Part shown: one piece after another, positions 1 through 64,000 of the stretch | How the letters are laid out: the number at the start of each line of letters is the position of its first letter | Numbering within the stretch: position 1 is the stretch's first letter | NCBI RefSeq assembly: GCF_058153355.1 | Contig: NZ_CM177019.1 | DNA length: 64,000 nt | Strand: one strand, 5' to 3' | Translations under genes and position numbers: made by a program | The notes under the pieces: model-generated | What the model was told of the DNA's origin: nothing | The model's input: the letters and a program-made list of their open reading frames with translations, nothing else | Databases searched by the model: none

Positions 1-128
<128 letters not shown>

Positions 129-148
129 TCTCGATTGATATCGAACAA

Positions 149-170
149 AGGGCCTGCGGGCCCTTTTTTC
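149..170 (+). terminator. Rho-independent terminator after ompC
   Basis: GC hairpin agggcc-tgcg-ggccc followed by a T-run (ttttttc). Confidence 0.7.
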
Positions 171-239
171 ATTGTTTTCAGCGTACAAACACAGTTTTTT
201 GGTGTACTCTTGCGACCGTTCGCATGAGGATAATCACGT

Positions 240-1295
240 ATGGAAATAAGCTTTACCCGCGTGGCACTGCTGGCTGCCGCGCTCTTCTTTGTTGGTTGCG
301 ATCAAAAACCACAACCCGCCAAAACCCACGCTATTGAAGTTACCGTTCTCGAAGGCAAAACCATGGGTACCTTCTGGCGTGCCAGCATTCCGGGCATTGA
401 CGCCAAACGCAGTGCCGAACTTAAAGAAAAGATTCAGACCCAGCTGGACGCTGACGATCAGCTGCTTTCGACCTATAAAAAAGATTCCGCGCTGATGCGC
501 TTTAACGACTCGCAAAGTTTGTCGCCGTGGCCGGTAAGTGAAGCGATGGCCGATATCGTCACCACCTCGCTGCGCATTGGCGCAAGGACCGATGGTGCGA
601 TGGATATAACCGTCGGGCCGCTGGTGAATCTGTGGGGCTTTGGCCCGGAACAACAACCGGTTCAAATTCCGAGCCAGGAACAGATCGATGCGATGAAAGC
701 CAAAACCGGCTTACAGCACCTGACGGTCATTAATCAGTCGCATCAGCAATATCTGCAAAAAGACCTGCCGGATTTATATGTCGATCTCTCCACTGTCGGC
801 GAAGGCTATGCGGCGGATCATCTGGCACGCTTGATGGAGCTGGAAGGGATTTCCCGCTATCTGGTGTCGGTGGGCGGCGCGCTGAACAGCCGTGGTATGA
901 ACGGTGAAGGCCAGCCGTGGCGGGTAGCGATTCAAAAACCAACTGATAAAGAAAACGCGGTTCAGGCCGTGGTGGATATCAACGGTCATGGCATTAGCAC
1001 CTCTGGCAGCTACCGTAACTATTACGAACTGGACGGCAAACGTCTTTCCCATGTTATCGATCCGCAAACCGGGCGTCCCATCGAACACAATCTGGTATCC
1101 GTGACGGTGATTGCCCCGACGGCGCTGGAAGCCGACGCCTGGGATACTGGCTTAATGGTACTCGGGCCGGAGAAAGCCAAAGAGGTTGTTCGCCGGGAAG
1201 GGCTGGCGGTTTATATGATCACCAAAGAGGGCGATAGCTTTAAAACCTGGATGTCGCCACAGTTTAAAAGCTTCCTTATCAGCGAAAAAAATTAA
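240..1295 (+). CDS. apbE: FAD:protein FMN transferase (ApbE/Ftp family lipoprotein)
   Basis: 351-aa ORF; N-terminal signal peptide with lipobox LFFVGC; length and position match apbE downstream of ompC. Confidence 0.9.
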   Translation: MEISFTRVALLAAALFFVGCDQKPQPAKTHAIEVTVLEGKTMGTFWRASIPGIDAKRSAELKEKIQTQLDADDQLLSTYKKDSALMRFNDSQSLSPWPVSEAMADIVTTSLRIGARTDGAMDITVGPLVNLWGFGPEQQPVQIPSQEQIDAMKAKTGLQHLTVINQSHQQYLQKDLPDLYVDLSTVGEGYAADHLARLMELEGISRYLVSVGGALNSRGMNGEGQPWRVAIQKPTDKENAVQAVVDINGHGISTSGSYRNYYELDGKRLSHVIDPQTGRPIEHNLVSVTVIAPTALEADAWDTGLMVLGPEKAKEVVRREGLAVYMITKEGDSFKTWMSPQFKSFLISEKN

Positions 1296-1368
1296 AGCGC
1301 AAGATTGTTGGTTTTTGCGTGATGGTGACCGGGCAGACTAAAGGCTATCCTTAACCAGGGAGCTGATT

Positions 1369-2433
1369 ATGAAAAACGCCACATGCTTAACTGACGATCA
1401 ACGCTGGCAATCTGTCTTAGCCCGCGACCCGAACGCCGACGGCGAATTCGTTTTCGCCGTGCGCACCACGGGTATCTTTTGCCGTCCGTCTTGCCGCGCC
1501 AGACATGCCTTGCGGGAAAATGTCTCCTTCTACGCAAATGCCAGCGAGGCACTCGCCGCCGGATTTCGCCCCTGCAAACGTTGTCAGCCAGACAAAGCCA
1601 ATCCCCGGCAACATCGCCTTGATAAAATTACCCACGCCTGCCGACTTCTGGAACAGGAAACGCCTGTAACGCTGGAAACCTTAGCCGACCAGGTGGCGAT
1701 GAGCCCGTTCCATCTGCATCGGTTGTTTAAAGCGACTACCGGAATGACGCCTAAAGCCTGGCAACAGGCCTGGCGCGCTCGCCGTTTGCGTGAATCGCTG
1801 GCGAAAGGGGAGAGCGTGACGACGTCTATTCTTAACGCCGGATTCCCCGACAGCAGCAGTTACTACCGCAAAGCTGACGAAACGCTGGGCATGACGGCTA
1901 AACAATTCCGTCATGGTGGCGAAAATCTGGCGGTGCGTTACGCGCTGGCTGATTGTGAGCTGGGCCGTTGCCTGGTGGCAGAAAGCGAGCGGGGGATTTG
2001 CGCGATATTGCTGGGCGATGATGACGCGACGCTAATCAGCGAGTTGCAGCAGATGTTTCCCGCTGCCGACAACGCGCCTGCCGATCTGCCGTTTCAGCAA
2101 CATGTGCGTGAAGTGATCGCCAGCCTCAATCAACGCGATACGCCGCTGACGTTACCGCTGGACATTCGCGGCACTGCTTTTCAGCAACAAGTCTGGCAGG
2201 CACTGCGCACGATACCTTGTGGTGAAACCGTCAGTTATCAGCAACTGGCGAACGCCATCGGCAAACCGAAAGCGGTACGGGCCGTTGCCAGCGCCTGTGC
2301 AGCCAACAAGCTCGCTATCGTAATACCCTGTCATCGGGTAGTCCGTGGTGATGGCACACTTTCCGGTTACCGCTGGGGCGTGTCGCGCAAAGCGCAACTG
2401 CTGCGCCGTGAAGCTGAAAATGAGGAGAGGTAA
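1369..2433 (+). CDS. ada: Bifunctional transcriptional regulator / O6-methylguanine-DNA methyltransferase Ada
   Basis: 354-aa ORF; N-terminal Cys cluster (CRPSCRA...CKRCQP), AraC-type HTH region, C-terminal PCHRV methyl-acceptor motif. Confidence 0.93.
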   Translation: MKNATCLTDDQRWQSVLARDPNADGEFVFAVRTTGIFCRPSCRARHALRENVSFYANASEALAAGFRPCKRCQPDKANPRQHRLDKITHACRLLEQETPVTLETLADQVAMSPFHLHRLFKATTGMTPKAWQQAWRARRLRESLAKGESVTTSILNAGFPDSSSYYRKADETLGMTAKQFRHGGENLAVRYALADCELGRCLVAESERGICAILLGDDDATLISELQQMFPAADNAPADLPFQQHVREVIASLNQRDTPLTLPLDIRGTAFQQQVWQALRTIPCGETVSYQQLANAIGKPKAVRAVASACAANKLAIVIPCHRVVRGDGTLSGYRWGVSRKAQLLRREAENEER

Positions 2434-3083
2434 TGTTGGATCTGTTTGCCGATGCTGAACCGTGGCAAGAACCACTGGCGGCTGGAGCGGTGATTTTGCG
2501 CCGTTTTGCTTTTAACGTTGCGGAACAACTGATCCGCGATATTAATGACGTTGCCAGCCAGTCGCCGTTTCGCCAGATGGTCACCCCCGGGGGATATACC
2601 ATGTCGGTGGCAATGACCAACTGTGGGCATCTGGGCTGGACGACCAATCGGCAAGGTTATCTCTATTCGCCCATTGATCCGCAAACAAATAAACCGTGGC
2701 CCGCCATGCCGCAGAGTTTTCATAATTTATGTCAACGTGCGGCGACGGCGGCGGGCTATCCAGATTTCCAGCCAGATGCTTGTCTTATCAACCGCTACGC
2801 TCCTGGCGCGAAACTGTCGCTGCATCAGGATAAAGACGAACCGGATCTGCGCGCGCCGATTGTTTCTGTTTCTCTGGGCTTACCCGCGATTTTTCAATTT
2901 GGTGGCCTGAAACGAAATGATCCGCTCAAACGTTTATTGCTGGAACATGGCGATGTGGTGGTATGGGGCGGTGAATCGCGGCTGTTTTATCACGGCATTC
3001 AACCGTTGAAAGCGGGCTTTCATCCACTCACCGCCGACTGCCGCTACAACCTGACATTCCGTCAGGCAGGTAAAAAAGAATAA
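2433..3083 (+). CDS. alkB: Fe(II)/2-oxoglutarate-dependent DNA/RNA demethylase AlkB
   Basis: 216-aa ORF; start overlaps the ada stop (taATG), the classic ada-alkB operon arrangement; HQDKDE...H motif. Confidence 0.93.
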   Translation: MLDLFADAEPWQEPLAAGAVILRRFAFNVAEQLIRDINDVASQSPFRQMVTPGGYTMSVAMTNCGHLGWTTNRQGYLYSPIDPQTNKPWPAMPQSFHNLCQRAATAAGYPDFQPDACLINRYAPGAKLSLHQDKDEPDLRAPIVSVSLGLPAIFQFGGLKRNDPLKRLLLEHGDVVVWGGESRLFYHGIQPLKAGFHPLTADCRYNLTFRQAGKKE

Positions 3084-3158
3084 AAATAAGAATTATTATT
3101 GCTGTGCGCGCGGAGATGTTTAAACTGCGGGCTGTAATTCATTGTCCGGGTTTTCTGC

Positions 3159-4802
3159 ATGGAACTTCTTGTACTTGTCTGGCGGCAGTATCGCTGGCCA
3201 TTTATCAGTGTGATGGCGCTAAGCCTCGCCAGTGCGGCATTAGGCATTGGCTTAATTGCTTTTATCAATCAGCGCCTTATCGAAATGGCGGATACCAGTC
3301 TGCTGGTATTGCCAGAATTTCTGGGTTTATTGCTGCTGTTGATGGCCGTCACTCTCGGATCGCAACTGGCGCTCACCACTTTGGGGCATCACTTCGTTTA
3401 CCGACTGCGTAGTGAATTTATCAAGCGGATTCTGGATACCCATGTCGAGCGCATTGAACAACTTGGTAGCGCCTCGTTGTTGGCGGGGTTAACCAGCGAT
3501 GTGCGCAATGTCACCATTGCTTTTGTGCGTCTGCCGGAACTGGTGCAGGGGATCATTCTCACTATCGGTTCCGCGGCGTATTTGTGGATGCTATCGGGCA
3601 AAATGTTGCTGGTAACGGCTATCTGGATGGCAGTCACCATCTGGGGTGGTTTTGTGCTGGTGGCGCGGGTGTACAAACATATGGCGACCCTGCGTGAAAC
3701 CGAAGATAAGCTGTACACGGATTTTCAAACCGTACTCGAAGGGCGCAAAGAGCTGACTCTGAACCGTGAACGCGCCGAGTATGTGTTTAACAACCTCTAC
3801 ATTCCTGATGCGCAAGAGTATCGCCATCATATTATCCGCGCAGACACCTTCCATCTTAGTGCTGTGAACTGGTCAAACATCATGATGCTGGGCGCAATCG
3901 GTCTGGTGTTCTGGATGGCGAACAGTCTCGGTTGGGCTGATACCAACGTTGCCGCGACCTATTCGTTGACGCTGTTATTCCTGCGTACGCCGCTGCTTTC
4001 GGCGGTTGGCGCATTACCGACGCTGCTGACGGCGCAGGTGGCGTTTAACAAGCTGAACAAATTCGCACTCGCGCCTTTCAAAGCAGAGTTTCCGCGTCCG
4101 CAGACGTTTCCCAACTGGCAAACGCTGGAGCTGCGCAATGTTACGTTTGCTTATCAGGATAACGCGTTTTCCGTTGGGCCGATTAACCTCACCATTAAAC
4201 GTGGCGAACTGCTGTTTCTGATTGGCGGCAACGGTAGCGGAAAATCAACACTGGCCATGTTGCTGACGGGCTTGTATCAACCACAAAGCGGCGAAATTTT
4301 GCTGGATGGCAAACCTGTCAGCGGCGAACAACCGGAAGATTATCGCAAACTGTTTTCGGCAGTGTTTACCGATGTCTGGTTGTTTGATCAACTGCTGGGG
4401 CCGGAGGGGAAACCTGCTAACCCGCAACTGGTTGAGAAGTGGCTGGCGCAGCTGAAAATGGCTCATAAGCTTGAGTTAAGCAACGGGCGTATTGTTAACC
4501 TGAAGTTATCAAAAGGGCAGAAAAAACGCGTGGCGCTGTTGCTGGCGCTGGCAGAAGAACGCGATATTATCCTGTTGGATGAATGGGCGGCAGATCAGGA
4601 CCCTCACTTCCGCCGTGAGTTTTATCAGGTGCTGCTGCCGCTGATGCAGGAGATGGGTAAAACGATTTTCGCCATCAGTCATGATGATCATTACTTTATC
4701 CACGCCGACCGTCTGCTGGAAATGCGCAACGGGCAACTTAGCGAGCTGAAGGGCGAAGAGCGCGATGCTGCTTCGCGTGATGCCGTTGCCCGGACGGCAT
4801 AA
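3159..4802 (+). CDS. yojI: Fused ABC transporter permease/ATPase (microcin J25 efflux type)
   Basis: 547-aa ORF; N-terminal TM region, Walker [13 protein letters not shown] signature LSKGQKKR, Walker B ILLDE. Confidence 0.88.
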
Positions 4803-5007
4803 TATTTCGACGCTGACCTGGCGGACTGCTGCCGCCAGGTCAATATTCTAAAAAACCCTTCGTTTCTAATAACCCTATAATTAATCAACGAAATTATAAT
4901 ATTTCTAAAATTAGAATATAATTTATAAACATTATTTAAATGTTGTTACTTAAGTGTTACCGTTGATGCCGCGCAAATCTCACCTGCAATAAAGCGACTA
5001 AAAGTAA

Positions 5008-6666
<1,659 letters not shown>

Positions 6667-6680
6667 TGATGTGGCGTATG

Positions 6681-7132
6681 CTGATAAGACGCGTCAGCGT
6701 CGCATCAGTCAACCGGCTTGGGCGTTAGATGTCGGATGCGGCGTGACCGCCTTATCCGACCTATGGGGTGGAGCACTTCACAGCGGTGTAGGCCTGATAA
6801 GACGCGCCAGCGTCGCATCAGTCAACTGGCTTGGGCGTTAGATGTCGGATGCGGCGTGACCGCCTTATCCGACCTACGGGGTGGAGCACTTCACAGCGGT
6901 GTAGGCCTGATAAGACGCGCCAGCGTCGCATCAGGCAACCGGCTCGGGCATTAGATGTCGGATGCGGCGTGACCGCCTTATCCGACCTACGGGGTGGAGC
7001 ACTTCACAGCGGTGTAGGCCTGATAAGACGCGCCAGCGTCGCATCAGGCAACCGGCTTGGGCGTTAGATGTCGGATGCGGCGTGACCGCCTTATCCGACC
7101 TACGGGGTGCCACACTTCACGGCAGTTTAGCG
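6681..7132. repeat. Tandem array of four ~113-bp REP/BIME units in the mqo-eco intergenic region
   Basis: The motif ctgataagacgcg recurs at 6681, 6794, 6907 and 7020 (period 113 bp); each unit holds two inverted REP-like palindromes (ctgataagacgcgccagcgtcgcatcag and gatgcggcgtgaccgccttatccgacctac). Confidence 0.8.
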
Positions 7133-7615
7133 GACTACCGCGTTGTCAATTTTCTCTTCCGCCTTCCAGATGCGGTATTTCACATCTACATTGTCTGGCG
7201 TATACACCACGATCGGCAGCTTGCTGTTGTAACGCAGCATTCCAGCATCGCCCAGATACGCGGTGACAAATTTCTTCTCTTTCTTGCCATCCGGGCAGGC
7301 CATCATCGTGGAAACCGGCGAGCTAACTTTATCAAAGACGTAATAATCATAGCCCCAGCCTTCCAGCGTTTTGCTTTCCAGCTTCCCGCCGAGACGATGC
7401 AAATTGCAATCGACTTCCAGCGTCTGACCGATTAACAGTTCTACTTTCAGGGTAGATTCATCTTCTTGCGGGGTTAACTGAATCACCTGGCGCTTCATGC
7501 CTTTTTCAGCTTGTGGATAAGGCGCGATTTTTTCCAGTGGCTGGACGCTCTCTGCCGCCCAGGCGGAAGTGGTGGCGAAAGCGGCAAACAATACTGCAGG
7601 TAGAATGGTCTTCAT
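7127..7615 (-). CDS. eco: Ecotin, periplasmic serine protease inhibitor
   Basis: 162-aa product from the internal ATG ([20 protein letters not shown] signal peptide); the longer 169-aa ORF start is less likely. Confidence 0.9.
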
Positions 7616-7874
7616 TTTTTTGCTTTCCTTCTTCATTTATAGGTTTTCACCGATGATGTCGCTGAAGGTTAACATATTCATCAGATTTATTAATTTGCTT
7701 TATGAATAACTTAAAGAACATTCAGACAATTTTACCTGCTCTTTTAGTGTTAAATTCTGACGAGAGAACAAACCAGTAGAAATATCTCTGGTGAATTAAT
7801 CGCTATATAAATATGTTTATAACCATTTGAAATGTGAGCAAAAGCCCGTTTTTGCCACGCTTCCCGCCACTCTT

Positions 7875-7909
7875 TTGATCCTGCTACAGGTTTTACCTCG
7901 ATCGGGGTA
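7875..7909 (+). promoter_or_regulatory. Candidate napF promoter control region: weak FNR-like half-site pair (7875-7888) and NarP/NarL 7-2-7 heptamer pair (7894-7909)
   Basis: TACCTCG-AT-CGGGGTA fits the NarL/NarP 7-2-7 consensus TACYYMT-NN-AKRRGTA; TTGATcctgCTACA lies 20 bp upstream with only a partial right half; about 115-150 bp upstream of the napF start. Confidence 0.4.
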
Positions 7910-8022
7910 TGCATCTTTGACACATCCTTTAATATCTTAGCGGCTATAAAAATGGCTTATTAATTATGCGGTTTATTTGGTCGCTCTCAATTTTCAGAGC
8001 GCGTTAATGATGGAAGGTCAAT

Positions 8023-8517
8023 GTGAAGATTGATGCATCCCGTCGGGGCATACTCACTGGTCGCTGGCGCAAAGCCAGTAACGGTATCCGTCCGCCCTGG
8101 TCCGGTGATGAATCTCATTTTCTGACCCATTGCACCCGCTGTGACGCCTGTATTAATGCTTGTGAAAACAACATTCTGCAACGCGGCGCGGGGGGCTATC
8201 CGAGCGTTAATTTCAAAAATAACGAGTGCAGCTTCTGTTATGCCTGCGCGCAAGCTTGCCCCGAATCGCTATTTTCTCCGCGCCACACCAGGGCCTGGGA
8301 TTTGCAGTTCACCATTGGGGACGCGTGCCTGGCGTATCAGTCAGTTGAATGCCGTCGCTGTCAGGATAGCTGTGAGCCAATGGCAATTATCTTTCGCCCG
8401 ACGCTCTCCGGGATCTACCAGCCGCAACTTAATAGCCAACTTTGCAACGGATGTGGAGCATGTGCAGCCAGCTGTCCGGTATCAGCCATAACTGCGGAGT
8501 ATCTCCATGCACACTAA
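8023..8517 (+). CDS. napF: Ferredoxin-type protein NapF (Fe-S, periplasmic nitrate reductase accessory)
   Basis: 164-aa ORF with several CxxCxxCxxxCP ferredoxin motifs; first gene of the nap cluster. Confidence 0.9.
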   Translation: MKIDASRRGILTGRWRKASNGIRPPWSGDESHFLTHCTRCDACINACENNILQRGAGGYPSVNFKNNECSFCYACAQACPESLFSPRHTRAWDLQFTIGDACLAYQSVECRRCQDSCEPMAIIFRPTLSGIYQPQLNSQLCNGCGACAASCPVSAITAEYLHAH

Positions 8518-8770
8518 CTGGCAAGTTTGCAGCCTGGTCGTGCAGGCCAAAAGCGAACGAATTTCAGACATCAGCACCCAACTGAACGCCTTTCCCGGCT
8601 GTGAAGTCGCTGTCAGCGACGCGCCGAGCGGTCAGTTGATTGTGGTGGTGGAAGCAGAAGACAGCGAAACGCTGATCCAAACCATTGAGTCAGTACGCAA
8701 CGTAGAGGGCGTGCTGGCGGTGTCGCTGGTTTATCACCAGCAGGAAGAGCAAGGTGAGGAAACACCATGA
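8507..8770 (+). CDS. napD: NapA chaperone NapD
   Basis: 87-aa ORF overlapping napF and napA at both ends (translational coupling). Confidence 0.9.
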
Positions 8771-11253
8771 AACTCAGTCGTCGTAGCTTTATGAAAGCTA
8801 ACGCCGTTGCGGCCGCTGCGGCGGCTGCCGGTCTCAGCGTGCCGGGCGTTGCCCGCGCCGTTGTTGGTCAGCAGGAAGCCATTAAATGGGATAAAGCACC
8901 ATGCCGTTTCTGCGGTACTGGTTGTGGCGTTCTGGTCGGAACGCAGCAGGGGCGTGTGGTGGCCTGTCAGGGCGACCCGGACGCACCGGTTAACCGTGGC
9001 CTGAACTGCATTAAGGGCTATTTCCTGCCCAAAATCATGTACGGTAAAGACCGTTTGACGCAGCCGCTTCTGCGTATGAAAAACGGTAAATATGACAAAG
9101 AAGGCGAGTTCACCCCAATCACCTGGGATCAAGCCTTCGATGTGATGGAAGAAAAATTCAAAACTGCCCTGAAAGAAAAAGGGCCGGAATCGATCGGTAT
9201 GTTCGGTTCTGGTCAGTGGACTATCTGGGAAGGTTATGCCGCGTCCAAGCTGTTCAAAGCGGGCTTCCGTTCGAACAACATCGACCCGAACGCGCGTCAC
9301 TGTATGGCGTCGGCGGTAGTTGGCTTTATGCGTACCTTTGGTATGGATGAGCCGATGGGCTGCTATGACGACATCGAACAGGCTGACGCGTTTGTGCTGT
9401 GGGGCGCTAACATGGCGGAGATGCACCCGATTCTCTGGTCGCGCATCACCAACCGTCGTCTCTCTAACCAGAACGTCACCGTGGCGGTGCTTTCTACCTA
9501 CCAGCATCGTAGCTTCGAGCTGGCGGATAACGGCATCATCTTTACGCCACAGTCTGACCTGGTGATCCTGAACTACATCGCCAACTATATCATTCAAAAC
9601 AACGCGATAAATCAGGACTTCTTTAGCAAACACGTTAACCTGCGCAAAGGGGCGACGGACATCGGCTACGGTTTACGTCCGACCCATCCGCTGGAAAAAG
9701 CAGCGAAGAATCCAGGTTCTGACGCTTCCGAGCCGATGAGCTTTGAAGATTACAAAGCCTTCGTTGCTGAGTATACGCTGGAAAAAACCGCTGAAATGAC
9801 CGGCGTGCCGAAAGACCAGTTAGAACAACTGGCGCAGCTGTATGCCGATCCGAACAAGAAAGTCATCTCCTACTGGACGATGGGCTTCAACCAGCATACC
9901 CGTGGCGTGTGGGCCAACAACCTGGTCTACAACCTGCACCTGCTGACTGGCAAAATTTCTCAGCCGGGTTGCGGTCCGTTCTCCCTGACCGGGCAGCCTT
10001 CCGCGTGCGGTACTGCGCGAGAAGTGGGCACCTTTGCTCACCGTCTGCCTGCGGACATGGTGGTGACCAATGAGAAACACCGTGATATCTGCGAGAAGAA
10101 GTGGAATATCCCGAGCGGCACCATTCCGGCGAAAATCGGCCTGCACGCGGTGGCACAGGACCGTGCGCTGAAAGACGGCAAACTGAATGTTTACTGGACC
10201 ATGTGTACCAACAACATGCAAGCCGGGCCGAACATTAATGAAGAGCGTATGCCGGGCTGGCGCGATCCGCGCAACTTTATCATCGTTTCCGATCCGTATC
10301 CGACAGTCAGTGCGCTGGCAGCCGACTTGATCCTGCCGACCGCAATGTGGGTAGAAAAAGAGGGTGCTTACGGTAACGCCGAACGCCGTACTCAATTCTG
10401 GCGTCAGCAGGTACAGGCACCGGGCGAAGCGAAATCGGATCTCTGGCAGTTAGTTCAGTTCTCCCGCCGCTTCAAAACTGAAGAAGTGTGGCCGGAAGAG
10501 TTGCTGGCGAAGAAACCGGAACTGCGTGGCAAAACGCTGTATGAGGTTCTGTATGCCACCCCGGAAGTGAGCAAATTCCCGGTATCCGAACTGGCAGAAG
10601 ATCAGTTGAACGATGAATCCCGCGAGCTGGGCTTCTATCTGCAAAAAGGGCTGTTCGAAGAGTATGCATGGTTTGGTCGCGGTCACGGTCACGATCTCGC
10701 GCCGTTCGATGACTACCACAAAGCGCGCGGTCTGCGCTGGCCGGTGGTTAACGGTAAAGAAACGCAGTGGCGTTATAGCGAAGGTAACGACCCGTACGTG
10801 AAAGCGGGTGAAGGCTACAAGTTCTACGGTAAACCGGATGGCAAAGCGGTGATCTTCGCACTGCCGTTCGAACCGGCGGCGGAAGCACCGGATGAAGAGT
10901 ACGATCTGTGGCTCTCTACCGGGCGTGTCCTGGAGCACTGGCACACCGGCAGTATGACTCGCCGTGTACCGGAACTGCACCGTGCCTTCCCGGAAGCGGT
11001 CCTGTTTATTCATCCGCTGGATGCGAAAGCGCGCGATCTGCGTCGTGGCGACAAAGTGAAAGTGGTTTCTCGCCGTGGCGAAGTCATCTCGATTGTTGAA
11101 ACGCGCGGTCGTAACCGTCCGCCGCAGGGCCTGGTGTATATGCCGTTCTTCGACGCCGCACAGCTGGTTAACAAACTGACGCTGGATGCGACCGATCCGC
11201 TCTCGAAAGAGACGGACTTCAAGAAGTGTGCGGTCAAACTGGAGAAGGTGTAA
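8767..11253 (+). CDS. napA: Periplasmic nitrate reductase catalytic subunit NapA (molybdoenzyme)
   Basis: 828-aa ORF; Tat signal ([19 protein letters not shown]), N-terminal 4Fe-4S Cys motif [10 protein letters not shown]. Confidence 0.95.
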
Positions 11254-11259
11254 GCCATT

Positions 11260-11955
11260 ATGTCCCGGTCAGCGAAACCTCAAAATGGTCGCCGCCGCTT
11301 TCTGCGCGATGTCGTTCGCACAGCTGGCGGGCTGGCTGCCGTGGGTGTGGCGCTGGGGTTACAACAGCAAACCGCACGTGCATCTGGCGTGCGGTTGCGC
11401 CCGCCCGGAGCCATAAACGAGAACGCCTTTGCCAGTGCCTGCGTACGTTGCGGTCAGTGTGTTCAGGCTTGCCCTTACGACACCTTAAAACTGGCGACAC
11501 TGGCCTCTGGCCTGTCGGCGGGCACGCCATATTTTGTTGCACGGGATATTCCTTGCGAAATGTGTGAGGACATTTCGTGCGCCAAAGTGTGCCCGAGCGG
11601 TGCGCTGGATCGAGAGATCGAATCGATCGACGACGCGCGGATGGGGCTGGCGGTGCTGGTGGATCAGGAGAACTGCCTCAACTTTCAGGGGCTGCGCTGC
11701 GATGTTTGCTATCGCGAATGCCCGAAAATTGATGAGGCAATCACCCTGGAGCTGGAGCGTAACACGCGTACCGGTAAGCACGCCCGTTTTCTGCCGACGG
11801 TTCACAGCGACGCCTGTACCGGCTGCGGTAAGTGCGAGAAAGTGTGCGTGCTGGAACAACCCGCAATCAAGGTGTTACCGCTGTCACTGGCGAAAGGGGA
11901 GTTAGGTCACCATTACCGCTTCGGCTGGCTGGAGGGGAACAATGGCAAATCGTAA
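11260..11955 (+). CDS. napG: Ferredoxin-type protein NapG
   Basis: 231-aa ORF; Tat-like signal (RRRFLRD) and four Cys clusters. Confidence 0.9.
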
Positions 11956-12805
11956 ACGTGACGCCGGGCGCGAGGCGCTGGAGAAAAAAGGCTGGTGGCG
12001 CAGTCACCGTTGGTTAGTGTTACGTCGCCTTTGTCAGTTCTTCGTGCTGGGGATGTTTTTGAGCGGTCCGTGGTTTGGTGTGTGGATCTTGCACGGCAAC
12101 TACAGCAGTAGCCTGTTATTCGACACCGTTCCGCTGACCGATCCGCTGATGACGCTGCAAAGCCTTGCCAGCGGTCATCTGCCTGCCACGGTAGCGCTGA
12201 CAGGTGCGGTGATTATCACCGTGCTCTACGCCCTGGCAGGAAAGCGATTATTTTGCAGCTGGGTCTGCCCGCTGAACCCGATTACCGACTTAGCAAATTG
12301 GTTACGCAGACGATTTGACCTCAATCAGTCTGCGACGATCCCTCGCCACATTCGCTACGTGCTGTTGGTGATCATTCTGGTGGGATCGGCCTTAACTGGC
12401 ACGCTCATCTGGGAATGGATCAACCCCGTTTCCCTGATGGGGCGTAGCCTGGTAATGGGCTTCGGCAGCGGCGCGCTGCTTATTCTCGCGCTGTTTTTAT
12501 TTGATCTACTGGTCGTTGAACACGGCTGGTGCGGGCACATTTGTCCGGTTGGTGCACTGTATGGCGTGCTGGGTAGTAAAGGTGTGATTACCGTTGCGGC
12601 CACCGATCGGCAGAAATGTAACCGCTGTATGGATTGTTTTCATGTTTGCCCGGAACCGCATGTGCTACGTGCCCCGGTGCTGGATGAACAAAGCCCGGTG
12701 CAGGTCACCAGCCGCGATTGCATGACGTGCGGTCGCTGCGTGGATGTCTGTTCTGAGGATGTATTTACAATAACTACACGATGGAGTTCGGGAGCGAAAT
12801 CATGA
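11942..12805 (+). CDS. napH: Membrane-bound ferredoxin-type protein NapH
   Basis: 287-aa ORF; TM helices plus C-terminal Fe-S Cys motifs. Confidence 0.9.
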
Positions 12806-13251
12806 AAAGCCATGACCTGAAGAAAGCGCTGTGTCAATGGACGGCGATGCTGGCCCTGGTGGTGAGCGGCGCGGTTTGGGCGGCTAATGGCGTCGATTTT
12901 AGCCAGTCGCCGGAAGTATCCGGGACGCAGGAAGGGGCCATTCGGATGCCAAAAGAGCAGGATCGGATGCCGCTGAACTATGTGAATCAGCCGCCAATGA
13001 TCCCGCATAGCGTTGAAGGTTATCAGGTAACGACCAATACCAACCGCTGCTTGCAGTGCCACGGTGTCGAAAGCTATCGCACCACTGGCGCGCCGCGCAT
13101 TAGTCCTACTCACTTTATGGACAGCGACGGCAAAGTGGGTGCAGAAGTGGCTCCACGTCGTTACTTCTGTCTGCAATGCCACGTGCCGCAGGCTGATACC
13201 GCGCCAATCGTGGGGAATACCTTTACCCCGTCAAAAGGTTACGGGAAATAA
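12802..13251 (+). CDS. napB: Periplasmic nitrate reductase diheme cytochrome c subunit NapB
   Basis: 149-aa product from internal ATG (MKSHDLKK...); two CxxCH heme motifs (CLQCH twice). Confidence 0.9.
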   Translation: MKSHDLKKALCQWTAMLALVVSGAVWAANGVDFSQSPEVSGTQEGAIRMPKEQDRMPLNYVNQPPMIPHSVEGYQVTTNTNRCLQCHGVESYRTTGAPRISPTHFMDSDGKVGAEVAPRRYFCLQCHVPQADTAPIVGNTFTPSKGYGK

Positions 13252-13260
13252 GAGGTTATT

Positions 13261-13863
13261 ATGGGAAATTCTGACCGTAAGCCTGGTCTGATTAAGCGCC
13301 TGTGGAAATGGTGGCGTACCCCCAGCCGTCTGGCGCTAGGGACGCTGCTGTTGATCGGTTTTGTCGGCGGCATCGTTTTCTGGGGCGGCTTTAACACTGG
13401 GATGGAAAAAGCCAATACCGAAGAGTTCTGCATTAGCTGCCACGAAATGCGTAACACGGTGTATCAGGAATACATGGATTCTGTGCACTACAACAACCGT
13501 AGTGGCGTCCGTGCGACCTGTCCGGATTGTCACGTTCCGCACGAGTTTGTGCCGAAGATGATACGCAAGCTCAAAGCAAGTAAAGAGCTGTATGGTAAAA
13601 TTTTTGGCGTTATTGACACGCCGCAGAAATTTGAAGCTCATCGCCTGACGATGGCACAGAATGAGTGGCGGCGCATGAAGGACAATAACTCGCAGGAGTG
13701 TCGTAACTGTCACAACTTCGAGTATATGGATACAACCGCCCAGAAATCAGTTGCCGCTAAGATGCACGACCAGGCGGTGAAAGATGGGCAAACCTGTATT
13801 GATTGCCATAAAGGGATAGCGCACAAGCTGCCCGATATGCGCGAAGTCGAGCCAGGTTTTTAA
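13261..13863 (+). CDS. napC: Tetraheme cytochrome c NapC (NapC/NirT family quinol dehydrogenase)
   Basis: 200-aa ORF; N-terminal TM anchor and four CxxCH motifs (CISCH, CPDCH, CRNCH, CIDCH). Confidence 0.9.
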   Translation: MGNSDRKPGLIKRLWKWWRTPSRLALGTLLLIGFVGGIVFWGGFNTGMEKANTEEFCISCHEMRNTVYQEYMDSVHYNNRSGVRATCPDCHVPHEFVPKMIRKLKASKELYGKIFGVIDTPQKFEAHRLTMAQNEWRRMKDNNSQECRNCHNFEYMDTTAQKSVAAKMHDQAVKDGQTCIDCHKGIAHKLPDMREVEPGF

Positions 13864-13875
13864 CAGGGTTATTGC

Positions 13876-14499
13876 GTGGGTATGCTTGAAGCCAGAGAGT
13901 TACTTTGCGAGCGGGATGAACGAACCTTATTTAGTGGTTTGTCATTTACGCTGAACGCAGGCGAGTGGGTACAAATCACCGGCAGCAACGGCGCGGGGAA
14001 GACAACGTTTCTCCGCTTGCTGACGGGGTTGTCTCGCCCTGACGCGGGTGACGTTCTCTGGCAAGGGCAGCCCTTGCATCAGGTACGCGACAGCTACCAT
14101 CAAAACCTGTTATGGATAGGCCATCAGCCGGGGATCAAAACCCGGCTGACGGCGTTAGAAAATCTGCACTTTTATCATCGCGATGGTGATACCGCACAAT
14201 GTCTGGAAGCCCTGGCGCAGGCCGGGCTTGCCGGATTCGAAGATATTCCGGTAAATCAACTTTCTGCCGGGCAACAACGCCGCGTCGCTTTAGCGCGTCT
14301 GTGGCTGACCCGTGCCACGTTATGGATACTCGACGAGCCTTTTACCGCGATTGACGTTAACGGCGTCGATCGTCTGACCCAGCGTATGGCGCAGCATACG
14401 GAGCAGGGGGGGATTGTGATTCTGACTACCCACCAGCCGCTCAACGTTGCTGAAAGTAAAATTCGCCGCATTTCACTGACGCAAACGGGGGCCGCATGA
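13876..14499 (+). CDS. ccmA: Heme exporter ATP-binding protein CcmA
   Basis: 207-aa ORF; Walker [13 protein letters not shown] signature LSAGQQRR. Confidence 0.9.
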
Positions 14500-15158
14500 T
14501 GTTCTGGCGCATTTTCCGTCTTGAGCTGCGCGTGGCGTTTCGCCATAGCGCCGAAATCGCTAACCCGCTGTGGTTCTTCCTGATTGTTATTACCCTTTTT
14601 CCGCTCAGTATCGGTCCGGAGCCGCAACTGCTCGCGCGTATTGCGCCGGGCATTATCTGGGTTGCAGCGCTGCTTTCATCCTTGCTGGCACTGGAACGAC
14701 TGTTCCGTGACGATTTGCAGGACGGCAGTCTTGAACAATTGATGTTGTTGCCGTTACCCTTGCCCGCCGTTGTGCTGGCGAAGGTGATGGCGCACTGGAT
14801 GGTAACAGGTCTGCCGTTACTCATCCTTTCGCCTCTGGTAGCAATGCTACTGGGAATGGATGTTTATGGCTGGCAAGTGATGGCGCTGACGCTGCTGCTG
14901 GGAACCCCAACGCTTGGTTTTCTCGGTGCACCGGGCGTGGCGCTGACAGTGGGACTTAAGCGCGGTGGTGTGCTGCTCAGCATACTGGTATTACCGCTGA
15001 CTATCCCATTACTCATCTTTGCCACCGCCGCGATGGACGCGGCTTCCATGCATTTGCCCGTTGACGGGTATCTGGCAATTTTAGGCGCGTTGTTGGCAGG
15101 CACCGCGACATTAAGTCCTTTTGCGACGGCGGCAGCGTTACGAATCAGCATTCAATAA
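14496..15158 (+). CDS. ccmB: Heme exporter membrane protein CcmB
   Basis: 220-aa polytopic membrane ORF overlapping ccmA by 4 nt. Confidence 0.9.
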
Positions 15159-15199
15159 CGCTGGATTACTGATTTTTGTTCGAGTCTGGTATCGAAACT

Positions 15200-15937
15200 A
15201 TGTGGAAAACACTGCATCAACTGGCGATCCCACCACGGCTGTATCAAATCTGTGGCTGGTTTATACCGTGGCTGGCAATTGCCAGTGTGGTCGTGCTTAC
15301 CGTCGGCTGGATCTGGGGATTCGGCTTTGCTCCGGCTGATTATCAGCAGGGAAATAGCTACCGCATTATCTACCTGCATGTGCCTGCGGCGATCTGGTCG
15401 ATGGGCATTTATGCATCAATGGCGGTGGCAGCGTTTATTGGCCTGGTCTGGCAGATGAAAATGGCCAACCTGGCGGTGGCGGCGATGGCCCCCATTGGTG
15501 CCGTGTTTACCTTTATTGCCCTGGTTACCGGCTCTGCATGGGGAAAACCGATGTGGGGCACCTGGTGGGTATGGGATGCACGTCTGACTTCTGAACTGGT
15601 GCTGCTGTTTCTGTATGTTGGTGTCATTGCCCTGTGGCACGCCTTCGACGACCGTCGTCTGGCGGGCCGTGCGGCAGGTATCCTGGTGCTGATTGGCGTG
15701 GTGAATCTGCCGATTATTCATTACTCCGTGGAGTGGTGGAACACCCTGCATCAGGGATCAACGCGGATGCAGCAAAGTATCGATCCGGCGATGCGTTCGC
15801 CGCTGCGCTGGTCGATTTTTGGCTTCCTGCTGCTGTCTGCCACGCTGACGCTGATGCGGATGCGTAATTTAATTTTGCTGATGGAAAAACGCCGTCCGTG
15901 GGTGAGTGAACTGATACTGAAAAGAGGCCGTAAATGA
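15200..15937 (+). CDS. ccmC: Heme exporter protein CcmC
   Basis: 245-aa product from internal ATG (MWKTLHQLA...); WWxWD-like tryptophan-rich motif (WGTWWVWDARL). Confidence 0.88.
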   Translation: MWKTLHQLAIPPRLYQICGWFIPWLAIASVVVLTVGWIWGFGFAPADYQQGNSYRIIYLHVPAAIWSMGIYASMAVAAFIGLVWQMKMANLAVAAMAPIGAVFTFIALVTGSAWGKPMWGTWWVWDARLTSELVLLFLYVGVIALWHAFDDRRLAGRAAGILVLIGVVNLPIIHYSVEWWNTLHQGSTRMQQSIDPAMRSPLRWSIFGFLLLSATLTLMRMRNLILLMEKRRPWVSELILKRGRK

Positions 15938-16143
15938 CCCCTGCATTTGCTTCCTGGAATGAATTTTTCGCAATGGGCGGTTACGCCTTTTTTGTCTGGC
16001 TGGCGGTGGTGATGACCGTTATTCCGCTGGTGGTTTTGGTCGTGCACTCGGTGATGCAGCATCGCGCAATTCTGCGTGGCGTGGCGCAACAGCGGGCGCG
16101 TGAGGCGCGTTTACGTGCTGCGCAACAGCAGGAGGCTGCATGA
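15934..16143 (+). CDS. ccmD: Heme exporter protein CcmD
   Basis: 69-aa single-TM ORF overlapping both neighbours. Confidence 0.85.
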
Positions 16144-16619
16144 ATATTCGCCGTAAAAACCGTTTGTGGATTGCCTGTGCCGTGCTGGCGGGGCTGGCAC
16201 TGACTATCGGCCTGGTGTTGTATGCGCTGCGCTCGAATATCGATCTTTTTTATACGCCGGGGGAAATTCTCTACGGCAAGCGTGAAACTCAACAGATGCC
16301 GGAAGTCGGTCAGCGTCTGCGCGTTGGCGGGATGGTGATGCCGGGTAGTGTGCAGCGCGATCCCAATTCGCTGAAAGTAACGTTCACCATTTACGACGCT
16401 GAAGGTTCAGTAGATGTCTCTTACGAAGGCATTTTGCCGGATCTGTTCCGTGAAGGGCAGGGCGTAGTGGTGCAGGGCGAACTGGAAAAAGGTAATCATA
16501 TCCTCGCGAAAGAAGTACTGGCGAAACACGATGAAAACTACACGCCGCCAGAAGTCGAGAAAGCGATGGAAGCTAATCACCGTCGCCCGGCGAGTGTTTA
16601 TAAGGACCCAGCATCATGA
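16140..16619 (+). CDS. ccmE: Cytochrome c-type biogenesis heme chaperone CcmE
   Basis: 159-aa ORF with N-terminal TM anchor; position in the ccm operon. Confidence 0.9.
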
Positions 16620-18559
16620 TGCCAGAAATTGGTAACGGACTGCTGTGCCTGGCGCTAGGAATTGCGCTGTTGCTGTCCGTGTATCCGCTATGGGGCGTGG
16701 CGCGCGGGGATGCGCGCATGATGGCTTCTTCGCGCTTGTTTGCCTGGCTGCTGTTTATGTCTGTGGCTGGCGCATTTCTGGTGCTGGTCAATGCTTTCGT
16801 GGTCAACGACTTTACCGTCACCTATGTTGCCAGCAACTCCAATACCCAGCTTCCGGTGTGGTATCGCGTAGCGGCAACCTGGGGTGCGCATGAAGGCTCG
16901 CTACTGCTGTGGGTGCTGCTGATGAGCGGCTGGACATTTGCGGTGGCGATTTTTAGTCAGCGTATTCCGCTGGATATTGTGGCCCGTGTACTGGCGATAA
17001 TGGGGATGGTCAGTGTCGGCTTTTTGCTGTTCATTCTCTTTACCTCTAACCCGTTCTCACGCACGTTGCCGAACTTCCCGATTGAAGGGCGCGATCTTAA
17101 CCCGCTGTTGCAGGATCCAGGGCTGATCTTCCATCCGCCTCTGCTCTATATGGGGTACGTCGGTTTCTCGGTGGCGTTTGCTTTTGCCATTGCTTCTTTG
17201 CTGAGTGGGCGTCTGGACAGCACTTACGCACGCTTTACCCGTCCGTGGACGCTGGTGGCGTGGATCTTCCTGACGCTCGGCATTGTGCTCGGTTCCGCAT
17301 GGGCCTATTACGAACTCGGCTGGGGCGGTTGGTGGTTCTGGGATCCGGTAGAAAACGCCTCATTTATGCCGTGGTTGGTGGGTACTGCGCTGATGCACTC
17401 GCTGGCGGTCACTGAACAGCGTGCCAGCTTCAAAGCGTGGACATTACTGCTGGCAATCAGTGCCTTCTCGCTGTGTCTGCTGGGGACTTTCCTTGTGCGT
17501 TCCGGCGTGCTGGTATCGGTACACGCGTTTGCGTCTGATCCGGCGCGCGGTATGTTTATCCTCGCTTTTATGGTGCTGGTGATTGGCGGTTCGCTGCTGC
17601 TGTTTGCCGCGCGTGGACACAAAGTTCGCTCACGCGTAAACAATGCGCTGTGGTCGCGGGAATCTTTGCTGTTAGCGAACAACGTTTTGCTGGTCGCCGC
17701 GATGCTGGTGGTGTTGCTGGGGACGCTGCTGCCGCTGGTGCACAAGCAACTGGGACTGGGCAGCATTTCGATTGGCGAACCGTTCTTCAACACCATGTTT
17801 ACCTGGCTGATGGTGCCGTTTGCGCTACTGCTGGGTGTCGGTCCTCTGGTGCGCTGGGGGCGCGATCGCCCACGTAAAATCCGCAATTTATTGATTATCG
17901 CCTTCATCTCTATGCTGGTGCTGTCTCTGCTGTTGCCGTGGCTGTTCGAAAGCAAAGTTGTGGCGATGACGGTGCTCGGCCTGGCAATGGCCTGCTGGAT
18001 TGCGGTGCTGGCAATTGCGGAAGCTGCGCTGCGTATTTCACGCGGCACGAAAACCACCTTCAGTTATTGGGGAATGGTGGCGGCTCACCTGGGGCTGGCA
18101 GTGACAATTGTTGGTATTGCCTTTAGCCAGAACTATAGCGTTGAGCGTGATGTGCGCATGAAGTCCGGCGATAGCGTCGATATTCATGAATATCGCTTCA
18201 CCTTCCGTGATGTCAAAGAGGTGACTGGCCCGAACTGGCGCGGCGGTGTGGCGACTATCGGCGTAACGCGCGATGGCAAGCCGGAAACGGTGCTGTATGC
18301 GGAAAAACGTTATTACAACACTGCCGGGTCGATGATGACCGAAGCGGCGATTGACGGTGGCATCACGCGTGACCTGTACGCAGCGCTCGGTGAAGAGTTG
18401 GAAAACGGCGCGTGGGCTGTGCGTCTTTACTACAAACCGTTTGTTCGCTGGATTTGGGCGGGCGGGCTGATGATGGCGTTGGGCGGGCTGCTGTGCCTGT
18501 TTGATCCTCGCTATCGTAAGCGCGTAAGCCCGCAAAAAACTGCGCCGGAGGCTGTATGA
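16616..18559 (+). CDS. ccmF: Cytochrome c-type biogenesis heme lyase subunit CcmF
   Basis: 647-aa polytopic membrane ORF; WGGWWFWD tryptophan-rich motif. Confidence 0.92.
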
Positions 18560-19113
18560 AGCGCAAAGTATTGTTAATTCCTTTGATTATCTTCCTGGCG
18601 ATTGCCGCGGCATTGCTGTGGCAGCTGGCACGTAATGCCGAAGGGGATGATCCGACCAATCTGGAATCGGCGCTCATTGGCAAGCCGGTGCCAAAGTTTC
18701 GCCTCGAATCACTGGACAACCCGGGGCAGTTTTATCAGGCGGATGTGCTGACTCAGGGCAAACCAGTGCTGCTTAACGTCTGGGCGACCTGGTGTCCGAC
18801 CTGCCGTGCGGAACATCAATATCTGAATCAGCTTTCTGCGCAGGGCATCCGCGTAGTTGGCATGAACTATAAAGACGATCGCCAGAAAGCGATCAGCTGG
18901 CTGAAAGAGCTGGGCAATCCTTACGCGTTAAGCCTGTTTGATGGCGACGGCATGTTAGGGCTGGATCTCGGTGTCTATGGCGCGCCAGAAACGTTCCTCA
19001 TCGACGGCAACGGCATCATTCGCTATCGCCATGCGGGCGATCTCAATCCTCGCGTCTGGGAAGAAGAGATCAAGCCGCTGTGGGAGAAATACAGTAAGGA
19101 GGCCGCACAATGA
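18556..19113 (+). CDS. ccmG: Thiol:disulfide interchange protein CcmG (DsbE)
   Basis: 185-aa ORF with thioredoxin motif WCPTC. Confidence 0.9.
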   Translation: MKRKVLLIPLIIFLAIAAALLWQLARNAEGDDPTNLESALIGKPVPKFRLESLDNPGQFYQADVLTQGKPVLLNVWATWCPTCRAEHQYLNQLSAQGIRVVGMNYKDDRQKAISWLKELGNPYALSLFDGDGMLGLDLGVYGAPETFLIDGNGIIRYRHAGDLNPRVWEEEIKPLWEKYSKEAAQ

Positions 19114-20162
19114 GGTTTTTATTGGGCGTGCTGATGCTGATGATCTCCGGCTCAGCGCTGGCGACCATCGACGTGTTGCAGTTTAAAGATGAAGCACAGG
19201 AACAACAGTTTCGTCAGCTTACTGAAGAACTGCGCTGCCCGAAATGCCAGAACAACAGCATTGCCGATTCCAACTCGATGATTGCCACCGACCTGCGCCA
19301 GAAAGTGTATGAACTGATGCAGGAAGGTAAAAGTAAGAAAGAGATTGTCGATTATATGGTGGCGCGTTACGGCAACTTCGTCACTTACGACCCGCCGTTA
19401 ACGCCGCTGACCGTTCTGCTGTGGGTGCTACCGGTGGTGGCTATTGGCATTGGCGGTTGGGTCATTTACGCCCGCTCGCGGCGTCGGGTACGCGTGGTGC
19501 CGGAAGCGTTTCCTGAACAAAGCGTGCCGGAAGGTAAGCGTGCCGGATATGTTGTTTATCTGCCGGGTATTGTGGTGGCGTTAATTGTGGCTGGCGTCAG
19601 CTACTACCAGACCGGCAATTATCAGCAGGTGAAAATTTGGCAGCAGGCCACGGCACAGGCGCCGGCGTTATTGGACAGGGCGCTGGATCCGAAAGCTGAG
19701 CCGCTCAACGAAGAAGAGATGTCCCGCCTTGCGCTGGGGATGCGTACTCAACTGCAAAAAAATCCGGGAGATATAGAAGGCTGGATTATGTTGGGCCGCG
19801 TTGGCATGGCGCTGGGTAACGCCAGTATTGCCACCGATGCATACGCCACTGCGTATCGCCTCGATCCGAAGAACAGCGATGCTGCACTCGGATACGCTGA
19901 AGCGTTGACACGTTCATCTGATCCCAACGACAACCGCCTGGGTGGTGAACTGCTACGCCAGTTAGTAAGAAGCGACCACAGCAATATCCGTGTGTTAAGC
20001 ATGTATGCGTTCAATGCCTTTGAGCAGCAGCGATTTGGCGAAGCCGTTGCCGCGTGGGAGATGATGTTGAAACTCTTACCTGCCAACGATACTCGCCGTG
20101 CGGTGATTGAACGCAGTATCGCGCAGGCGATGCAACACTTATCACCACAGGAGAGTAAATAA
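19110..20162 (+). CDS. ccmH: Cytochrome c-type biogenesis protein CcmH (fused CcmH/CcmI type with TPR region)
   Basis: 350-aa ORF; N-terminal LRCPKCQNNS motif, TM segment, TPR-like C-terminus. Confidence 0.9.
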   Translation: MRFLLGVLMLMISGSALATIDVLQFKDEAQEQQFRQLTEELRCPKCQNNSIADSNSMIATDLRQKVYELMQEGKSKKEIVDYMVARYGNFVTYDPPLTPLTVLLWVLPVVAIGIGGWVIYARSRRRVRVVPEAFPEQSVPEGKRAGYVVYLPGIVVALIVAGVSYYQTGNYQQVKIWQQATAQAPALLDRALDPKAEPLNEEEMSRLALGMRTQLQKNPGDIEGWIMLGRVGMALGNASIATDAYATAYRLDPKNSDAALGYAEALTRSSDPNDNRLGGELLRQLVRSDHSNIRVLSMYAFNAFEQQRFGEAVAAWEMMLKLLPANDTRRAVIERSIAQAMQHLSPQESK

Positions 20163-20222
20163 GAACAAGCCCGATGGTGATGCCATCGGGCCAGACTGAT
20201 GGCAAAGTGCGCTTTGTTTATG

Positions 20223-20256
20223 CCAGATGCGGCGTAAACGCCTTATTCAGCCTACA
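20223..20256. repeat. REP palindrome flanking the IS insertion (ccmH side)
   Basis: gccagatgcggcgtaaacgccttattcagcctac, the REP family seen elsewhere in the window. Confidence 0.55.
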
Positions 20257-20350
20257 AAATCGTGCGAACTCAATACATTGCTCGATCCGCGTAGATACTG
20301 TTATGGCCTGCAAGTTTTTTTCTACCCCGGTTTCCCAGATTGCAGGCATG

Positions 20351-21577
<1,227 letters not shown>

Positions 21578-21622
21578 TGATAAGCGTAGCGCATCAGGCA
21601 GTTTTGCGTTTGTCATCAATAT

Positions 21623-21657
21623 CAGCCCGAGGGTAAATCCATCGGGCTATTTTTTTA
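21623..21657. terminator. Bidirectional intrinsic terminator between the IS element and the narP 3' end
   Basis: Hairpin agcccga-gggtaaatccatc-gggct flanked by an A-run on one side and atttttttatt on the other; lies just downstream of the narP stop. Confidence 0.5.
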
Positions 21658-22302
21658 TTGTGCCCCACGTTGTTGCAGGAACAGAATGGTGGCCGCCACG
21701 CGTGAGCGGACATTGAGTTTACGCAGCAGATTGCGAATGTGTACTTTTACTGTCTGCTCGGAAATATTCAACACCGAGGCAATCTGTTTATTTGACAGTC
21801 CCTGTGCCAGCTCGTGCAGAACATCCAGCTCGCGCTCCGTCAGCACGCTGAAGGGATCTTCTTCCGCGCCAAACATTTCACGTTCACGTAAGTACTGATT
21901 GACGCGTTCGCTAAAGACTTTGCTGCCTTTCGCTCCGGCACGAATCGCTTCCAACAACACTTCCGGATCGCTGTCTTTCAACAGATAACCGTCTGCGCCT
22001 GCGTCTATCAGCGCAAACACATCGCTGGAGGCATCTGATACGGTCAGGATAATAATTTGCGCGGTAACGCCATCCCTGCGCAAGGCATTGAGGGTATCCA
22101 GGCCACTCATACCTTTCATATTGAGATCCAGCAAGATCACGTCGATATCCAGTCTATTCGCCAGATCGATAGCACTCGCGCCGTCGCCCGCTTCGGCGAC
22201 CACTTCAAAGCCAGGATCAAGCTCCAGTAACTGACGAACACCGCGTCGCATAAGTGGATGATCATCCACAATCATCACCTGAAAAGGCGTTGCTTCAGGC
22301 AT
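21655..22302 (-). CDS. narP: Nitrate/nitrite response regulator NarP (NarL/FixJ family)
   Basis: 215-aa product from internal ATG (MPEATPFQVMIVDDHPLMRRG...); receiver domain plus C-terminal LuxR-type HTH. Confidence 0.9.
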   Translation of the reverse strand: MPEATPFQVMIVDDHPLMRRGVRQLLELDPGFEVVAEAGDGASAIDLANRLDIDVILLDLNMKGMSGLDTLNALRRDGVTAQIIILTVSDASSDVFALIDAGADGYLLKDSDPEVLLEAIRAGAKGSKVFSERVNQYLREREMFGAEEDPFSVLTERELDVLHELAQGLSNKQIASVLNISEQTVKVHIRNLLRKLNVRSRVAATILFLQQRGAQ

Positions 22303-22621
22303 AGTAGTCTCCTGAGGTTTTATTAGAATCATTATGTTTGAGCGTAGCGTTGGAAACGCTACCAGGCGCGTGAATGTTACCCCATTTTATGTATGGACAT
22401 GTAGTGAAAAGTACAGCTCAGTAGTTCACCCTCGCATCATTTTCATTATAAATATGGAATTTTGCATCAACTTCCCATCAAGAAAAACAACTAAAAAATC
22501 AATCACAATACATGTGCATTTCTTTAAACAGTTTTTAAAAACTGACTCCGGGTATGGAGCTATGGGTATTTTCAGTACCCAATGCTTTTGACAGCAATTA
22601 ATTTCATAGGATGAAAGCTCA

Positions 22622-25216
22622 ATGCATCAATCTGGTTCTGTTTCTCTTTGTCGTTCCGCAATATCTGTTCTGGTGGCTACAGCGTTATATTCACCCATAG
22701 CATTGGCATCAACTGTTGAGTATGGTGAGACAGTTGATGGTGTTGTCCTGGAAAAAGATATCCAGCTGGTTTATGGGACCGCCAATAATACGAAAATCAA
22801 TCCTGGCGGAGAACAGCATATAAAAGAATTTGGTGTAAGTAATAATACTGAAATTAACGGAGGGTATCAGTACATTGAAATGAATGGCACCGCAGAATAC
22901 TCAGTATTAAATGACGGTTATCAAATTGTTCAAATGGGTGGCGCGGCAAACCAGACTACCCTCAATAATGGTGTGCTACAGGTTTATGGCGCAGCGAATG
23001 ATACTACCATTAAAGGCGGGCGCTTAATTATTGAAAAAGATGGCATTGCCATCTTCGCCGTTATCGAAAAGGGAGGACTACTGGAGGTTAAAGATGGCGG
23101 ATTGGCATTTGCGGTAGATCAAAAAGCAGGCGGTGCGATTAAAACAACCACGCGGGCCATGGAGGTATTCGGAACAAACCGTCTCGGTCAGTTTGATATC
23201 AAAGATGGGGTTGCTAACAATATGCTGTTGGAAAACGGCGGAAGTTTGCGGGTTGAAGAGAATGACTTCGCTTATAATACCACTGTGGATAGTGGTGGTT
23301 TACTGGAGGTTATGGATGGCGGGACTGCAACTGGCGTTGACAAAAAAGCAGGCGGAAAATTAATTGTTTCAACGAATGCGCTGGAAGTGAGTGGTACAAA
23401 CAGTAAAGGCCAATTTAGCATAAAAGATGGCGTGTCTAAAAATTATGAACTGGATGATGGTTCCGGGCTAATTGTTATGGAGGGCACTCAGGCAATTGAC
23501 ACTATCCTTGATGAGCATGCAACCATGCAATCGTTGGGAAGAGATACTGGTACGAGAGTGCAGGCACATGCAGTTTATGATCTTGGTCGGTCAGTGCAGA
23601 ATGGAAGCATAAAATATTCCTCAAATGCCATATCTGAAAATATGGTTATCGATAATGGTCGCGCTAATGTCTGGACTGGCACAATGGTTAACGTAACAGT
23701 CAGAGGAAATGAGGGCATTATTGATGCAATGGCGCTAGAATTAAATTTTTATACACCGGCTACATTTTTAGGTGACTTGGTGGTTTCTGATGGTGCATCT
23801 TTAAGAACGCATGGCGCAGTGGATACCAGTAAAGCAGATGTTTCTATCGAAGAGAGTTTTTGGGCTATTATTGCCGATATCAATAATATAAACCAAAACA
23901 CCCGTCTCAATTTAGCAAACCTGGTGATGTCAGACGGAACTGTCGTTATGATGGCTGAGCCAGTGACTCGTTCATCTGTGACGGCAAGTGCGGAAAATTT
24001 CACTACGTTGACCACCAATACCCTATCGGGAAACGGCAATTTTTATATGCGTACCGATATGGCTAATCATCAGAGCGATCAGCTCAACGTGACCGGTCAG
24101 GCAACAGGTGATTTCAAAATATTTGTGACGGACACGGGGGCCAGCCCGGCAGCAGGTGATAGCCTTACACTGGTAACAACGGGCGGCGGTGATGCTGCAT
24201 TTACCTTGGGCAATGCCGGAGGCGTTGTTGATATAGGTACGTATGAATATACCTTGCTGGATAATGGCAACCATAGCTGGAGTCTGGCAGAGAATCGCGC
24301 GCAAATTACCCCTTCAACCACTGATGTGCTGAATATGGCGGCAGCACAACCGCTGGTATTTGATGCAGAACTGGACACCGTGCGTGAGCGTCTTGGTAGC
24401 GTAAAAGGCGTTAATTACGATACGGCGATGTGGAGTTCGGCAATTAACACCCGCAACAACGTGACCACTGATGCGGGAGCTGGCTTTGAGCAAACATTGA
24501 CGGGGCTGACGCTCGGTATCGATAGCCATTTCTCCCGTGAAGAAAGCAGAACAATTCGCGGCTTGTTCTTTGGTTACTCTCATTCTGATATTGGTTTTGA
24601 TCGCGGCGGCAAAGGCAATATTGATAGCTACACCCTGGGGGCTTATGCCGGTTGGGAGCATCAGAACGGTGCCTATGTTGATGGGGTGGTGAAAGTTGAC
24701 CGTTTTGCCAACACCATCCATGGCAAGATGAGTAATGGGGCAACAGCGTTTGGCGATTACAATAGTAACGGCGCGGGTGCTCATGTTGAGAGCGGGTTCC
24801 GTTGGGTTGACGGATTGTGGAGTGTTAGACCCTATCTCGCCTTTACCGGCTTTACCACAGATGGTCAGGACTACACGTTATCAAACGGCATGCGCGCGGA
24901 TGTGGGAAATACCCGCATATTACGCGCTGAAGCGGGAACGGCGGTAAGCTATCACATGGACCTGCAAAACGGTACGACGCTGGAACCCTGGCTGAAAGCC
25001 GCCGTGCGTCAGGAATACGCCGATTCTAACCAGGTGAAAGTTAATGACGACGGTAAATTTAATAATGACGTGTCTGGAACCAGTGGCGTTTATCAGGCTG
25101 GGATAAGGTCATCGTTTACCCCGACGTTAAGCGGTCATTTGTCAGTCAGCTATGGCAATGGCGCGGGGGTAGAATCACCGTGGAATACCCAGGCGGGTGT
25201 GGTCTGGACGTTCTGA
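22622..25216 (+). CDS. yejO: Autotransporter (type Va) adhesin-like protein, apparently intact
   Basis: 864-aa ORF; signal peptide; repetitive Gly/Asp-rich passenger domain with an internal ~80-aa tandem duplication; C-terminal beta-barrel ending ...GVVWTF; lower GC than neighbours. Confidence 0.8.
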   Translation: MHQSGSVSLCRSAISVLVATALYSPIALASTVEYGETVDGVVLEKDIQLVYGTANNTKINPGGEQHIKEFGVSNNTEINGGYQYIEMNGTAEYSVLNDGYQIVQMGGAANQTTLNNGVLQVYGAANDTTIKGGRLIIEKDGIAIFAVIEKGGLLEVKDGGLAFAVDQKAGGAIKTTTRAMEVFGTNRLGQFDIKDGVANNMLLENGGSLRVEENDFAYNTTVDSGGLLEVMDGGTATGVDKKAGGKLIVSTNALEVSGTNSKGQFSIKDGVSKNYELDDGSGLIVMEGTQAIDTILDEHATMQSLGRDTGTRVQAHAVYDLGRSVQNGSIKYSSNAISENMVIDNGRANVWTGTMVNVTVRGNEGIIDAMALELNFYTPATFLGDLVVSDGASLRTHGAVDTSKADVSIEESFWAIIADINNINQNTRLNLANLVMSDGTVVMMAEPVTRSSVTASAENFTTLTTNTLSGNGNFYMRTDMANHQSDQLNVTGQATGDFKIFVTDTGASPAAGDSLTLVTTGGGDAAFTLGNAGGVVDIGTYEYTLLDNGNHSWSLAENRAQITPSTTDVLNMAAAQPLVFDAELDTVRERLGSVKGVNYDTAMWSSAINTRNNVTTDAGAGFEQTLTGLTLGIDSHFSREESRTIRGLFFGYSHSDIGFDRGGKGNIDSYTLGAYAGWEHQNGAYVDGVVKVDRFANTIHGKMSNGATAFGDYNSNGAGAHVESGFRWVDGLWSVRPYLAFTGFTTDGQDYTLSNGMRADVGNTRILRAEAGTAVSYHMDLQNGTTLEPWLKAAVRQEYADSNQVKVNDDGKFNNDVSGTSGVYQAGIRSSFTPTLSGHLSVSYGNGAGVESPWNTQAGVVWTF

Positions 25217-25278
25217 TAACAGAAAATAAACAGGCCGTAATGTGTCGCGGTCTGTTTATCAAATTAATCGCAGATATA

Positions 25279-25309
25279 AAAAAACCAACCGCAATAGGTT
25301 GGTTTTTCT
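25279..25309. terminator. Bidirectional intrinsic terminator between yejO and proL
   Basis: Hairpin ccaacc-gcaata-ggttgg flanked by aaaaaa upstream and ttttt downstream. Confidence 0.55.
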
Positions 25310-25319
25310 TGGGATTTTT

Positions 25320-25396
25320 GGTCGGCACGAGAGGATTTGAACCTCCGACCCCCGACACCCCATGACGGTGCGCTACCAGGCTGCGCTACGTGCCGA
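25320..25396 (-). tRNA. proL: tRNA-Pro (GGG anticodon)
   Basis: Minus strand reads CGGCACGTAGCGCAGCCTGGTAGCGCACCGTCATGGGGTGTCGGGGGTCGGAGGTTCAAATCCTCTCGTGCCGACCA: cloverleaf-compatible, GGG anticodon in a T-GGG-G context, TTCAAATCC T-loop, 3' CCA. Confidence 0.85.
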
Positions 25397-25469
25397 CTCG
25401 TGGCTGCTAATACTACCGTTTTCCACAACGAATGCAAGTAAGATATTTCGCTAACTGATTTATAATTAA

Positions 25470-27230
25470 TCAGTTAGCGATAAAACGCTTCTCGTCTGTC
25501 AGCACCTGCAATAACAAACTTAACTGTGGTTTTTCATCTTTCACTCTTTCACCACGTAAGTTGTACGTGCGGTATTTACCGTTATTGTTCAGCACTAACG
25601 TCATTTTCGGGGTGGTAATTGCCAGCGTATCGTTATCCGCAGCAGTAACCCAGTAATGACGGCGTTGGGGGTTGAACAAATCCTGACCTTGCGAATATTC
25701 GCTGGCAGGTGTGCTGACATGTAGCAGGCGTTGCATCAGCGTCGTCATCAGATCGGTATGATCGGTCAGCGCATTAATACGCTGCGCCGGCGTGCCTAGC
25801 CAGTGAATCACTAATGGTACCTGCAGATGACCGTGGGACCAGTCAAAGGTTTCTTCCTCTTCGCTCAGCGGAATACCCCGGCCGGCAGTGATAATCACCA
25901 CCGTATTGTCCAGTTTGCCAGAATCACGCAGTGCATTGAGCACGCGGTTGATCTGGTCATCGACATTGCCTGCCGCCCGGCTATATTTCCGTGCAAATGC
26001 CTGCTGATTGCTGTCGTCAATGTTAGTGCCATTGAAAGACACCCACGAGAACCAGCGGTTATCTTCTTGTGCGTAGCGGCCCAGCCAGTTGATCCACTGC
26101 GTGGCGGTCTGCTCGTCGGATTGGGTACGTACGCTCGGCATCGAGAAATCTGACAACAATGCCTGGCGATACAGCGGGCTGGTAAAGCCATCTGACGAGA
26201 ATAACCCCAGCTGATAGCCTTGCTGATTAAGCGCAGTAATTAACGCCGCAGGCGTACGGGTCGACAGAATGCCGTCCATATAGCTTGGCGAGATGCCATA
26301 GAACAGGCCAAAGATGCCGTTGTCTGTAGTGTTGCCGGAGCTCATATGGCGCGTGAACGAAATATTTTGCTCAGCAAAACCTGCCAGCGCAGGCATCTGC
26401 TTCTCGAAGCGTGAGTAGTTCAGGCCATCGACAGTAATCAACAGCACATTCTGCCCGGTGCCCATATCGCGATAGCGCAGTTCGCTTAACGGATACTGAA
26501 CGGAAACGGCGTCTGGATTGCCTTGCTCAATAAGACGGCGTTGATACTCCTGCGCATCAAGCAGACCATGCTTCTCAAGAAAACGTCGCGCCGTCATCGG
26601 GTACGAAAGCGGCAGGTTAGCGCGCTGCATGGTGATCGGGCGATAGAAGTTGGCATCGGCCCAGATATACACCACATGCGATGCAATAAAAGCGATAAAT
26701 AAGAATGCGGCCAGCGGGCGCGCGAAGCGCCGACGACGCGTCAGGCTGCGTAGCTTTTGCCAGCTCCACGTCGCAAACACCAGTTCAAGCAATAAAATAA
26801 CCGGCACGCTAATGAACATCAGCTGCCAGTCGCGCGCCATCTCATTTTCGTCTGGGTTGATAACCAACTGCCAGACGATGGGATTAAGATGGAGATGGAA
26901 ACGAGTAAAGACTTCGCTATCGATCAGTAATAGCGTCATTCCCGCCGTTGCTAAAATGACGGACAAAAACCTCATCAGCCTCTGAGAGCCGACGATAAAG
27001 GTCAGCGGGAAGAGGATCAGCAAGTAGGTGGCAAACACCAGGAAGCTGAAATGGCCGATAATGCTTACGTAGGAATAAATACGACCAGCAAGCGTTGTCG
27101 GCCAGTCGGCGATAAACAGGTAACGGCTGCCAATGACGAGCGAAAGCAGAATATTGAACAGTGCAAACCAGTGCCCCCAACTGACCATCTGGGAGACTTT
27201 TTCACGGTAGCGCTGACGATGAGTTACCAT
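25470..27230 (-). CDS. yejM: Inner membrane protein YejM/PbgA (sulfatase-like periplasmic domain)
   Basis: 586-aa ORF; five N-terminal TM helices plus a C-terminal alkaline-phosphatase-superfamily domain; synteny with yejL-yejK. Confidence 0.9.
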   Translation of the reverse strand: MVTHRQRYREKVSQMVSWGHWFALFNILLSLVIGSRYLFIADWPTTLAGRIYSYVSIIGHFSFLVFATYLLILFPLTFIVGSQRLMRFLSVILATAGMTLLLIDSEVFTRFHLHLNPIVWQLVINPDENEMARDWQLMFISVPVILLLELVFATWSWQKLRSLTRRRRFARPLAAFLFIAFIASHVVYIWADANFYRPITMQRANLPLSYPMTARRFLEKHGLLDAQEYQRRLIEQGNPDAVSVQYPLSELRYRDMGTGQNVLLITVDGLNYSRFEKQMPALAGFAEQNISFTRHMSSGNTTDNGIFGLFYGISPSYMDGILSTRTPAALITALNQQGYQLGLFSSDGFTSPLYRQALLSDFSMPSVRTQSDEQTATQWINWLGRYAQEDNRWFSWVSFNGTNIDDSNQQAFARKYSRAAGNVDDQINRVLNALRDSGKLDNTVVIITAGRGIPLSEEEETFDWSHGHLQVPLVIHWLGTPAQRINALTDHTDLMTTLMQRLLHVSTPASEYSQGQDLFNPQRRHYWVTAADNDTLAITTPKMTLVLNNNGKYRTYNLRGERVKDEKPQLSLLLQVLTDEKRFIAN

Positions 27231-27249
27231 AACCTGTTATCTGTTTCCC

Positions 27250-27477
27250 TTAGTGCGCTTTGTCTTCGTTGATAGAGGACTGTAAGGCGCGGGCAAAAGA
27301 GTTGGCAATTGCCTGGCGTTGGGCCGGGGCAATGCTGGTGTTGATAAGGTTAGTGACCATGTTGCCTAACACCATCAGGGAAAGGTCGGTCGGAGCCTTA
27401 TGTTTTTCCAGTACGTTGAGCAGCTCTGCGAGCAATTGTTCAACCTGTTCATCACTGTAGCGGGAAATTTGTGGCAT
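27250..27477 (-). CDS. yejL: UPF0352 family small protein YejL
   Basis: 75-aa ORF immediately upstream of yejM. Confidence 0.85.
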
Positions 27478-27658
27478 AAATCGAAATCAGTTAGTTGATG
27501 AAAGGGCAACATATTACCGTAGCAACGGTTTTTTTTCTGCTTTTTTATGCGTTAAATCATTCTCGTTACGCCGCCTTCTGTAAAATTACCGCCATCTTTT
27601 ATTGCGTCGCTTAACCGGCGGTGGTTGAATACCGGCCGGTCTTAAAGGAGAGTTTATC

Positions 27659-28666
27659 ATGAGTCTGGATATCAACCAGATTGCTCTGCACCAGCTTATC
27701 AAGCGTGATGAGCAGAACCTTGAGCTGGTGTTGCGCGATTCATTGCTGGAACCGACGGAAACCGTCGTTGAGATGGTGGCAGAACTGCATCGGGTCTATA
27801 GCGCCAAAAATAAAGCTTACGGCTTGTTTAGCGAAGAGAGTGAACTGGCGCAGACGCTGCGCTTACAGCGTCAGGGTGAAGAGGACTTTCTGGCCTTTAG
27901 CCGCGCGGCAACCGGTCGCCTGCGTGACGAATTAGCGAAATATCCTTTTGCTGACGGTGGCTTCGTGCTGTTTTGTCACTACCGTTATTTAGCTGTCGAA
28001 TATCTGCTGGTGGCGGTTCTGAGCAACCTGAGCAGTATGCGCGTTAACGAAAATCTCGACATCAACCCGACCCATTATCTTGATATCAATCATGCGGATA
28101 TTGTTGCGCGTATTGATTTAACCGAATGGGAAACCAATCCAGAGTCGACCCGGTATCTCACTTTCCTGAAAGGGCGAGTCGGGCGCAAAGTAGCCGATTT
28201 CTTCATGGACTTCCTCGGTGCCAGCGAAGGGTTGAACGCGAAAGCGCAAAACCGCGGATTATTGCAGGCGGTTGATGATTTCACTGCCGAAGCACAACTG
28301 GATAAAGCAGAACGGCAGAACGTGCGTCAGCAGGTCTACAGCTACTGTAATGAGCAATTGCAGGCGGGTGAAGAGATCGAGCTTGAATCGCTGTCGAAAG
28401 AGCTGGCGGGCGTCAGCGAAGTGAGCTTCACGGAATTTGCGGCTGAAAAAGGCTACGAACTTGAAGAGAGCTTCCCGGCAGACCGTAGCACGTTGCGTCA
28501 GTTGACGAAGTTTGCCGGTAGCGGTGGTGGCTTGACCATTAACTTTGATGCGATGCTGTTAGGTGAGCGCATTTTCTGGGACCCGGCGACCGATACCCTG
28601 ACCATTAAAGGCACGCCGCCGAACTTGCGCGATCAATTGCAGCGCCGGACGTCTGGCGGCAATTAA
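27659..28666 (+). CDS. yejK: Nucleoid-associated protein NdpA (YejK)
   Basis: 335-aa ORF starting [19 protein letters not shown]...; length and synteny. Confidence 0.9.
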
Positions 28667-28681
28667 TCGGTTTGGTGTTAT

Positions 28682-28716
28682 GAATGCCAGATGCGGAGTG
28701 AACGCCTTATCTGGCC
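28682..28716. repeat. REP palindrome downstream of yejK, immediately 5' of the group II intron
   Basis: gaatgccagatgcggagtgaacgccttatctggcc, an inverted repeat gccagatg...tctggc. Confidence 0.55.
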
Positions 28717-29319
28717 TACAAGTGCGACAAGAAGTCGTCCAACATATTGTTTTGATAAATTATTTATATAAAACCAACTATTCCATTAGTTGTAGCCTAC
28801 TGAGGCAGGCAAAGCTGGTAACGGCTCTGTCTGAAGCCCTTGGGACAATGTAGCTTAGCAAATATTGCTTCAGTTAATCGTGAGAAAACCTGATCGCTAC
28901 AAGCATCATGCGGCGAGAGCGCTAGGCTGGGCGGTATGGTTAACATAGTGAACTGTCGTTAAACGTCGTAACAGAGAACGAGCCAAAGATGCTGATAGGC
29001 TTGCACCAAAAGGTAAGGGGTAAGGCTATTCCTGTTCGTAGTGGGAATACATGGACAATAACTCCCCCGGCGGATAGACAGAACCTAACCCGTTCTTTGT
29101 ATGTTGGTCGGAACTTGGTAAGCCCGAATTCTCGCCCTAGTGGCAGGGGCACCGTAAGGCAAACTGATGAGAATGCGGGTAAAGGAGGATGGAAAAAGCG
29201 AAAGCCGGACTGTAATCGTGCGGATAGAGGTTCAATATTTGCCTTAACGGGAAACCGTGCTGACTTCCATCTGGTCTTTAATTGCGAAACATCTGCGAAG
29301 GTTTCTTTGGATGACATGT

Positions 29320-30999
29320 ATGAAAATTACATCTAACAATGTAACTGCGGTCATCAACGGAAAAGGTTGGCATTCCATTAACTGGAAGAAATGCCATCAA
29401 CACGTTAAAACCATACAGACAAGAATCGCAAAGGCGGCATGTAACCAGCAATGGCGTACAGTCGGTAGATTGCAACGATTGCTGGTTCGCTCATTCAGCG
29501 CCAGAGCACTGGCGGTGAAACGAGTTACGGAAAATAGCGGGCGTAAAACCCCCGGAGTTGATGGTCAAATCTGGAGTACTCCAGAATCAAAATGGGAAGC
29601 GATATTCAAACTCAGGCGAAAAGGGTACAAGCCCCTACCGCTAAAAAGAGTTTTTATACCCAAATCTAATGGCAAGAAAAGACCATTAGGAATCCCCGTC
29701 ATGCTTGACAGGGCAATGCAGGCCCTGCATCTGCTGGGATTGGAGCCTGTATCGGAAACTAATGCAGATCACAACAGTTATGGTTTCAGACCAGCGCGAT
29801 GTACGGCTGACGCCATTCAACAGGTATGTAATATGTATAGTTCCCGGAACGCCTCGAAATGGGTTCTGGAAGGCGATATTAAAGGATGCTTTGAACACAT
29901 TAGCCACGAGTGGCTGCTTGAAAATATTCCTATGGACAAGCAAATACTCCGTAATTGGTTGAAAGCCGGGATCATCGAAAAAAGCATATTCAGCAAAACT
30001 CTCTCGGGTACACCCCAGGGAGGAATCATATCTCCAGTTCTGGCAAACATGGCCCTGGATGGACTGGAAAGACTGCTGCAAAATCGCTTTGGTCCGAAAC
30101 GCTCAAAAACATTCAGGAAACATCAGGTTCACTTCGTCCGGTATGCTGATGATTTCATCATTTCCGGAAAGTCGAAAGAACTTCTGGAGGAGAATGTTCT
30201 TCCGTTGGTGAAATCATTTCTTGCAGAAAGAGGGCTGACGTTATCCGAAGAGAAAACGGTCATCACTCACATTACTGACGGATTTGATTTCCTTGGGCAG
30301 CACGTCCGACGCTTCGGTAGAAAACTCATAATCAGACCAGCCAAGAAAAACGTTAAACAATTTCTTAGCAAGATCAGAGAGACTATTGAAGGTAACCGAA
30401 CGGTTCCTGCATGGGTGCTAATAAATCTGCTTAATCCAATCATCACCGGGTGGGCAAACTATCACCAACATGTAGCATCGGCAGAGACATTTAACTATGT
30501 CGACAACCAAATCTGGCGCAAAATCTGGCAGTGGTGCAGAAGGAGACATCCCGGCAAAGGCCGGAGATGGATCTTCCGAAAGTACCACACGACAATAAAA
30601 ATGTGTCATGGTCGATTTTATGGAGTCGATCCGGAGGGTAGGAAATATGTTCTGTCCCGGGCCAGCGACATCCATATTAATCGCTATATAAAAATAAAGG
30701 GAACGGCAAATCCATATGATCCCGAGTGGGAAACATACTTCGAAAGAAGGCTGGACTACTCATGGAAGAAATCCCAACAGGGGCAGAAAAGGATTCTCGC
30801 TATATGGAAAAGGCAAGGATCGCGCTGCCCTTTATGTGAGCAACCGATTAATCGCGATACAGGATGGAATGTTCATCATTTGCTCAAGAAATCTCTTGGC
30901 GGTAGCGATGATGTGAGCAATTTAGTCCTACTCCATCCCAACTGCCATCGACAACTACATAGTAATGACGCTGGTCTCCCACAAGGTGGAGGCTTATAA
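29320..30999 (+). CDS. Group II intron-encoded protein: reverse transcriptase / maturase / HNH endonuclease
   Basis: RT motifs (KKRPLGIPVMLDRAMQ, FVRYADDFIISG), a maturase X region, and a C-terminal HNH (CPLCEQPI...WNVHHLLKKSLGGSDDVSNLVLLHPNCHRQLH). Start codon uncertain: ATG at 29257, 29311 or 29320. Confidence 0.88.
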   Translation: MKITSNNVTAVINGKGWHSINWKKCHQHVKTIQTRIAKAACNQQWRTVGRLQRLLVRSFSARALAVKRVTENSGRKTPGVDGQIWSTPESKWEAIFKLRRKGYKPLPLKRVFIPKSNGKKRPLGIPVMLDRAMQALHLLGLEPVSETNADHNSYGFRPARCTADAIQQVCNMYSSRNASKWVLEGDIKGCFEHISHEWLLENIPMDKQILRNWLKAGIIEKSIFSKTLSGTPQGGIISPVLANMALDGLERLLQNRFGPKRSKTFRKHQVHFVRYADDFIISGKSKELLEENVLPLVKSFLAERGLTLSEEKTVITHITDGFDFLGQHVRRFGRKLIIRPAKKNVKQFLSKIRETIEGNRTVPAWVLINLLNPIITGWANYHQHVASAETFNYVDNQIWRKIWQWCRRRHPGKGRRWIFRKYHTTIKMCHGRFYGVDPEGRKYVLSRASDIHINRYIKIKGTANPYDPEWETYFERRLDYSWKKSQQGQKRILAIWKRQGSRCPLCEQPINRDTGWNVHHLLKKSLGGSDDVSNLVLLHPNCHRQLHSNDAGLPQGGGL

Positions 31000-31005
31000 A
31001 GGCTT

Positions 31006-31039
31006 GAGCGGTATGCGGGGAAACTCGCACGTACCGTTC
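31006..31039 (+). ncRNA. Group II intron domain V (catalytic hairpin)
   Basis: GAGCGGTATGCGGGGAAACTCGCACGTACCGTTC: a 34-nt hairpin with the AGC triad, 2-nt bulge and GAAA tetraloop typical of domain V, directly after the intron ORF stop. Confidence 0.75.
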
Positions 31040-31118
31040 TTAGGGGGCGGCGAGACAGTAATGAATCGCTGCTACCCGACAAAATAGCAATACCGTAATC
31101 AGGCATAATTTGCAGATA

Positions 31119-31149
31119 CAAAAAACCCCGCCGGAGCGGGGTTTTTTTT
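31119..31149. terminator. Bidirectional intrinsic terminator (rplY 3' end)
   Basis: aaaaaa-ccccgc-cgga-gcgggg-tttttttt: a perfect GC stem flanked by A and T runs, 17 bp downstream of the rplY stop. Confidence 0.7.
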
Positions 31150-31165
31150 ACAACTTATTCAGCGA

Positions 31166-31558
<393 letters not shown>

Positions 31559-31574
31559 TCAATTAAAACTACCA

Positions 31575-33335
31575 TTAACCGCGTAATTCGTGCGCCCGAC
31601 GAAAACGACCTTCGTAATCAAACACTTTTTCACGCACTTGCCAGTACTGGCCTTTCATTCGTGCGACGACGAAATCCGGATGGCGCAGCAACGCTTGTTG
31701 GGCGAGGATATCGGCAGCGGTGATCCAGCGCAGAGGGATGCCCGGTGTGCGCGTATGCGGGCGGATAAAAAGCTGCTCGAAGGCGGTACGCTGGGCAGGT
31801 GTTTGCAGACGGAAACGCTCACTCACATCCGCGCCGTCTTCATCGTAATAGGTGATTTTCAACCATTCGCCTTTCTCGTCGTGCCCATGTTGCAAAGACA
31901 TGCCGCTACAGCGTAATACCAGCGCGTCTTTCAGTCGTAGCGCCGCTTTTAACATGTCGTCTGGATCAACCAGTATGGTGTCACATTCGCGGCAGCGGCG
32001 GGCGGCAATATCATTTTCTGCGTTACATTGCGGGCAATTTTTAAAACGGAAACGGAAGTCACACTGTTCTCGATGACCGTCGTCATCATCAAACCATCCC
32101 TGACAACGACGACCAAAGTGTTCAATCAATGTCCCGTCAGCGGTCGTTTTCCCCCAAAAGGTGTTGGCAAAACCGCAGGCAGGGCAGAAAACCTGTACCG
32201 GAACGTTGTCACTTTTGCCTTTCGGTGTACCGACCTCCGGCGCGTAGAGATCGTGAGGATTACCCGCATAATCAAGAATTAAGCAATCAGTCTTGCCTGG
32301 AGCCAGACGCAGACCGCGCCCGACAATTTGTTGGTAAAGACTCACCGATTCGGTAGGGCGCAGAATAGCAATAAGATCGACGTGCGGGGCGTCAAATCCG
32401 GTGGTCAGTACCGCGACGTTGACCAGATAGCGAAAACGCTGGGCTTTAAAATCTTCAATTAATACATCGCGTTCAGCGCCTGGCGTGTCGCCGGTAATAA
32501 GTGCTGCATCCTCAGCGGGCAGCAAGCCGACAATCTCTTTTGCGTGTTCGACTGTCGCAGCGAAAATCATCACCCCTTTGCGCGTTGCGGCGAACTCCAT
32601 AATCTGGCTGATGATGTGCGGGGTAATACGTTGCTGTTTTTTCAGCTCGCGGTTGAGATCGGCTTCGCTGAACAGCCCGTTACTCTGTGCCTGCAATCGG
32701 CTGAAATCGTATTGCACTACTGGCATATCCAGTCGTTCTGGCGGCGTCAGATAGCCGTGTTTAATCATATAACGCAGCGGCAGCTCATAAATACAGTCGC
32801 GGAAAAGGGCTTTCTCATCGCCGCGTACCATGCCGTGATAATGAAACTGATAAATCCAGCCTTTGCCCAACCGAAAAGGCGTGGCAGTCAGCCCTAACAG
32901 GCGTAAGCGGGGATTCACTTTTGTCAGGTGAGTGAGGATTTGCTGATACTGGCTCTCTTCATCGTCACCAATACGATGGCATTCATCGACAATCAACAGT
33001 GAAAATTCACCCTGAAAGGCATCAAGGTTACGGGCGACCGATTGCACGCTGCCAAATACTACTTTACCGTGGCTCTCTTTACGCTTCAGCCCGGCGGCAA
33101 AAATATCGGCTTCCAGCCCCAGCGCCTGATATTTTGCATGGTTTTGCGCCACCAGCTCTTTAACGTGTGCCAGTACCAGAACACGACCACGCGCCAGCCG
33201 CGCCAGTTCCGCTATCACCAGGCTTTTACCTGCACCGGTGGGCAGCACGATAACGGCAGGGGTTTTATGACGACGAAAATGGTTGAGCGTGGCATCCACG
33301 GCTTCTTGCTGATATGGACGGAGTGTAAAAATCAT
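31575..33335 (-). CDS. radD: ATP-dependent DNA repair helicase RadD (YejH), superfamily 2
   Basis: 586-aa ORF; Walker A (PTGAGKS), DECH box, C-terminal zinc-finger-like Cys pairs (CPACG, CPQCN...CREC). Confidence 0.9.
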
Positions 33336-33484
33336 GGTCTCGCGTAGGTAGATTATTCTGCTAATAGTATGCCACGGTTCTTTTTCCCTTGAGGGAAGTT
33401 ATTAGACCGCTATACTGGGCAGACAACAGTTCAGATTTTCGGGTCATTACCCGACCTCCGTTTTTTACAGGCAAAATCACACAC

Positions 33485-34180
33485 ATGCGACTTGATAAAT
33501 TTATCGCACAGCAACTCGGCGTTAGCCGTGCTATTGCCGGGCGTGAAATCCGCGGCAATCGTGTCACCGTCGATGGCGAAATCGTCCGTAATGCAGCGTT
33601 CAAACTGCTCCCTGAACATGATGTCGCTTACGATGGCAACCCGCTGGCGCAGCAACACGGTCCACGTTACTTCATGCTCAATAAGCCTCAGGGCTATGTT
33701 TGCTCCACGGACGACCCGGATCACCCAACGGTGCTCTATTTTCTGGATGAACCGGTAGCGTGGAAACTGCACGCCGCAGGGCGTCTGGATATCGATACCA
33801 CCGGTCTGGTGCTGATGACTGATGATGGTCAGTGGTCGCACCGCATTACTTCTCCGCGCCATCATTGCGAGAAGACCTATCTGGTGACACTGGAATCACC
33901 CGTAGCTGACGATACGGCAGAGCAATTTGCTAAAGGCGTGCAGTTGCATAATGAAAAAGATCTCACTAAGCCTGCGGTATTGGAAGTGATCACCCCAACG
34001 CAGGTTCGTCTGACCATCAGCGAAGGGCGTTATCATCAGGTGAAACGCATGTTCGCCGCCGTGGGTAACCACGTGGTTGAGTTGCACCGAGAACGTATTG
34101 GCGGCATTACGTTGGATGCTGATTTAGCACCCGGTGAATATCGTCCATTAACTGAAGAAGAAGTTGCCAGCGTCGTCTAA
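33485..34180 (+). CDS. rsuA: 16S rRNA pseudouridine(516) synthase RsuA
   Basis: 231-aa product from ATG at 33485 ([15 protein letters not shown]...); S4 domain plus pseudouridine synthase core. Confidence 0.9.
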
Positions 34181-34207
34181 CACTTTTATGACTTTCAGGA
34201 GCCCGTT

Positions 34208-35398
34208 GTGACCACCCGACAGCATTCGTCGTTTGCTATTGTTTTTATCCTTGGCCTGCTGGCCATGTTGATGCCGCTGTCGATTGATATGTATCTGCCC
34301 GCGCTACCGGTAATTTCAGCGCAATTTGGCGTACCTGCGGGCAGTACGCAGATGACCCTCAGTACTTATATTCTGGGCTTTGCGTTGGGGCAGTTAATCT
34401 ACGGGCCGATGGCAGACAGTTTCGGGCGTAAGCCGGTGGTTCTTGGCGGTACGCTGGTGTTTGCCGCCGCCGCGGTGGCGTGTGCGTTGGCACAAACCAT
34501 CGATCAGCTGATTGTGATGCGTTTCTTCCACGGTCTGGCTGCGGCTGCGGCCAGCGTGGTTATCAACGCTTTAATGCGTGATATCTACCCGAAGGAAGAG
34601 TTCTCACGGATGATGTCGTTTGTCATGCTGGTGACGACCATTGCACCGCTGATGGCACCGATAGTTGGCGGCTGGGTGCTGGTGTGGCTGAGCTGGCATT
34701 ACATCTTCTGGATCCTCGCCGTAGCGGCGATTCTGGCTTCGGCAATGATCTTCTTTCTGATCAAAGAAACCTTACCACCGGAGCGTCGCCAGCCTTTTCA
34801 CATTCGTACCACTATTGGTAACTTTGCGGCGCTGTTTCGTCATAAGCGTGTCCTGAGTTATATGCTGGCCAGCGGTTTCAGCTTTGCCGGAATGTTCTCG
34901 TTCCTGAGCGCCGGACCGTTTGTCTACATTGAAATTAACCACGTCGCGCCGGAAAACTTTGGTTATTACTTTGCGCTAAACATTGTTTTCCTGTTCGTGA
35001 TGACCATCTTTAACAGTCGCTTCGTCCGCCGTATTGGCGCGTTAAATATGTTCCGCTCGGGGTTGTGGATACAGTTTATTATGGCGGCGTGGATGGTCAT
35101 CAGTGCGCTGCTGGGGCTGGGATTCTGGTCGCTGGTAGTTGGCGTTGCGGCGTTTGTGGGCTGCGTGTCGATGGTGTCATCTAATGCGATGGCGGTCATT
35201 CTTGATGAGTTTCCCCACATGGCGGGAACGGCATCTTCGCTGGCAGGCACCTTCCGTTTTGGTATAGGGGCAATTGTTGGCGCATTGCTTTCTCTTGCGA
35301 CCTTTAACTCTGCATGGCCGATGATTTGGTCAATTGCATTCTGCGCAACCAGCTCCATTCTCTTCTGTCTGTACGCCAGTCGGCCGAAAAAACGGTGA
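34208..35398 (+). CDS. bcr: MFS efflux transporter Bcr (bicyclomycin/multidrug resistance)
   Basis: 396-aa, 12-TM MFS ORF with a GTG start; synteny. Confidence 0.9.
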
Positions 35399-35730
35399 TC
35401 TATTGCACAACGAGGAAGCTAAAAGGCTTCCTTTGTTGATGCATGTCAACCACAAATCCATCATTCCCCCGATATATGTTTATTTTATGTAAAATCAATT
35501 TATGTAAAAAGTCACATCATTGTAGTTAAAAAGGTTGAGTTAGATCGCAGAAACGGGTACATATAGCCCCGCAAACGTGACCACGCCCGCAGATATTATT
35601 TAAATCAGAGCCATAGAGGCCACGCTGGCGAGGCATCAATCTTTACGATCTGTATAAAGACGGATTGTTGATGATGTGTTAAAATTGATGTAAACAAATT
35701 GTGAAGTAAATGTGCTTCCGGGGAAAATAA

Positions 35731-36075
35731 GTGACTTCATTACAACTCTCAATCGTCCATCGACTGCCGCAGAACTATCGCTGGTCTGCTGGTTTCGCAG
35801 GTTCGAAGGTTGAACCGATTCCGCAAAATGGACCGTGCGGTGACAACAGCCTGGTGGCGCTTAAATTGCTTAGCCCGGATGGTGATAATGCATGGTCGGT
35901 GATGTACAAACTAAGCCAGGCGTTAAGCGACATCGAAGTTCCATGCTCGGTACTGGAGTGTGAAGGTGAGCCGTGCCTGTTTGTAAATCGCCAGGACGAG
36001 TTTGCTGCAACATGCCGATTGAAAAATTTTGGTGTGGCAATTGCCGAACCCTTCTCAAACTACAATCCTTTTTAA
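35731..36075 (+). CDS. yejG: Uncharacterized protein YejG
   Basis: 114-aa ORF preceded by a long AT-rich intergenic region; synteny. Confidence 0.8.
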
Positions 36076-36078
36076 GCG

Positions 36079-37668
36079 TCAGCTCAACGCCAGTAGCTGA
36101 CGCGTATACTCCTGCTGCGGTGCGGCAAACACGCGCGCGCACGGTCCTTGTTCCACTACTTCCCCTTGTCGCAGTACGATAACCTGATGACATAACGCGC
36201 GGACAACGTGCAAATCGTGACTGATAAACAAATAGGCCAATTGATGCTTTTGTTGCAATGATTTCAATAGCGTCAATATTTGCGCCTGTACCGTTTTGTC
36301 GAGCGATGATGTTGGTTCATCAAGAATGATCAGCGAGGGCTTAAGAATTAACGCCCTGGCAATCGCAATACGTTGCCGCTGACCACCAGAGAACTCCGCC
36401 GGATAACGGTGGCGTGTTTCAGGATCTAATCCCACTTCATGCATCACGGCTATCACTTGTTGTTCGCGTTGCACGGCAGAAAGCATCGGCTGGTGAACCC
36501 GTAAACCTTCCTCGATAATTTGCAAAACGTTGAGTCGTGGGTTGAGCGAGGAGTTAGGATCCTGAAATACCACCTGAATGCGATGGCGAATAGGTAATAG
36601 CTGACGGCGGTTTAAATTTTGCAATGGCTGACCGTCAAAAACGATGCTGCCCTGAGAGTTAATCAGTCGCAGCAGCGCCAGTCCCGTCGTGCTTTTCCCG
36701 GAACCGGACTCGCCCACTAAACCCAGTGTTTCACCCGCCCGTAGCGTAAAACTGATGTTTTTCACCACCACATTATGATCCACAATGCGCTTCAAAATCC
36801 CTTTGCGAATGGGGAAGGCAACCTGAAGCTGTTCAACATCTAGCAACGTTGAGGCAGGTTCTGGCAATGGGACCGGGTCGCCTGATGGTTCACTGTTGAG
36901 TAGCTTTTGTGTGTAGGGATGAGTGGGTGAGGCAAATAGCGTAGCAGCGTTATTTTGCTCGACACAGCGACCGTTTTGCATTACCGCCACGCGGTGAGCC
37001 AGTTTTCTGACAATACTGAGGTTATGAGTAATAAACAGCATGCCCATATTCAGCTCGCCTTGCAGTTCGCGCAACAGCTGTAAAATCTGCGCCTGGACAG
37101 AGACGTCCAGCGCGGTGGTCGGTTCATCGGCAATTAATAATTCCGGTCGCGTTAACAGCGCCATCGCAATCATCACCCGCTGGCGTTCGCCGCCGGAGAG
37201 CTGATGCGGATAATCTGTCAGCCGTTTTGCCGCCTGGCGGATACCGACGCGATCAAGGCAGTTAAGAATTTCGCCACGAGCCGCTTCCCGACGCATCCCG
37301 CGGTGGAGTGAAAGCACTTCATAAAGCTGTTTTTCCAGGGTATGCAATGGATTTAACGACACCATCGGTTCCTGAAAAATCATGGCAATCTTATTACCGC
37401 GTACACCGCGTAACGTTTGATCGCTGGCATGAAGCAGCGATTCGCCATGAAAACGAATATCGCCGGAGAGATATTCAACCGGCGGGGAAGGGAGCAGGCG
37501 TAAAATTGACAGCGCGGTAACGCTCTTACCTGAACCAGACTCACCCACCAGCGCCAGCGTTTCGCCAGCCTCAATCTGTAGTGAAACATCATTGACTACT
37601 GTGCGTACGGTTTGCTGATGGCGAAAACCCACCGACAAATTTTCAATCGCTAACAGAGTTTGCGTCAT
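36079..37668 (-). CDS. yejF: ABC transporter ATP-binding protein YejF (peptide/microcin C uptake; duplicated ATPase)
   Basis: 529-aa product from internal ATG ([11 protein letters not shown]...); two Walker A motifs (GESGSGKS twice) and two ABC signatures. Confidence 0.9.
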
Positions 37669-37669
37669 G

Positions 37670-38695
37670 CTACACCGCCTTATTAGGATCAAATGCGTCG
37701 CGGACGGCTTCACCAATAAAGATCAGCAAAGACAACAATATCGCCACCGACAAGAAGGCGGTGATCCCAAGCCACGGGGCCTGAAGGTTATTTTTCCCTT
37801 GTAACAGCAGTTCGCCGAGTGACGGTGAACCGAGCGGCAGACCGAAGCCGAGGAAATCGAGTGAGGTCAGGGTGGTGATCGAACTACATAAAATAAACGG
37901 TAAAAAGGTGAGGGTAGCGACCATGGCATTTGGCAACATATGACGCAGGATGATACTGCGATCGCTGACGCCAAGCGCCTGCGCCGCACGGATGTAGTCG
38001 AAATTACGGGTACGTAAAAACTCCGCCCGCACCACGCCGACCAGACTCATCCAGCCAAACAAGACGGTAATTGCCAACAGCCACCAGAAGTTAGGCTGTA
38101 CGACGCTGGAAAGTAAAATAATCAAAAACAGCGTCGGCATCCCCGACCATACTTCAATAAAACGTTGCCCCCAGAGATCGACTTTACCGCCGTAATAGCC
38201 TTGTAGCGCCCCCGCCAACACGCCCATCACGCTGGAGCAGAGGGTCAGCATCAGGCCAAACAGAACTGAGATCCGCGTGCCATAGAGAATGCGCGCCAGC
38301 ACATCGCCGCCATTGGCATCCGTTCCCAGCCAGTTTTGCCGGGAGGGTGGAGAAGGGAAGGGCTTATCGGTAGCAAAGTTGATACTGGTAGCACCAAAGC
38401 GAATCGGTGCCCACAGTACCCAGCCTTTATCTTCCAACCGCTGTTTCAGCCACGGGTCCTGATAATCAGCCTGGCTTGCCAGCGGGCCGCCAAAATCGCT
38501 TTCGCTGTAGTTTTTCAACAACGGGAAATACCAACTGCCGTCATAACGTACCAGCAACGGTTTATCGTTGGCGATAAGTTCAGAACACAAACTCAAACCA
38601 AATAAGACGAGGAAAATCCATAACGACCAGTAGCCGCGACGGTTATGACGAAAACGCGCCCAACGGGCCTGATTGACGGGGCTGAGTCGCGACAT
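37670..38695 (-). CDS. yejE: ABC transporter permease YejE
   Basis: 341-aa polytopic membrane ORF of the BPD-transporter permease type. Confidence 0.9.
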   Translation of the reverse strand: MSRLSPVNQARWARFRHNRRGYWSLWIFLVLFGLSLCSELIANDKPLLVRYDGSWYFPLLKNYSESDFGGPLASQADYQDPWLKQRLEDKGWVLWAPIRFGATSINFATDKPFPSPPSRQNWLGTDANGGDVLARILYGTRISVLFGLMLTLCSSVMGVLAGALQGYYGGKVDLWGQRFIEVWSGMPTLFLIILLSSVVQPNFWWLLAITVLFGWMSLVGVVRAEFLRTRNFDYIRAAQALGVSDRSIILRHMLPNAMVATLTFLPFILCSSITTLTSLDFLGFGLPLGSPSLGELLLQGKNNLQAPWLGITAFLSVAILLSLLIFIGEAVRDAFDPNKAV

Positions 38696-39789
38696 TAACG
38701 TCCCTCAAAATCTATACGCGGATCGACCAGCGTATAGCTGATATCACTGACAATATTCAGCAGCAGGCCAATCAGGGTGAAAATATACAAGGTACCAAAC
38801 ATTACAGGATAATCGCGCGAGACGGTCGCTTCGTAGCCCAGTAAGCCAAGACCATTGAGTGAAAACATCACCTCAATCAGCAGCGAGCCGGTAAAAAACA
38901 TGCTGATAAACGTCGCCGGAAAACCGGCAATCACCAGCAGCATGGCGTTGCGGAACACATGTTTCCAGAGAATATTTTTTTCACTTACCCCTTTCGCACG
39001 GGCGGTCACCACGTATTGCTTGCGCACTTCATCAAGGAATGAGTTTTTTGTCAGCATGGTCAGCGCCGCAAAGCCGCCAATCACCGTCGCCAGCACCGGC
39101 AGCGTGATATGCCACAGATAATCGGTGATTTTCTGATACCACGGCAGCGAATCAAAGTTAGCGGAAACCAGGCCGCGCAGAGGGAACAGGTCGAAATAGC
39201 TGCCGCCCGCGAAGAAGACAATCAGCAGGATGGCAAACAAAAAGGCAGGAATGGCGTAGCCGATGATGATAAATGCGCTACTCCAGACGTCAAAGCGGCT
39301 GCCGTTATAAACAGCTTTGCGAATACCCAGCGGAATCGACACCAGATAGATAATCAGCGTGCTCCACAATCCGAGGGTGATGGAAACAGGCAGACTGTCT
39401 TTAATCAGCGTCAGCACAGAAGCGCTGCGAAACAAGCTGTCGCCAAAATCAAAGCGAATGTAGTCCCAGAGCATTTTGAAGTAACGTTCGTGGATCGGCT
39501 TATCAAAACCGTAGCGATGAGTGATCTCGGCGATCACTTCTGGATCTAATCCGCGTCCGCCACGGTAATTACTGTCGCTGATATTGCCGACGCCCGTTTG
39601 TGCATGGCTGGCACGAACACCTTCACCGCCAGCGCCGGGTAATACTCCGGCATTACCAAACTCGATGGCGGCGATGGCCTGGTCGACCGGACCGCCAGGC
39701 GCAATTTGCACGATGAAAAAGTTGATAGTGATAATCGCCCATAACGTTGGGATCACCAGCAACAGACGGCGAATCAGATAAGCGCCCAT
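38695..39789 (-). CDS. yejB: ABC transporter permease YejB
   Basis: 364-aa polytopic membrane ORF; stop overlaps the yejE start. Confidence 0.9.
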
Positions 39790-41604
39790 CTACTCTCCCT
39801 GTTGTCTGGCTGACGGCAGTTTCGTCGCTTTATTAACGTCATACCACCAGGTATCGATACCCAGGCTGTAAACAGGGCGCACTGCGGGTTGAGAGAATTT
39901 ATCCCACCAGGCGAGACGGTCTTCCGCCATATACCACATTGGCAGCATGTAATAATTCCACGTTAATACGCGATCCAGTGCTCGCCCCAACGGCAGTAAT
40001 TTTTCTTTATTTCCCTGCGCGGCAATAATTTGGTTGATCAGCGAGTCGATAACCGGACTTTGCACGCCGGGGGCATTATAAGTGGAGTTGATATATTCCG
40101 ATGACCAGGAAATCTGTAAATCGGAACTGGGCCACGGCATCGCCCGCCATACGCGCGGCATCATGTCATAGTCGCGACTGCGCATGCGGTTGGTGATTTG
40201 CGAGTTATCCACCTTGCGAATGTCCATGTTGATACCCAGCCGTTGCAGGCTGTGCTGGAACGGTAATACCCACTGACTATTGCTGCTTGCGGGAAGCAAT
40301 AATTCAAAGCTGAGAGGCTGACCCGTTGTGGCATTAACGCGTTGCTGACCCTTCAGCACCCAGCCCGCTTCATTGAGAAGTTTGTCGGCTTTTAACAGGT
40401 TGTCACGATCGTAGCCATCGCCTTTCGATACCGGCGGCTGGTAGATTTGTGTGAAGACTTCTGGCGGAAGATCTTTTTTCATTGGTGCCAGAAGCACCAG
40501 CTCCGCGGCGTCGGGGTAATTTCTGGCTGCGTATTCGGTATTCTGAAAATAACTGTTCGTGCGACTCCAGGCATTGTAAAACAACGCCTTGTTCATCCAT
40601 TCAAAGTCAAAGGCGAGAGTGATCGCTTCCCGGACCCGGCGATCGCTGAATACCGGACGTTGGATATTAAACGCCAGCCAGCGCGTATCCTGGGCTGATT
40701 CGTTCTTTTGCTCATCTTTGATGATGTATTTCTTATCGAAATTTTTACCGGTATAGCGCGTGGCCCAGTTTTTGGCGTCGTTTTCCATACGCAAATCAAA
40801 GGCACCGGCTTTAAACGCTTCAAAGGCGACATTATCATCGAGGTAGTAATCGTAGCGAATGGTGTCGAAATTCCAGCGTCCACGGTTTACCGGTAAGTTT
40901 GCTGCCCAGTAATCTTTCACGCGGGAATAGACAATATTTTGCCCCATTTTCCAGGACGTAATGCGGTACGGACCACTGGCAAGCGGAGGCGTGGCGAGCG
41001 GATCGCTAAGTTTGTGATCCTTCCAGTACTTTTCTGGAAAGACCGGCAGCGAAAACAGGCTCAGCATATCTTCTTTGCCGGGTTTCGCTAACTCAATACG
41101 CACGGTTAATGGTGCAATGGCTTTGACGGTGGTGCCTTTGTAGACCAGACGAAATTGCGGTACGCCTTCGGTCATAAATTTTTGAAAAGTGAATTCGACA
41201 TCGCGGGCAGTAATGGGGGAACCATCATGAAAACGGGCGCGCGGATTAATTGCGACCTCCACCCAGGAATAATCGTCAGCATAGCGCGCACTTTCGGCAA
41301 TCAGCGGATAATAACTACCTGGCTCGTCATCGGAAGTAGTAAATAGCGTGTCGTACAACTGCTCGGTGCGTGCGCCTGGGTTGCCGCGCAGTGCATAACG
41401 GTTGAAATTATCGAAGGTGCCGAGGGCTGACAACGTTATCTGCCCCCCTTTTGGCGCGGCGGGGTTCACATAATCAAAATGGTTGAAATTAAACGCGTAC
41501 CGGGGTTCGCCCAGCACGGCAAAGGCATAGCTTTCCTTGATAGCCTGCGCCTGCGCACCAAAGGTGAACAGAGCGATAAACAGCAGTAGTATGCGCACAA
41601 TCAT
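39790..41604 (-). CDS. yejA: ABC transporter periplasmic substrate-binding protein YejA (family 5 SBP)
   Basis: ~604-aa ORF with signal peptide ([17 protein letters not shown]); start may be at 41610. Confidence 0.9.
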
Positions 41605-41685
41605 CTGCAACAGATTTCCTTTTACTCATCATTAGCCGCAAACCGGCATGCTTTCACTATGAATAATAAGGGACGTAAGCACGCC

Positions 41686-43242
41686 TTACCACTGCGGCGT
41701 ATACGGTTTCTTCAGCCAGCGGACAAAATCGTCCAGCGGTAATGGGCGACTGATCCAGTAGCCTTGCATGAAATTAACGCCGCGTTCGCTTAGCCATCGC
41801 GCCTGTTCCGGCGTTTCAACCCCTTCAGCAACCGTCAGCATATTGAGACGTTTCGCCAGCGTCAGCACCGCGTCAAGTACGGGTGAAGTGATCGTTTCCG
41901 TACCGATGGCGTTGATAAATCCACGATCAATTTTCAGATAATCGAGCGTAAAACGCTCAAGATAGATAAGCGCGCTGTGCCCGGTGCCAAAGTCATCAAT
42001 AGCAATTTCAACGCCGACTGAATGCAGCCAGGCGAAGAGTTGCGTGGCTTCTTGCTCTTTCAACATATCGCGCTCGGTAATTTCCAGCACAATCTGGAAA
42101 TGATGTGCGGGCAGGGAAGTGAGCAATTTTTGGATATCAGCTTTAAAGCTTTCGCTGTGCAGATGGTCCGGCGCAATGTTAATGCCAAATTTGACGCCTA
42201 CCGGCAGTACTTTTTCTAATTCTGCGGCATCACGGGCAATCAACTCAAACAGGTGCTGAGTCAGCGGCACAATCATCTTTTGCGATTCGGCAAAGTTGAT
42301 GAAGGCATCCGGGGGAATTTCTCCCGCTACAGGATGCCGCCAGCGTAGTAGTACTTCCAGGCCTGTTACCCGCAAAGCTTGTGTATCAACCACCGGTTGA
42401 TATACCACGTAAAATTGTTCGCGCTTGATGGCGGTCATGATTTCTCTGCCCGGTCGCATACGCACGCTCATCAGGTAATAGCAGAGAAGTCCAACCATTG
42501 TTCCACTCATGCCGCCCAGTAAAAATGCATACCACACATCGTTCCATGTCCAGTCATCCGCATAAAGCCGAACGGTCAGAGGAATGCCCGCAATTTTAGT
42601 TTCACGGACCGGCATGTCGGTTAATTCATTAACGTTCATCAAACGTGAAGAAAAGGTAGATAGCGCAGTATTGCCAATAATGAGGGCGACGCCATCGTAA
42701 TCTTCCTGCCGTGAACTATAAAAGAGAGAAGGCGTCAGGTTGAGATTCAGAGCGGCAAACACGCCGCTATTTTTCAGCAAAGGGTTGCGATACCAGATGA
42801 CGATTGCGGGTTTGTTCGGCACCATCGGCGTGCCGGGTAAGATCGCCATATCGACGTTTTTATTAATGTCGAGCGCCGGAATCAATTCATTGAGTGGAAT
42901 GTCCATCTCACCAGTCGCAGATGAACAGAATGTTTTTTTATCTTTTACCAGCACAAACGTACGGACATTCATGCTAAACGCCGCGCGGGCAGTCAGTTCG
43001 GGGTTAGCCTGCTGGCAGGTATCTAAGGTCAGCGGCTGGAGCCGGTCAGTAGTAGATTTCAGGTCGGCAAAATAGGTATCGAGATACTTTTGTACGTCGG
43101 TAATCAGTGTGTCGTATTTGACTTCGTGCTTATGCCAGGCCACTAAAAACTGAAGGCAGCTCACCAGTATCGCAATCATCACGCCTGCAACGATGCAGGT
43201 AAGCATAAGCTTACGTCCAGAAGAGGGAGCGCGTATGAACAT
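41686..43242 (-). CDS. rtn: Membrane-anchored EAL-domain protein (c-di-GMP phosphodiesterase-like) Rtn
   Basis: 518-aa ORF; N-terminal TM plus periplasmic region and C-terminal EAL domain (EVLLRW...EITE...). Confidence 0.85.
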   Translation of the reverse strand: MFIRAPSSGRKLMLTCIVAGVMIAILVSCLQFLVAWHKHEVKYDTLITDVQKYLDTYFADLKSTTDRLQPLTLDTCQQANPELTARAAFSMNVRTFVLVKDKKTFCSSATGEMDIPLNELIPALDINKNVDMAILPGTPMVPNKPAIVIWYRNPLLKNSGVFAALNLNLTPSLFYSSRQEDYDGVALIIGNTALSTFSSRLMNVNELTDMPVRETKIAGIPLTVRLYADDWTWNDVWYAFLLGGMSGTMVGLLCYYLMSVRMRPGREIMTAIKREQFYVVYQPVVDTQALRVTGLEVLLRWRHPVAGEIPPDAFINFAESQKMIVPLTQHLFELIARDAAELEKVLPVGVKFGINIAPDHLHSESFKADIQKLLTSLPAHHFQIVLEITERDMLKEQEATQLFAWLHSVGVEIAIDDFGTGHSALIYLERFTLDYLKIDRGFINAIGTETITSPVLDAVLTLAKRLNMLTVAEGVETPEQARWLSERGVNFMQGYWISRPLPLDDFVRWLKKPYTPQW

Positions 43243-43345
43243 GATTCCGTTAATTTCCTGAAATTACGACAACATTTAAAAGATAACAATGACCGGACTA
43301 TAGCCTGGATCAAGACGCGGAAACATCATTTTCTCTGATGAATGA

Positions 43346-43376
43346 AAACAAAAAAGCACTGCCTAAGCAGTGCTTT
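43346..43376 (-). terminator. Intrinsic terminator downstream of mepS
   Basis: Hairpin aaagcactgc-ctaa-gcagtgcttt; on the minus strand it is followed by a T-run. Confidence 0.55.
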
Positions 43377-43422
43377 CAGTTAACTCGTCAGGATAGCCAA
43401 GGGATTGCATCCAAACGGTTTA

Positions 43423-43989
43423 TTAGCTGCGGCTGAGAACCCGGCGTGCTTCGTTGTAACGCTTCTTCCAGTACGGTTCATTCATGCTGGAAATAATAAC
43501 ACCACTGCTGGTGGAAGCATGGACAAACTGATTGTTGCCGATATAAATACCGACATGGCGTCCCGTTGAACCGGCGCGGAACAGAACTAAGTCACCCGTA
43601 CGCAAATTACTGCGCGAAACAGACTTACCCATTTCCTGCTGTTCGTAAGTCGAACGCGGAAGTTCTAAGCCAAATTGCTCACGGAATGTACGCTGTACGA
43701 AACCAGAACAATCGATACCTTTTTTAGTGCTGCCGCCCAGACGATAGCGTACGCCTTTCCAGTCAGCATACTGATCCATAATTCGCGATTTTACGTCGAC
43801 ATTACGAACCAGGTTTTCAAATTCATCCTGAGAAGCTTGCAGTGATGATGTTTCACTACCCACTGCACGTGTCTCAGGATGCATATTCTTTGCGGTGTTA
43901 TTTGCACTACATGCAGAAAGCAGAACCGCTACTGCAATCGCGGGGATCCCGCGCAAGATATATCTCAAAATCGGTTGAGATTTGACCAT
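43423..43989 (-). CDS. mepS: Peptidoglycan DD-endopeptidase/LD-carboxypeptidase MepS (Spr), NlpC/P60 lipoprotein
   Basis: 188-aa ORF; lipobox LSAC; NlpC/P60 catalytic Cys context (GIDCSGFVQ). Confidence 0.9.
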
Positions 43990-44401
43990 GTTGTTTGTTT
44001 TCCCTTGAAGTCCTTAACGACAAATATCGTTATAAAAAAATGCCAAGCGACACGAGACTAATTACCTGGGCATGTTGAAACAATTCCTTAAGGCCAAATC
44101 TGTGGACTAACGCACAAAATTATATGCTGTGAGGATAATCTACCGCCGAGGCAAAACGAGTTCGAGATTACCCGATTGGTGCGGTCTTGGCGAGTGGTTT
44201 TACATGATTTTTTATAAGAAAAAGTGATACAGAAAGTTAATAAGCGGGATTGGTCAATTAAAGTACGATTGAGTGAAACGCATACAATCCATTCATTTAC
44301 TTAGGGAATGATTTTTGTGTTCGATGAAAGAAAGCAAAGGCGCACATCATCAGGAATATCCTTACTATAAAAATAAACCTGATGATGTTAATTACCGTGA
44401 G

Positions 44402-45115
44402 TTATTTGTTTTGGAAATGTTTGTTTTTTCCCGGTAGTGATTTGTCAAAAAAGGTGATTAATCGATCACTTAATGGCGTCAGCAACATCCAGGGCAAACC
44501 AATCAATATCACGGTCATCGAACCAACAATGATGTCAGTAAACCAGTGTGCACCAATCATTACTCTGGGAAATGCAAAAACCACAAAAATAATAAGGGCG
44601 ATAAGGCCTGCGACTTTGCCGAAATAACGCCACATGAATGCCGAAAAAATAAGCAGCATCATGCCGTGATCGCCGGGAAAGCTGTCTCGTGAGGCATCTT
44701 TCGTGGGGATAGGGAGCAGTTCGCTGACGCGGTAAATATTGGCAAAAGTTAATGTTGGGCTGGCCCGTTTTACAGGAATTAATGCCTGTCCCAGTTGGTT
44801 TAAGACCACTGCAGTTAATAGCATGACGAGGCCAATAATCACGATACGTCGTCGGCCTGGGGCGTTTTCTTTCAGCCAGAAACTCAGCATCAACATTCCC
44901 ATTGCCAGCAGTGAACAACCGTCGAAGGCACGATTATTGGTCAATGCAACCAGCCACAAAAAGGCCTTACTTTCGACCAGTTTCTGATTAAAGAAATAAA
45001 AAATATCCGCATCAATCGGCAACCAGAATCCATGATTAACGGGAATATACCAGGAAAGAAACAGCGCGAGGCCGACAATATTCAACAACACTATTTGCGG
45101 CAAATTTTTAATCAT
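44402..45115 (-). CDS. lpxT: Lipid A 1-diphosphate synthase LpxT (PAP2 family)
   Basis: 237-aa product from internal ATG (MIKNLPQIVLLN...); PAP2 phosphatase motifs; polytopic. Confidence 0.88.
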   Translation of the reverse strand: MIKNLPQIVLLNIVGLALFLSWYIPVNHGFWLPIDADIFYFFNQKLVESKAFLWLVALTNNRAFDGCSLLAMGMLMLSFWLKENAPGRRRIVIIGLVMLLTAVVLNQLGQALIPVKRASPTLTFANIYRVSELLPIPTKDASRDSFPGDHGMMLLIFSAFMWRYFGKVAGLIALIIFVVFAFPRVMIGAHWFTDIIVGSMTVILIGLPWMLLTPLSDRLITFFDKSLPGKNKHFQNK

Positions 45116-45153
45116 ATTTTCTCTAATTATCTTACTGAAAAACGCAGGCAACC

Positions 45154-46140
45154 TTACGCGGTAGTCGCTAAACGAAGCTTCAACAGCGCGCTCTGCAAAG
45201 CATTCCAGTCAGCTTCGCTGCTGGAAATCAGCTCAATACGACTGTCCGGTGGCGCAACGTTTTGCGTTTCAATGTGCAGGTCATCGCCCTGACGGTTGAT
45301 TCGCACCAGCCCTTCGGGAATACGCATCACGCCTTTGACGCGTTCCACCGGTGCAAGTCGCGCCCATTCCAGAATGCCAATGGTGTCGAATACCGTATCA
45401 GCGTCGAATATCCAGCCACAGGCCTGATGCCCTTGTCCACTGTTCAGACTGCGACGCCAGCGTTGATGCTCTGGCAGGCTTAACGCTGCTAATCCTTTTT
45501 TCACGCTATGCTGATGAGAATGCGCCGCGCTGGCGGGCAACTCGGCTAAATTGCGACGTGGCAAATCCAGAAGATGACCGTCAATTTTCCCATGCTCGCT
45601 GTGAATTAATTGCCGATCGCCACCATTTTGCTGCCACCAGCGCTGTAGCGCTTGCTCACTTTCGGGCGTCGCACGGTCGGATTTATTGGCGACAATAATG
45701 TCTGCGGCAGCCAGCTGGTCACGGAAGTTTTCATTGCTGGCGCTTTTTTCGTCCAGCAGCAGGCGTGGATCGAGAATGCACAACGTGGCGCGCAGATCTA
45801 TCCACGGTTCATACACGGGCGCGGTTAAGAGATCGAGGATCTGTTTCGGATGGCCCAGCCCGGTCGGCTCTATCAACAAGCGGTCTGGTTTTCCCTGACG
45901 CAGTAAGGTATTCAACCCTACCTGCATGGGTAAACCATTAACGCAGCACATACAGCCGCCGGGGATCTCTTTCAACAATGCGCCGCTATCGGCGAGCAAA
46001 GCACCATCAATTCCGACTTCCCCAAATTCATTAACCAGTACCGCCCATTTTTCGTTGGGATCTTTATGGGCTAACAGATGAAGAATCGACGTAGTTTTCC
46101 CGCTGCCGAGAAAACCGGTGATGAGGTTGGTCCTGGTCAC
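45154..46140 (-). CDS. yeiR: CobW/COG0523-family zinc-binding GTPase YeiR
   Basis: 328-aa ORF; P-loop GFLGSGKTT and CxCC motif (GGCMCCV). Confidence 0.88.
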   Translation of the reverse strand: MTRTNLITGFLGSGKTTSILHLLAHKDPNEKWAVLVNEFGEVGIDGALLADSGALLKEIPGGCMCCVNGLPMQVGLNTLLRQGKPDRLLIEPTGLGHPKQILDLLTAPVYEPWIDLRATLCILDPRLLLDEKSASNENFRDQLAAADIIVANKSDRATPESEQALQRWWQQNGGDRQLIHSEHGKIDGHLLDLPRRNLAELPASAAHSHQHSVKKGLAALSLPEHQRWRRSLNSGQGHQACGWIFDADTVFDTIGILEWARLAPVERVKGVMRIPEGLVRINRQGDDLHIETQNVAPPDSRIELISSSEADWNALQSALLKLRLATTA

Positions 46141-46257
46141 AACGGCTCCGCAATATTCTTAAAAGTTAACTGAGCGTTAATCCTGGCTAAAAAAGGCAGA
46201 AAAGAGAAGGGGAGAGCGGACGAAGGCGAGCTTCATCCGCTTTAACCGCAGAAATCG

Positions 46258-47724
46258 TTAAATTTTGAGGGTATTTAATAGCGCCTGATGCGCGCCGAAT
46301 TGTGCGATTTGTTGCCAGGCTTGTTCGATAGCCTGCACAAAATGCGGGTTATCTGGCAGATCATCACCGAAAACTTCACGCAGAGAAAGCAGGGCGGTTA
46401 CGCGTTGTTCACTGCTACTGCCCGCAACAAGTTCGCAAATTTTATCGCTAAGCGGATCGCGAACATCAATGGCATTTCCGGCATCATCAACGCCGCTGAC
46501 GTAACGCATCCAGCCTGCAACGCCTAATGCCAGCAACGACCAGTCCGTTTCGCGCGCCAGATGTATGCGAATACCTGCCAGCATACGTTGCGGTAATTTC
46601 TGGCTACCATCCATTGCGATTTGCCAGGTCTTATGTTTCAGCGCCGGGTTAGCAAAACGTGCAATTAACTTATCCGCATATTGTGTTAAATCGACATCTT
46701 TAATTCGCAGTGTCGGCGCTTGCTCATCCAGCATTAATGCTCTGGCGGCATGGCGAAATGCACGATCCTGCATGCAATCGCTGATGTGGGCGAATCCTGA
46801 GAGGTAACCCAGATAAGCGAGAAAAGAGTGGCTACCATTAAGCATACGCAGTTTCATCTCTTCCCATGGCAGAACATCATTCACCATTTGTACACCGGCG
46901 ACTTCCCAGGCTGGACGCCCTGCAACGAAGTTATCTTCCACTACCCACTGGATAAACGGCTCGCAGCTAATTGCACAGGGATCATTCACCCCCAGATGCT
47001 GGCTAATTTCTGCCAGCGACTCGTCGGTTGCTGCTGGAACAATGCGGTCGACCATGGTTCCCGGAAAACTGACGTGTTCTTTTATCCACCCGGCGAGTTC
47101 TGGTGAACGTTTTTCCGCCATCCCCTGCACCGCGTTTTTCACCACATGGCCATTGTCGGGAATATTGTCGCAGGAGAGTACGGTAAACGGTGCAAGGCCG
47201 CGTTCACGGCGTCGTTTCAGTGCTTCGACGAGAATACCCGGCACGGAGTGAGGTTCTTCAGGATTTTGAAGATCGTGAATAATCCGCGGATTGCTGGTGT
47301 CGAGTGCACCGGTGGCCGGGTCAATACAATAGCCTTTTTCGGTAATCGTCAGGGAAACAATTGCCACCTGTGGCTCGCAAAATTTCTCAATAATTGCCGC
47401 TAAGGAATCCAGTTTTGCATTCAGGCATTCGTGAACGGCACCGACAATTATCGCCTGATTGCCGTCCGCACCTTTCTCCAGCACGGTATATAAATGGTTC
47501 TGTGCGCGGAGCTGGCTCATCAGTTGATCGCCGCTGAACAAGCTGATCTCACAGATCCCCCAGTCGCCGCCCTGGGCATTCAGCACACGATCGGTCAGTA
47601 ACGCCTGATGTGCGCGGTGAAAGGCTCCGAAGCCAAAATGAACGATACGTGATTGCAACTGCTGGCGATCGTAGCGTGGAGCGTGTACCTGAGGCGGGAG
47701 CGTAGCGGAGGCGATTGTATTCAT
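46258..47724 (-). CDS. yeiQ: Mannitol-dehydrogenase-family oxidoreductase YeiQ
   Basis: ~488-aa ORF of the long-chain mannitol/fructuronate dehydrogenase family; start may be at 47733. Confidence 0.85.
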   Translation of the reverse strand: MNTIASATLPPQVHAPRYDRQQLQSRIVHFGFGAFHRAHQALLTDRVLNAQGGDWGICEISLFSGDQLMSQLRAQNHLYTVLEKGADGNQAIIVGAVHECLNAKLDSLAAIIEKFCEPQVAIVSLTITEKGYCIDPATGALDTSNPRIIHDLQNPEEPHSVPGILVEALKRRRERGLAPFTVLSCDNIPDNGHVVKNAVQGMAEKRSPELAGWIKEHVSFPGTMVDRIVPAATDESLAEISQHLGVNDPCAISCEPFIQWVVEDNFVAGRPAWEVAGVQMVNDVLPWEEMKLRMLNGSHSFLAYLGYLSGFAHISDCMQDRAFRHAARALMLDEQAPTLRIKDVDLTQYADKLIARFANPALKHKTWQIAMDGSQKLPQRMLAGIRIHLARETDWSLLALGVAGWMRYVSGVDDAGNAIDVRDPLSDKICELVAGSSSEQRVTALLSLREVFGDDLPDNPHFVQAIEQAWQQIAQFGAHQALLNTLKI

Positions 47725-47946
47725 AGGAGTCACGTCTTAGTAACGATTGATTAACAATGACAGTGTAAAGTTATATGACAGAAATTGAAATTGGTCTGGA
47801 TTGTTAATTCGATGAAGTGTGAGGGCGATCAATGAACTGGTGAATATTACGGGAGAACTATATTCAGGAAGCGAAAAATAGAAGATTGGTATAATAAATT
47901 AAAAAAGGGACAGCCTGAGCTATCCCTTTTCTGCATGCGGCTGAAG

Positions 47947-48519
47947 TTAGTCAGCACGACCCATATAACGGCGTTCTTCGATATGGATACGAATTTTTTC
48001 GCCCGGGCTTAAGTATTCTGGTACCTGAATCACCAGACCAGTGCTCAATGTCGCCGGTTTGTTACGGGCGCTGGCAGATGCCCCTTTGATGCCTGGTGCG
48101 GTTTCAACGATTTCCAGATCAACGGTCTGCGGCAGCTCAAGCGCCAGCAGTTGACCGTCCCAGGTCAGCACCTGCATGTCCGGCATGCCGCCCTCAGGCA
48201 TAAACAGCAACTCTTCTTCAATCTGATCTTTGGTGAAGGTATACGGGGTATAGTCTTCTTTATCCATAAAGACATATTCGTTGCCATCGACATAGGAGAA
48301 GTCAACGTAACGGCGGGTCAGCGTCACGGTGTCAACGATATCATCTCCTTTGAAACGCTCTTCTACTTTCAGCCCGGTACGGACATCAGAAAAACGCATT
48401 TTGTACAGCGTAGCGGCACCGCGGGCAGTGGGCGACTGAATATCAATGTCCTTAACCAGCAGCAGTTTGCCGTTGTAATTCAGTACCATACCTTTTTTAA
48501 TTTCGTTCGCTCTTGGCAT
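47947..48519 (-). CDS. yeiP: Elongation factor P-like protein YeiP
   Basis: 190-aa product from ATG at 48519 ([26 protein letters not shown]...), an EF-P fold; the longer 275-aa ORF is an in-frame upstream extension and is rejected. Confidence 0.9.
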
Positions 48520-48673
48520 CGAAAAATTCCTGTAGTCGAAAATGTCAAAAATATCGCGACAAAGTACTCGCGACGGGCCTTTCGGGCAAGTGGTATTCGC
48601 ACTTTTGCTGGTGCAAAAAAGGTGGTACTGTGCGCGCTCATCAATCCGGTGGTTAACCTTAAGAGAACAACGT

Positions 48674-48928
48674 ATGGAATGCCGTCCGGGTTGCGGGGCG
48701 TGTTGCACTGCCCCTTCAATTTCCAGCCCTATTCCCGGTATGCCAGATGGCAAGCCCGCCAATACGCCCTGCATTCAGCTTGATGAACAGCAACGCTGTA
48801 AAATTTTCACCTCGCCACTGCGGCCGAAAGTCTGTGCAGGCTTACAAGCCAGCGCTGAAATGTGCGGTAACTCGCGTCAGCAGGCAATGACCTGGCTTAT
48901 CGATCTGGAAATGCTGACCGCGCCTTAA
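48674..48928 (+). CDS. yeiW: Small Cys-rich protein YeiW
   Basis: 84-aa product ([19 protein letters not shown]...), Cys-rich; start chosen by length and synteny. Confidence 0.7.
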
Positions 48929-50106
48929 ACATCTTTAATCCGCAGTAAGCAAAACAGAGTGGCGACAATCATCACCATCGCAAACCAGAACACAGCGTGA
49001 TAATTCCAGATCTCGGCGACGATGCCCGCCACAGATCCTGCGATGATCCAGCCCACGCGCGACGTGTTGGTATAGAGCGTGGTGGCTGAACCTGCCTGAC
49101 CGGGCATCAAATCCTGAAAATAGAGCATCCCGATGCCGCCCAGAATGCCAATAAAAATAGCATTTAGCAGCTGCAAGCCCAACAGAATGGCAGGTGAATG
49201 CGCCATCAGCATTCCTGCGTAAAAACAGACGCCACCCACGGCAGCAACGCGCATTAAGAAACGCTTACCCAGACGTTTGGCAAAATATCCGGCAATCAAC
49301 ATGGTCGGGATTTCCAGCCCGGCGGCGGTCCCCATCATCACGCCTGCCAGTTTCTCGGGAAGATGCAGTTCGTTGATAATAAATAGTGGCATGTTGATGA
49401 TGTACAGGCTGTTCGAGCCCCACATCAATGTACAAATGACAAACAGCAGCAGCGTATCGCGACGGTTACGGCGCGGCGCTTCAACCGTGCCGGTCGCCAG
49501 CGGAAGCTCTTTTTGCATCGACGGTAAAAACAGCCACACCATCACGCCGCAAACAATAAACGCTACCGCTGCGCTCAGATACATTACCGTAAAGCTGAAA
49601 CCCATCGCTAAGGCATAAGCCAGCGGCGGGCCAATGACCCATGCCAGTGAAACCTGAGCGCGTAAAAAAGAGCTGAACATCACCGCCTCACGTCCGGTTT
49701 TGTCGGCATGTTCACGAGCAAGGGCAAACATTTGCGGGTTAGCGGTCGAGCCAAAGCTGCTAAGAAAGACGCCAACGAATAGCAAAACAAAGTAGTTGCG
49801 ATTCCAGGCAAAAAGGGTGCAGGCCAGCACGCCTAACAGGCAGCAAAAGACAATCAGCGATTTGCGATCGCCGCGCTTATCAGAGCGCCCGGCGAGAAAC
49901 TGACTGACCAGAATCCCAATGACAGCGCTGCCGGTAAAGAAGAATCCCACCATCGCCGGACGGGCATGTACTTCATCGGTAAGGAAAATACTGAGTGTCG
50001 GGGTTTGCAGAGCGCCCGCAATACCGGTGAGAAAGGCAACGATTAAAAACGCCGTCGAGGTCAGGTCAAACGATTTCGCGCTGGAGACTGCGGGGGAGTT
50101 ATGCAT
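48925..50106 (-). CDS. setB: Sugar efflux transporter SetB (MFS)
   Basis: 393-aa, 12-TM MFS ORF; synteny next to the fru operon. Confidence 0.9.
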
Positions 50107-50373
50107 GCTGGTCGATCACTGGAAGAGGAAGACGCGGAGTTTACGCTGCTTGTTAGAAAATAAACAGACAGCGAAATCAAAAGCGCCACGAATAATCAAA
50201 ATGCCATTTCACTGTTGCTGATTGTCTGCTGACGCTGCTGAATTGAAATTACTGACCACGGATTTTCCCATCAGCAATTAGGAAAAATGACAAAAAATTG
50301 TGCAGCACATCAAACTTTTGCTCATTACTTTACGGCTTTCCTTGCGTGCTGAAACAGAAGTATTATGCTTTCT

Positions 50374-50452
50374 TGAAACGTTTCAGCGCGATCTTGTCTT
50401 TAACCCTAAGTCAGGTTGGCGCTTTTTTTCTCATAGAAGCTGAATCGTTTCA
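50374..50452 (+). promoter_or_regulatory. fruBKA promoter region with two Cra(FruR)-type operators
   Basis: Perfect palindrome TGAAACGTTTCA at 50374-50385 and TGAATCGTTTCA (within gctgaatcgtttcaattcagc) at 50441-50452, matching the Cra consensus TGAAWC-GWTTCA, 20-100 bp upstream of fruB. Confidence 0.6.
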
Positions 50453-50473
50453 ATTCAGCAAGAGAGGAGAACT

Positions 50474-51604
50474 ATGTTCCAGTTATCCGTACAGGACATC
50501 CATCCGGGCGAAAAGGCCGGAGACAAAGAAGAGGCGATTCGCCAGGTCGCTGCGGCGCTGGTGCAGGCCGGTAATGTAGCTGAAGGCTACGTCAATGGCA
50601 TGCTGGCGCGCGAACAGCAAACCTCTACGTTCCTCGGCAATGGTATTGCTATTCCACACGGCACTACCGACACCCGCGATCAGGTGCTGAAAACCGGCGT
50701 TCAGGTATTTCAGTTCCCGGAAGGCGTCACCTGGGGTGACGGCCAGGTAGCGTACGTGGCGATCGGTATTGCTGCCAGCTCGGATGAACATCTGGGTCTG
50801 TTACGCCAGCTGACCCACGTACTGAGCGATGATTCCGTTGCTGAACAGCTGAAGTCAGCAACGACAGCAGAAGAACTTCGCGCATTGCTGATGGGCGAAA
50901 AGCAGAGTGAGCAGCTGAAGCTCGATAACGAAATGCTGACGCTGGATATTGTCGCCAGCGATCTGCTGACGCTTCAGGCGCTTAACGCTGCGCGTCTGAA
51001 AGAAGCAGGGGCAGTTGACGCCACCTTCGTCACTAAAGCCATCAATGAACAACCGCTGAACCTCGGACAGGGCATCTGGCTGAGCGATAGCGCTGAAGGC
51101 AATTTGCGTAGCGCGATTGCGGTAAGCCGTGCGGCAAATGCTTTTGATGTGGACGGCGAAACGGCAGCCATGCTGGTGAGTGTGGCGATGAATGACGATC
51201 AGCCCGTCGCGGTTCTTAAGCGTCTCGCTGATTTGTTGCTCGACAATAAAGCTGACCGTTTGCTGAAAGCGGATGCGGCAACGTTGCTGGCGCTGCTGAC
51301 CAGCGATGATGCGCCGACCGACGACGTGTTAAGCGCGGAGTTTGTGGTGCGCAATGAACACGGCCTGCATGCTCGTCCAGGTACCATGCTGGTCAATACT
51401 ATTAAACAATTTAACAGTGATATTACCGTGACAAACCTTGATGGCACCGGCAAACCGGCAAACGGACGTAGTCTGATGAAAGTTGTGGCACTTGGCGTTA
51501 AGAAAGGTCATCGCCTACGCTTTACCGCCCAGGGTGCAGATGCTGAGCAGGCGCTGAAAGCCATTGGCGACGCTATCGCTGCTGGTCTTGGGGAGGGCGC
51601 ATAA
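50474..51604 (+). CDS. fruB: Fructose PTS multiphosphoryl transfer protein FruB (EIIA-M-FPr)
   Basis: 376-aa ORF; N-terminal EIIA(Fru)-like domain and C-terminal HPr-like domain (GLHARPG). Confidence 0.92.
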
Positions 51605-52542
51605 TGAGCAGACGTGTTGCTACTATCACCCTTAATCCGGCTTATGACCTTGTTGGTTTCTGCCCGGAAATTGAACGCGGCGAAGTGAACCTGGTGAAAA
51701 CCACCGGTCTGCATGCGGCGGGTAAAGGCATCAACGTGGCCAAAGTATTAAAAGACCTGGGAATTGATGTCACCGTTGGCGGCTTCCTCGGTAAAGACAA
51801 TCAGGATGGTTTTCAGCAACTGTTCAGCGAGCTGGGCATTGCCAACCGTTTCCAGGTTGTACAGGGGCGCACCCGAATTAACGTTAAGCTGACGGAAAAA
51901 GACGGCGAAGTGACCGACTTCAACTTCTCGGGTTTTGAAGTTACCCCCGCCGACTGGGAACGCTTTGTGACTGATTCTCTGAGCTGGCTCGGTCAGTTCG
52001 ATATGGTCTGTGTCAGCGGAAGCTTACCGTCAGGCGTCAGCCCGGAAGCGTTCACCGACTGGATGACTCGCCTGCGTAGTCAGTGTCCTTGCATTATCTT
52101 TGATAGTAGCCGTGAAGCGTTAGTGGCAGGTTTGAAAGCGGCACCGTGGCTGGTGAAACCTAACCGCCGCGAGCTGGAAATCTGGGCGGGCCGTAAACTG
52201 CCTGAAATGAAAGATGTGATTGAAGCTGCGCATGCGCTGCGTGAACAAGGTATCGCGCATGTCGTTATTTCACTGGGTGCCGAAGGCGCGCTTTGGGTTA
52301 ATGCCTCCGGCGAATGGATCGCCAAACCACCGTCAGTCGATGTCGTAAGCACCGTTGGCGCAGGGGATTCTATGGTTGGTGGCCTGATTTATGGCTTGCT
52401 GATGCGTGAATCCAGTGAGCACACACTGCGTCTGGCGACAGCTGTTGCAGCCCTGGCGGTAAGTCAAAGCAATGTGGGTATTACCGATCGTCCGCAGTTG
52501 GCCGCAATGATGGCGCGCGTCGACTTACAACCTTTTAACTGA
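51604..52542 (+). CDS. fruK: 1-phosphofructokinase
   Basis: 312-aa PfkB-family ORF (GG motif, C-terminal GAGDSMVGG). Confidence 0.92.
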   Translation: MSRRVATITLNPAYDLVGFCPEIERGEVNLVKTTGLHAAGKGINVAKVLKDLGIDVTVGGFLGKDNQDGFQQLFSELGIANRFQVVQGRTRINVKLTEKDGEVTDFNFSGFEVTPADWERFVTDSLSWLGQFDMVCVSGSLPSGVSPEAFTDWMTRLRSQCPCIIFDSSREALVAGLKAAPWLVKPNRRELEIWAGRKLPEMKDVIEAAHALREQGIAHVVISLGAEGALWVNASGEWIAKPPSVDVVSTVGAGDSMVGGLIYGLLMRESSEHTLRLATAVAALAVSQSNVGITDRPQLAAMMARVDLQPFN

Positions 52543-52558
52543 CAGCAGGAGAGGCATA

Positions 52559-54250
52559 ATGAAAACGCTGCTGATTATTGACGCTAATCTCGGTCAGGCA
52601 CGCGCCTATATGGCGAAGACCCTGCTGGGCGCGGCGGCGCGAAAAGCAAAACTGGAAATCATCGACAATCCGAACGACGCTGAAATGGCGATTGTTCTCG
52701 GTGATTCCATCCCGAACGACAGCGCGCTGAACGGTAAAAATGTCTGGCTGGGCGATATTTCCCGGGCAGTTGCGCACCCTGAGCTGTTCCTGAGTGAAGC
52801 CAAAGGCCATGCGAAACCTTACACTGCACCGGTCGCTGCGACAGCACCAGTTGCCACCAGTGGTCCGAAACGCGTAGTTGCGGTGACAGCTTGCCCGACT
52901 GGCGTAGCACACACATTTATGGCGGCTGAAGCCATTGAAACCGAAGCGAAAAAACGTGGCTGGTGGGTGAAAGTTGAAACCCGTGGTTCTGTTGGCGCGG
53001 GTAATGCGATCACCCCTGAAGAAGTAGCCGCAGCGGATCTGGTGATTGTGGCGGCAGATATCGAAGTGGATCTGGCGAAATTTGCTGGTAAACCGATGTA
53101 TCGCACCTCTACCGGTCTGGCGCTGAAGAAAACCGCGCAGGAACTGGATAAAGCGGTTGCTGAAGCAACGCCGTATGAACCGGCGGGCAAAGCTCAAACA
53201 GCGACCACTGAAGGTAAGAAAGAGGGTGCAGGCGCTTACCGTCACTTGCTGACGGGCGTCTCTTACATGCTGCCGATGGTCGTTGCAGGTGGTCTGTGTA
53301 TCGCGCTTTCTTTTGCTTTTGGTATCGAAGCGTTTAAAGAGCCGGGTACGTTGGCAGCGGCGCTGATGCAGATTGGTGGTGGTTCAGCCTTTGCGCTGAT
53401 GGTGCCGGTACTGGCAGGTTACATTGCCTTCTCCATTGCCGATCGTCCGGGTCTCACGCCGGGTCTGATTGGCGGTATGCTGGCGGTCAGCACCGGTTCT
53501 GGCTTCATTGGGGGTATTATTGCGGGCTTCCTGGCTGGTTACATTGCGAAGTTAATCAGTACGCAACTGAAACTGCCACAGAGTATGGAGGCGCTGAAAC
53601 CGATCCTGATCATTCCGCTAATTTCCAGTCTGGTGGTCGGTCTGGCGATGATCTACCTGATCGGTAAACCGGTTGCTGGCATTCTCGAAGGGTTGACTCA
53701 CTGGCTGCAGACCATGGGGACTGCGAATGCGGTTCTGCTGGGGGCGATCCTCGGTGGCATGATGTGTACTGACATGGGCGGTCCGGTAAATAAAGCAGCG
53801 TACGCATTCGGTGTGGGTCTGCTGAGTACTCAAACCTATGGCCCGATGGCGGCGATTATGGCGGCAGGTATGGTGCCACCGCTGGCAATGGGTCTGGCAA
53901 CAATGGTGGCGCGTCGCAAATTCGACAAAGCGCAGCAGGAAGGTGGCAAAGCCGCTCTGGTTCTTGGTCTGTGCTTTATTTCGGAAGGTGCAATTCCGTT
54001 TGCTGCTCGTGATCCGATGCGTGTGCTGCCGTGTTGTATCGTTGGTGGGGCGCTGACTGGCGCAATCTCAATGGCGATTGGTGCGAAACTGATGGCACCG
54101 CACGGTGGTCTGTTTGTTCTGCTGATCCCTGGCGCTATTACGCCGGTACTGGGTTACCTGGTAGCAATTATTGCCGGTACGCTGGTGGCGGGTTTGGCCT
54201 ATGCCTTTCTGAAACGTCCGGAAGTGGACGCAGTAGCGAAAGCAGCGTAA
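52559..54250 (+). CDS. fruA: Fructose PTS EIIB'BC component FruA
   Basis: 563-aa ORF; EIIB Cys motif (VTACPTGVAHT) and polytopic EIIC domain. Confidence 0.92.
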   Translation: MKTLLIIDANLGQARAYMAKTLLGAAARKAKLEIIDNPNDAEMAIVLGDSIPNDSALNGKNVWLGDISRAVAHPELFLSEAKGHAKPYTAPVAATAPVATSGPKRVVAVTACPTGVAHTFMAAEAIETEAKKRGWWVKVETRGSVGAGNAITPEEVAAADLVIVAADIEVDLAKFAGKPMYRTSTGLALKKTAQELDKAVAEATPYEPAGKAQTATTEGKKEGAGAYRHLLTGVSYMLPMVVAGGLCIALSFAFGIEAFKEPGTLAAALMQIGGGSAFALMVPVLAGYIAFSIADRPGLTPGLIGGMLAVSTGSGFIGGIIAGFLAGYIAKLISTQLKLPQSMEALKPILIIPLISSLVVGLAMIYLIGKPVAGILEGLTHWLQTMGTANAVLLGAILGGMMCTDMGGPVNKAAYAFGVGLLSTQTYGPMAAIMAAGMVPPLAMGLATMVARRKFDKAQQEGGKAALVLGLCFISEGAIPFAARDPMRVLPCCIVGGALTGAISMAIGAKLMAPHGGLFVLLIPGAITPVLGYLVAIIAGTLVAGLAYAFLKRPEVDAVAKAA

Positions 54251-54260
54251 TAAAAGGTGT

Positions 54261-54292
54261 GTTACAGGGCAGAAATTTCCTGCCCTGTAACA
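54261..54292 (+). terminator. Intrinsic terminator-like hairpin after fruA
   Basis: gttacagggcag-aaatttc-ctgccctgtaac, a perfect 12-bp stem immediately after the fruA stop; the downstream T-run is weak. Confidence 0.5.
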
Positions 54293-54672
54293 TTTGATGA
54301 GCGCAAAGGGAATGACCAGTTTGTGAATGTAATTTTATGAATTTAAATGGTTTTATCTTTCAGTAGAAACCTGAAATGTTCATCAAACACTAAGGTTATT
54401 TCCTCAAGGGCAGATTATTTTCTGCCCTTTTTAGTGTTCCTGTTCTGTGCATCCAGTCACAAATTCCTCACTTTTGTAATTCAGGCATTTAATCGCATTT
54501 TGTGAGCCTGCTCAAATCTGCCCATTTTGCCTCTCTGGCGGCAATTTACTTTACGTAAAACATGCATACTATGAGCACATGTTTAAATATGAACACATGT
54601 TTAAACCGTCTTTGCAGTATCTATATTCTTGTGGATTGACAGGGTTGGTAATTTTTTACCAGAGGACGTGCT

Positions 54673-55614
54673 ATGCGCGAAAAGGATTATGTCGTAATTA
54701 TAGGCTCGGCGAATATTGATGTCGCCGGATATTCACATGAATCATTAAATTATGCGGATTCAAATCCAGGTAAAATAAAATTTACGCCTGGTGGGGTAGG
54801 GCGCAATATTGCACAAAACCTGGCGTTGCTGGGTAATAAAGCCTGGCTACTGAGCGCCGTAGGCAGTGATTTTTATGGTCAATCGCTGCTAACGCAAACC
54901 AATCAATCTGGCGTTTATGTCGATAAATGCCTGATTGTGCCGGGAGAAAATACGTCGAGCTATTTATCATTACTCGATAATACCGGTGAAATGCTGGTTG
55001 CTATAAATGACATGAATATTAGCAACGCTATTACAGCTGAATATCTCGCACAGCACCGTGAATTTATTCAGAGGGCAAAGGTCATTGTCGCGGACTGTAA
55101 TATCAGTGAAGAGGCACTGGCATGGATTCTGGATAATGCCGCCAACGTACCCGTATTTGTCGATCCTGTTTCTGCGTGGAAATGTGTCAAAGTGCGCGAC
55201 CGTCTAAATCTGATCCACACTCTCAAGCCAAACCGCCTTGAAGCGGAAACCCTGAGTGGGATTGCGTTGTCAGGGCGTGAAGATGTGGCAAAGGTTGCCG
55301 CCTGGTTCCATCAACATGGCCTGAACCGACTGGTATTGAGCATGGGCGGCGACGGCGTTTATTACAGTGATATCAGCGGTGAAAGTGGTTGGTCTGCGCC
55401 GATTAAAACCAATGTCATTAATGTTACCGGAGCGGGCGATGCCATGATGGCGGGACTTGCTTCGTGTTGGGTAGACGGAATGCCGTTTGCCGAATCTGTT
55501 CGTTTCGCACAGGGATGTTCGTCAATGGCGCTCTCCTGTGAATACACCAATAACCCCGATTTATCGATTGCCAACGTTATATCGTTAGTGGAGAACGCAG
55601 AATGTCTGAATTAA
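54673..55614 (+). CDS. psuK: Pseudouridine kinase (PfkB family)
   Basis: 313-aa ORF with ribokinase-family motifs (GGVGRNIA, GAGDAMMAG). Confidence 0.88.
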   Translation: MREKDYVVIIGSANIDVAGYSHESLNYADSNPGKIKFTPGGVGRNIAQNLALLGNKAWLLSAVGSDFYGQSLLTQTNQSGVYVDKCLIVPGENTSSYLSLLDNTGEMLVAINDMNISNAITAEYLAQHREFIQRAKVIVADCNISEEALAWILDNAANVPVFVDPVSAWKCVKVRDRLNLIHTLKPNRLEAETLSGIALSGREDVAKVAAWFHQHGLNRLVLSMGGDGVYYSDISGESGWSAPIKTNVINVTGAGDAMMAGLASCWVDGMPFAESVRFAQGCSSMALSCEYTNNPDLSIANVISLVENAECLN

Positions 55615-56540
55615 AAATTTCCCCTGAATTATTACAAATTTCCCCGGAAGTGCAGGACGCTTTAAAAAACAAAAAACCGGTTGTGGCACTGGAATCGACC
55701 ATCATTTCTCACGGGATGCCATTCCCGCAAAATGCTGAGACGGCAATTGAAGTAGAAGACACAATTCGTAAGCACGGTGCTGTACCTGCAACAATCGCCA
55801 TTATTGGTGGTGTCATGAAAGTAGGTTTGAGCAAAGAAGAAATTGAATTGTTAGGCCGTGAAGGACATAACGTGACGAAAGTCAGTCGCCGTGATTTACC
55901 TTTTGTCGTTGCCGCAGGAAAAAATGGCGCGACCACCGTTGCTTCAACGATGATTATCGCGGCACTTGCAGGAATTAAAGTATTTGCAACGGGGGGGATT
56001 GGTGGTGTGCATCGCGGTGCGGAACATACATTCGATATTTCTGCCGATTTACAGGAACTGGCAAATACTAATGTCACCGTTGTTTGTGCCGGTGCAAAAT
56101 CTATTCTCGATTTAGGATTAACAACAGAATATTTAGAAACCTTCGGTGTACCGTTAATTGGCTATCAGACAAAAGCGCTGCCTGCGTTTTTCTGCCGTAC
56201 CAGCCCATTTGAAGTCAGTATTCGCCTTGATAGTGCCACGGAAATCGCTCGTGCAATGGCAGTGAAATGGCAAACCGGTTTGAACGGCGGCCTGGTAGTG
56301 GCGAATCCGATCCCGGAGCAGTTTGCGATGCCGGAGGAATCTATCAATGCAGCCATAGATCAAGCTGTCGCCGAAGCCGAAGAGCAGGGCGTTATTGGTA
56401 AAGAAAGTACACCGTTCCTGCTGGCTCGTGTTGCTGAACTGACCGGTGGTGACAGCCTGAAATCCAACATCCAACTGGTGTTCAACAACGCCATTCTGGC
56501 GAGCGAAATTGCCAAAGAATACCAGCGTCTCGCGGGTTAA
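55602..56540 (+). CDS. psuG: Pseudouridine-5'-phosphate glycosidase
   Basis: 312-aa ORF overlapping psuK by 13 nt; indigoidine-synthase-A-like family. Confidence 0.9.
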   Translation: MSELKISPELLQISPEVQDALKNKKPVVALESTIISHGMPFPQNAETAIEVEDTIRKHGAVPATIAIIGGVMKVGLSKEEIELLGREGHNVTKVSRRDLPFVVAAGKNGATTVASTMIIAALAGIKVFATGGIGGVHRGAEHTFDISADLQELANTNVTVVCAGAKSILDLGLTTEYLETFGVPLIGYQTKALPAFFCRTSPFEVSIRLDSATEIARAMAVKWQTGLNGGLVVANPIPEQFAMPEESINAAIDQAVAEAEEQGVIGKESTPFLLARVAELTGGDSLKSNIQLVFNNAILASEIAKEYQRLAG

Positions 56541-56633
56541 TTTCTGACGGGCAGAAAGCCGTCGCCCGTACTGATCATACATACCAAAACCTGGCGCTTG
56601 CGCCGGGTTTACTGGCATGAAAGGAAAATCATT

Positions 56634-57884
56634 ATGGATATAATGAGAAGTTTGGTGGGTATGGTGGTATTGCTGGCAATTGCATTCTTATTGTCAGTGA
56701 ATAAAAAGCGTATCAGCGTACGCACGGTCGGAGCTGCATTGCTGCTGCAAATCGCTATTGGTGGCATTATGCTCTACTTCCCACCGGGAAAATGGGCAGT
56801 AGAGCAGGCGGCATTAGGCGTTCATAAAGTGATGTCTTACAGTGATGCCGGTAGCGCCTTCATTTTTGGTTCGCTGGTTGGGCCGAAAATGGATGTCCTG
56901 TTTGATGGCGCGGGCTTTATCTTCGCCTTTCGCGTACTTCCGGCAATTATTTTCGTCACTGCGCTCATCAGCCTGCTGTACTACATTGGCGTGATGGAGC
57001 TGCTAATCCGCATTCTTGGCAGTATTTTTCAGAAAGCCCTCAACATCAGCAAAATCGAATCTTTTGTTGCGGTTACCACTATTTTCCTCGGGCAAAATGA
57101 GATCCCGGCAATCGTTAAACCGTTTATCGATCGCATGAATCGCAACGAGCTATTTACGGCAATTTGTAGCGGGATGGCGTCCATTGCTGGTTCGATGATG
57201 ATTGGTTATGCCGGAATGGGCGTACCAATTGACTACCTGTTAGCGGCATCGCTGATGGCGATCCCTGGTGGTATTTTGTTTGCACGTATTCTTAGCCCAG
57301 CCACCGAGCCTTCGCAGGTGACATTTGAAAATCTGTCGTTCAGCGAAACGCCGCCAAAAAGCTTTATCGAAGCGGCGGCGAGCGGTGCGATGACCGGGTT
57401 GAAAATCGCCGCTGGTGTGGCGACGGTGGTAATGGCGTTTGTGGCAATTATTGCGCTGATCAACGGCATTATCGGCGGAATTGGTGGCTGGTTTGGTTTT
57501 TCCAATGCCTCTCTGGAAAGTATTTTTGGCTATGTGCTGGCACCGCTGGCGTGGATCATGGGCGTGGACTGGAGTGATGCCAACCTTGCGGGTAGCCTGA
57601 TTGGGCAGAAACTGGCGATTAACGAATTCGTCGCTTACCTGAGTTTCTCCCCATACCTGCAAACGGGCGGCACGCTGGAAGTGAAAACCATTGCGATTAT
57701 CTCCTTTGCGCTTTGTGGTTTTGCTAACTTTGGTTCTATCGGTGTTGTCGTTGGGGCGTTTTCGGCTATTTCGCCAAAACGCGCGCCGGAAATCGCTCAG
57801 CTTGGGTTACGGGCGTTGGCAGCAGCAACGCTTTCCAACCTGATGAGCGCGACCATTGCCGGGTTCTTTATTGGTTTAGCTTGA
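56634..57884 (+). CDS. psuT: Nucleoside (putative pseudouridine) transporter, NupC/CNT family
   Basis: 416-aa product from ATG at 56634 (MDIMRSLVGMVVLLAIAFLL...); close paralogue of the ORF at 59824-61074. Confidence 0.9.
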   Translation: MDIMRSLVGMVVLLAIAFLLSVNKKRISVRTVGAALLLQIAIGGIMLYFPPGKWAVEQAALGVHKVMSYSDAGSAFIFGSLVGPKMDVLFDGAGFIFAFRVLPAIIFVTALISLLYYIGVMELLIRILGSIFQKALNISKIESFVAVTTIFLGQNEIPAIVKPFIDRMNRNELFTAICSGMASIAGSMMIGYAGMGVPIDYLLAASLMAIPGGILFARILSPATEPSQVTFENLSFSETPPKSFIEAAASGAMTGLKIAAGVATVVMAFVAIIALINGIIGGIGGWFGFSNASLESIFGYVLAPLAWIMGVDWSDANLAGSLIGQKLAINEFVAYLSFSPYLQTGGTLEVKTIAIISFALCGFANFGSIGVVVGAFSAISPKRAPEIAQLGLRALAAATLSNLMSATIAGFFIGLA

Positions 57885-57888
57885 GTTT

Positions 57889-57929
57889 CATTGCCGGATG
57901 TACGCGCTTATTAAGCGTTGCATCCGGCA
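57889..57929. repeat. REP-like palindrome / bidirectional terminator between psuT and yeiL
   Basis: ttgccggatg-(20 nt)-catccggcaa inverted repeat. Confidence 0.45.
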
Positions 57930-57954
57930 ATCGCGTACTATTCCAGATTAATTT

Positions 57955-58614
57955 TTACTGCATCATCCCGGAGAATTTATTCTCCGGGTCCATCTCCAGC
58001 GCCAGCCCTAACAACTGCTTTCTGTTTTTAATTAAATACCCTTTCTTACTTTTAATTAATAAACCGTCGTGAATGAGTTGAGCGATCACATATAGTAAGT
58101 GACGATAAGTAACACCTAAATACTCTGCTGCCTGGGTATGTTTTTCGTGATAAAGATCACCTTCCTGCGAGAGTAATATAAATGCTGCCAGGCGATTCAC
58201 TAACGGAAATGATTGATTCTGAGTTAAAGAAACAATATTGCGATAATTTTTATGGCTTAAAGTAACGCAGAGTTTTCGTAAAAATAGCGTGTCGTTTAAT
58301 AACAGCGGACGGTAATTTTTCATGGGGAGTGCAAGGCACCAACACTCTTCAATCGCCTGTACCGCTCGTGGTTCATGATCTTTATCGATTAACTCAATCT
58401 CGCCAATAAAACAGGGTGCAGCAAAGAAATCAATCAGCGACACGCGACCATTAGCAAGCGTGGCGTAAAGCCTGGCGCGGCCTCGCGTCAGGTAAAACAG
58501 CCATGACGGCTGTTGCCCTTCCTGCACAATGTAGTCACGCGCTAAAAAATGAAACAGCCGTGTATCGGCTGAAACATCCGTTGAAAAGCAATCCTTATAC
58601 GCGGACTCACTCAT
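57955..58614 (-). CDS. yeiL: CRP/FNR-family transcriptional regulator YeiL
   Basis: ~219-aa ORF with a cNMP-binding-like domain and C-terminal HTH; start at 58614 chosen by length (alternative 58653). Confidence 0.85.
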
Positions 58615-58782
58615 CAATTGCTGCTTAAGATCATTATTGTGGATTTCTTTCACGATGTTTATCCGCTATGAGATTTCTCATATTTAGCATACGTACGCTG
58701 TTGTTAAGATTCAATCATCGGCCCGGTCGAATTTTCTTTGCTGTAGAAAAAATAACACAACTGGAAACAGAGGAAATAAACA

Positions 58783-59724
58783 ATGGAAAAGAGAAAAATT
58801 ATTCTGGATTGTGATCCGGGTCATGATGATGCTATTGCCATAATGATGGCCGCGAAACATCCGGCGATTGATTTATTAGGTATCACTATTGTGGCGGGGA
58901 ATCAAACCCTCGATAAAACATTAATTAATGGCCTGAATGTTTGCCAGAAACTGGAGATTAATGTTCCGGTTTATGCGGGGATGCCGCAACCCATTATGCG
59001 TCAACAAATCGTTGCCGATAATATTCACGGTGAAACCGGGCTGGATGGTCCGGTATTCGAACCGCTGACTCGTCAGGCAGAAAACACCCATGCGGTGAAA
59101 TATATCATCGATACCCTGATGGCAAGCGATGGCGATATCACTCTGGTGCCGGTTGGTCCGCTTTCAAATATCGCGGTGGCAATGCGTATGCAGCCCGCAA
59201 TCCTGCCGAAAATCCGTGAAATTGTACTGATGGGCGGCGCTTACGGTACTGGCAACTTCACCCCATCTGCCGAGTTCAACATTTTTGCTGACCCGGAAGC
59301 CGCACGCGTGGTGTTCACCTCCGGCGTTCCATTAGTGATGATGGGCCTCGATCTCACCAACCAGACCGTTTGCACTCCGGACGTGATTGCACGGATGGAA
59401 AGGGCAGGCGGCCCTGCCGGAGAGTTGTTCAGCGACATCATGAACTTCACTCTGAAAACCCAGTTCGAAAACTACGGTCTGGCTGGCGGCCCGGTACATG
59501 ACGCCACCTGTATCGGTTATCTGATTAACCCCGATGGTATTAAAACCTAGGAGATGTACGTCGAAGTGGACGTCAACAGTGGCCCTTGTTACGGGCGTAC
59601 CGTCTGCGACGAGCTGGGCGTTCTTGGCAAGCCCGCCAATACCAAAGTCGGCATCACTATTGATACCGACTGGTTCTGGGGATTAGTCGAAGAGTGCGTG
59701 CGCGGCTACATCAAAACCCATTAA
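58783..59724 (+). pseudogene. rihB: Pyrimidine-specific ribonucleoside hydrolase RihB interrupted by an in-frame amber (TAG) codon at 59548-59550
   Basis: N-terminal DPGHDDAIA hydrolase motif; the reading frame continues uninterrupted after the TAG for 58 more codons ([57 protein letters not shown]), giving the expected 313 codons in total. Confidence 0.8.
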
Positions 59725-59823
59725 GTGTTGATAACAAGCCGGGACAGTATCGCAAGATGCAGGCCCGGCTATTTCTGATGGGCAGAAAGCCGTCGCCCAA
59801 AATGACATGAAGAGATAATAACT

Positions 59824-61074
59824 ATGGATGTCATGAGAAGTGTTCTGGGAATGGTGGTACTGCTGGCAATTGCGTTTTTGCTGTCAGTAAACAAGAAGAA
59901 GATCAGCCTGCGTACCGTTGGCGCGGCGTTAGTGTTACAGGTCGTGATTGGCGGCATTATGCTTTGGTTACCGCCAGGGCGTTGGGTCGCAGAAAAAGTC
60001 GCTTTTGGCGTGCATAAAGTGATGGCGTACAGCGACGCAGGTAGCGCATTTATCTTCGGTTCTCTGGTTGGACCGAAAATGGACACCTTATTTGATGGCG
60101 CAGGATTTATCTTTGGTTTCAGGGTATTACCGGCAATTATCTTCGTTACAGCACTGGTGAGTATTCTCTACTACATCGGTGTGATGGGGATCTTAATTCG
60201 CATTCTCGGCGGTATATTCCAGAAAGCGTTAAATATCAGCAAGATCGAGTCATTCGTCGCGGTCACTACCATTTTCCTCGGGCAAAACGAAATTCCGGCA
60301 ATCGTCAAACCCTTTATCGATCGTCTGAATCGCAATGAATTATTTACAGCGATTTGTAGCGGGATGGCCTCGATTGCTGGTTCGACAATGATTGGTTACG
60401 CCGCACTGGGCGTACCAGTGGAGTATTTGCTGGCGGCATCGTTAATGGCGATTCCCGGCGGGATCTTGTTTGCCCGCCTGTTAAGCCCGGCTACGGAATC
60501 TTCTCAGGTTTCCTTTAATAACCTCTCTTTCACCGAAACACCGCCAAAGAGCATTATTGAAGCCGCTGCGACAGGGGCAATGACCGGGCTGAAAATCGCT
60601 GCGGGTGTGGCGACAGTGGTGATGGCATTTGTCGCCATCATTGCGTTGATCAACGGTGTTATCGGCGGCGTTGGTGGCTGGTTTGGTTTTGAACATGCCT
60701 CGCTGGAGTCCATTTTAGGTTACCTGCTGGCCCCGCTGGCGTGGGTGATGGGTGTTGACTGGAGTGATGCGAATCTTGCCGGAAGTTTGATTGGACAGAA
60801 GCTGGCGATTAATGAATTTGTCGCTTACCTCAATTTCTCACCCTATCTGCAAACGGCTGGCACTCTCGATGCTAAAACCGTGGCGATTATTTCCTTCGCG
60901 TTGTGCGGTTTCGCTAACTTTGGTTCTATCGAGGTGGTGGTTGGTGCATTTTCTGCGGTTGCGCCACACCGTGCGCCGGAAATCGCCCAGCTTGGTTTAC
61001 GCGCGCTGGCGGCGGCGACACTTTCTAACCTGATGAGTGCGACCATTGCCGGGTTCTTTATTGGCTTAGCGTAG
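59824..61074 (+). CDS. nupX: Nucleoside transporter NupX (NupC/CNT family)
   Basis: 416-aa ORF (MDVMRSVLGMVVLLAIAFLL...), highly similar to psuT along its whole length. Confidence 0.9.
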   Translation: MDVMRSVLGMVVLLAIAFLLSVNKKKISLRTVGAALVLQVVIGGIMLWLPPGRWVAEKVAFGVHKVMAYSDAGSAFIFGSLVGPKMDTLFDGAGFIFGFRVLPAIIFVTALVSILYYIGVMGILIRILGGIFQKALNISKIESFVAVTTIFLGQNEIPAIVKPFIDRLNRNELFTAICSGMASIAGSTMIGYAALGVPVEYLLAASLMAIPGGILFARLLSPATESSQVSFNNLSFTETPPKSIIEAAATGAMTGLKIAAGVATVVMAFVAIIALINGVIGGVGGWFGFEHASLESILGYLLAPLAWVMGVDWSDANLAGSLIGQKLAINEFVAYLNFSPYLQTAGTLDAKTVAIISFALCGFANFGSIEVVVGAFSAVAPHRAPEIAQLGLRALAAATLSNLMSATIAGFFIGLA

Positions 61075-61129
61075 TGCGCGAGTTATGAGCCGGATAAGAC
61101 GCGGTCAAGCGTCGAATCCGGCAAGATTG

Positions 61130-62218
61130 TTACACCATCGGCACTAATGAAAGCGCGTTATCGGCAGACAGGGTAGGGTTGTTTAAGCTGCCGCTGGCGC
61201 GTGAAATTGCCGCGCAGGCCATAGCAAAACGGGCACTATCACGGAAACTGCTTCCTTCCAGAAAGCTATACACCAGGCCCGCCATAAAACCATCGTCAGC
61301 ACCAAAACTGTCTACCGTCTTATGCGCTGGCGCAGTCAGCAAAAATTGTTCGCCATCCTTTTGGCTGCAATAAACAGACTCATCGGGCAAATAAACAAAC
61401 AGTTGCTGAACGCCTTGCTGATGCAACGCATTCACTGCGGCATTACGATCAGCATCGCGGGTTATCGGCTGGCCCCATAAAATTTCCAGCTCCGGCAAAG
61501 TGGGTTTCAGAGTGTGAATATGCGCCAGCCAGTGTTTGATTTTGCCCGCTTTGAATTCTGAAACGGTATCGACAAACACCGGGATTTCATCAGCGAGGGT
61601 AAAGACCCACTCCAGCGCCTCGGCTGTCAGGTTGCAATCAGCCAGTACCACGCCCGCATGACGAAGTAAATCGCGCGACCCGTTCAGTAGTTGCGGTGTC
61701 AACTGATCCAGCAGATGGGTATCGTTAATCGCCAGCACGGTTTGATCGTCTCGATTGGCAATTGCCAGATACGTCGATGTGCTTTGACCATGTAAACGAA
61801 CGCAGCCGGAGACATTCACTCCGGCGCGGCGCGTTTCTTCCAGGAGCATTTCGCCATAAAAGTCATCGCCAATCACTGAAAGCAAATGGACGTCGCGGCC
61901 TAACAGCGCCAGATTGTGGGCGATATTGCGTCCAACGCCGCCTGCCGAGCAATGAATTGTACCGGGATGAGAAGCCGCTTGCGGGTAACGGATATCCGCC
62001 ATCCCGCGAATATCCATATTGATTGTCCCCACCACTACGCAGTATTCCTGCTCGGTGAGAATGTAACCTTTGCCTTTAATCCGACCTTTGCGCATTAAAT
62101 CCATAATATGCGCTGCAACACGCGAACGGCTGATTTGCAGCATATCCGCAATTTCGTTCTGCTGAATCAGCGGGTTACGCCTTAATATTGCAAGGATCTC
62201 CTTCTCCCGGTTATTCAT
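61130..62218 (-). CDS. yeiI: Sugar kinase with N-terminal HTH domain, YeiI (PfkB family)
   Basis: 362-aa ORF; N-terminal wHTH (EILAILRRNPLIQQNEIADMLQISRSRV) plus ribokinase-like domain. Confidence 0.88.
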   Translation of the reverse strand: MNNREKEILAILRRNPLIQQNEIADMLQISRSRVAAHIMDLMRKGRIKGKGYILTEQEYCVVVGTINMDIRGMADIRYPQAASHPGTIHCSAGGVGRNIAHNLALLGRDVHLLSVIGDDFYGEMLLEETRRAGVNVSGCVRLHGQSTSTYLAIANRDDQTVLAINDTHLLDQLTPQLLNGSRDLLRHAGVVLADCNLTAEALEWVFTLADEIPVFVDTVSEFKAGKIKHWLAHIHTLKPTLPELEILWGQPITRDADRNAAVNALHQQGVQQLFVYLPDESVYCSQKDGEQFLLTAPAHKTVDSFGADDGFMAGLVYSFLEGSSFRDSARFAMACAAISRASGSLNNPTLSADNALSLVPMV

Positions 62219-62220
62219 CT

Positions 62221-63078
62221 TCAGGCTACCGCTTTTTCAGTTTGTTGCGCTTTCAGCCAGGCGATTTCTTCTGCCCAGATATCCGGGTTGATGGTTTCAA
62301 GGATCAGCGGAATTTCGTCGAAACGGTCGTCCTGCATGATCCAGCGGAACGCATCATGACCGATATTGCCTTCACCGAGGCTATGATGGCGGTCAACGCG
62401 GCTGCCAAAGGTGCTTTTCGCATCGTTAAGGTGCATCCCGCGCAGATACTTAAAGCCGACAATACGGGCAAAATCCGCGAACGTTTTCTCGCATTCGGCT
62501 GGAGTACGCAAATCATACCCGGCAGCGAAAGCATGGCAGGTATCAATGCAGACGCCGACGCGGGATTTATCTTCCACGCCGTCGATAATCGCCGCGAGAT
62601 GTTCGAATTTAAACCCTAAGTTGCTGCCCTGACCGGCGGTATTTTCAATCACCGCTGTCACACCTTGAGTTTTATCCAGCGCAATGTTGATGGATTCGGC
62701 AATACGCGCCAGACAATCCTCTTCTGAAATTTGCATCAGGTGACTGCCGGGGTGGAAGTTGAGCAGAGAGAGGCCCAGTTGTTCGCAACGCTGCATTTCA
62801 TCTATAAACGCATCGCGTGACTTTTCCAGGGCTTCGGCAACCGGATGGCCGAGGTTAATCAGATAACTGTCGTGGGGAAGAATTTGCGCCGATGTGTAGT
62901 GATACTTTTCACAGGCGGCTTTGAATTCATCGATGGTTTGCGTCGTGAGCGGTGCGGCACGCCACTGGCGTTGGTTTTTGGTGAACAAGGCAAACGCGGT
63001 TGCGTCGATTTCGGCGGCGCGAATTGCGGCATTTGCCAGACCGCCAGCAGCACTAACGTGCGCTCCAATGTATTTCAT
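62221..63078 (-). CDS. nfo: Endonuclease IV (AP endonuclease, TIM-barrel)
   Basis: 285-aa ORF starting [39 protein letters not shown], with conserved His/Asp/Glu metal ligands. Confidence 0.92.
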
Positions 63079-63151
63079 GCGAGGACTCCTGTTAAACCCG
63101 CTGGAGGAAAACGGTAATGATAGCGGGTTAACAGGAGCAAGATGTAGTGGT

Positions 63152-64000
63152 TTATGCGATGACGCTTTGAATCACATAGTTAATCGCACCACCACCAACA
63201 ATCAGCCAGGCAAACAGTACCAGAGCCATCAGCAGAGGTTTCGCCCCGGCTTTTTTCAGCGCGCTGACGTGAGTGGTCAGACCCAGCGCCGCCATCGCCA
63301 TTGCCAGCAGGAAGGTATCCAGCGTTACCAGCATATTCACTACGCTCTGCGGTAACAGGTGGAACGAGTTAAAGATGGCAACTACGATGAACAAGATGGC
63401 AAACCACGGAATAGTGATTTTGCTTTTCTCGCCGCTGTTCGCCCCAGACAGCTGTTTAACACGCGCCGCCAGCAGGATGAGGAACGGAGCCAGCATTATC
63501 ACGCGCAGCATTTTGGAAATAACTGCTGCGTTTTCTGCATCCGGGCTGATGGCATGACCTGCCGCCACCACCTGCGCCACTTCGTGCACAGTAGAACCAA
63601 TGTAGATACCGAAAGTTTCCGGACTAAACCATTGAGACATCAGCGGATATATCGCCGGGTAGAGGAAAATCGCGACGGTCCCGAAGATAACGACGGTTGC
63701 AACAGCCACGGTTACTTTACTGGCTTCCGCTTTCACTACCGGCTCAGTCGCCAGTACCGCGGCAGCACCACAGATACTGCTACCGGCACCGATCAACCAG
63801 CTGGTGTGCTTATCCAGACCAAACACTTTCTGCCCCAGGAAACAAGCCAGCAGGAAGGTACTGGACAGCGTCAGCACGTCAATGATGATCCCACTGATAC
63901 CGACATCGGCAATTTGCGAGAACGTCAGACGGAAGCCATAAAGAATGATACCCAGACGTAATAAATATTGCTTGGCAAACAGCACACCACCGTCACAGCT
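63152..64000 (-). CDS. yeiH: Inner membrane protein YeiH (UPF0324 family), 5'-truncated by the window end
   Basis: Polytopic membrane ORF; the frame stays open to the window edge, so the true start lies beyond 64000. Confidence 0.85.

Follow-up and report, generated by a model that had tools for sequence, protein, structure and literature searches.

The 113-bp tandem array between the convergent genes mqo and eco is very probably the Escherichia coli eco-mqo BIME-2, that is, the orthologue of the K-12 element REP161, present here as a four-unit (8-REP) allele; this reading includes a functional explanation in which the array would serve as a DNA gyrase site and as a terminator and stabilizer of the two converging transcripts. 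The array is as such already known: it belongs to a textbook family, and its K-12 orthologue carries a name and has been studied by experiment. Positions given below refer to the window, i.e. the whole stretch of 64,000 nucleotides (64 kb) of DNA that was analysed.

Tandem Repeats Finder reported an array between mqo and eco at 6681-7120 with a period of 113, 3.9 copies, 96% matches, 0% indels and a score of 810; a gapless repeat search revealed three 224-nt copies at an exact spacing of 113 bp (identities of 97% and 94%), and the pairwise identity among the four units amounted to 102-110/113. The 113-bp tandem repeat greatly exceeds chance expectation. In a REP-based register, with the unit start placed at the foot of the Z2 palindrome, the fourth unit ends at the base directly before the eco stop codon (7127-7129, minus strand), and the array fills nearly all of the 460-bp gap between this codon and the mqo stop codon (6664-6666); the repeat similarity declines from about position 7107. 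Each unit consists of an inverted Z2 REP, a head-to-head linker of about 20 nt, a Y REP and a 23-nt tail-to-tail linker (GGGGTGGAGCACTTCACAGCGGT), the terminal remnant of which (7104-7126) adjoins the eco stop codon. An earlier note on this DNA had described a BIME-type REP array with a 113-bp period, few substitutions between the units and two inverted palindromes per unit, located between convergent mqo and eco genes; all of this was confirmed (the palindromes by consensus matches as well as by folding, the array type by the alternating orientation of Y and Z2 REPs). The span of 6681-7132 given there was correct in its location, but its end is set about 6 bases too far, within eco. The features of the locus are as follows:

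5020-6666, plus strand: mqo coding sequence (malate:quinone oxidoreductase) from the ORF list, stop codon TAA at 6664-6666; Pfam Mqo PF06039, E=5.7e-240
6667-6674, plus strand: scar of a 28-bp deletion, TGATGTG joined to GCGTATG, between GATGTG direct repeats
6675-7126, no strand assigned: whole BIME-2 array, 4 x 113 bp (Tandem Repeats Finder, repeat family, Rfam naRNA4)
6675-6787: unit 1 in the REP-based register
6675-6710, minus strand: Z2 REP 1, degenerate tail/foot GTATGC vs GTAGGCC; RNA fold of -16.3 / -16.6 kcal/mol on the two strands
6731-6764, plus strand: Y REP 1, GTCGGAT...ATCCGAC variant with the tail CTAT; 4 substitutions compared with the consensus
6788-6900: unit 2 in the REP-based register
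6788-6823, minus strand: Z2 REP 2, consensus match; exact IS621 target ATCAGGCCTAC at 6788-6798 (minus strand)
6844-6877, plus strand: Y REP 2, RNA fold of -19.1 / -20.2 kcal/mol, z of -3.7 / -4.4; DNA fold of -10.8 / -11.9 kcal/mol
6901-7013: unit 3 in the REP-based register
6901-6936, minus strand: Z2 REP 3, perfect Z2 consensus; IS621 target at 6901-6911 (minus strand); RNA fold of -21.9 / -22.3 kcal/mol
6957-6990, plus strand: Y REP 3, consensus match
7014-7126: unit 4 in the REP-based register
7014-7049, minus strand: Z2 REP 4, perfect Z2 consensus; IS621 target at 7014-7024 (minus strand)
7070-7103, plus strand: Y REP 4, consensus match, followed by the terminal linker remnant
7127-7636, minus strand: eco coding sequence (ecotin); Pfam Ecotin PF03974, E=8.9e-51

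The mqo label was present at all homologous RefSeq loci inspected, and eco is annotated in the RefSeq records in a 489-bp (7127-7615) or a 510-bp form.

The Z2 REPs are without exception located on the minus strand, the Y REPs on the plus strand, and there are eight REPs in total. The REPs were assigned by what we take to be the Y and Z2 consensus sequences, which were matched by the four Y REPs (all of the GTCGGAT...ATCCGAC variant) with 3-4 substitutions and by three Z2 REPs with 0-1 substitutions, the remaining Z2 REP being degenerate; this assignment was cross-checked independently by the Rfam model of the REP325 Y+Z2 unit that matches all four units. A GTAG or CTAC tetranucleotide is present at seven of the eight REPs. 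The fold of a single REP consists of two stems, of 7 bp and 4-5 bp, with a 2x2 internal loop between them and a tetraloop at the tip, with energies on either strand of -16 to -22 kcal/mol as RNA and about -11 to -13 kcal/mol as DNA; compared with shuffled sequence, the RNA fold of the whole gap had a z value of -5.2 for the plus and -6.6 for the minus strand. Among 29 aligned units of the locus, the stems were nearly invariant; the one variable pair, situated in the Y stem, was compensated in three units (T..A) and uncompensated in six (C..A).

BIME-2 elements are defined by z2 and y REPs, a short linker and multiple tandem copies in a number that is variable between strains (Ton-Hoang et al. 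2012, PMC3333891). All sequence-level BIME-2 features that were tested are present in the array: the composition of Y and Z2 REPs; their alternating head-to-head as well as tail-to-tail order with the tetranucleotide foot and the 2-base bubble in the stem; multiple conserved tandem copies, four in the window, the number of which varies between strains; and the position between the stop codons of two convergent genes. BIME-2 linkers are of a short S type between REP heads, devoid of an IHF site, and of type s, l or r between REP tails; those of the array measure about 20 and 23 nt, respectively, and contain no IHF consensus.

For the comparison across strains, 5,426 complete E. coli genomes were searched with the two flanks only as query; mqo and eco were found within 850 bp of each other in 5,366 of them. 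Units were counted in a sample of 60 records drawn at regular intervals from the ranked list, with gap lengths that follow 149 + n x 113 bp: 38 genomes carried a single unit, one genome two, one genome three, two genomes four, three genomes five, ten genomes six and four genomes seven units, while the gap of one genome was interrupted by an IS element (59 uninterrupted). The copy-number polymorphism presumed by the earlier note is hereby confirmed (1-7 units in the sample, a single unit being commonest), and the four units of the window represent a minority allele. Four-unit alleles were also present in the complete genomes of AR144.2, AMSCJX03 and, with the IS element removed, 2017-02-2CC. 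Seventeen arrays including that of the window were read base by base, 16 of which comprise at least two units. In these 16 multi-unit arrays, the period was exactly 113 bp, a single unit shortened by a 16-bp deletion being the exception; all arrays read had the same degenerate start of the first unit, and the tail from the last Z2 anchor to eco comprised 107 nt (105 nt in CFSAN018748). As both the start of the first unit and the tail are constant, the change is therefore by whole internal units. Two deletion alleles, both belonging to the 60-genome sample, deviated from the regular layout: in ACN002, the leader hairpin has become fused with a Y REP through a 65-bp deletion, and in 2023CK-01482 a 16-bp deletion is located within a Y REP. 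The array is a length-polymorphic marker of 1 to 7 or more units that differs even between K-12 derivatives, with seven units in DH5a and one record labelled 'K-12' and six in MG1655, RR1 and J53.

The internal tail-to-tail linker junction was detected in 1,987 of the 5,426 genomes, at 1-11 places each and on chromosomes only. Since the 37% of genomes with this junction equal the sampled fraction with at least two units, the linker appears to be specific to the mqo-eco locus; judged by the number of places, array size may go up to about 12 units. There was no complete E. coli genome with at least 99% identity at the locus, and the closest genomes are mosaic (e.g. EC42405, with 100% identity in napA and only 97.4% in yojI-mqo).

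The 28-bp deletion at 6667-6674 removed a hairpin with an 18-bp stem that sits right after the mqo stop codon in other E. coli. It was called by comparison with K-12, N96, RIVM_C036569, Z1323HEC0399 and EC42405; the best 15 matches all span 249 bp and not 221 bp, and a perfect hairpin directly after the mqo stop codon was found in 14 of 14 other read strains without the deletion (sequence in the RefSeq strains that keep it: TGATGTGCCACATCCGGCATGGTATGCCGGATGTGGCGTATG). The region folds with -28 to -30 kcal/mol when the hairpin is present, whereas the remnant in the window is unfolded (-0.3 to -1.7 kcal/mol). In the supplementary table of a 2026 preprint, the K-12 eco-mqo gap is named REP161. 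The K-12 hairpin (2305063-2305108; 18-bp stem, -33.4 kcal/mol) is given as bidirectional terminator #365, eco:mqo, within REP161. The same deletion junction occurred in only two of the 5,426 complete genomes, strain 48 (3 units) and CFSAN018748 (1 unit), both of which have units that differ from those of the window. Judged by these sequences, the deletion allele is real and rare, and it may have arisen more than once.

Because this hairpin is deleted, the array is the only structured element left between mqo and eco. In addition, the deletion places the stem of the first REP hairpin (Z2 REP 1) 14 nt past the mqo stop codon, and for REPs at a distance of 15 nt or less from a stop codon, stalling of ribosomes at termination has been reported (Liang, Rudd & Deutscher 2015, cited in PMC12306157). 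That the four-unit array acts as the sole insulator of mqo and eco and might alter the Mqo output via REP-induced ribosome stalling, with the expansion of the array possibly being compensatory, is a speculative and rather unlikely proposal; if true, the strain would show under natural conditions whether two-way termination can be achieved by a BIME-2 array on its own. The loss of the hairpin as such amounts to a small natural experiment on the termination of convergent transcription by a REP array.

The window also contains an insertion element for which the array represents a target:

20293-21572, minus strand: IS110-family element, IS621 family, 1,280 bp; transposase coding sequence at 20400-21380; Pfam DEDD_Tnp_IS110 and Transposase_20

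This copy has 99.6% nucleotide identity to one in 2017-02-2CC that is annotated as 'IS110-like element IS621 family transposase', and it is inserted between ATCAGGCCT and AC of a Z1 REP; the BIME-1-like pair around 20222-21599 is the one that it disrupts. Its left end encodes a bridge RNA with the target loop ATCGGGCCT...GTAG, in agreement with the description by Durrant et al. 2024 (PMC11208160), according to which the natural IS621 target is ATCAGGCCTAC with a CT core and the loop encodes ATCGGGCCTAC, a mismatch being tolerated at position 4 and poorly at the others. The 11-nt target occurs exactly three times in the 64-kb window (6788, 6901 and 7014, minus strand; 0.02 expected), and all three sites fall in the complete Z2 REPs of the array. 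The first, degenerate Z2 REP has no match to the target, and the Y REPs read ATCCGACCTAC (or ...CTAT) and are two positions off the resident guide. Each REP had been regarded as a potential target of the resident IS110 element; this holds for the three complete Z2 REPs but not for the four Y REPs and the first Z2.

The idea behind it, the array as a target of an IS110 element, has proven correct across strains. A junction query composed of the IS right end and the locus-specific linker detected IS621 at a Z2 site of the array in 29 genomes; in the two of these that were read, both IS621 copies are situated in the mqo-eco gap between ATCAGGCCT and AC, and natural insertions at the Z2 position of the array are found in L007 and L008. 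Two further genomes contain a 97%-identical IS621 variant in a Y REP of the array, between ATCCAACCT and AC, the target loop of which is ATCCGACCT; according to its loop sequence, this Y-inserting variant is a naturally re-guided IS621 copy that matches the Y REPs of the array. With IS621 inside the array in about 31 of 5,426 complete genomes (about 0.6%), the locus is a recurrent natural landing site of this programmable recombinase.

The functional steps proposed for the array are drawn from what has been published about the K-12 orthologue and about the sister array REP325. At the DNA level, the Y REPs would be preferred, transcription-independent binding and cleavage sites of DNA gyrase. 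For the K-12 eco>-<mqo BIME-2 (654 bp), 11, 7, 2 and 5 single-nucleotide gyrase cleavage sites are given in four data columns (Sutormin et al. 2019, Table DS3, PMC6379681), and the entry 'Espeli, Boccard 1997: 6 cuts' is tabulated for it in supplement DS3 of PMC6379681; gyrase cuts Y REPs more than Z2 REPs, at loops and bubbles, with a signal that becomes stronger when transcription is blocked (rifampicin). The suggestion of the earlier note that the array is a DNA gyrase region gains support from this in vivo cleavage of the orthologous K-12 array, the data referring to a 6-unit array with slightly different Y loops (GTAACC vs GTGACC in the window).

At the RNA level, the mqo (plus strand) and eco (minus strand) transcripts would both enter hairpins of about -16 to -22 kcal/mol without U-tracts; no intrinsic terminator (GC-rich hairpin with U-tract) was found in 6667-7126 on either strand, the REP hairpins being without a following T-run. 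These hairpins are proposed to attenuate transcription, partly via Rho, and to block 3'-to-5' exonucleases, and the array would in this manner act as a two-way 3'-UTR terminator and stabilizer that insulates mqo and eco from each other. As the transcripts of both genes read into the array, this is its most likely role at the RNA level. REPs, although devoid of U-tracts, attenuate transcription and protect the upstream mRNA; this has been documented directly for REP325, with partial Rho dependence for the full array only, and expression is higher in convergent gene pairs that have REPs between them than in those that do not (bioRxiv 10.64898/2026.03.23.713779). Against this stand results of the same preprint (bioRxiv 10.64898/2026.03.23.713779): terminal REPs had no global effect on mRNA half-life, with large context dependence, and REP325 fragments of two to four hairpins were without Rho dependence. 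A literature search on an mqo/eco REP terminator yielded nothing useful. Gain and loss of units would proceed by slippage or unequal recombination between the 113-bp repeats, possibly aided by the REP-associated Y1 transposase (TnpA-REP). The extra units are evidently dispensable, because the single-unit allele is the commonest (38/60).

Among the alternatives to this reading as BIME-2 and REP161 orthologue, the most serious is that the array is selfish or neutral REPIN-like DNA, changed by slippage or by RAYT/TnpA-REP, with extra units that have no host function. We consider it possible, but clearly the less probable view; it is compatible with the best explanation and not exclusive of it. 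The spread from one to seven and perhaps about 12 units with a single unit as the commonest state (38/60), the difference between the K-12 derivatives MG1655 (6 units) and DH5a (7 units) and the small deletions inside REPs would all agree with such DNA, as would the in vitro cleavage and recombination of BIMEs by TnpA-REP and the existing models of BIME amplification (PMC3333891). However, at least one Z2+Y unit was kept in 17 of 17 arrays read, and gyrase cleaves the K-12 array in vivo; a RAYT gene was not found within the 64-kb window. An assembly artefact, i.e. collapse or expansion of the repeat to four copies, is very improbable: short reads can lead to mis-assembly of a tandem repeat of about 450 bp, but each of the four units carries private substitutions (identities of 102-110/113), four-unit alleles exist in the other complete genomes named above, and two independent complete genomes show exactly the same junction of the 28-bp deletion.

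A different identity was weighed on the basis of Rfam, whose naRNA4 model (RF02564) matched the four units on the minus, eco-sense strand with 75.3, 73.9, 65.1 and 58.1 bits, three of them above the gathering score of 59.5 and the fourth just below. The units would accordingly be naRNA4-type nucleoid-associated small RNAs, processed from the eco 3' region, that condense the chromosome together with HU, and according to a proposal by Qian et al. 2015, the role of REP325 could extend to DNA homologous to it (PMC4550694). We nevertheless regard this as improbable. The model represents the 77-nt Y+Z2 unit of REP325, which is another BIME-2 (PMC4550694), so that any BIME-2 unit matches it; the linker of the array contains a 7-nt insertion, and the locus is mqo-eco and not yjdM-yjdN. 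Moreover, in a 2026 preprint on REP325/naRNA4 by groups including the original laboratory, deletion or overexpression of REP325/naRNA4 left the nucleoid volume unchanged, and neither a stable HU-DNA-RNA ternary complex nor REP-REP contacts were observed; a sigma-70-like promoter was not predicted anywhere within the mqo-eco gap. The identity as naRNA4 genes was rejected: the match reflects shared REP building blocks, and the array units are paralogous to those of REP325. An automatic Rfam pass would call three 'naRNA4' genes here, a label that is not warranted; the region should be annotated as BIME-2/REP array, REP161 orthologue, and not as ORFs. Hardly any credence is given to the remaining reading, that of an IHF-binding BIME-1 (RIB/RIP) element or of a protein-coding region. 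IHF binding had been raised by the earlier note and is not borne out, as the IHF consensus WATCAANNNNTTR had no match in 6667-7126 (four in the rest of the window, a number not above chance) and IHF sites reside in the long L linker of BIME-1, not in BIME-2 (PMC3333891); the head-to-head linker of the array is short, its REPs are Z2 and not Z1 and it is tandemly repeated, and the BIME-1 identity was rejected on these grounds. ORFs of 60-157 aa do overlap the array (plus strand: 6656-6841, 6718-6954, 6831-7067, 6962-7435 and 7057-7266; minus strand: 6931-7113), but those at 6718, 6831 and 7057 begin at the equivalent TTG of successive units, each in a new frame because 113 (3x37+2) is no multiple of 3, and none of the 15 RefSeq records inspected has a coding sequence annotated in the mqo-eco gap. 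The protein-coding reading was rejected accordingly, and the chain of overlapping ORFs is, as already supposed, a spurious by-product of the repeat.

Compared with the known systems, the array is a target of IS621, in common with other REP targets of this element, and not a part of it. It resembles BIME-1 (RIB/RIP; Y, L linker, Z1) in having inverted REPs at the 3' ends of transcription units; the characteristics of the latter, Z1 instead of Z2, a single copy and a linker that is long, conserved and provided with an IHF site (PMC3333891), do not apply to it. The REP325 array with naRNA1-6 (yjdM-yjdN) is likewise a BIME-2 with alternating Y/Z2 tandem units that is transcribed within a 3' UTR. 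REP325, however, occupies another locus between tandem genes, whereas mqo and eco are convergent; its Y REPs are of the canonical GCCGGAT...ATCCGGC type, and the head-to-head linker in the window is 7 nt longer than its counterpart. A shared 113-bp period was considered and rejected, since REP325 had a period of about 100 bp (by eye) and different linkers. The closest relative is K-12 REP161 (NC_000913.3, about 2,304,394-2,305,107). It differs from the array of the window by its six units in a 714-bp gap (vs four units in 460 bp), by the retained hairpin with its 18-bp stem beside the mqo stop codon, which the window has lost, and by the Y REP loop, which reads GTAACC in most K-12 units instead of GTGACC. 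The two arrays share the locus, the flanking genes, the 113-bp unit and the linkers, and they have a first unit with an equally degenerate start and a last unit with an equal ending.

The window differs from K-12 directly beside the mqo stop codon: at window 6667-6680, 28 bp are lost between GATGTG direct repeats by comparison with NC_000913.3 2305063-2305108, and the deletion removes the hairpin with an 18-bp stem that adjoins the stop codon. K-12 retains this hairpin, which is catalogued there among the bidirectional terminators under eco:mqo and REP161, the K-12 orthologue of the array. Small deletions in the mqo-eco array are rare, and the exact junction was common to only 2 of the 5,426 complete E. 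coli genomes; the unit numbers in the two genomes with this junction differ (3 and 1).

Two further deletions were observed at this locus. In strain ACN002, the loss of 65 bp has left the arm of the leader hairpin (GCCGGGGATG) fused with a Y REP head, which shows this arm to be Y-REP-like; in strain 2023CK-01482, 16 bp are missing within one Y REP of the array. Among K-12 derivatives, six units were present in MG1655, RR1 and J53, versus seven in DH5a (NZ_CP076470.1) and one record labelled K-12: this reflects either the gain of a unit within the K-12 laboratory lineage or an assembly difference.

Compared with strain EC42405 (NZ_CP043414.1), the window showed 97.4% identity on the yojI-mqo side versus 99.7% on the eco-nap side (napA, 100%). 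The switch in identity is located within the array (window ~6673-6907), which consequently coincides with a recombination (mosaic) boundary.

Elsewhere in the window, REPs accompany two mobile elements:

20222-21599: REP pair interrupted by the resident IS621 (Y at 20222-20255, Z1 at 21571-21599)
20293-21572, - strand: resident IS621, splitting this pair downstream of ccmH between ATCAGGCCT and AC
27659-28666: yejK-like gene, with the following REP and intron just after it
28686-28719: Y-type REP, 55 bp upstream of the group II intron
28686-31080: group II intron region including this REP (Rfam D1-D4 at 28774-28921; domain V/VI at 31004-31080)
29257-30999: intron ORF (reverse transcriptase, maturase and HNH domains)

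A new IS621 insertion at the Z2 sites of the array would share the orientation of the resident copy at a distance of ~13.5 kb, and the two elements would flank the nap-ccm genes.

An IS621-family copy with 97% identity to that of the window was observed in the mqo-eco locus of strain 23CRST025 (NZ_AP045787.1; locus positions 2245-3523), and GPEC1292 (H101) also carries this variant. Its insertion site is a Y REP of the mqo-eco array, between ATCCAACCT and AC, and its bridge-RNA target loop reads ATCCGACCT in contrast to ATCGGGCCT in the window's copy: the element of these two strains is a naturally re-guided IS621 variant, aimed at the other REP type (Y).

What the first reader, a model, noticed from the sequence alone, without database searches (positions are those of the whole stretch)
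7875..7909. napF promoter: NarP/NarL 7-2-7 site with a weak FNR-like site 20 bp upstream
TACCTCG-AT-CGGGGTA is a good match to the NarL/NarP heptamer-pair consensus and sits 20 bp downstream of a TTGAT-containing FNR-like element, the arrangement expected for anaerobic, nitrate-responsive nap expression. narP itself lies 13 kb away, on the far side of the IS110 insertion.
Basis: partly seen in the sequence, partly recalled or inferred. Interest (0 to 1): 0.2.

Follow-up and report, generated by a model that had tools for sequence, protein, structure and literature searches.

The report
Known E. coli napF promoter sites
This is the well-studied Escherichia coli napF (periplasmic nitrate reductase) promoter, with its NarP/NarL site and weak FNR site where published mapping puts them, so it is ordinary apart from a common single-base natural variant in the NarP/NarL site.

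Summary
TTGATcctgCTACA (7875-7888) and TACCTCG-AT-CGGGGTA (7894-7909) lie 20 bp apart centre to centre, 141.5 and 121.5 bp upstream of the napF start codon (8023). The window is E. coli chromosome (mqo-eco-yojO-napFDAGHBC-ccm-IS621-narP).

Motif counts alone are not above chance. The evidence comes from elsewhere:
- The composite is unique in the window.
- The block from TTGAT through the 7-2-7 site to an invariant AATATCTTA is conserved in Escherichia, Citrobacter and Leclercia while the flanks diverge.
- The overlapping antisense ORF yojO is broken by stops outside E. coli, so coding does not explain the conservation.
- Published heptamer positions (-49/-40) put +1 at 7946. That places the FNR site at -64.5 and the 7-2-7 site at -44.5, the known unconventional napF P1 layout.
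- A published FNR ChIP peak maps 9-15 bp from the FNR-like site, with a weak motif score.
- A published -85..+19 reporter covering both sites depends on NarP.

The one difference from K-12 is C>T at 7898. It breaks K-12's perfect palindrome but stays within the heptamer consensus, and 444 of 5,420 complete E. coli genomes carry it. The side claims hold: NarP gene 13.7 kb away, beyond an IS621-family insertion.

Verdict: already known, low interest.

The parts
7875..7888 (.). Weak FNR site, TTGAT-cctg-CTACA, centre 7881.5, which is -64.5 relative to the inferred P1 start.
   Evidence: Sequence. The TTGAT half is invariant in 8 sequences from 4 genera, while the right half varies (CTACA, CAACA, CTACT). 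The Myers 2013 FNR ChIP peak centres map to 7873 and 7867, with PatSer ln p -5.37.
7894..7909 (.). NarP/NarL 7-2-7 heptamer pair, TACCTCG-AT-CGGGGTA, centre 7901.5, which is -44.5. It carries C>T at 7898 relative to K-12.
   Evidence: Sequence. 13 of 16 columns are invariant across 4 genera. Heptamers at -49/-40 in Katsir 2015. napF is listed among the four reported 7-2-7 sites (PMC2718512). Allele counts.
7930..7938 (+). Overlapping -10 hexamers, TAATAT (7930-7935) and TATCTT (7933-7938). No usable -35 is present.
   Evidence: AATATCTTA is invariant in all 8 sequences. The hexamers sit at -13..-8 of starts at 7943 and 7946. No canonical -35/-10 pair is found on the + strand. Assigning them to promoters P2 and P1 rests on my memory of Stewart et al. 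2003.
7946..7946 (+). Inferred P1 transcription start, corresponding to K-12 NC_000913.3 position 2303574. The 5' UTR to the napF GTG is 77 nt.
   Evidence: Derived from the heptamer centres at -49/-40 and the coordinate map from the alignment. It was not measured here.
7801..7824 (.). ModE-like palindrome, CGCTATATA-N6-TTTATAACC, centre 7812.5, which is -133.5.
   Evidence: Sequence. It is conserved in Escherichia, is a better palindrome in Citrobacter and is absent in Leclercia. ModE activation of napF is stated in PMC8139620. The -133.5 position is recalled from McNicholas and Gunsalus 2002, which was not readable here.
8023..8517 (+). napF, the first gene of napFDAGHBC and the regulated target.
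   Evidence: NCBIfam TIGR00402 NapF equivalog, 248 bits against a cutoff of 102. RefSeq annotation of orthologous loci.
21655..22302 (-). narP, the response regulator that binds the 7-2-7 site.
   Evidence: NCBIfam NF007708 NarP equivalog, 457 bits against a cutoff of 343, matching residues 11-225 of the ORF. RefSeq annotation of matching genomes.

Best explanation
This is the control region of the E. coli napFDAGHBC (periplasmic nitrate reductase) operon. Under anaerobiosis, FNR binds the weak TTGAT-N4-CTACA site centred at -64.5. At low nitrate or with nitrite, phospho-NarP binds as a dimer to the 7-2-7 heptamer pair centred at -44.5, two helical turns downstream and abutting the missing -35 region. 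Together they recruit RNA polymerase to a promoter that has a -10 element (TATCTT, overlapping TAATAT) but no usable -35. At high nitrate, phospho-NarL competes for the same 7-2-7 site and limits activation, so nap expression peaks at low nitrate. ModE, bound further upstream at -133.5, adds molybdate control. The window carries a natural C>T variant at position 5 of the promoter-distal heptamer; it stays within the TACYYMT consensus and is expected to leave the mechanism intact.

Shown here: the sequence, spacing, orthology, conservation, allele frequency and mapping of the published coordinates.
Taken from the literature: binding, activation and competition.
Inferred: that the T allele behaves like the K-12 allele.
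For: Orthology: 5,421 of 5,426 complete E. coli genomes match the eco-napF intergenic region, annotated eco/yojO/napF.

One-base difference from K-12 across the core promoter.

Footprint across Escherichia, Citrobacter and Leclercia: TTGAT is invariant, 13 of 16 columns of the 7-2-7 site are invariant, and AATATCTTA is invariant. By contrast, 13 of 108 far-upstream columns are invariant. In Leclercia the DNA upstream of TTGAT is unrelated and a tRNA-Arg gene ends 257 bp before napF, yet the module is retained.

Citrobacter carries a symmetric CG-AT-CG to CA-AT-TG change that preserves the dyad.

The yojO reading frame is broken in every non-E. coli species, so the conservation is not coding.

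The composite motif is unique in the window, with 0 of 100 shuffles matching.

Literature read here:
- 7-2-7 heptamers at -49/-40 (PMC4549865).
- napF is one of four reported 7-2-7 sites, and NarP binds only such sites (PMC2718512).
- FNR plus NarP-P activate, and NarL-P blocks NarP-P; a -85..+19 fusion depends on NarP (PMC9262595).
- FNR ChIP peak at napF/yojO with a weak motif (PMC3688515), mapped to window 7867-7873 using an empirically derived +1978 offset.
- ModE and IscR control of nap (PMC8139620).
Against: Neither motif is statistically remarkable on count alone. The right FNR half-site matches the consensus at only 2 of 5 positions and is not conserved toward the consensus in other genera. 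The primary mapping papers could not be read here: Darwin 1998, Stewart 2003 and McNicholas 2002. The -64.5 and -133.5 values and the P1/P2 assignment therefore rest on my memory plus internal consistency with the -49/-40 values that I did read. No binding or expression data exist for the T allele.
Confidence: 0.95

Rival explanations
1. The two motifs are chance matches with no regulatory role.
For: The 7-2-7 pattern gives 4 hits against 2.35 expected, and 17 of 100 shuffles reach 4. The FNR pattern with 3 mismatches is very common, with 316 hits in the window.
Against: The motifs sit at exactly the published positions of the K-12 promoter. They are strongly conserved across genera while the flanks diverge. 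An FNR ChIP peak maps 9-15 bp away. A NarP-dependent reporter fragment covers them. The composite is unique in the window.
Confidence: 0.01
2. The sequence conservation reflects coding constraint on the antisense small ORF yojO (7750-7914, minus strand), which overlaps both motifs, and not transcription-factor binding.
For: RefSeq annotates yojO across this stretch in many E. coli genomes. The ORF is intact in the window and in K-12.
Against: The frame is interrupted by stop codons after 20 codons in E. albertii, 16 in all four Citrobacter and 15 in Leclercia, and the start codon is lost in C. werkmanii. Variable columns show little third-position bias: 21 at position 3 against 14 at position 1 and 14 at position 2. 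Conservation is concentrated in the motif blocks.
Confidence: 0.02
3. FNR acts through a different site, and the TTGAT element at 7875 is a bystander. A candidate is TTGGTcgctCTCAA at 7977-7990, which matches the FNR consensus better (2 mismatches).
For: The 7977-7990 match has 2 mismatches against 3 for the 7875 site. The right half of the 7875 site is poor and variable.
Against: The 7977-7990 site lies in the 5' UTR (+32..+45), a position that would repress rather than activate. It is not conserved in E. albertii, Citrobacter or Leclercia. It lies more than 100 bp from the ChIP peak centre, against 9-15 bp for the 7875 site. It lies outside the NarP-dependent -85..+19 fusion.
Confidence: 0.03
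4. The architecture is the same, but the C>T change at 7898 measurably alters NarP and/or NarL affinity. Nap expression, or its nitrate set-point, would then differ in strains with this allele.
For: The change breaks the perfect 16-bp palindrome of K-12. The allele is lineage-associated, present in 444 of 5,420 genomes including O157:H7, O145 and O169:H41.
Against: Position 5 of the heptamer is Y in the TACYYMT consensus (my knowledge of the NarL literature). The same T occurs naturally in E. albertii and Leclercia. No functional data exist either way.
Confidence: 0.12

Closest known systems
E. coli K-12 napF (aeg-46.5) operon control region, promoter P1, with Fnr at -64.5 and NarP/NarL 7-2-7 at -44.5
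   Same: Same locus and gene order. The FNR-like site, spacing, -10 region, 5' UTR and ModE-like palindrome half-sites are identical (the K-12 spacer differs by one base). The 73-bp core differs by a single base.
   Different: The left heptamer reads TACCTCG where K-12 reads TACCCCG (7898 C>T), so the site is no longer a perfect palindrome. The allele is found in about 8% of complete E. coli genomes, against 91% for the K-12 allele.
Other E. coli 7-2-7 sites (nirB, nrfA, fdnG, yeaR) and the engineered high-affinity site TACCCCTAAAGGGGTA
   Same: Inverted TACYYMT heptamers with a 2-bp spacer, bound by NarL and NarP dimers (PMC4549865; PMC2718512). The window site matches the engineered site at 11 of 14 heptamer positions.
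   Different: As I recall, at nirB and nrfA the 7-2-7 site lies upstream of a class II FNR site at -41.5. At napF the order is reversed: the response-regulator site is promoter-proximal and FNR sits upstream.
Typical FNR-activated class II promoters (FNR at -41.5)
   Same: A TTGAT-containing FNR target that is occupied in vivo (PMC3688515).
   Different: Myers 2013 found 19 of 23 directly activated promoters with FNR at -41.5 +/- 4 and only one near -60.5. The napF site sits at -64.5, has a weak match (ln p -5.37, when the genome-wide prediction threshold is -10.75) and needs a co-activator.

Membership tests
NarL/NarP 7-2-7 binding site | Two TACYYMT heptamers in inverted orientation separated by exactly 2 bp | tested here: met
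   TACCTCG-AT-CGGGGTA matches 6 of 7 positions in each heptamer, with the mismatch at position 7 of both.
NarL/NarP 7-2-7 binding site | Located in the control region of a nitrate/nitrite-regulated operon, at a position reported for that operon | tested here: met
   It lies 121.5 bp upstream of napF. The heptamer centres correspond to the published -49/-40.
NarL/NarP 7-2-7 binding site | Conserved in orthologous promoters | tested here: met
   13 of 16 columns are invariant in 8 sequences from 4 genera. The variable positions are 5 and 7 of the left heptamer and 1 of the right.
NarL/NarP 7-2-7 binding site | Bound by phospho-NarP and phospho-NarL | not testable with these tools
   This is reported for the K-12 allele in the literature cited by PMC9262595 and PMC2718512. 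No data exist for the T allele.
FNR binding site | Dyad TTGAT-N4-ATCAA | tested here: inconclusive
   The left half matches 5/5 and the right half 2/5, giving 3 mismatches in all. That is a frequency expected by chance (316 such matches per 64 kb). Myers PatSer ln p is -5.37, below their prediction threshold of -10.75.
FNR binding site | In vivo FNR occupancy | tested here: met
   A published ChIP peak at napF/yojO (called by MOSAiCS ChIP-seq and CMARRT ChIP-chip) maps to window 7867-7873, 9-15 bp from the site centre. The data are from K-12, whose site sequence is identical.
FNR binding site | Position compatible with activation | tested here: met
   The site centre is at -64.5 of the inferred start, on the same helical face as the NarP site 20 bp away. 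This is class I-like and unusual for FNR.
E. coli napF P1 promoter (orthologue) | Synteny eco-(yojO)-napFDAGHBC-ccm-narP and near-identity to the K-12 control region | tested here: met
E. coli napF P1 promoter (orthologue) | Transcription start at the mapped position | not testable with these tools
   +1 at 7946 is inferred from published site coordinates. No transcript data were available here.

The most novel reading that the evidence does not exclude
The C>T polymorphism at position 5 of the promoter-distal heptamer (7898) is shared by about 8% of E. coli, including O157:H7, O145 and O169:H41 strains. It could shift the balance between NarP activation and NarL antagonism at the single shared site. 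That would retune the nitrate concentration at which periplasmic nitrate reductase is expressed in those lineages, a trait relevant to growth in the nitrate-rich inflamed gut.
Probability: 0.1. Interest if true: 0.3.

Novelty: already known. Interest (0 to 1): 0.08.

Why it matters
It matters little beyond correct annotation. The napF promoter is a textbook case of co-activation by FNR and a nitrate-responsive response regulator in an unusual layout, with FNR upstream at -64.5 and NarP promoter-proximal at -44.5. Confirming it here shows that the first-stage reader can recognise real regulatory sites from sequence alone. The only new detail is a common natural single-base variant inside the NarP/NarL site, which would be simple to test for an effect on nitrate-dependent nap expression.

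Tried and rejected
1. I tried to read the primary mapping papers and none is held: Darwin 1998 PMC107417, Stewart 2003 PMC193976, Stewart and Bledsoe 2005 PMC1251606, McNicholas and Gunsalus 2002 PMC135098, Stewart 2009 PMC2632075.

2. Full-text searches for napF with 64.5, 44.5 or 133.5 returned only unrelated chemistry (NaPF6) and clinical papers.

3. I looked for the primer sequences of the -85..+19 PnapF fusion to anchor the start site independently. No supplementary files are held for that paper.

4. The simple sigma-70 scan found no + strand promoter. This is consistent with an activator-dependent promoter but gives no positive evidence.

5. I tested whether an IscR type-2 motif explains the invariant ACACATCCT block. 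The pattern is too degenerate (123 hits against 131 expected) and no hit covers the block. A literature search for an IscR site at napF found nothing usable.

6. The genome scan with NapF returned only 7 enterobacterial orthologues. Salmonella, Klebsiella, Yersinia and the Pasteurellaceae were not recovered, because peptide patterns from a single query reach only close relatives.

7. Rejected explanations: chance matches, yojO coding constraint, and the alternative FNR-like site at 7977-7990. See the rival explanations.

Full report
WHAT IS THERE

The window around the finding reads ...ctcttTTGATcctgCTACAggtttTACCTCGatCGGGGTAtgcatc.... The 7-2-7 element TACCTCG-AT-CGGGGTA occupies 7894-7909, with its centre at 7901.5. 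The FNR-like element TTGAT-N4-CTACA occupies 7875-7888, with its centre at 7881.5.

The surrounding genes are as follows:
- mqo (5020-6666, +)
- an array of REP-like repeats
- eco (7127-7636, -)
- napF (8023-8517, +; NCBIfam NapF equivalog), followed by napDAGHBC and ccmA-H
- an IS110-family transposase (20400-21380, -)
- narP (21655-22302, -; NCBIfam NarP equivalog, 457 bits against a cutoff of 343)

The 386-bp eco-napF intergenic region matches 5,421 of 5,426 complete E. coli genomes. RefSeq annotates eco, the small ORF yojO and napF there. The window is therefore E. coli chromosome, and the finding lies in the napF control region.

IS IT MORE THAN CHANCE?

On motif counts alone it is not. 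The 7-2-7 consensus with up to two mismatches occurs 4 times in the window against 2.35 expected, and 17 of 100 shuffles do as well. The FNR consensus with three mismatches occurs 316 times.

What makes the pair meaningful is where it sits and how it is conserved. About 0.014 such 7-2-7 matches are expected in this intergenic region. The composite TTGAT-N14-TACYY-N6-RRGTA is unique in the window and absent from 100 shuffles, although I wrote that pattern after seeing the site.

CONSERVATION

A genome scan with NapF recovered orthologous loci from E. albertii, four Citrobacter genomes and Leclercia adecarboxylata. I aligned their upstream regions with the window and K-12. One conserved block runs from TTGAT to the -10 region:
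- TTGAT is invariant.
- 13 of 16 columns of the 7-2-7 site are invariant.
- AATATCTTA is invariant.
- By contrast, only 13 of 108 far-upstream columns are invariant.

In Leclercia the DNA upstream of TTGAT is unrelated. A tRNA-Arg gene ends 257 bp before napF, yet the FNR/7-2-7/-10 module is retained.

The variable positions in the 7-2-7 site are position 5 of the left heptamer (C or T) and the two innermost positions. Two Citrobacter genomes carry a symmetric CG-AT-CG to CA-AT-TG change that keeps the dyad. The right FNR half-site varies (CTACA, CAACA, CTACT) and never approaches ATCAA, so 'weak' is apt.

COULD THE CONSERVATION BE CODING?

RefSeq annotates yojO on the opposite strand (window 7750-7914), and it overlaps both motifs. 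In that frame there are stop codons after 20 codons in E. albertii, 16 in every Citrobacter and 15 in Leclercia. Substitutions show little third-position bias. Coding constraint is therefore rejected.

RELATION TO THE MAPPED PROMOTER

Aligned to K-12 MG1655 (NC_000913.3; window x = 2303497 + (8023 - x)), the core promoter is identical except for one base. K-12 has the perfect palindrome TACCCCGATCGGGGTA, and the window has T at 7898.

Katsir et al. 2015 state that the napF 7-2-7 heptamers lie at -49 and -40. With heptamer centres at 7897 and 7906, both values give +1 = 7946, which is K-12 position 2303574. Three consequences follow:
- The FNR-like site is centred at -64.5.
- The ModE-like palindrome CGCTATATA-N6-TTTATAACC (7801-7824) is centred at -133.5.
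- The overlapping hexamers TAATAT and TATCTT sit at -13..-8 of starts at 7943 and 7946.

These values equal what I recall from Darwin et al. 1998, Stewart et al. 2003 (Fnr -64.5, NarP -44.5, overlapping promoters P2 and P1 about 3 nt apart) and McNicholas and Gunsalus 2002 (ModE -133.5). None of those papers could be opened here, so these values are marked as memory. They are corroborated by their mutual consistency with the one set of positions I could read. No canonical -35/-10 pair exists on the + strand, as expected for an activator-dependent promoter.

INDEPENDENT FUNCTIONAL EVIDENCE FROM PAPERS READ HERE

Myers et al. 2013 report an FNR ChIP peak at napF/yojO at 2301669 (Table S5) and 2301675 (Table 2 and Table S9). 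It has a weak motif score (PatSer ln p -5.37, when their genome-wide prediction threshold is -10.75), and they class napF as needing NarP co-activation.

I derived the coordinate offset between their genome version and NC_000913.3 empirically. Their predicted site at 111 starts at 111 in NC_000913.3. Their site at 2309648 starts at 2311626. The offset is therefore +1978. The peak centres then map to window 7873 and 7867, which is 8.5 and 14.5 bp from the centre of the TTGAT element. They lie more than 100 bp from a nominally better FNR match (TTGGTcgctCTCAA, 7977-7990). That match lies in the 5' UTR and is not conserved.

Brosse et al. 2022 show that a PnapF fusion from -85 to +19 (window about 7861-7965, so both motifs but not the ModE site) is strongly NarP-dependent and peaks near 5 mM nitrate. 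They summarise the mechanism as FNR plus NarP-P activating and NarL-P blocking NarP-P. Keilwagen et al. 2009 list napF among the four reported 7-2-7 sites and note that NarP binds only such sites. Myers et al. also show how unusual the layout is: 19 of 23 FNR-activated promoters have FNR at -41.5 +/- 4.

THE ONE DIFFERENCE

The exact 73-bp core with the window's T allele is present in 444 of 5,420 complete E. coli genomes, including O157:H7, O145 and O169:H41 strains. The K-12 allele is present in 4,932 of 5,421. The core promoter is thus almost bi-allelic within the species.

The T stays within the Y of TACYYMT and also occurs in E. albertii and Leclercia, so I expect it to be tolerated. Whether it changes NarP or NarL affinity quantitatively is untested. 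This is the only reading with any novelty, and I rate it at about 10%.

SIDE CLAIMS

narP lies 13.7 kb from the site at its nearest end. The element between ccmH and narP is annotated in matching genomes as an IS110-like IS621-family element, and only a handful of genomes share this insertion site. Both side claims are correct.

VERDICT

The feature is the already well-characterised napF P1 control region. It is ordinary and of low interest, with a minor natural variant noted.

Noticed in passing
window 7898: C>T difference from K-12 inside the left NarP/NarL heptamer. K-12's perfect palindrome TACCCCGATCGGGGTA becomes TACCTCGATCGGGGTA. The window allele is an exact 73-bp match in 444 of 5,420 complete E. 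coli genomes (O157:H7, O145, O169:H41 and others), and the K-12 allele in 4,932 of 5,421. The same T occurs in E. albertii and Leclercia.
   Followed up: yes
window 7920-7928: ACACATCCT, at -26..-18 of the inferred P1 start in the promoter spacer, is invariant across Escherichia, Citrobacter and Leclercia. No factor is assigned to it. An IscR type-2 pattern search was uninformative.
   Followed up: partly
window 7750-7914 (minus strand): The RefSeq-annotated small ORF yojO (54 aa) overlaps the FNR and NarP sites on the opposite strand. It is intact only in E. coli and is broken by stops in E. albertii, Citrobacter and Leclercia, so it may be a spurious or very young gene.
   Followed up: yes
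window 7990..7963 (minus strand): A sigma-70-like promoter match, TTGAGA-16-CATAAT (10 of 12), points leftward. It could drive antisense (yojO) transcription through the napF promoter. One such match in this region is no more than chance (1.7 expected).
   Followed up: no
window 7968-7990: A weak terminator-like hairpin followed by a T-run lies in the napF 5' UTR. It overlaps a 2-mismatch FNR-consensus match (TTGGTcgctCTCAA, +32..+45). Neither is conserved in Citrobacter or Leclercia.
   Followed up: partly
window 7801-7824: ModE-like palindrome CGCTATATA-N6-TTTATAACC, centred at -133.5. It is a better palindrome in Citrobacter (CGTTATATA-N6-TATATAACT) and is absent in Leclercia, where a tRNA-Arg(tct) gene ends 257 bp upstream of napF.
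   Followed up: partly
window ~20192-21640: An IS110-family, IS621-like insertion (transposase 20400-21380, minus strand; NCBIfam 'IS110 family RNA-guided transposase') lies between ccmH and narP. Only five listed genomes share this junction, whereas copies elsewhere are common (median 17 matching places per genome).
   Followed up: partly
window ~6680-7110: Four tandem copies of a repeat of about 113 bp (REP/BIME-like) lie between mqo and eco. They show up as repeated overlapping ORFs and as pattern hits spaced 113 bp apart (6746, 6859, 6972, 7085).
   Followed up: no

Follow-up and report, generated by a model that had tools for sequence, protein, structure and literature searches.

In the window, i.e. 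the whole stretch of 64,000 nucleotides of contig NZ_CM177019.1 (assembly GCF_058153355.1) analysed here, the autotransporter gene yejO lies between narP and proL/yejM. The locus comprises the following features.

22303..22621, no strand assigned: divergent narP-yejO intergenic region, AT-rich (GC 0.364), holding both promoters.
22340..25265, + strand: Escherichia-specific segment (blastn against Citrobacter) consisting of the promoter region, yejO and 49 bp with its own terminator-like hairpin.
22622..25216, + strand: yejO coding sequence (ORF, Pfam/NCBIfam domains, RefSeq naming).
25228..25257, + strand: candidate yejO terminator, a hairpin just 3' of the stop codon (-17.8 kcal/mol, weak T-run) inside the Escherichia-specific segment.
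25278..25310, no strand assigned: likely proL terminator, possibly bidirectional, a hairpin flanked by an A-run and a T-run and kept in Citrobacter.
25319..25395, - strand: proL, tRNA-Pro(GGG), with its 3' end toward yejO; an integrase target site in relatives.

The coding sequence begins with ATG, encodes 864 aa followed by a TGA stop codon and is uninterrupted; both the intact ORF and the adjacent tRNA-Pro gene reported in a preliminary description of this DNA were confirmed. A consensus scan gave no call for the hairpin at 25278..25310. In thousands of E. coli genomes, the RefSeq annotation of the matching stretch reads 'yejO: autotransporter YejO', and the window gene aligned with features named yejO over 100% of the query at 93.4-98.8% nt identity. 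Window YejO shares 97-98% aa identity with 864-aa RefSeq YejO proteins as well as with the alleles of the nearest strains, EC42405 and R32_14_1F, and 93% aa identity (93.5-94.4% nt identity) with the mainstream allele. RefSeq YejO (b2190 in K-12) has 863 aa, i.e. the window protein is one residue longer. Moreover, the gene order ccm(H)-narP-yejO-proL-yejM is conserved. On the basis of full-length identity and conserved position, we conclude that the window gene is the orthologue of E. coli b2190. In MG1655, this gene is a two-piece pseudogene with an IS5K insertion after nt 67; splitting of K-12 yejO by IS5K has been reported (PMC11005336), and the remark in the preliminary description that the locus is IS-disrupted in K-12 was correct.

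The encoded protein is divided as follows.

22622..22708, + strand: predicted Sec signal peptide, aa 1-29 (...SPIALA/STVEYG), read by eye from the sequence.
22709..24301, + strand: passenger, aa 30-560, a right-handed beta-helix of ~18.5-aa AIDA-type rungs (Pfam AIDA and Pertactin; AF2).
24311..24400, + strand: alpha-helical linker, aa 564-593, plugging the barrel (AF2 DSSP helix H564-593).
24422..25213, + strand: translocator at the C terminus, a 12-strand beta-barrel, aa 601-864, with the ending ...VVWTF (PF03797, TIGR01414, AF2).

Judged by eye, the N terminus has the typical n-h-c pattern with ALA/ST after residue 29; residues 1-28 have an AF2 pLDDT below 50 and are disordered in the model. 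Pfam matches are AIDA (twice), Pertactin and the Autotransporter beta-domain (PF03797, 155 bits, cut-off 26), and the NCBIfam match is TIGR01414 (370 bits, cut-off 16); the pertactin-like domain, aa 432-556, closes the passenger. The AF2 model (pLDDT 87.9) shows a beta-helix over residues 30-560, a helix over 564-593 and a barrel over 601-863. The barrel superimposes on those of BrkA, EspP and NalP with TM scores of 0.7-0.9 (0.8-0.9 for BrkA and EspP), while the best PDB matches of the passenger are the Ag43 structures 7KOH, 7KO9 and 4KH3, followed by TibA and pertactin. With a 12-strand barrel that ends in an aromatic residue, a linker and a beta-helical passenger, YejO belongs to the classical monomeric (type Va) autotransporters and, by structure, to the AIDA-I/Ag43 class. 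From what is known of this class, the 29-aa signal peptide would direct Sec export, BAM would insert the barrel, and the linker helix and the ~530-aa passenger would then reach the cell surface, where the passenger would fold as a beta-helix stalk, most likely serving as an adhesin or aggregation factor. The heptosylation-target repeat motif TIGR04415 was matched with 81 bits (cut-off 30); no heptosyltransferase gene (aah/tibC-like) adjoins yejO, the neighbours being narP and proL. A literature search returned nothing direct on YejO function and no reported phenotype; in the papers found, the K-12 pseudogene was used only as a neutral control.

Within the passenger, two consecutive repeats of ~80 aa had been described. 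Two tandem copies are present, but with a period of 74 aa (222 nt).

23072..23293, + strand: repeat unit R1, aa 151-224, made up of four rungs (19+19+17+19 aa; in-register comparison, AF2).
23294..23515, + strand: repeat unit R2, aa 225-298, sharing 54% aa identity and 55% nt identity with R1 (in-register comparison, AF2).

Strands start at residues 153, 172, 190, 208, 227, 246, 263, 282 and 301 in the AF2 model and, because of this spacing, 74 aa correspond to four beta-helix rungs. At the DNA level, Tandem Repeats Finder detected no repeat inside yejO (positions 22000-25600 searched), and self-BLASTP of YejO returned the identity match only, so that the repeat was shown by in-register comparison instead. 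The longest in-register exact run shared by R1 and R2 is 13 nt. Thus, R1/R2 is not a high-identity DNA tandem repeat. Because an orthologue of 75% identity at the same locus has both copies, the duplication is old; dN/dS in the repeats is 0.05-0.13. In total, the comparisons indicate that R1/R2 is an ancient four-rung duplication with both copies under purifying selection.

The longest shared run coincides with the breakpoints of alleles that have a single copy.

23121..23133, + strand: 13-mer microhomology AAAAAGCAGGCGG inside R1, where the one-copy deletion alleles have their left breakpoint (junction comparison).
23343..23355, + strand: identical 13-mer AAAAAGCAGGCGG inside R2, in register and 222 nt further downstream, where these alleles have their right breakpoint (junction comparison).

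In NIPH17_0020, yejO is annotated as an intact CDS of 789 aa and lacks exactly 74 aa in frame; its deletion junction lies inside AAAGCAGGCGG, the head of which matches R1 and the tail R2. By junction counting (2855-2583), the one-copy allele is present in ~272 of the 5426 complete E. coli genomes, a frequency consistent with its presence in 2 of 40 spread rows of yejO matches. The same 74-aa deletion was found in L086 on a window-like background with ~17 nt differences from NIPH17 around the junction. From these junctions, the deletion has arisen on two or more occasions, each time at this 11-13-nt microhomology; the ~272 genomes might represent a single clone, and the independent origins shown number two. 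One of the two rests on a single draft assembly. Because a copy consists of whole rungs and the microhomologies lie in register 222 nt apart, exact in-frame loss of one module is possible: RecA-independent deletion between the 11-13-nt microhomologies would remove one 74-aa module, and the stalk would be shortened by four turns with its fold unbroken.

A three-copy allele was sought with a synthetic reciprocal junction query, which gave no match of at least 80% coverage beyond the expected alignments to R1 (1042 of 1042 matches, at 93% identity). A 935-aa protein (P0001) was considered as a carrier of a third R unit and rejected; it has a different duplication, of 72 aa, in the pertactin-like domain. 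Hence the proposal that the repeats are a substrate for expansion or contraction holds for contraction, whereas no expansion was found, and contraction proceeds via short microhomologies and not by recombination between long identical repeats. As at a contingency locus, copy number varies among strains, but high-identity DNA repeats are lacking.

The ancient duplication and its later partial loss can be weighed against two other readings of the repeat. The 74-aa periodicity could reflect the generic similarity of AIDA-type 19-aa rungs with no true duplication, given that the whole passenger is built of degenerate ~18-19-aa rungs, that the TIGR04415 and AIDA repeat models match YejO several times and that the second-best self-offset is 18 aa. 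At that offset, 24 of 74 residues are identical and no other offset exceeds this number, whereas offset 74 gives 40 of 74 identities (z = 12.6 against shuffles). Moreover, rung i of R1 pairs specifically with rung i of R2 (similarity of 14, 9, 10 and 7 on the diagonal, at most 6 off it), and residual DNA similarity occurs at exactly offset 222. The self-offset and rung-by-rung comparisons contradict generic similarity, which is hardly credible as an explanation. Equally, the one-copy allele (789/790 aa) could be ancestral and the two-copy form the product of a duplication, i.e. expansion instead of contraction; the direction is not obvious from the lengths alone, and the 72-aa tandem duplication in the P0001 record is an example of such an event. 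This order of events is contradicted by three observations and we regard it as extremely improbable: the single unit is a chimera with a head near-identical to R1 and a tail near-identical to R2, although the identity between R1 and R2 is only 55%; the divergent Escherichia orthologue has two copies; and the deletion is found in two distinct allele backgrounds.

Downstream of the repeats, window YejO differs most from other alleles.

23516..23911, + strand: passenger part that is mosaic and hypervariable, aa 299-430 (dN 0.14, dS 0.62 against K-12).

In this part, the window protein represents a divergent allele class relative to mainstream YejO; dS against K-12 is 0.62 here compared with ~0.08 in the barrel and the flanks. 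The flanking core genes of the window strain are ~3-3.5% divergent from most E. coli. For yejO as a whole, dN/dS is 0.19, and for the flanking genes 0.02-0.03. Disruptions of yejO comprise IS5K in K-12 and insertions of IS1, IS2 and IS200 in other genomes; UTI89-like genomes, among others, have large deletions together with frameshifts or stops. Remnants of 42-46% coverage are annotated as pseudogenes. In the literature, yejO is described as truncated in UPEC and absent from ST131. Part of the segment is present in 5425 of the 5426 complete genomes, a near-full-length gene in ~79%, and ~21% do not have at least 80% of the region. We conclude that yejO is fixed in E. coli yet has decayed repeatedly, through IS elements and, in UPEC/B2, through deletions. 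Variation of yejO within E. coli is a matter of decay and not of presence or absence.

On the narP side, homology to Citrobacter (L009, L011, L013 and L007; blastn) ends at 22339, and its limit toward proL is ~25266; in L009 and L011 a 118-bp spacer takes the place of the segment and proL abuts narP. Neither the 2.93-kb segment nor a YejO homologue was found beside proL (within 9 kb) in 78 Enterobacteriaceae loci outside Escherichia. Of 80 Enterobacteriaceae loci, 76 have proL linked to yejM; proL carries a phage-integrase element in E. albertii and is the site of the gtrIC prophage in S. flexneri 1c (PMC4924310). The GC and codon-usage comparison with the flanks proposed in the preliminary description gave non-uniform values, with a GC3 of 0.439 for yejO against ~0.6 for the flanks; GC3 is 0.358 for aa 1-430 and 0.53 for the barrel half, and the GC content of the first 430 codons is 0.43. 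No integrase is encoded inside the segment. The narP-side boundary was searched for an att-like direct repeat matching the 3' end of proL, and none was found; the sole match was 11 nt to the proL D-arm and probably due to chance. Of the signs of a tRNA islet, yejO therefore has adjacency to a tRNA 3' end, atypical composition and absence from sister genera, but no mobility signatures. Because the segment is Escherichia-specific and compositionally atypical, these data support that it is an old, fixed, horizontally acquired single-gene islet at the proL integration hotspot. The suggestion of a variable islet next to a tRNA is thus borne out by composition and by absence from the 78 loci as regards the islet; within E. 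coli, there is no variation in presence or absence.

The upstream region had been described as very AT-rich over 22334-22621. Its GC content is 0.368 (0.364 for the true intergenic region) against 0.514 for the window, but other intergenic regions of the window reach 0.336-0.376. Position 22334, taken as the start of the upstream region, derives from an over-extended narP ORF; narP starts at 22302 (MPEATPF...). An 85-aa ORF at 22334-22591 had no support. A sigma-70 consensus scan gave no hit upstream of yejO, with counts not above those in shuffles, and no NarP/NarL 7-2-7 box (TACYYMTNNAKRRGTA, at most 2 mismatches) was found in the intergenic region, the total in the window being at chance level. 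Published H-NS data for other strains (K-12, SE11 and SE15) flag the narP transcription unit as H-NS-bound and the narP coding region as not bound (PMC4720273 S2 Table). yejO itself is absent from that table. Binding of the unit but not of the coding region would place H-NS in the intergenic region that narP shares with yejO, in one or more of the strains K-12, SE11 and SE15; the yejO promoter region is probably H-NS-bound. Support for the H-NS silencing suggested in the preliminary description is indirect, and a literature search on yejO and H-NS returned nothing direct.

Two further readings concern the gene as a whole. The window copy might be an intact-looking silent relic en route to becoming a pseudogene, with no disabling mutation yet: inactivation has occurred independently in many lineages (IS5, IS1, IS2, IS200, large deletions), roughly a fifth of the complete genomes have lost much of the region as described above, the AT-rich promoter region is probably H-NS-bound, and the literature reports no phenotype. 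Against this, dN/dS is far below 1 both overall and in the repeats and the barrel (0.05-0.13), an Escherichia lineage that is ~10% divergent has an intact ORF at this locus, and the large majority of complete genomes keep a near-full-length copy, so that we consider a silent relic unlikely. A different history, in which yejO is an ancestral enterobacterial gene lost outside Escherichia and its low GC content results from amino-acid and repeat composition, is compatible with the lack of a flanking integrase or att-like repeat and with the near-normal GC3 of the barrel half; in addition, narP and proL are adjacent only in Citrobacter, so that informative 'empty sites' are few. This history appears still less probable, since a YejO-like gene is missing within 9 kb of proL from all 78 loci outside Escherichia, since the N-terminal passenger has a low GC3, a measure that depends little on amino-acid content, and since the AT-rich promoter region belongs to the lineage-specific segment.

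Altogether, we hold with considerable confidence that the window contains an intact type Va yejO with an ancient four-rung duplication subject to recurrent microhomology deletion, on an acquired Escherichia-specific proL islet that is decaying in some lineages. The gene is already known, and the one-copy allele is a modestly new point. In the window strain, this autotransporter gene, not studiable in K-12, is potentially functional, and the natural pair of alleles differing by four rungs offers a ready test of beta-helix length in autotransporter adhesin function. Beyond annotation, the importance is small: the analysis identifies yejO as an old insertion at the proL hotspot that is specific to Escherichia. 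As a more speculative idea, to which we give little credence, the four-rung module could be a recurrent selectable length switch by which lineages toggle between a long and a short stalk via the in-register microhomology. If so, the reach of the adhesin tip relative to O-antigen or capsule could be tuned, or antibodies evaded, and the ~5% frequency of the short form would reflect selection and not drift of one clone.

Known proL islands include the gtrIC prophage remnant in S. flexneri 1c and an integrase element in E. albertii. Like them, yejO lies on the 3' side of the tRNA gene, is atypical in composition and is restricted to a lineage; unlike them, it has no integrase and no att-like direct repeat and is fixed in the species, and it would therefore be at most a fossil of such an integration. 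Among proteins, Vag8 of Bordetella (7AKV) aligns with aa 70-861, nearly the whole of YejO, and the pertactin domain and BrkA-type barrel of Bordetella match parts of it; identity is distant and the genus a different one, and the complement-evasion and adhesion functions of these proteins are not transferable. Ag43 (Flu/Cah), AIDA-I and TibA share with YejO the type Va layout and a beta-helix of ~19-aa rungs; the Ag43 structures 7KOH, 7KO9 and 4KH3 match at E values of 1e-38 to 1e-30, and 4Q1Q is also among the best PDB matches. Ag43-type proteins are only 21-26% identical to YejO, over the helix, and the passenger of AIDA-I is much longer. YejO reaches none of the NCBIfam equivalog cut-offs for Ag43/Cah, AIDA-I and BafA (139 bits for Ag43/Cah NF033177 and 69 bits for AIDA-I NF033176, with cut-offs of 1200 in both cases) and is a member of neither the Ag43/Cah nor the AIDA-I family. 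Because of these scores, we rejected a transfer of function from Ag43 or AIDA-I. The closest known system is YejO of E. coli (b2190 in K-12), which has the same locus and architecture; the gene is split by IS5K in K-12 but intact in the window.

The yejO locus was read correctly in the preliminary description but is an ordinary one, a known gene that is intact in the window strain; all that is added, and it is minor, is a polymorphism in which an in-frame deletion of four rungs has recurred. By megablast, the region 22334-25396 matches 5425 of 5426 complete E. coli genomes, in which the matched feature is annotated as 'yejO: autotransporter YejO', followed by tRNA-Pro. The preliminary description tentatively gave yejO as IS-disrupted in K-12, which is correct: the ORF is uninterrupted in the window, whereas in MG1655 the gene (b2190) is a pseudogene in two pieces, split by IS5K after nt 67, a disruption likewise stated in PMC11005336.

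Features of the yejO locus (window positions or YejO residues)
22340-25265: lineage-specific segment, consisting of the AT-rich promoter region, yejO and its own hairpin
22622..25216, plus strand: yejO ORF, open for 864 codons
23516-23911 (aa 299-430): mosaic hypervariable passenger stretch
25319-25395, minus strand: proL, tRNA-Pro(GGG), ARAGORN and Rfam
aa 151-224: first repeat unit, R1
aa 225-298: second repeat unit, R2
two stretches of YejO: AIDA (Pfam)
aa 432-556: Pertactin domain (Pfam)
aa 603-842: Autotransporter beta-domain (Pfam)

The passenger had been described as containing two consecutive repeats of ~80 aa; the two copies are present, but their period is 74 aa (222 nt), and they agree at 40 of 74 residues. 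No other offset does as well (the runner-up self-offset, 18 aa, gives 24/74; shuffling z = 12.6). Each unit comprises four sub-units of 19, 19, 17 and 19 aa, and each sub-unit best matches its positional partner in the other copy. In the AlphaFold2 model, strands start at residues 153, 172, 190, 208, 227, 246, 263, 282 and 301, i.e. the rungs span ~18.5 aa and one repeat unit corresponds to exactly four rungs. R1 and R2 are 55% identical at the DNA level and share no in-register run longer than 13 nt, and TRF reported no tandem repeat in yejO. Both units also occur in P0077, an orthologue of 75% identity from this locus in a more distantly related Escherichia, and dN/dS inside the units is 0.05-0.13. 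The duplication is old, with both copies maintained.

In strain NIPH17_0020, yejO is a 789-aa CDS without a pseudogene flag that lacks exactly 74 aa. The deletion junction lies within AAAGCAGGCGG, an 11-mer common to R1 and R2, and the sequence matches R1 on the upstream side and R2 on the downstream side. A 50-nt junction probe, with genomes counted at ≥80% coverage, matched 2855 genomes, 2583 of which represent 93%-identity alignments to the two-copy R2; subtraction leaves the true one-copy junction in ~272 genomes (5%), in agreement with the one-copy allele in 2 of 40 evenly spaced match rows. The draft genome GCA_036602895.1 has a deletion identical to that in NIPH17_0020 on flanks of the window-type allele, with ~17 differences from NIPH17_0020 near the junction, and the deletion therefore arose at least twice at one microhomology. 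The 74-aa loss would occur by RecA-independent deletion between short direct repeats and would be tolerated since it takes out complete rungs. Of the expansion or contraction for which the repeat had been proposed as a substrate, contraction is borne out by the one-copy genomes, but expansion is not: a three-copy allele should show the reciprocal junction, which was absent, and no protein of ~938 aa was found among 301 close homologues.

Other in-frame length changes were seen in further alleles (proteins P0001, P0018, P0020 and P0022). One protein of 935 aa, from a single ENA record that may be an assembly artefact, has 72 aa of its pertactin-like domain duplicated in tandem. The others are deletions of 34 aa from the barrel, at an 'IDS' microrepeat, and of 40 aa from within R2, and a barrel duplication of 10 aa.

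The uniform GC and codon usage with the flanks that would have told against the proposal is not seen in yejO: its GC is 0.473 and its GC3 0.439 (0.358 in codons 1-430) versus a GC3 of ~0.6 in the flanking genes, and its synonymous-codon score is among the lowest in the window. In a YejM scan with one genome per species (80 loci), proL was next after yejM in 76, and no YejO-like gene was found within 9 kb outside Escherichia. In two Citrobacter loci (L009 and L011), proL is followed directly by narP and ccmH; homology to the window stops at ~25266 and picks up again at 22339, which delimits the lineage-specific segment. The proposed variable islet beside a tRNA holds as an islet, but within E. 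coli the locus varies through decay, not presence/absence. At least 80% of the yejO region is kept in 4280 complete genomes; in the remainder, remnants of 42-46% are left, with frameshift or truncation annotations, e.g. UTI89, and insertions of IS1, IS2, IS5 and IS200 were also seen. This pattern matches the literature, in which every UPEC is reported to have a truncated YejO (Wells et al. 2010, as cited in PMC3426408) and ST131 to lack it (PMC5654935).

The overall dN/dS of yejO is 0.19 versus 0.02-0.03 in yejM, narP and ccmH, so that selection on the gene is purifying but relaxed. Compared with K-12, aa 299-430 have a dS of 0.62 and a dN of 0.14, while dS is ~0.08 in the barrel and flanks, suggesting that divergent allele segments were swapped by recombination; the window-type and mainstream yejO look like two allele classes exchanged in this way. 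ccmF-ccmH and yejM-yejK are 96-97% identical to most E. coli (core ~3-3.5% divergent, complete genomes), and the flanking core genes are ~99% identical to the animal isolates EC42405 (bovine) and R32_14_1F (goat); yejO shares 93.4-94.4% identity with the mainstream allele and 98.8% with that of EC42405. These identities suggest a divergent, rarely sequenced E. coli lineage as the source of the window; yejO changes at about twice the rate of the genes beside it.

The conserved narP start is at 22302 (MPEATPF...), the ORF-list start at 22332 being 30 nt further upstream, so the intergenic region is 22303-22621 and serves two divergent genes, narP and yejO. An 85-aa ORF (22334-22591) within this divergent promoter region, which fills the upstream stretch of the preliminary description, was rejected, having neither homologue nor annotation support. 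The AT-richness noted upstream of yejO is real (GC 0.364) but not unique, as other intergenic regions in the window have a GC of 0.336-0.376. Neither a sigma-70 consensus nor a NarP box was found in the region. In S2 Table of Higashi et al. 2016 (PMC4720273), the narP transcription unit carries an H-NS-bound flag that the narP coding region lacks, which implies that H-NS binds in the shared region in at least one of the strains K-12, SE11 and SE15. This speaks indirectly for the H-NS proposal, under which yejO would be silenced.

proL, which adjoins yejO as described, is an active integration site. In E. albertii NBRC 107761, an 8.3-kb element (L020 10910-19256) encoding a tyrosine integrase, Ash, a DUF927 primase-like protein, SSB and a ProQ/FinO protein lies between proL and yejO; in several E. 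coli genomes (match rows H27-H29 and H37), the match to the window ends exactly at the proL 3' end, suggesting insertions there; and S. flexneri 1c has a gtrIC prophage remnant at proL (PMC4924310). No integrase or att repeat was found flanking yejO, which is at most a fossil of a proL integration event. An 11-nt direct match, CGCTACCAGGC, between 22357-22367 and 25371-25381 (local E-value 0.015) joins the proL D-arm region to a site that lies within the segment, 18 nt from its narP-side boundary; the match is probably due to chance because the proL part is not the tRNA 3' end.

Elsewhere in the window, IS621 (IS110 family; 1278 bp, 20295-21572; minus-strand transposase ORF 20400-21380, NCBIfam 'RNA-guided transposase') interrupts the REP-containing intergenic region between ccmH and narP. 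K-12 and EC42405 lack it at this site, where a few genomes do carry it; copies with ≥80% query coverage occur in ~1591 of 5426 genomes. A low-GC group II intron (28774-31080; Rfam D1-D4-7 at 28774-28921, domain V/VI at 31004-31080) with a plus-strand ORF (29311-30999) for a 562-aa RT/maturase/HNH protein lies between yejK and the rplY leader (31472-31497), an accessory mobile element that K-12 lacks at that position. Three tandem naRNA4/CssrE (REP/BIME-type) elements occupy a GC-rich (0.61) intergenic stretch at 6791-7100, minus strand.

YejO matches TIGR01414 and scores far under the NCBIfam equivalog cut-offs for Ag43/Cah, AIDA-I and BafA, ruling out membership of the Ag43 or AIDA-I equivalog families. 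The AlphaFold2 model (mean pLDDT 87.9) has a regular beta-helix at residues 30-560, a helix at 564-593 and a 12-strand barrel at 601-863. In its working mode, YejO is predicted to be an adhesin scaffold of the AIDA-I/Ag43 class; among solved structures, the closest are Ag43 (7KOH, 7KO9, 4KH3), Vag8 (7AKV), TibA (4Q1Q), the BrkA barrel and pertactin.

Follow-up and report, generated by a model that had tools for sequence, protein, structure and literature searches.

Most group II introns known in E. coli come from IS elements, Rhs-associated H-repeats and plasmids, and it is unusual to find one in a housekeeping intergenic region. In the stretch of DNA analysed here (the window; 64 kb of contig NZ_CM177019.1), a single group II intron lies between yejK and rplY. 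Where did it come from, and what made this position its target? An original prediction, made from the letters alone, had placed the element in non-coding DNA, directly 3' of a REP and about 40 bp ahead of a terminator. This is confirmed by the sequence, and all of the predicted features were found at their predicted positions (Table 1).

The insertion locus

The flank of the locus was found in 5,425 of 5,426 complete E. coli genomes, and all 5,425 carry a precise empty site in the yejK-rplY spacer. K-12 is among them, as the prediction had supposed. No chromosomal copy of the intron was found in the complete E. coli genomes (0/5,426). In the closest strains, the sequence of the empty allele is CCTACAA^AAAATAGC (the caret marks the insertion point); K-12 has CCTGCAAAAAATAGC. 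The insertion is precise and without target duplication. An ancient, vertically inherited element that was lost elsewhere was considered and rejected on the basis of the empty-site counts together with the near identity to plasmid copies.

Because it lies downstream of yejK in the same orientation, the intron is probably inside the yejK 3' UTR. No terminator-like site was found on the + strand from the end of yejK up to the intron, and the terminator shared by yejK and rplY is now 40 bp 3' of the intron.

Table 1. Features of the yejK-rplY locus and of the intron (window coordinates; positions relative to the insertion point in brackets).
Feature	Position	Strand	Remarks
yejK CDS	27659-28666	+	intron downstream, same orientation
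REP palindrome	28686-28719	+	GCCAGATGCGGAGTGAACGCCTTATCTGGCCTAC; identified by sequence; weak naRNA4/REP Rfam match
IBS2 look-alike	28709-28713 (-13 to -9)	+	ATCTG; 4/5 pairs with EBS2
IBS1 look-alike	28716-28721 (-6 to -1)	+	CTACAA; 5/6 pairs with EBS1; C.A mismatch at -2
Group II intron	28722-31080	+	2359 nt, GUGCG to GAC
Domain I	28728-29117	+	RNAalifold consensus (approximate); RF02012 match inside, 28774-28921
Candidate EBS2a	28970	+	A; middle base of 3-nt spacer UAA between ID(iv) 5' branch (28964-28968) and EBS2
EBS2	28972-28976	+	CAGAG; covaries with IBS2
EBS1	29036-29041	+	UCGUAG; 11-nt loop of 5-bp hairpin 29028-29032/29044-29048
Domain II	29122-29180	+	approximate; several compensatory pairs
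Domain III	29182-29279	+	approximate; RNAalifold consensus
Domain IV	29290-31003	+	approximate borders; contains ORF
Intron-encoded protein (RT/maturase/HNH)	29320-30999 (incl. stop codon)	+	559 aa, intact ORF
Domain V	31006-31039	+	34 nt, GAGCGGTATGCGGGGAAACTCGCACGTACCGTTC; AGC triad, GAAA loop
Domain VI	31043-31077	+	bulged branch-point A at 31074
Putative IBS3 (+1 A)	31081	+	first 3'-exon base
yejK/rplY bidirectional intrinsic terminator	~31119-31148	.	A6-CCCCGCCGGAGCGGGG-T8; - strand site also predicted
rplY (L25) CDS	31166-31450	-	convergent; left intact by insertion
L25 leader	31472-31497		Rfam match

Intron structure and encoded protein

As had been proposed, the sequence makes up a complete group II intron with an ORF; its boundaries, Rfam matches, fold of domains I-VI and ORF all bear this out. 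The 5' end (GTGCG, 28722-28726) agrees with the GUGYG consensus and the 3' end (...CCCGAC at 31080) with the 3' AY consensus, and both ends coincide with the edges of the gap in the empty allele. The covariance-model check suggested with the prediction was carried out, and it gave matches to RF02012 (group-II-D1D4-7; 112.5 bits, E=9e-24) and to RF00029 (D5-D6; 31004-31080, 65.5 bits against a gathering score of 40, E=1.5e-11), while EBS1/IBS1 and EBS2/IBS2 pairings could be assigned. The RNAalifold consensus of eight relatives contains 174 pairs in the helices of D1, D2 and D3, 11 of them with compensatory changes, and the D1-D4 borders drawn from it are approximate. In the consensus fold, the predicted branch A lies 6 nt upstream of the intron 3' end.

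The intron-encoded protein (IEP) has the Pfam domains RVT_N, RVT_1 (2e-40), GIIM (maturase X, 3e-23) and HNH (8e-10), with intact YADD (aa 275-278), CPLC and HH...N..H motifs. The RT motifs expected of the ORF are present in the RVT_1 domain and in YADD. Of the predicted length of 559-580 aa, the shorter value holds; the 580-aa form, from the GTG at 29257, is a mechanical ORF only. The best PDB match is 6ME0_C (T.el4h RT; E=2.4e-187, residues 15-551), and matches to LtrA of subgroup IIA (2.5e-39) and to IIC RTs (about 1e-34 to 1e-37) are weaker. Identity to the EcI5 protein of pO157 is 53%. We assign the intron to subgroup IIB, probably of the chloroplast-like lineage, by its best matches and its EBS2 geometry, an assignment that does not separate CL1 from CL2. 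The traits of IIC introns (an IEP without endonuclease, no EBS2-IBS2 pairing) are absent, as the HNH domain is present and EBS2 covaries.

Exon-binding sites

Two sublineages, named after their srnB and hok target genes, allowed the pairings to be compared. EBS2/IBS2 is CAGAG/CUCUG in the srnB type vs CAUGA/UCAUG in the hok type, and EBS1/IBS1 is UCGUAG/CUACGA vs UCGUAA/UUACGA. Across 14 distinct site/intron combinations, an intron's own EBS1 and EBS2 form 9-11 of 11 Watson-Crick pairs with its site, whereas the EBS of the other sublineage form 6-9; the own EBS do at least as well as the swapped ones in 14/14 combinations and better in 13/14. The +1 base is A wherever the 3' flank was recovered among these combinations, hence there is no covariation at this position. 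One U of the internal loop at 28958-28963 (GUUAAA) is a candidate EBS3. RNAalifold drew a stem that hides part of EBS1; we replaced it by the 5-bp hairpin with its 11-nt loop. This hairpin is 100% paired and has one compensatory change.

In IIB introns, a 5-nt EBS2 follows a 3-nt spacer, N-EBS2a-A, behind the 5' branch of ID(iv) (PMC8643678). The stretch CGUCG-UAA-CAGAG (28964-28976) comprises ID(iv) branch, spacer and EBS2, its helices are 100% paired, and the EBS2 spacing fits the IIB geometry with IBS2 at -13 to -9. At the REP sites, the candidate EBS2a A could pair with T-14, and at srnB it faces A-14; the EBS2a G of the hok type faces T or A at -14. Since the candidate A does not pair with A-14, the EBS2a rule of IIB1 introns appears not to be cleanly followed at the srnB home site. 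Although the geometry fits, EBS2a/IBS2a was set aside as evidence, since the home sites do not conserve the pairing. The better fit of the candidate A to T-14 of the REP than to A-14 of srnB is a hint at a possible secondary homing to REPs.

The target in the chromosome

The chromosomal site ATCTGGCCTACAA^A resembles the srnB target CTCTGGCCTACGA^A, and the target AUCUGGCCUACAA^A is made up of the 3' arm of the REP, its CTAC tail and two further bases. When the window was freed of the intron and its roughly 123,000 positions were ranked by EBS complementarity, the real site was among the tied top 3. The window also has three REPs of the ATCAGGCCTACAC subtype, which are unoccupied and pair poorly with the EBS. 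The mismatches at -2 (C.A, EBS1/IBS1) and at -13 could reduce the efficiency of insertion and splicing. The EcI5 protein reads distal 5'-exon positions -14 to -25 as well as +2 to +10; here, these positions are unconserved between srnB and REP sites.

By BLAST, the REP look-alike is present with 30/30 bases in at least 5,055 records, covering >5,000 complete E. coli genomes. The exact 16-mer TTATCTGGCCTACRAA has 1-3 sites each in Citrobacter species and E. albertii among the matches listed, which were mostly chance ones in unrelated phyla.

Plasmid home and other chromosomal copies

In plasmid records and assemblies, the usual home of the intron is the 3' end (the last codons) of srnB/hok type I toxin genes of IncF plasmids, and removal of the intron gives back full Hok/SrnB ORFs (...LAYE^ARK, ...MAYE^SGK). 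Natural homing is to the final codons of srnB on IncF plasmids, ...ACUCUGGCCUACGA^A, and a sister lineage that is 97% identical occupies hok instead. There are 10 nt of difference between the window copy and the one on the plasmid pRHB33-C08_2. A scan for the intron 5' end in species-representative genomes gave 0 matches. In the searchable literature on group II introns with hok, srnB or REP, neither this intron nor REP targeting is described. An F33-plasmid intron of the literature appears to occupy another site than the hok/srnB intron, since it was reported 'downstream of ycjA'. Nor did the searchable literature yield a description of one REP subtype being used repeatedly.

Near-identical introns lie 2 nt past the same REP subtype in other strains. 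At ybaL-gsk (L026, L027), the intron of L026 is 0 nt different from plasmid srnB copies, and at a REP of the leuQPV-rsmC BIME (L016, L041) there are two different intron variants. A fourth site, downstream of yebE (L040), is a non-REP look-alike that retains CTG-NN-CTACGA^A. In all, a REP palindrome stands exactly 2 nt ahead of the intron at three of the four distinct chromosomal sites, and copies at the four sites and on plasmids are 0-2 nt apart. The window copy is 1 nt different from L016 and 1 nt from L017 (a repeat-collapsed contig); all three have a G->A change at 28899, which breaks a D1 pair kept in all other relatives. The window and ybaL-gsk copies are in sense, 3' UTR-like positions behind convergent genes, and the leuQPV-rsmC copy is antisense to both adjoining transcription units. 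The window copy is on the G-rich (leading-sequence) strand; with a prior of 50% at a single site, this speaks neither for nor against a replication-strand bias.

L028 (GCA_042204225.1) has srnB on one flank of the intron and gsk on the other, and could be a plasmid-chromosome cointegrate formed via two intron copies. Its mixed flanks are also a hint at a possible secondary homing to REPs, as are the occupation of three REP loci, one of them by two intron variants, and the identity of a chromosomal copy to plasmid copies.

Origin of the insertion

We conclude, with a probability of roughly 0.85, that a plasmid srnB-type IIB intron reached the chromosome by ectopic insertion at a REP look-alike of its homing site. 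In the lineage of this strain, the intron RNP would have reverse-spliced into the look-alike, bound by EBS2, by EBS1 and at the +1 A, and cleavage of the bottom strand by HNH and target-primed reverse transcription (TPRT) would have followed. The copy is in sense within the putative yejK 3' UTR and upstream of the shared terminator, so it would be transcribable by read-through from yejK and, in principle, spliced.

The intergenic position just 3' of a palindrome had suggested an intron that targets structured DNA, in which the REP hairpin or an intergenic stem-loop would be recognised as such, in the manner of IIC introns. To our knowledge, both the En domain and EBS2 are missing from IIC introns, which recognise a stem-loop (terminators, attC) together with a short IBS1/IBS3. 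In single-stranded DNA, REPs can form extruded hairpins, and the exact 2-nt spacing from the palindrome at three of the four sites is as a hairpin-guided intron would leave it. However, this intron has an En domain (HNH) and a covarying EBS2, both absent from IIC introns, and follows sequence pairing; the closest characterised relatives of its IEP are IIB/chloroplast-like; its home sites are hok/srnB coding sequence; the yebE site keeps the target motif without a REP; and the ATCAGGCCTACAC REPs in the window are empty. We therefore consider recognition of structure very improbable. Of the earlier idea, the association with REPs stands and is recurrent, whereas recognition of the hairpin as such does not: what made the REP a target is the match of its sequence to IBS2-IBS1 and not its hairpin form.

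Slightly less probable even than recognition of structure is a dead remnant, carried passively and near a REP by coincidence. The broken D1 pair at 28899, the mismatch of -2 with EBS1 and the presence of only one copy in the window would be expected of such a relic. Against it are the intact 559-aa ORF with its YADD and HNH motifs, the occurrence of the 28899 change in L017 and, at another locus, in L016, each only 1 nt different, and the repeated use of one REP subtype, which is far from chance. The prediction had allowed for present mobility, and the copies 0-2 nt apart at other loci suggest that the intron is probably still mobile.

REP-ended mRNAs are abundant, and REP hairpins stabilise transcripts. 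Reverse splicing into such a transcript (e.g., the yejK 3' UTR), with the cDNA then recombined into the chromosome, would suit the sense positions of the window and ybaL-gsk copies, but it is the least credible route, given the antisense leuQPV-rsmC copy, an intact HNH that fits a DNA target and TPRT, and the movement of Ll.LtrB, EcI5 and other such studied bacterial introns via DNA targets (PMC8643678), as is also generally known.

Comparison with known systems

Ectopic insertion at a look-alike has a parallel in Ll.LtrB of Lactococcus lactis, which reportedly retrotransposes to ectopic sites that resemble its homing site. Shared features are low-frequency chromosomal insertion from a plasmid, retention of most IBS1/IBS2 pairs and relaxation at protein-read positions. 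Ll.LtrB, however, is a IIA, mitochondrial-like intron, and in our case a repeated REP supplies the look-alike, so that sites of this kind are met at several loci. IS1397 and ISKpn1, elements with a DDE transposase that insert in the loop of REPs/BIMEs, are also mobile elements that repeatedly use REPs as chromosomal landing pads, whereas the retroelement described here uses RNA-DNA pairing to enter 2 nt beyond the 3' end of the CTAC tail.

EcI5 (subgroup IIB1/CL1), from pO157 of E. coli O157:H7, is likewise borne by an IncF plasmid and has an IEP with RT, maturase and HNH. The two introns share a 5-bp EBS2 pairing to -13 to -9, a 6-bp EBS1 pairing to -6 to -1, a +1 IBS3, putative in the present intron, and the N-EBS2a-A spacer. 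They differ in IEP sequence (only 53% identity), in the hok/srnB home, in an EBS2a/-14 pair that is unconserved at home sites and in the REP-adjacent chromosomal copies. A DNA-level match to EcI5 was not found, and pO157-bearing genomes were unmatched in the intron search of complete E. coli genomes. Among solved structures, the best IEP match is the T.el4h/Th.e.I3 IIB RNP of Thermosynechococcus elongatus (PDB 6ME0/6MEC), which has the same domain order and, according to PMC8643678, the EBS2/EBS2a architecture seen here, but a cyanobacterial host and other targets.

Implications

This case details how a plasmid intron housed in a post-segregational-killing toxin gene arrives in the chromosome, via a repeated extragenic element that fortuitously bears its target code. 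The REP look-alike is present in >5,000 complete E. coli genomes and unoccupied in all, so spread seems to be limited by the rarity of the intron and not by the supply of sites. EcI5 serves as a targetron (PMC8643678; Zhuang et al., cited there), and the present lineage, for which the pairing rules are known, could be a natural targetron chassis of the EcI5 kind. The 2.4-kb repeats that it creates can lead to recombination between plasmid and chromosome and can disrupt assemblies made from short reads. With a home in hok/srnB, one may ask whether toxin production is gated by splicing.

It is possible, although we think it doubtful, that the srnB-type sublineage goes beyond chance ectopic hops and is turning the REP subfamily …CTTATCTGGCCTAC-RA^A into a dispersed secondary homing site. 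If so, an endonuclease-positive IIB intron would have gained a way from plasmids into the chromosome and, in E. coli, a multi-copy niche much like that of IIC introns at terminators.

Structure of the intron

[quoted passage not shown] The intron ends are 5' GUGCG and 3' ...CUACCCGAC, and the YADD motif, CPLC zinc knuckle and HNH histidines of the IEP are intact. The folding proposed as a check recovered domains I-III, V and VI, by Rfam models and by a consensus fold built from eight relatives (77-100% identical) in which 11 of 174 pairs show compensatory changes. No further group II intron copy was found in the 64-kb window by the Rfam search. Several public assemblies annotate a gene (e.g., at 268-615 of contig L017; L-numbers denote loci or contigs in public records) for an ORF of 115 aa that is wholly within ribozyme domains I-III. 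It is most likely a spurious gene call.

Features of the intron and its surroundings (window coordinates)
Feature	Position	Strand	Evidence or remark
Three tandem REP/BIME units	6791-7100	-	Rfam naRNA4 (CssrE), 65-75 bits, above gathering score
tRNA	25322-25395	-	RF00005; proL by K-12 synteny; ordinary, undisturbed
yejK	27659-28666	+	Upstream neighbour
REP palindrome GCCAGATGCGGAGTGAACGCCTTATCTGGCCTAC	28686-28719		Ends 2 nt before intron
Complete group II intron, 2359 nt	28722-31080	+	Sequence, Rfam, consensus fold
Domain I	about 28728-29117	+	Consensus fold
5' part of domain I	28774-28921		RF02012, 112.5 bits, E=9e-24, well over gathering score
EBS2	28972-28976		CAGAG
115-aa ORF	28989-29336	+	No Pfam match
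EBS1	29036-29041		UCGUAG
Domain II	29122-29180	+	Consensus fold
Domain III	29182-29279	+	Consensus fold
IEP ORF in domain IV, 559 aa, uninterrupted	29320-30999	+	RVT_N, RVT_1, GIIM, HNH domains
Domains V-VI	31004-31080		RF00029, 65.5 bits, well over gathering score
Domain V, 34 nt	31006-31039	+	Fold of intron 3' end
Domain VI, bulged A at 31074	31043-31077	+	Fold of intron 3' end
Bidirectional terminator	about 31119-31148		Begins 40 bp past intron
rplY	31166-31450	-	Downstream neighbour
L25 ribosomal-protein leader upstream of rplY	31472-31497	-	RF03131, 46.9 bits; ordinary, undisturbed

Empty allele and plasmid home

The predicted location, in non-coding DNA after a repeated extragenic palindrome (REP) and ahead of the terminator, agrees in its coordinates. 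The surrounding DNA is that of E. coli (best complete-genome identity 99.2% across 12 kb). Among complete E. coli genomes (n = 5,426), the flanking locus was found in 5,425. None of the 5,426 searched has the intron on the chromosome, and only two cases on plasmids, at 97% identity, occur among them. Comparison with empty yejK-rplY spacers, also proposed, yielded a precise empty allele in the closest strains, ...TCTGGCCTACAA^AAAATAGC... unbroken (^ marks the insertion point), and in K-12 (CCTGCAAAAAATAGC), which lacks the element, in line with the original prediction. The insertion is exact and duplicated no target bases, the outcome that reverse splicing should leave.

In the plasmid collection, relatives 77-99.6% identical are carried by IncF-type plasmids from Escherichia, E. 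albertii, Salmonella, Citrobacter and Enterobacter, where the genes that they overlap have Hok/Gef annotations; the same setting is seen in draft assemblies and in contigs from metagenomes. Removal of the intron in silico gives full toxin ORFs, ...EVAAFMAYE^SGK and ...NTVVQVTLAYE^ARK, which we take to be Hok and F-plasmid SrnB. There are two sublineages, srnB type and hok type, about 97% identical to one another, with copies in srnB (L003, L004, L025, L029) and in hok (L001, L005-L008, L019, L022, L035). The window's intron is of the srnB type, and its best plasmid match (pRHB33-C08_2) has 10 differences over 2359 nt.

The home position of the family is the last 3-5 codons of hok or srnB, type I toxins of plasmid post-segregational-killing systems. 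Without splicing the toxin C-terminus would be altered and the mRNA 3' end shifted by 2.4 kb, so splicing could gate toxin production, a role that we did not find in the literature. Some plasmid srnB copies (L042, L043), in which an indel near window-equivalent 29853 splits the IEP into ORFs of 213 aa and roughly 122 aa, are decayed copies at the home site.

Exon pairing and subgroup

Domain I, aligned against the flanking exons, allowed assignment of the exon-binding sites EBS1 and EBS2, a further check that had been proposed, and these covary with the intron-binding sites IBS1 and IBS2 between the sublineages. Introns of the srnB type have EBS2 CAGAG and EBS1 UCGUAG, with target CUCUG-GC-CUACGA^A; hok-type introns have EBS2 CAUGA (or CAUAA) and EBS1 UCGUAA (or UCGUAG), with target U(C/U)AUG-GC-UUACGA^A. 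Across 14 distinct site/intron combinations, sites form 9-11 of 11 Watson-Crick pairs with their own EBS and 6-9 with those of the other type, and every recovered 3' flank has A at +1. A 5-bp hairpin with one compensatory change has EBS1 in its 11-nt loop; positions for EBS3 and EBS2a are candidates.

A 3-nt spacer (UAA) separates the ID(iv) 5' branch from EBS2, which is the subgroup IIB geometry of EcI5 and Th.e.I3 (PMC8643678). The best solved relative of the IEP is the T.el4h RT (6ME0, E=2.4e-187); LtrA (IIA) and IIC RTs match at E about 1e-34 to 1e-39, and identity to the EcI5 protein encoded on pO157 is 53%. On the EBS2 geometry, the T.el4h match and the EcI5 identity, the intron probably belongs to subgroup IIB and the chloroplast-like lineage (CL1 and CL2 taken together).

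Selection of chromosomal sites

Only two positions, -13 and -2, distinguish the chromosomal 5' exon ATCTGGCCTACAA^A from its srnB counterpart CTCTGGCCTACGA^A, giving pairing of 4/5 at IBS2 and 5/6 at IBS1, plus the +1 A. Ten identical bases in a row, TCTGGCCTAC, correspond to the REP 3' arm and CTAC tail. When EBS complementarity was scored at every position on both strands of the intron-free window (about 123,000 positions), the real site was tied within the top three. The window's other three REPs are of ATCAGGCCTACAC type; their pairing is poor and no intron occupies them. The tandem REP/BIME units (BIME, REP cluster) are of this subtype, without a match to the intron's EBS. The K-12 allele, CTGCAA, would lose one more IBS1 pair relative to the window site.

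Looking in public assemblies for the IEP, as the exact sequence or a close variant, turned up other chromosomal copies. Two NCBI assemblies (L026, L027) have one in the ybaL-gsk spacer (...GCCAGATGCGGCGTGAACGCCTTATCTGGCCTACGA^ACCGAC), the L026 intron being identical to plasmid srnB copies. A site in the leuQPV-rsmC BIME (...GCCAGATGCGACGCGGGCGCGTCTTATCTGGCCTACGA^AGGGCT) is documented by the 3' junction in L016, whose intron is 1 nt off the window's, and by the 5' junction in L041, which has a different intron variant; strain KE55 has this site empty. A non-REP copy lies downstream of yebE (...AAACTGATCTACGA^; L040). Three of the four distinct chromosomal sites are 2 nt beyond the same REP subtype and the fourth (yebE) retains the pairing core only, as predicted by sequence-guided, not structure-guided, targeting.

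The suggested resemblance to introns that target structured intergenic DNA is not borne out, and a IIC-type stem-loop-targeting intron was rejected: unlike IIC introns, this one has an En domain and a covarying EBS2, and the family has homes in coding sequence and uses a non-REP site. We read the mechanism as the usual one of mobile IIB introns, with retrohoming specificity set by EBS/IBS pairing and occasional ectopic retrotransposition into look-alikes.

Hok-type insertions outside hok, in L020 (ENA ERZ27260105; CAATCATGGTTAACGA^AACTCG) and L009 (pRHB40-C01_2; GGTCATGGCTTTCGA^ACAATG), each match the EBS of their own lineage, and neither is at a REP. In L020 the gene directly downstream is another RVT_1 fragment, with IS66 genes beside it, which could mean that the intron is nested inside another retroelement. 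A single contig (L028; GCA_042204225.1, ABUXTC010000036.1) has plasmid srnB as 5' flank and chromosomal gsk as 3' flank, and is either a plasmid-chromosome cointegrate, made when two copies of the intron recombined, or a chimera that short-read assembly created through the 2.4-kb repeat.

Activity and wider distribution

We infer every function of the window's intron from sequence. The window copy, L016 and L017 are 1-2 nt apart and have in common a G-to-A change at 28899, which puts A.C in place of a G-C pair in a 6-bp domain I stem; every other relative, like the RF02012 model, keeps the G-C pair. The L017 contig ends exactly at the intron boundaries, as is typical of a multi-copy repeat. 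Since the variant is present at two or more loci, the change would evidently be compatible with mobility, or else predate unsampled donor copies. The commonest srnB-type variant, C-to-T at window-equivalent 30982 (Q555*, a stop five codons early; L003, L025-L029), occurs as identical copies at srnB and the ybaL-gsk REP, and mobility thus seems not to need the final five IEP residues. The window copy is oriented the same way as yejK and no terminator-like site was found from the yejK stop to the intron, making read-through transcription plausible. The -2 mismatch, already in the empty allele, may lower its splicing.

We found no published account that places a group II intron inside hok or srnB, or beside REP elements, an absence that is weak evidence given incomplete literature coverage. 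Among the matches listed, several Citrobacter species (L046-L048, L061, L068, L069, L085, L086, L101) and E. albertii (L050) have the exact 16-mer look-alike TTATCTGGCCTACRAA at least 1-3 times in each genome, so REP-borne landing sites are not restricted to E. coli. What is distinctive is that a repeated extragenic element provides recurrent chromosomal landing sites for the intron.

Follow-up and report, generated by a model that had tools for sequence, protein, structure and literature searches.

A direct repeat in the bcr-yejG spacer of Escherichia coli lies within a catalogued distal ArcA binding site

The stretch of DNA analysed here (64,000 nucleotides of contig NZ_CM177019.1, assembly GCF_058153355.1; hereafter the window) comes from Escherichia coli, and the gene order at the locus of interest is radD, rsuA, bcr, a 332-bp spacer, yejG, and then yejF on the opposite strand (Table 1). 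The sole family match of YejG is PF13989, whose function is unknown. An earlier note, made from the sequence alone, had drawn attention to a direct repeat some 220 bp before yejG, in the spacer that separates this gene from bcr, and this gene context was borne out, with both copies lying 222 to 247 bp upstream of the GTG start codon at 35731. The same note had called the spacer strongly AT-rich; this is true of two patches (35460-35549 and 35640-35699, each 25 to 28% GC) but not of the spacer as a whole, which has about 50% GC in its middle and 38.3% GC overall, versus 51.4% for the 64-kb window. Compared with the K-12 spacer, that of the window has four base differences and no insertions or deletions, and the spacer was found in 5425 of 5426 complete E. 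coli genomes. Published K-12 positions were converted by means of this spacer alignment (window position = 2,311,990 minus the U00096.2 coordinate). The terminator hairpin that follows bcr sets the bcr transcript apart from the yejG control region, and in an alignment of spacers its stem is preserved in other species despite differing sequences.

Table 1. Positions of genes, promoters, ArcA sites, and repeat copies at the bcr-yejG locus (window coordinates)
Feature	Position	Strand	Details
bcr	34208-35398	+	
bcr terminator hairpin	35413-35432	+	AGGAAGC-TAAAAG-GCTTCCT then TTGTTG; read from sequence
Palindrome TTGATGCATGTCAA	35436-35449		FNR consensus match; upstream of the repeat and separate from the ArcA site
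ArcA-P site yejG2, ATGTTTATTTTATGTAAAATCAATTTATGTA	35476-35506 (U00096.2 2,276,514-2,276,484)	+	PMC3798270; K-12 and window sequence identical
ArcA box ATGTTTATTTTATGTAAA	35476-35493 (18 bp)	+	DR1 + DR2; 18.0 bits here
Conserved distal control block	35477-35567 (91 bp)	+	ArcA box, AAAAAGTCACA, TTGTAGTTAAAAAGG, P2 core; 91.2% mean identity, 78 species
Repeat copy 1, TTTATGTAAAA	35484-35494	+	Core ATGTAAA 35487-35493 = DR2 of the distal ArcA box
Repeat copy 2, TTTATGTAAAA	35499-35509	+	Core ATGTAAA 35502-35508, ArcA half-site-like
Distal promoter P2	35535-35571	+	-35 TTGAGT 35535-35540, 17-bp spacer, -10 TACATA 35558-35563, GCCCC, start 35571
Proximal ArcA-P site yejG1, four half-sites	35665-35708 (2,276,282-2,276,325)	+	Overlaps P1; PMC3798270
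P1 extended -10, TGtTAAAAT	35677-35685	+	Start 35691
yejG	35731-36075	+	GTG start at 35731

The repeated sequence occurs exactly twice in the 64-kb window, both times on the plus strand, and the copies are 15 bp apart from start to start with a 4-bp gap (TCAA) between them, confirming the two-copy direct repeat of period 15 that had been described. When the spacer was shuffled with its dinucleotides preserved, an exact local direct repeat this long (at least 11 nt, period 4 to 30) came up in 20 of 5000 trials; for the AT-rich patch by itself the figure was 9 of 5000, and the entire window holds three. The repeat is thus more than a chance occurrence. A near-copy with one mismatch, AATTGATGTAAA, at 35683-35694 is DR3 of the proximal ArcA site yejG1.

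In the ArcB/ArcA redox two-component system, ArcA serves as the response regulator and is phosphorylated by ArcB once the quinone pool becomes reduced. ArcA-P, a member of the OmpR/PhoB family, forms dimers that recognise direct repeats, and these act mostly as repressors that occlude sigma70 promoters. In 2013, Park et al. (PMC3798270; PLoS Genet 9:e1003839) reported ArcA ChIP-seq signal in two regions before yejG, named yejG1 and yejG2, and the repeat lies inside the second of these, so that the element is already catalogued, base for base. The published yejG2 peak at 2,276,488, whose centre converts to window position 35502, was called in replicate 2 only and not in replicate 1, with an enrichment of 1.9; in vivo occupancy of yejG2 by ArcA is therefore weak but positive. 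Its box was given as 17.6 bits, with half-sites of 8, 8.5, and 1.4 bits (PMC3798270, Tables S1, S2, and S4), and the 8.5-bit DR2 was placed at 2,276,500 (Table S4). In the window the architecture is ATGTTTA-N4-ATGTAAA, in which the second half-site, DR2 (ATGTAAA, 35487-35493), is the core of copy 1, and the first, DR1 (ATGTTTA, 35476-35482, including TGTTTA at 35477-35482), is found 11 bp upstream of DR2, just outside the coordinates given for the repeat in the earlier note.

To score this box on an independent footing, we derived an 18-bp matrix from 114 of the ArcA boxes in Park Table S3, from which yejG1 was excluded and in which yejG2 is absent, although the training boxes come from the same study that reported yejG2. 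On this matrix, 35476-35493 scored 18.0 bits. This exceeds the 75th percentile of the boxes used for training and ranks fifth among the approximately 128,000 positions of the 64-kb window, behind the two yejG1 boxes (18.9 and 19.1 bits) and the known boxes of mqo (4943) and yeiQ (47740). The two halves are TGTTAA-like direct repeats 11 bp apart from centre to centre, and the score exceeds the 9-bit threshold for an ArcA box. The suggestion that the repeat might be a regulator binding site was correct: it lies inside a published ChIP-seq site, with which both the matrix and the conservation tests agree. Expression data point the same way. In a K-12 arcA mutant yejG was 11.9-fold up, and anaerobic sigma70 occupancy was lowered, in data in which the distal and proximal sites are inseparable (PMC3798270); Myers et al. 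recorded a sigma70 ChIP signal at yejG of 1461 under aerobic conditions versus 56 under anaerobic conditions; and in a Salmonella arcA mutant yejG was differentially expressed, with an ArcA box predicted there as well. The main text and footprinting passages of Park et al. contain no footprint of yejG, and in the literature searched we found neither a footprint nor a mutation of yejG2. We consider it probable that the repeat is part of a distal operator through which ArcA-P represses yejG when oxygen is scarce.

Only one of the two copies fits this operator in the usual way. ArcA half-sites are spaced 11 bp apart. On our own single-half-site matrix the core of copy 2 scored 8.8 bits, equal to the DR2 core. 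It begins 15 bp after DR2, however, out of the 11-bp phase and on roughly the other side of the helix from where an in-phase site would lie, so the repeat does not consist of the paired halves of a single ArcA dimer site. The unit of two equivalent half-sites 15 bp apart, which the original description of the repeat had implied, is not supported; the ArcA box pairs copy 1 with the TGTTTA upstream of it. Published yejG2 ends at 35506, and its weak DR3 (1.4 bits, at 35497-35506; PMC3798270) is off the copy 2 core; this DR3 element is weak in every species (median of -1.6 bits on our 7-bp half-site matrix, 78 species). Farther downstream, the in-phase positions 35498, 35509, and 35520 scored -0.1, 0.7, and 7.6 bits, respectively, the last of these being TTGTAGTTAA, in 11-bp phase with DR1 and DR2; after a further 12-bp step, AGGTTGAGTT at 35532 scored 3.7 bits and overlaps the -35 hexamer of P2. 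Copy 2 is probably a bend element, a site for a second factor, or both, rather than the canonical partner of copy 1, and its A5 tract adds to the predicted bend.

Conservation was assessed with YejG as the probe, which yielded 80 loci, one per species and mostly from Enterobacteriaceae, of which 78 spacers were aligned; bcr was upstream in nearly all of the fetched loci, and the spacer was again about 330 bp. The earlier note had proposed phylogenetic footprinting, with lack of conservation as the outcome that would speak against a functional repeat, and both copies proved to be conserved in the 78 Enterobacteriaceae. Mean identity was 96.7% for copy 1 and 86.9% for copy 2, TGTAAA was kept in both copies in 68 species, and 74 had no indel within 35476-35522, preserving the 15-bp spacing. 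Within E. coli, the 61 bp around the repeat were 100% identical in 5180 of 5423 genomes. An orthologous ArcA box of at least 10 bits was present in 77 of the 78 species (median, 18.0 bits), DR1 being TGTTTC in about a quarter of species, and the copy 2 core scored at least 6 bits in 86%. The same layout recurs throughout the family: counted back from the start codon, the distal box lies at about 255 to 265 bp and the proximal boxes lie at about 66 and 43 bp. Against codon positions 1, 2, and 3 of yejG (88%, 93%, and 56% identity in the same species), the P2 region is 92.6% conserved, the stretch at 35572-35655 averages 40% identity, and the proximal block at 35665-35708 averages 77.5%. The distal operator, although weakly bound, is thus, together with its promoter, more conserved in Enterobacteriaceae than the strongly bound proximal operator.

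The relevant transcription starts are known from K-12, where primer extension placed P1 of yejG at 2,276,299 and P2 at 2,276,419 (U00096.2; Chung et al. 2013, PMC3798280), and each has a sigma70 ChIP-seq event, that of P2 at 2,276,432 (PMC3798280). These starts convert to window positions 35691 for P1 and 35571 for P2; the P2 start is thus published, and the assignment of its hexamers is our own reading of the sequence. Relative to the P2 start, yejG2 spans -95 to -65, the box formed by DR1 and DR2 spans -95 to -78, copy 1 spans -87 to -77, and copy 2 spans -72 to -62. The promoter relevant to the repeat is thus not a single one about 220 bp away but the distal P2, which starts 62 to 87 bp downstream of the copies. 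The proximal site yejG1, 190 bp from yejG2 and the stronger of the two, was found in both ChIP-seq replicates (enrichments of 8.2 and 8.5) and has a box of 18.8 bits, the site spanning -26 to +18 of the start (PMC3798270); within it, position 35708 is A in the window versus G in K-12. Simple sigma70 and terminator scans of 35300-35800 missed P1, P2, and the bcr terminator alike. These scans are uninformative here because the P2 -10 is non-canonical (it lacks the final T, which is why the consensus scan missed P2) and P1 depends on an extended -10. Shimada et al. predicted a constitutive promoter, TTGATG-17-TATCAT (35436-35464), that K-12 does carry; in the window its -10 is CATCAT, the hexamer is 36 to 82% conserved, and this promoter is unlikely to be the target of the ArcA site.

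If ArcA-P does act from the distal site, a dimer would nucleate on DR1 and DR2, and P2 could then be shut off in either of two ways. ArcA-P may spread cooperatively through the weaker elements at 35520 and 35532, the second of which overlaps the -35 hexamer, or else its binding may drive an upstream activator or the alpha subunit of RNA polymerase off the bent, A-tract-rich DNA between -72 and -40. At P1 the block would be direct, through the stronger proximal operator with its four half-sites. Because the yejG2 box overlaps neither the -35 nor the -10 hexamer of P2, we infer the repression of P2 from the distal box, and this step is the weak link between binding and repression; most repressing ArcA sites overlap promoter hexamers, according to Park et al. 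(PMC3798270).

An architectural reading, in which the pair of A/T tracts sets the strength of P2 as part of bent, UP-element-like DNA bound by the C-terminal domains of the RNA polymerase alpha subunits or by a nucleoid protein such as Fis, with ArcA secondary, is possible but falls short of being the likelier account. It is compatible with ArcA control, and of the readings considered it accounts best for copy 2. A wedge model, whose output is indicative only, predicted phased A-tract bending upstream of the -35 hexamer, with 53 degrees per 31 bp centred on 35513 (about -58 of P2), the 99.93rd percentile of the window, and in 96% of the 78 species the bend predicted for the same place reached at least the 95th percentile of the respective locus. 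TTAAAAAGG lies directly upstream of the -35 hexamer, and the G+C-rich stretch between the P2 -10 and the start resembles those of growth-rate-controlled promoters. A predicted FNR site nearby lies under a Fis ChIP-seq signal (Myers et al.). However, the predicted bend peaks downstream of copy 2 and is low around copy 1 (5 to 17 degrees at 35480-35500), A-tracts need no conserved G and yet the GT of both TGTAAA cores is 90 to 99% conserved, and a search by eye for the Fis consensus near the repeat gave no good match. The idea of a curved-DNA promoter, raised in the earlier note, therefore stands insofar as a strong bend is predicted some 58 bp upstream of the mapped P2 start, but as the output of a model, and one that is low at copy 1. 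The hedge between a regulator site and a curved promoter was broadly right and is partly supported.

ArcA accounts for neither the conserved, out-of-phase copy 2 nor the adjacent AAAAAGTCACA. Since ArcA half-sites tolerate wide variation, ArcA alone also fails to explain 91% identity over 91 bp. It is conceivable, if rather unlikely, that 35477-35567 is a composite region read also by a further factor that recognises the TGTAAA of copy 2, the invariant AAAAAGTCACA, and TTGTAG; if so, this would explain why a non-coding stretch is as conserved across the family as codon positions 1 and 2. Such a factor might act together with the conserved FNR-consensus palindrome 60 bp upstream. That palindrome matches TTGAT-N4-ATCAA at 9 of 10 positions and is perfect in most species, and Myers et al. 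predicted the FNR site at 2,276,541 (14.1 bits), where there is no FNR ChIP peak.

One named candidate for a second factor is CRP, which would activate P2 from a class I site, TaTGt-N6-TCACA (35501-35516), of which copy 2 would be the weak left half, in competition with ArcA-P. Judged by the consensus rather than by a matrix, the candidate matches TGTGA-N6-TCACA at 8 of 10 positions and is centred on 35508.5, about -62.5 of P2 and thus at most 1 bp from the classical -61.5. Its right half, GTCACAT, is a perfect half-site conserved at 95 to 100%, so a CRP site would account for the invariant GTCACA; yejG is among the targets predicted by CRP genomic SELEX, in a listing that gives no coordinate, and an ArcA site overlapping a CRP site has a precedent at paaA (Park et al., PMC3798270). 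Against this, the left half matches at 3 of 5 positions, with the critical G and A missing, the spacing deviates by 1 bp, and yejG, b2181, and bcr are absent from two supplementary files of a CRP ChIP-exo study. We regard a CRP site here as unlikely.

Another OmpR/PhoB-family regulator could read the same DNA instead of or alongside ArcA, most obviously PhoP, which would take TGTTTA-N5-TGTAAA as its box, (T/G)GTTTA-N5-(T/G)GTTTA. DR1 matches the PhoP half-site perfectly and the 11-bp period is the right one, and in a Shigella flexneri phoPQ mutant yejG was up 2.7-fold by array and 3.9-fold by quantitative reverse transcription-PCR, an effect that may be indirect. But TGTAAA, the second half, departs from the PhoP half-site at two positions and is a good fit to the ArcA matrix, the TGTTTC found as DR1 in some species hurts PhoP more than ArcA, and the literature searched contained no report of PhoP (or PhoB) binding at yejG2; this reading is very unlikely. 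Further candidates were compared by eye with their consensus sequences and were rejected: CpxR (GTAAA-N5-GTAAA, whereas the spacing here is N10), the TyrR box (mismatched right arm), OmpR (10-bp period, no fit), the IHF core (fails at TTR), sigma54 (wrong GG-GC spacing), DnaA, LexA, NsrR, matS, and NrdR (no fit), and PurR (a half-site only, and in E. coli only).

AT-rich DNA often carries short repeats, and one-mismatch matches to the motif number 4 in the window versus 1.25 expected, a count reached by 4 of 100 shuffles, but a chance repeat without a function of its own is highly improbable: it is contradicted by the conservation data, the copies being 87 to 97% conserved versus 40 to 56% for neutral sites, as well as by the scarcity of such exact repeats in shuffled spacers and by the published ArcA peak centre, which falls on the repeat. 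Least credible of all is a small gene, either a small RNA or the 17-codon open reading frame MFILCKINLCKKSHHCS (35476-35529) that opens with the ATG at 35476 and spans both copies, as the frame ranges from 3 to 42 codons among the 78 species with ATG or TTG as its start, its variable positions have no three-base periodicity, Rfam gave no match above noise (the sole match was a eukaryotic long non-coding RNA model at 18.8 bits versus a threshold of 80), and the mapped starts of P2 and P1 are downstream of the repeat and the bcr terminator is upstream. A conserved RNA structure in the P2 leader (35572-35655) was also considered and rejected, with a z score of 0.10 against shuffles in E. coli, a median of -0.5 over 74 species, and structures that differ. 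By eye, the leaders of E. coli, Salmonella, and Citrobacter amalonaticus appeared to share a long hairpin with different sequences, for which folding gave no support.

Among the 176 ArcA binding regions catalogued in E. coli K-12, this element controls a small protein of unknown function, and its significance beyond cataloguing is small. What the present analysis adds is the phase relation of the repeat, with copy 1 as an ArcA half-site and copy 2 out of phase; the placement of the site with respect to the mapped P2; and the observation that the distal operator, though weakly occupied, belongs to a stretch whose conservation matches that of coding sequence. The yejG control region is thus a sensible system in which to study repression by an upstream ArcA site and to seek a further regulator.

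The closest comparison is with yejG2 as published, whose DNA is identical: it has two strong TGTTAA-like direct repeats on the coding strand at 11-bp spacing, the ArcA-repressed yejG downstream of them, and yejG1 as a further ArcA site within the same spacer. Park et al. treat yejG2 as three half-sites, with the 1.4-bit DR3 at 10-bp spacing, and discuss neither the second strong TGTAAA core at 15 bp nor the position relative to P2 nor the family-wide conservation, all of which were worked out here. In the same study, the dual-operator ArcA promoters of dctA, paaA, trxC, and phoH have, as at yejG, a strong two-half-site nucleus with weaker elements one to several helical turns away. At dctA the ArcA-P footprint extends 50 bp to a second weak site, over an interval in which half-sites are not recognisable; activator sites or a second promoter can also lie within or overlap an ArcA site, as does the CRP site at paaA (PMC3798270). 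At yejG the weaker elements at 35520 and 35532 reach the -35 hexamer of P2; spreading was footprinted at dctA and is what we infer here.

Strong sigma70 promoters of the rrnB P1 type, with its Fis sites, UP elements, and curved DNA upstream, share with P2 an A/T-tract bend, predicted here at -40 to -72, an A-rich stretch at the -35 hexamer, and G+C-rich DNA before the start; they differ in that the -10 of P2, TACATA, is poor and that a Fis site or UP element at yejG is putative. PhoB and PhoP boxes have the same direct-repeat geometry as the distal ArcA box, with an 11-bp period and the related half-site TGTTTA, and it is on a PhoB-DNA structure that Park et al. model how ArcA touches its DNA (PMC3798270).

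Between the distal ArcA box (35476-35493, inside the published site yejG2) and the -35 hexamer of P2, the distal yejG promoter, lie two strongly conserved elements, AAAAAGTCACA and TTGTAG-TTAAAAAGG. Identity across the conserved distal block (35477-35567) is 91%, higher than the 77.5% of the proximal P1 region, which ArcA binds strongly. A single Dam site, GATC, is located in the P2 spacer at 35543-35546; it is approximately 91 to 96% conserved across species and forms part of the distal block.

Sigma32 has been located close to P2, within 35524-35538, in two independent reports: genomic SELEX with RpoH holoenzyme gave a peak at 2,276,452 (window position 35538), and sigma32 ChIP-chip gave a weak signal at 2,276,466 (window position 35524). 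More than one sigma factor may read P2.

Upstream of the distal ArcA box is a palindrome matching the FNR consensus. It is a perfect TTGAT-N4-ATCAA in most of the 78 enterobacterial species whose bcr-yejG spacers were aligned, with key positions 83 to 97% conserved. Among the FNR sites predicted by Myers et al. (2013) it has a high score (14.1 bits) but no ChIP peak, and they mark it as covered by a Fis ChIP-seq signal; the site is conserved across species, yet in vivo occupancy is absent. Shimada et al. also predicted a constitutive promoter in this spacer, with the K-12 sequence TTGATG-17-TATCAT. The -10 hexamer is CATCAT in this strain versus TATCAT in K-12, a change at 35459 that is one of only four differences between the two spacers.

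In two of the loci fetched with YejG as the probe, those of Salmonella enterica subsp. diarizonae (L006) and arizonae (L022), an extra ~45 to 60 bp is found between the bcr stop codon and the terminator, and because of this insert their bcr-yejG spacers reach 378 to 394 bp. The insert contains a long inverted repeat (e.g., GTGTCCCTCAA...TTGAGGGAC) and resembles a small palindromic insertion, of the REP type or of another kind.

Sequence features in and beyond the bcr-yejG spacer (window coordinates)
Feature	Sequence	Coordinates	Strand	Remarks
FNR-type palindrome	TTGATGCATGTCAA	35436-35449		FNR consensus match 9/10
Conserved element	AAAAAGTCACA	within 35506-35534		95-100% conserved
Conserved element	TTGTAG-TTAAAAAGG	within 35506-35534		78-100% conserved
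Exact direct repeat, x2	CACATGTTTAAA	54576-54605		18-bp period
Exact direct repeat, x2	AAGCGTGCCGGA	19520-19547		16-bp period
ArcA box	TTGTTACTTAAGTGTTAC	4943-4960	+	21.1 bits; identical to published mqo box, which was in training set
ArcA box	TTGTTAATCAATCGTTAC	47740-47757	-	18.7 bits; one base off published yeiQ box, which was in training set

The CACATGTTTAAA pair is one of just three exact local repeats in the window that reach 11 nt or more. This pair lies ~70 bp upstream of a 313-codon open reading frame (54673-55614) and close to a predicted curvature peak at 54522, and may be an operator.

When the whole window was scored with the matrix of published ArcA boxes (Park et al. 2013), the two best scores outside yejG fell on the mqo and yeiQ boxes, so that more than one member of the ArcA regulon, indeed several, lie in this window.
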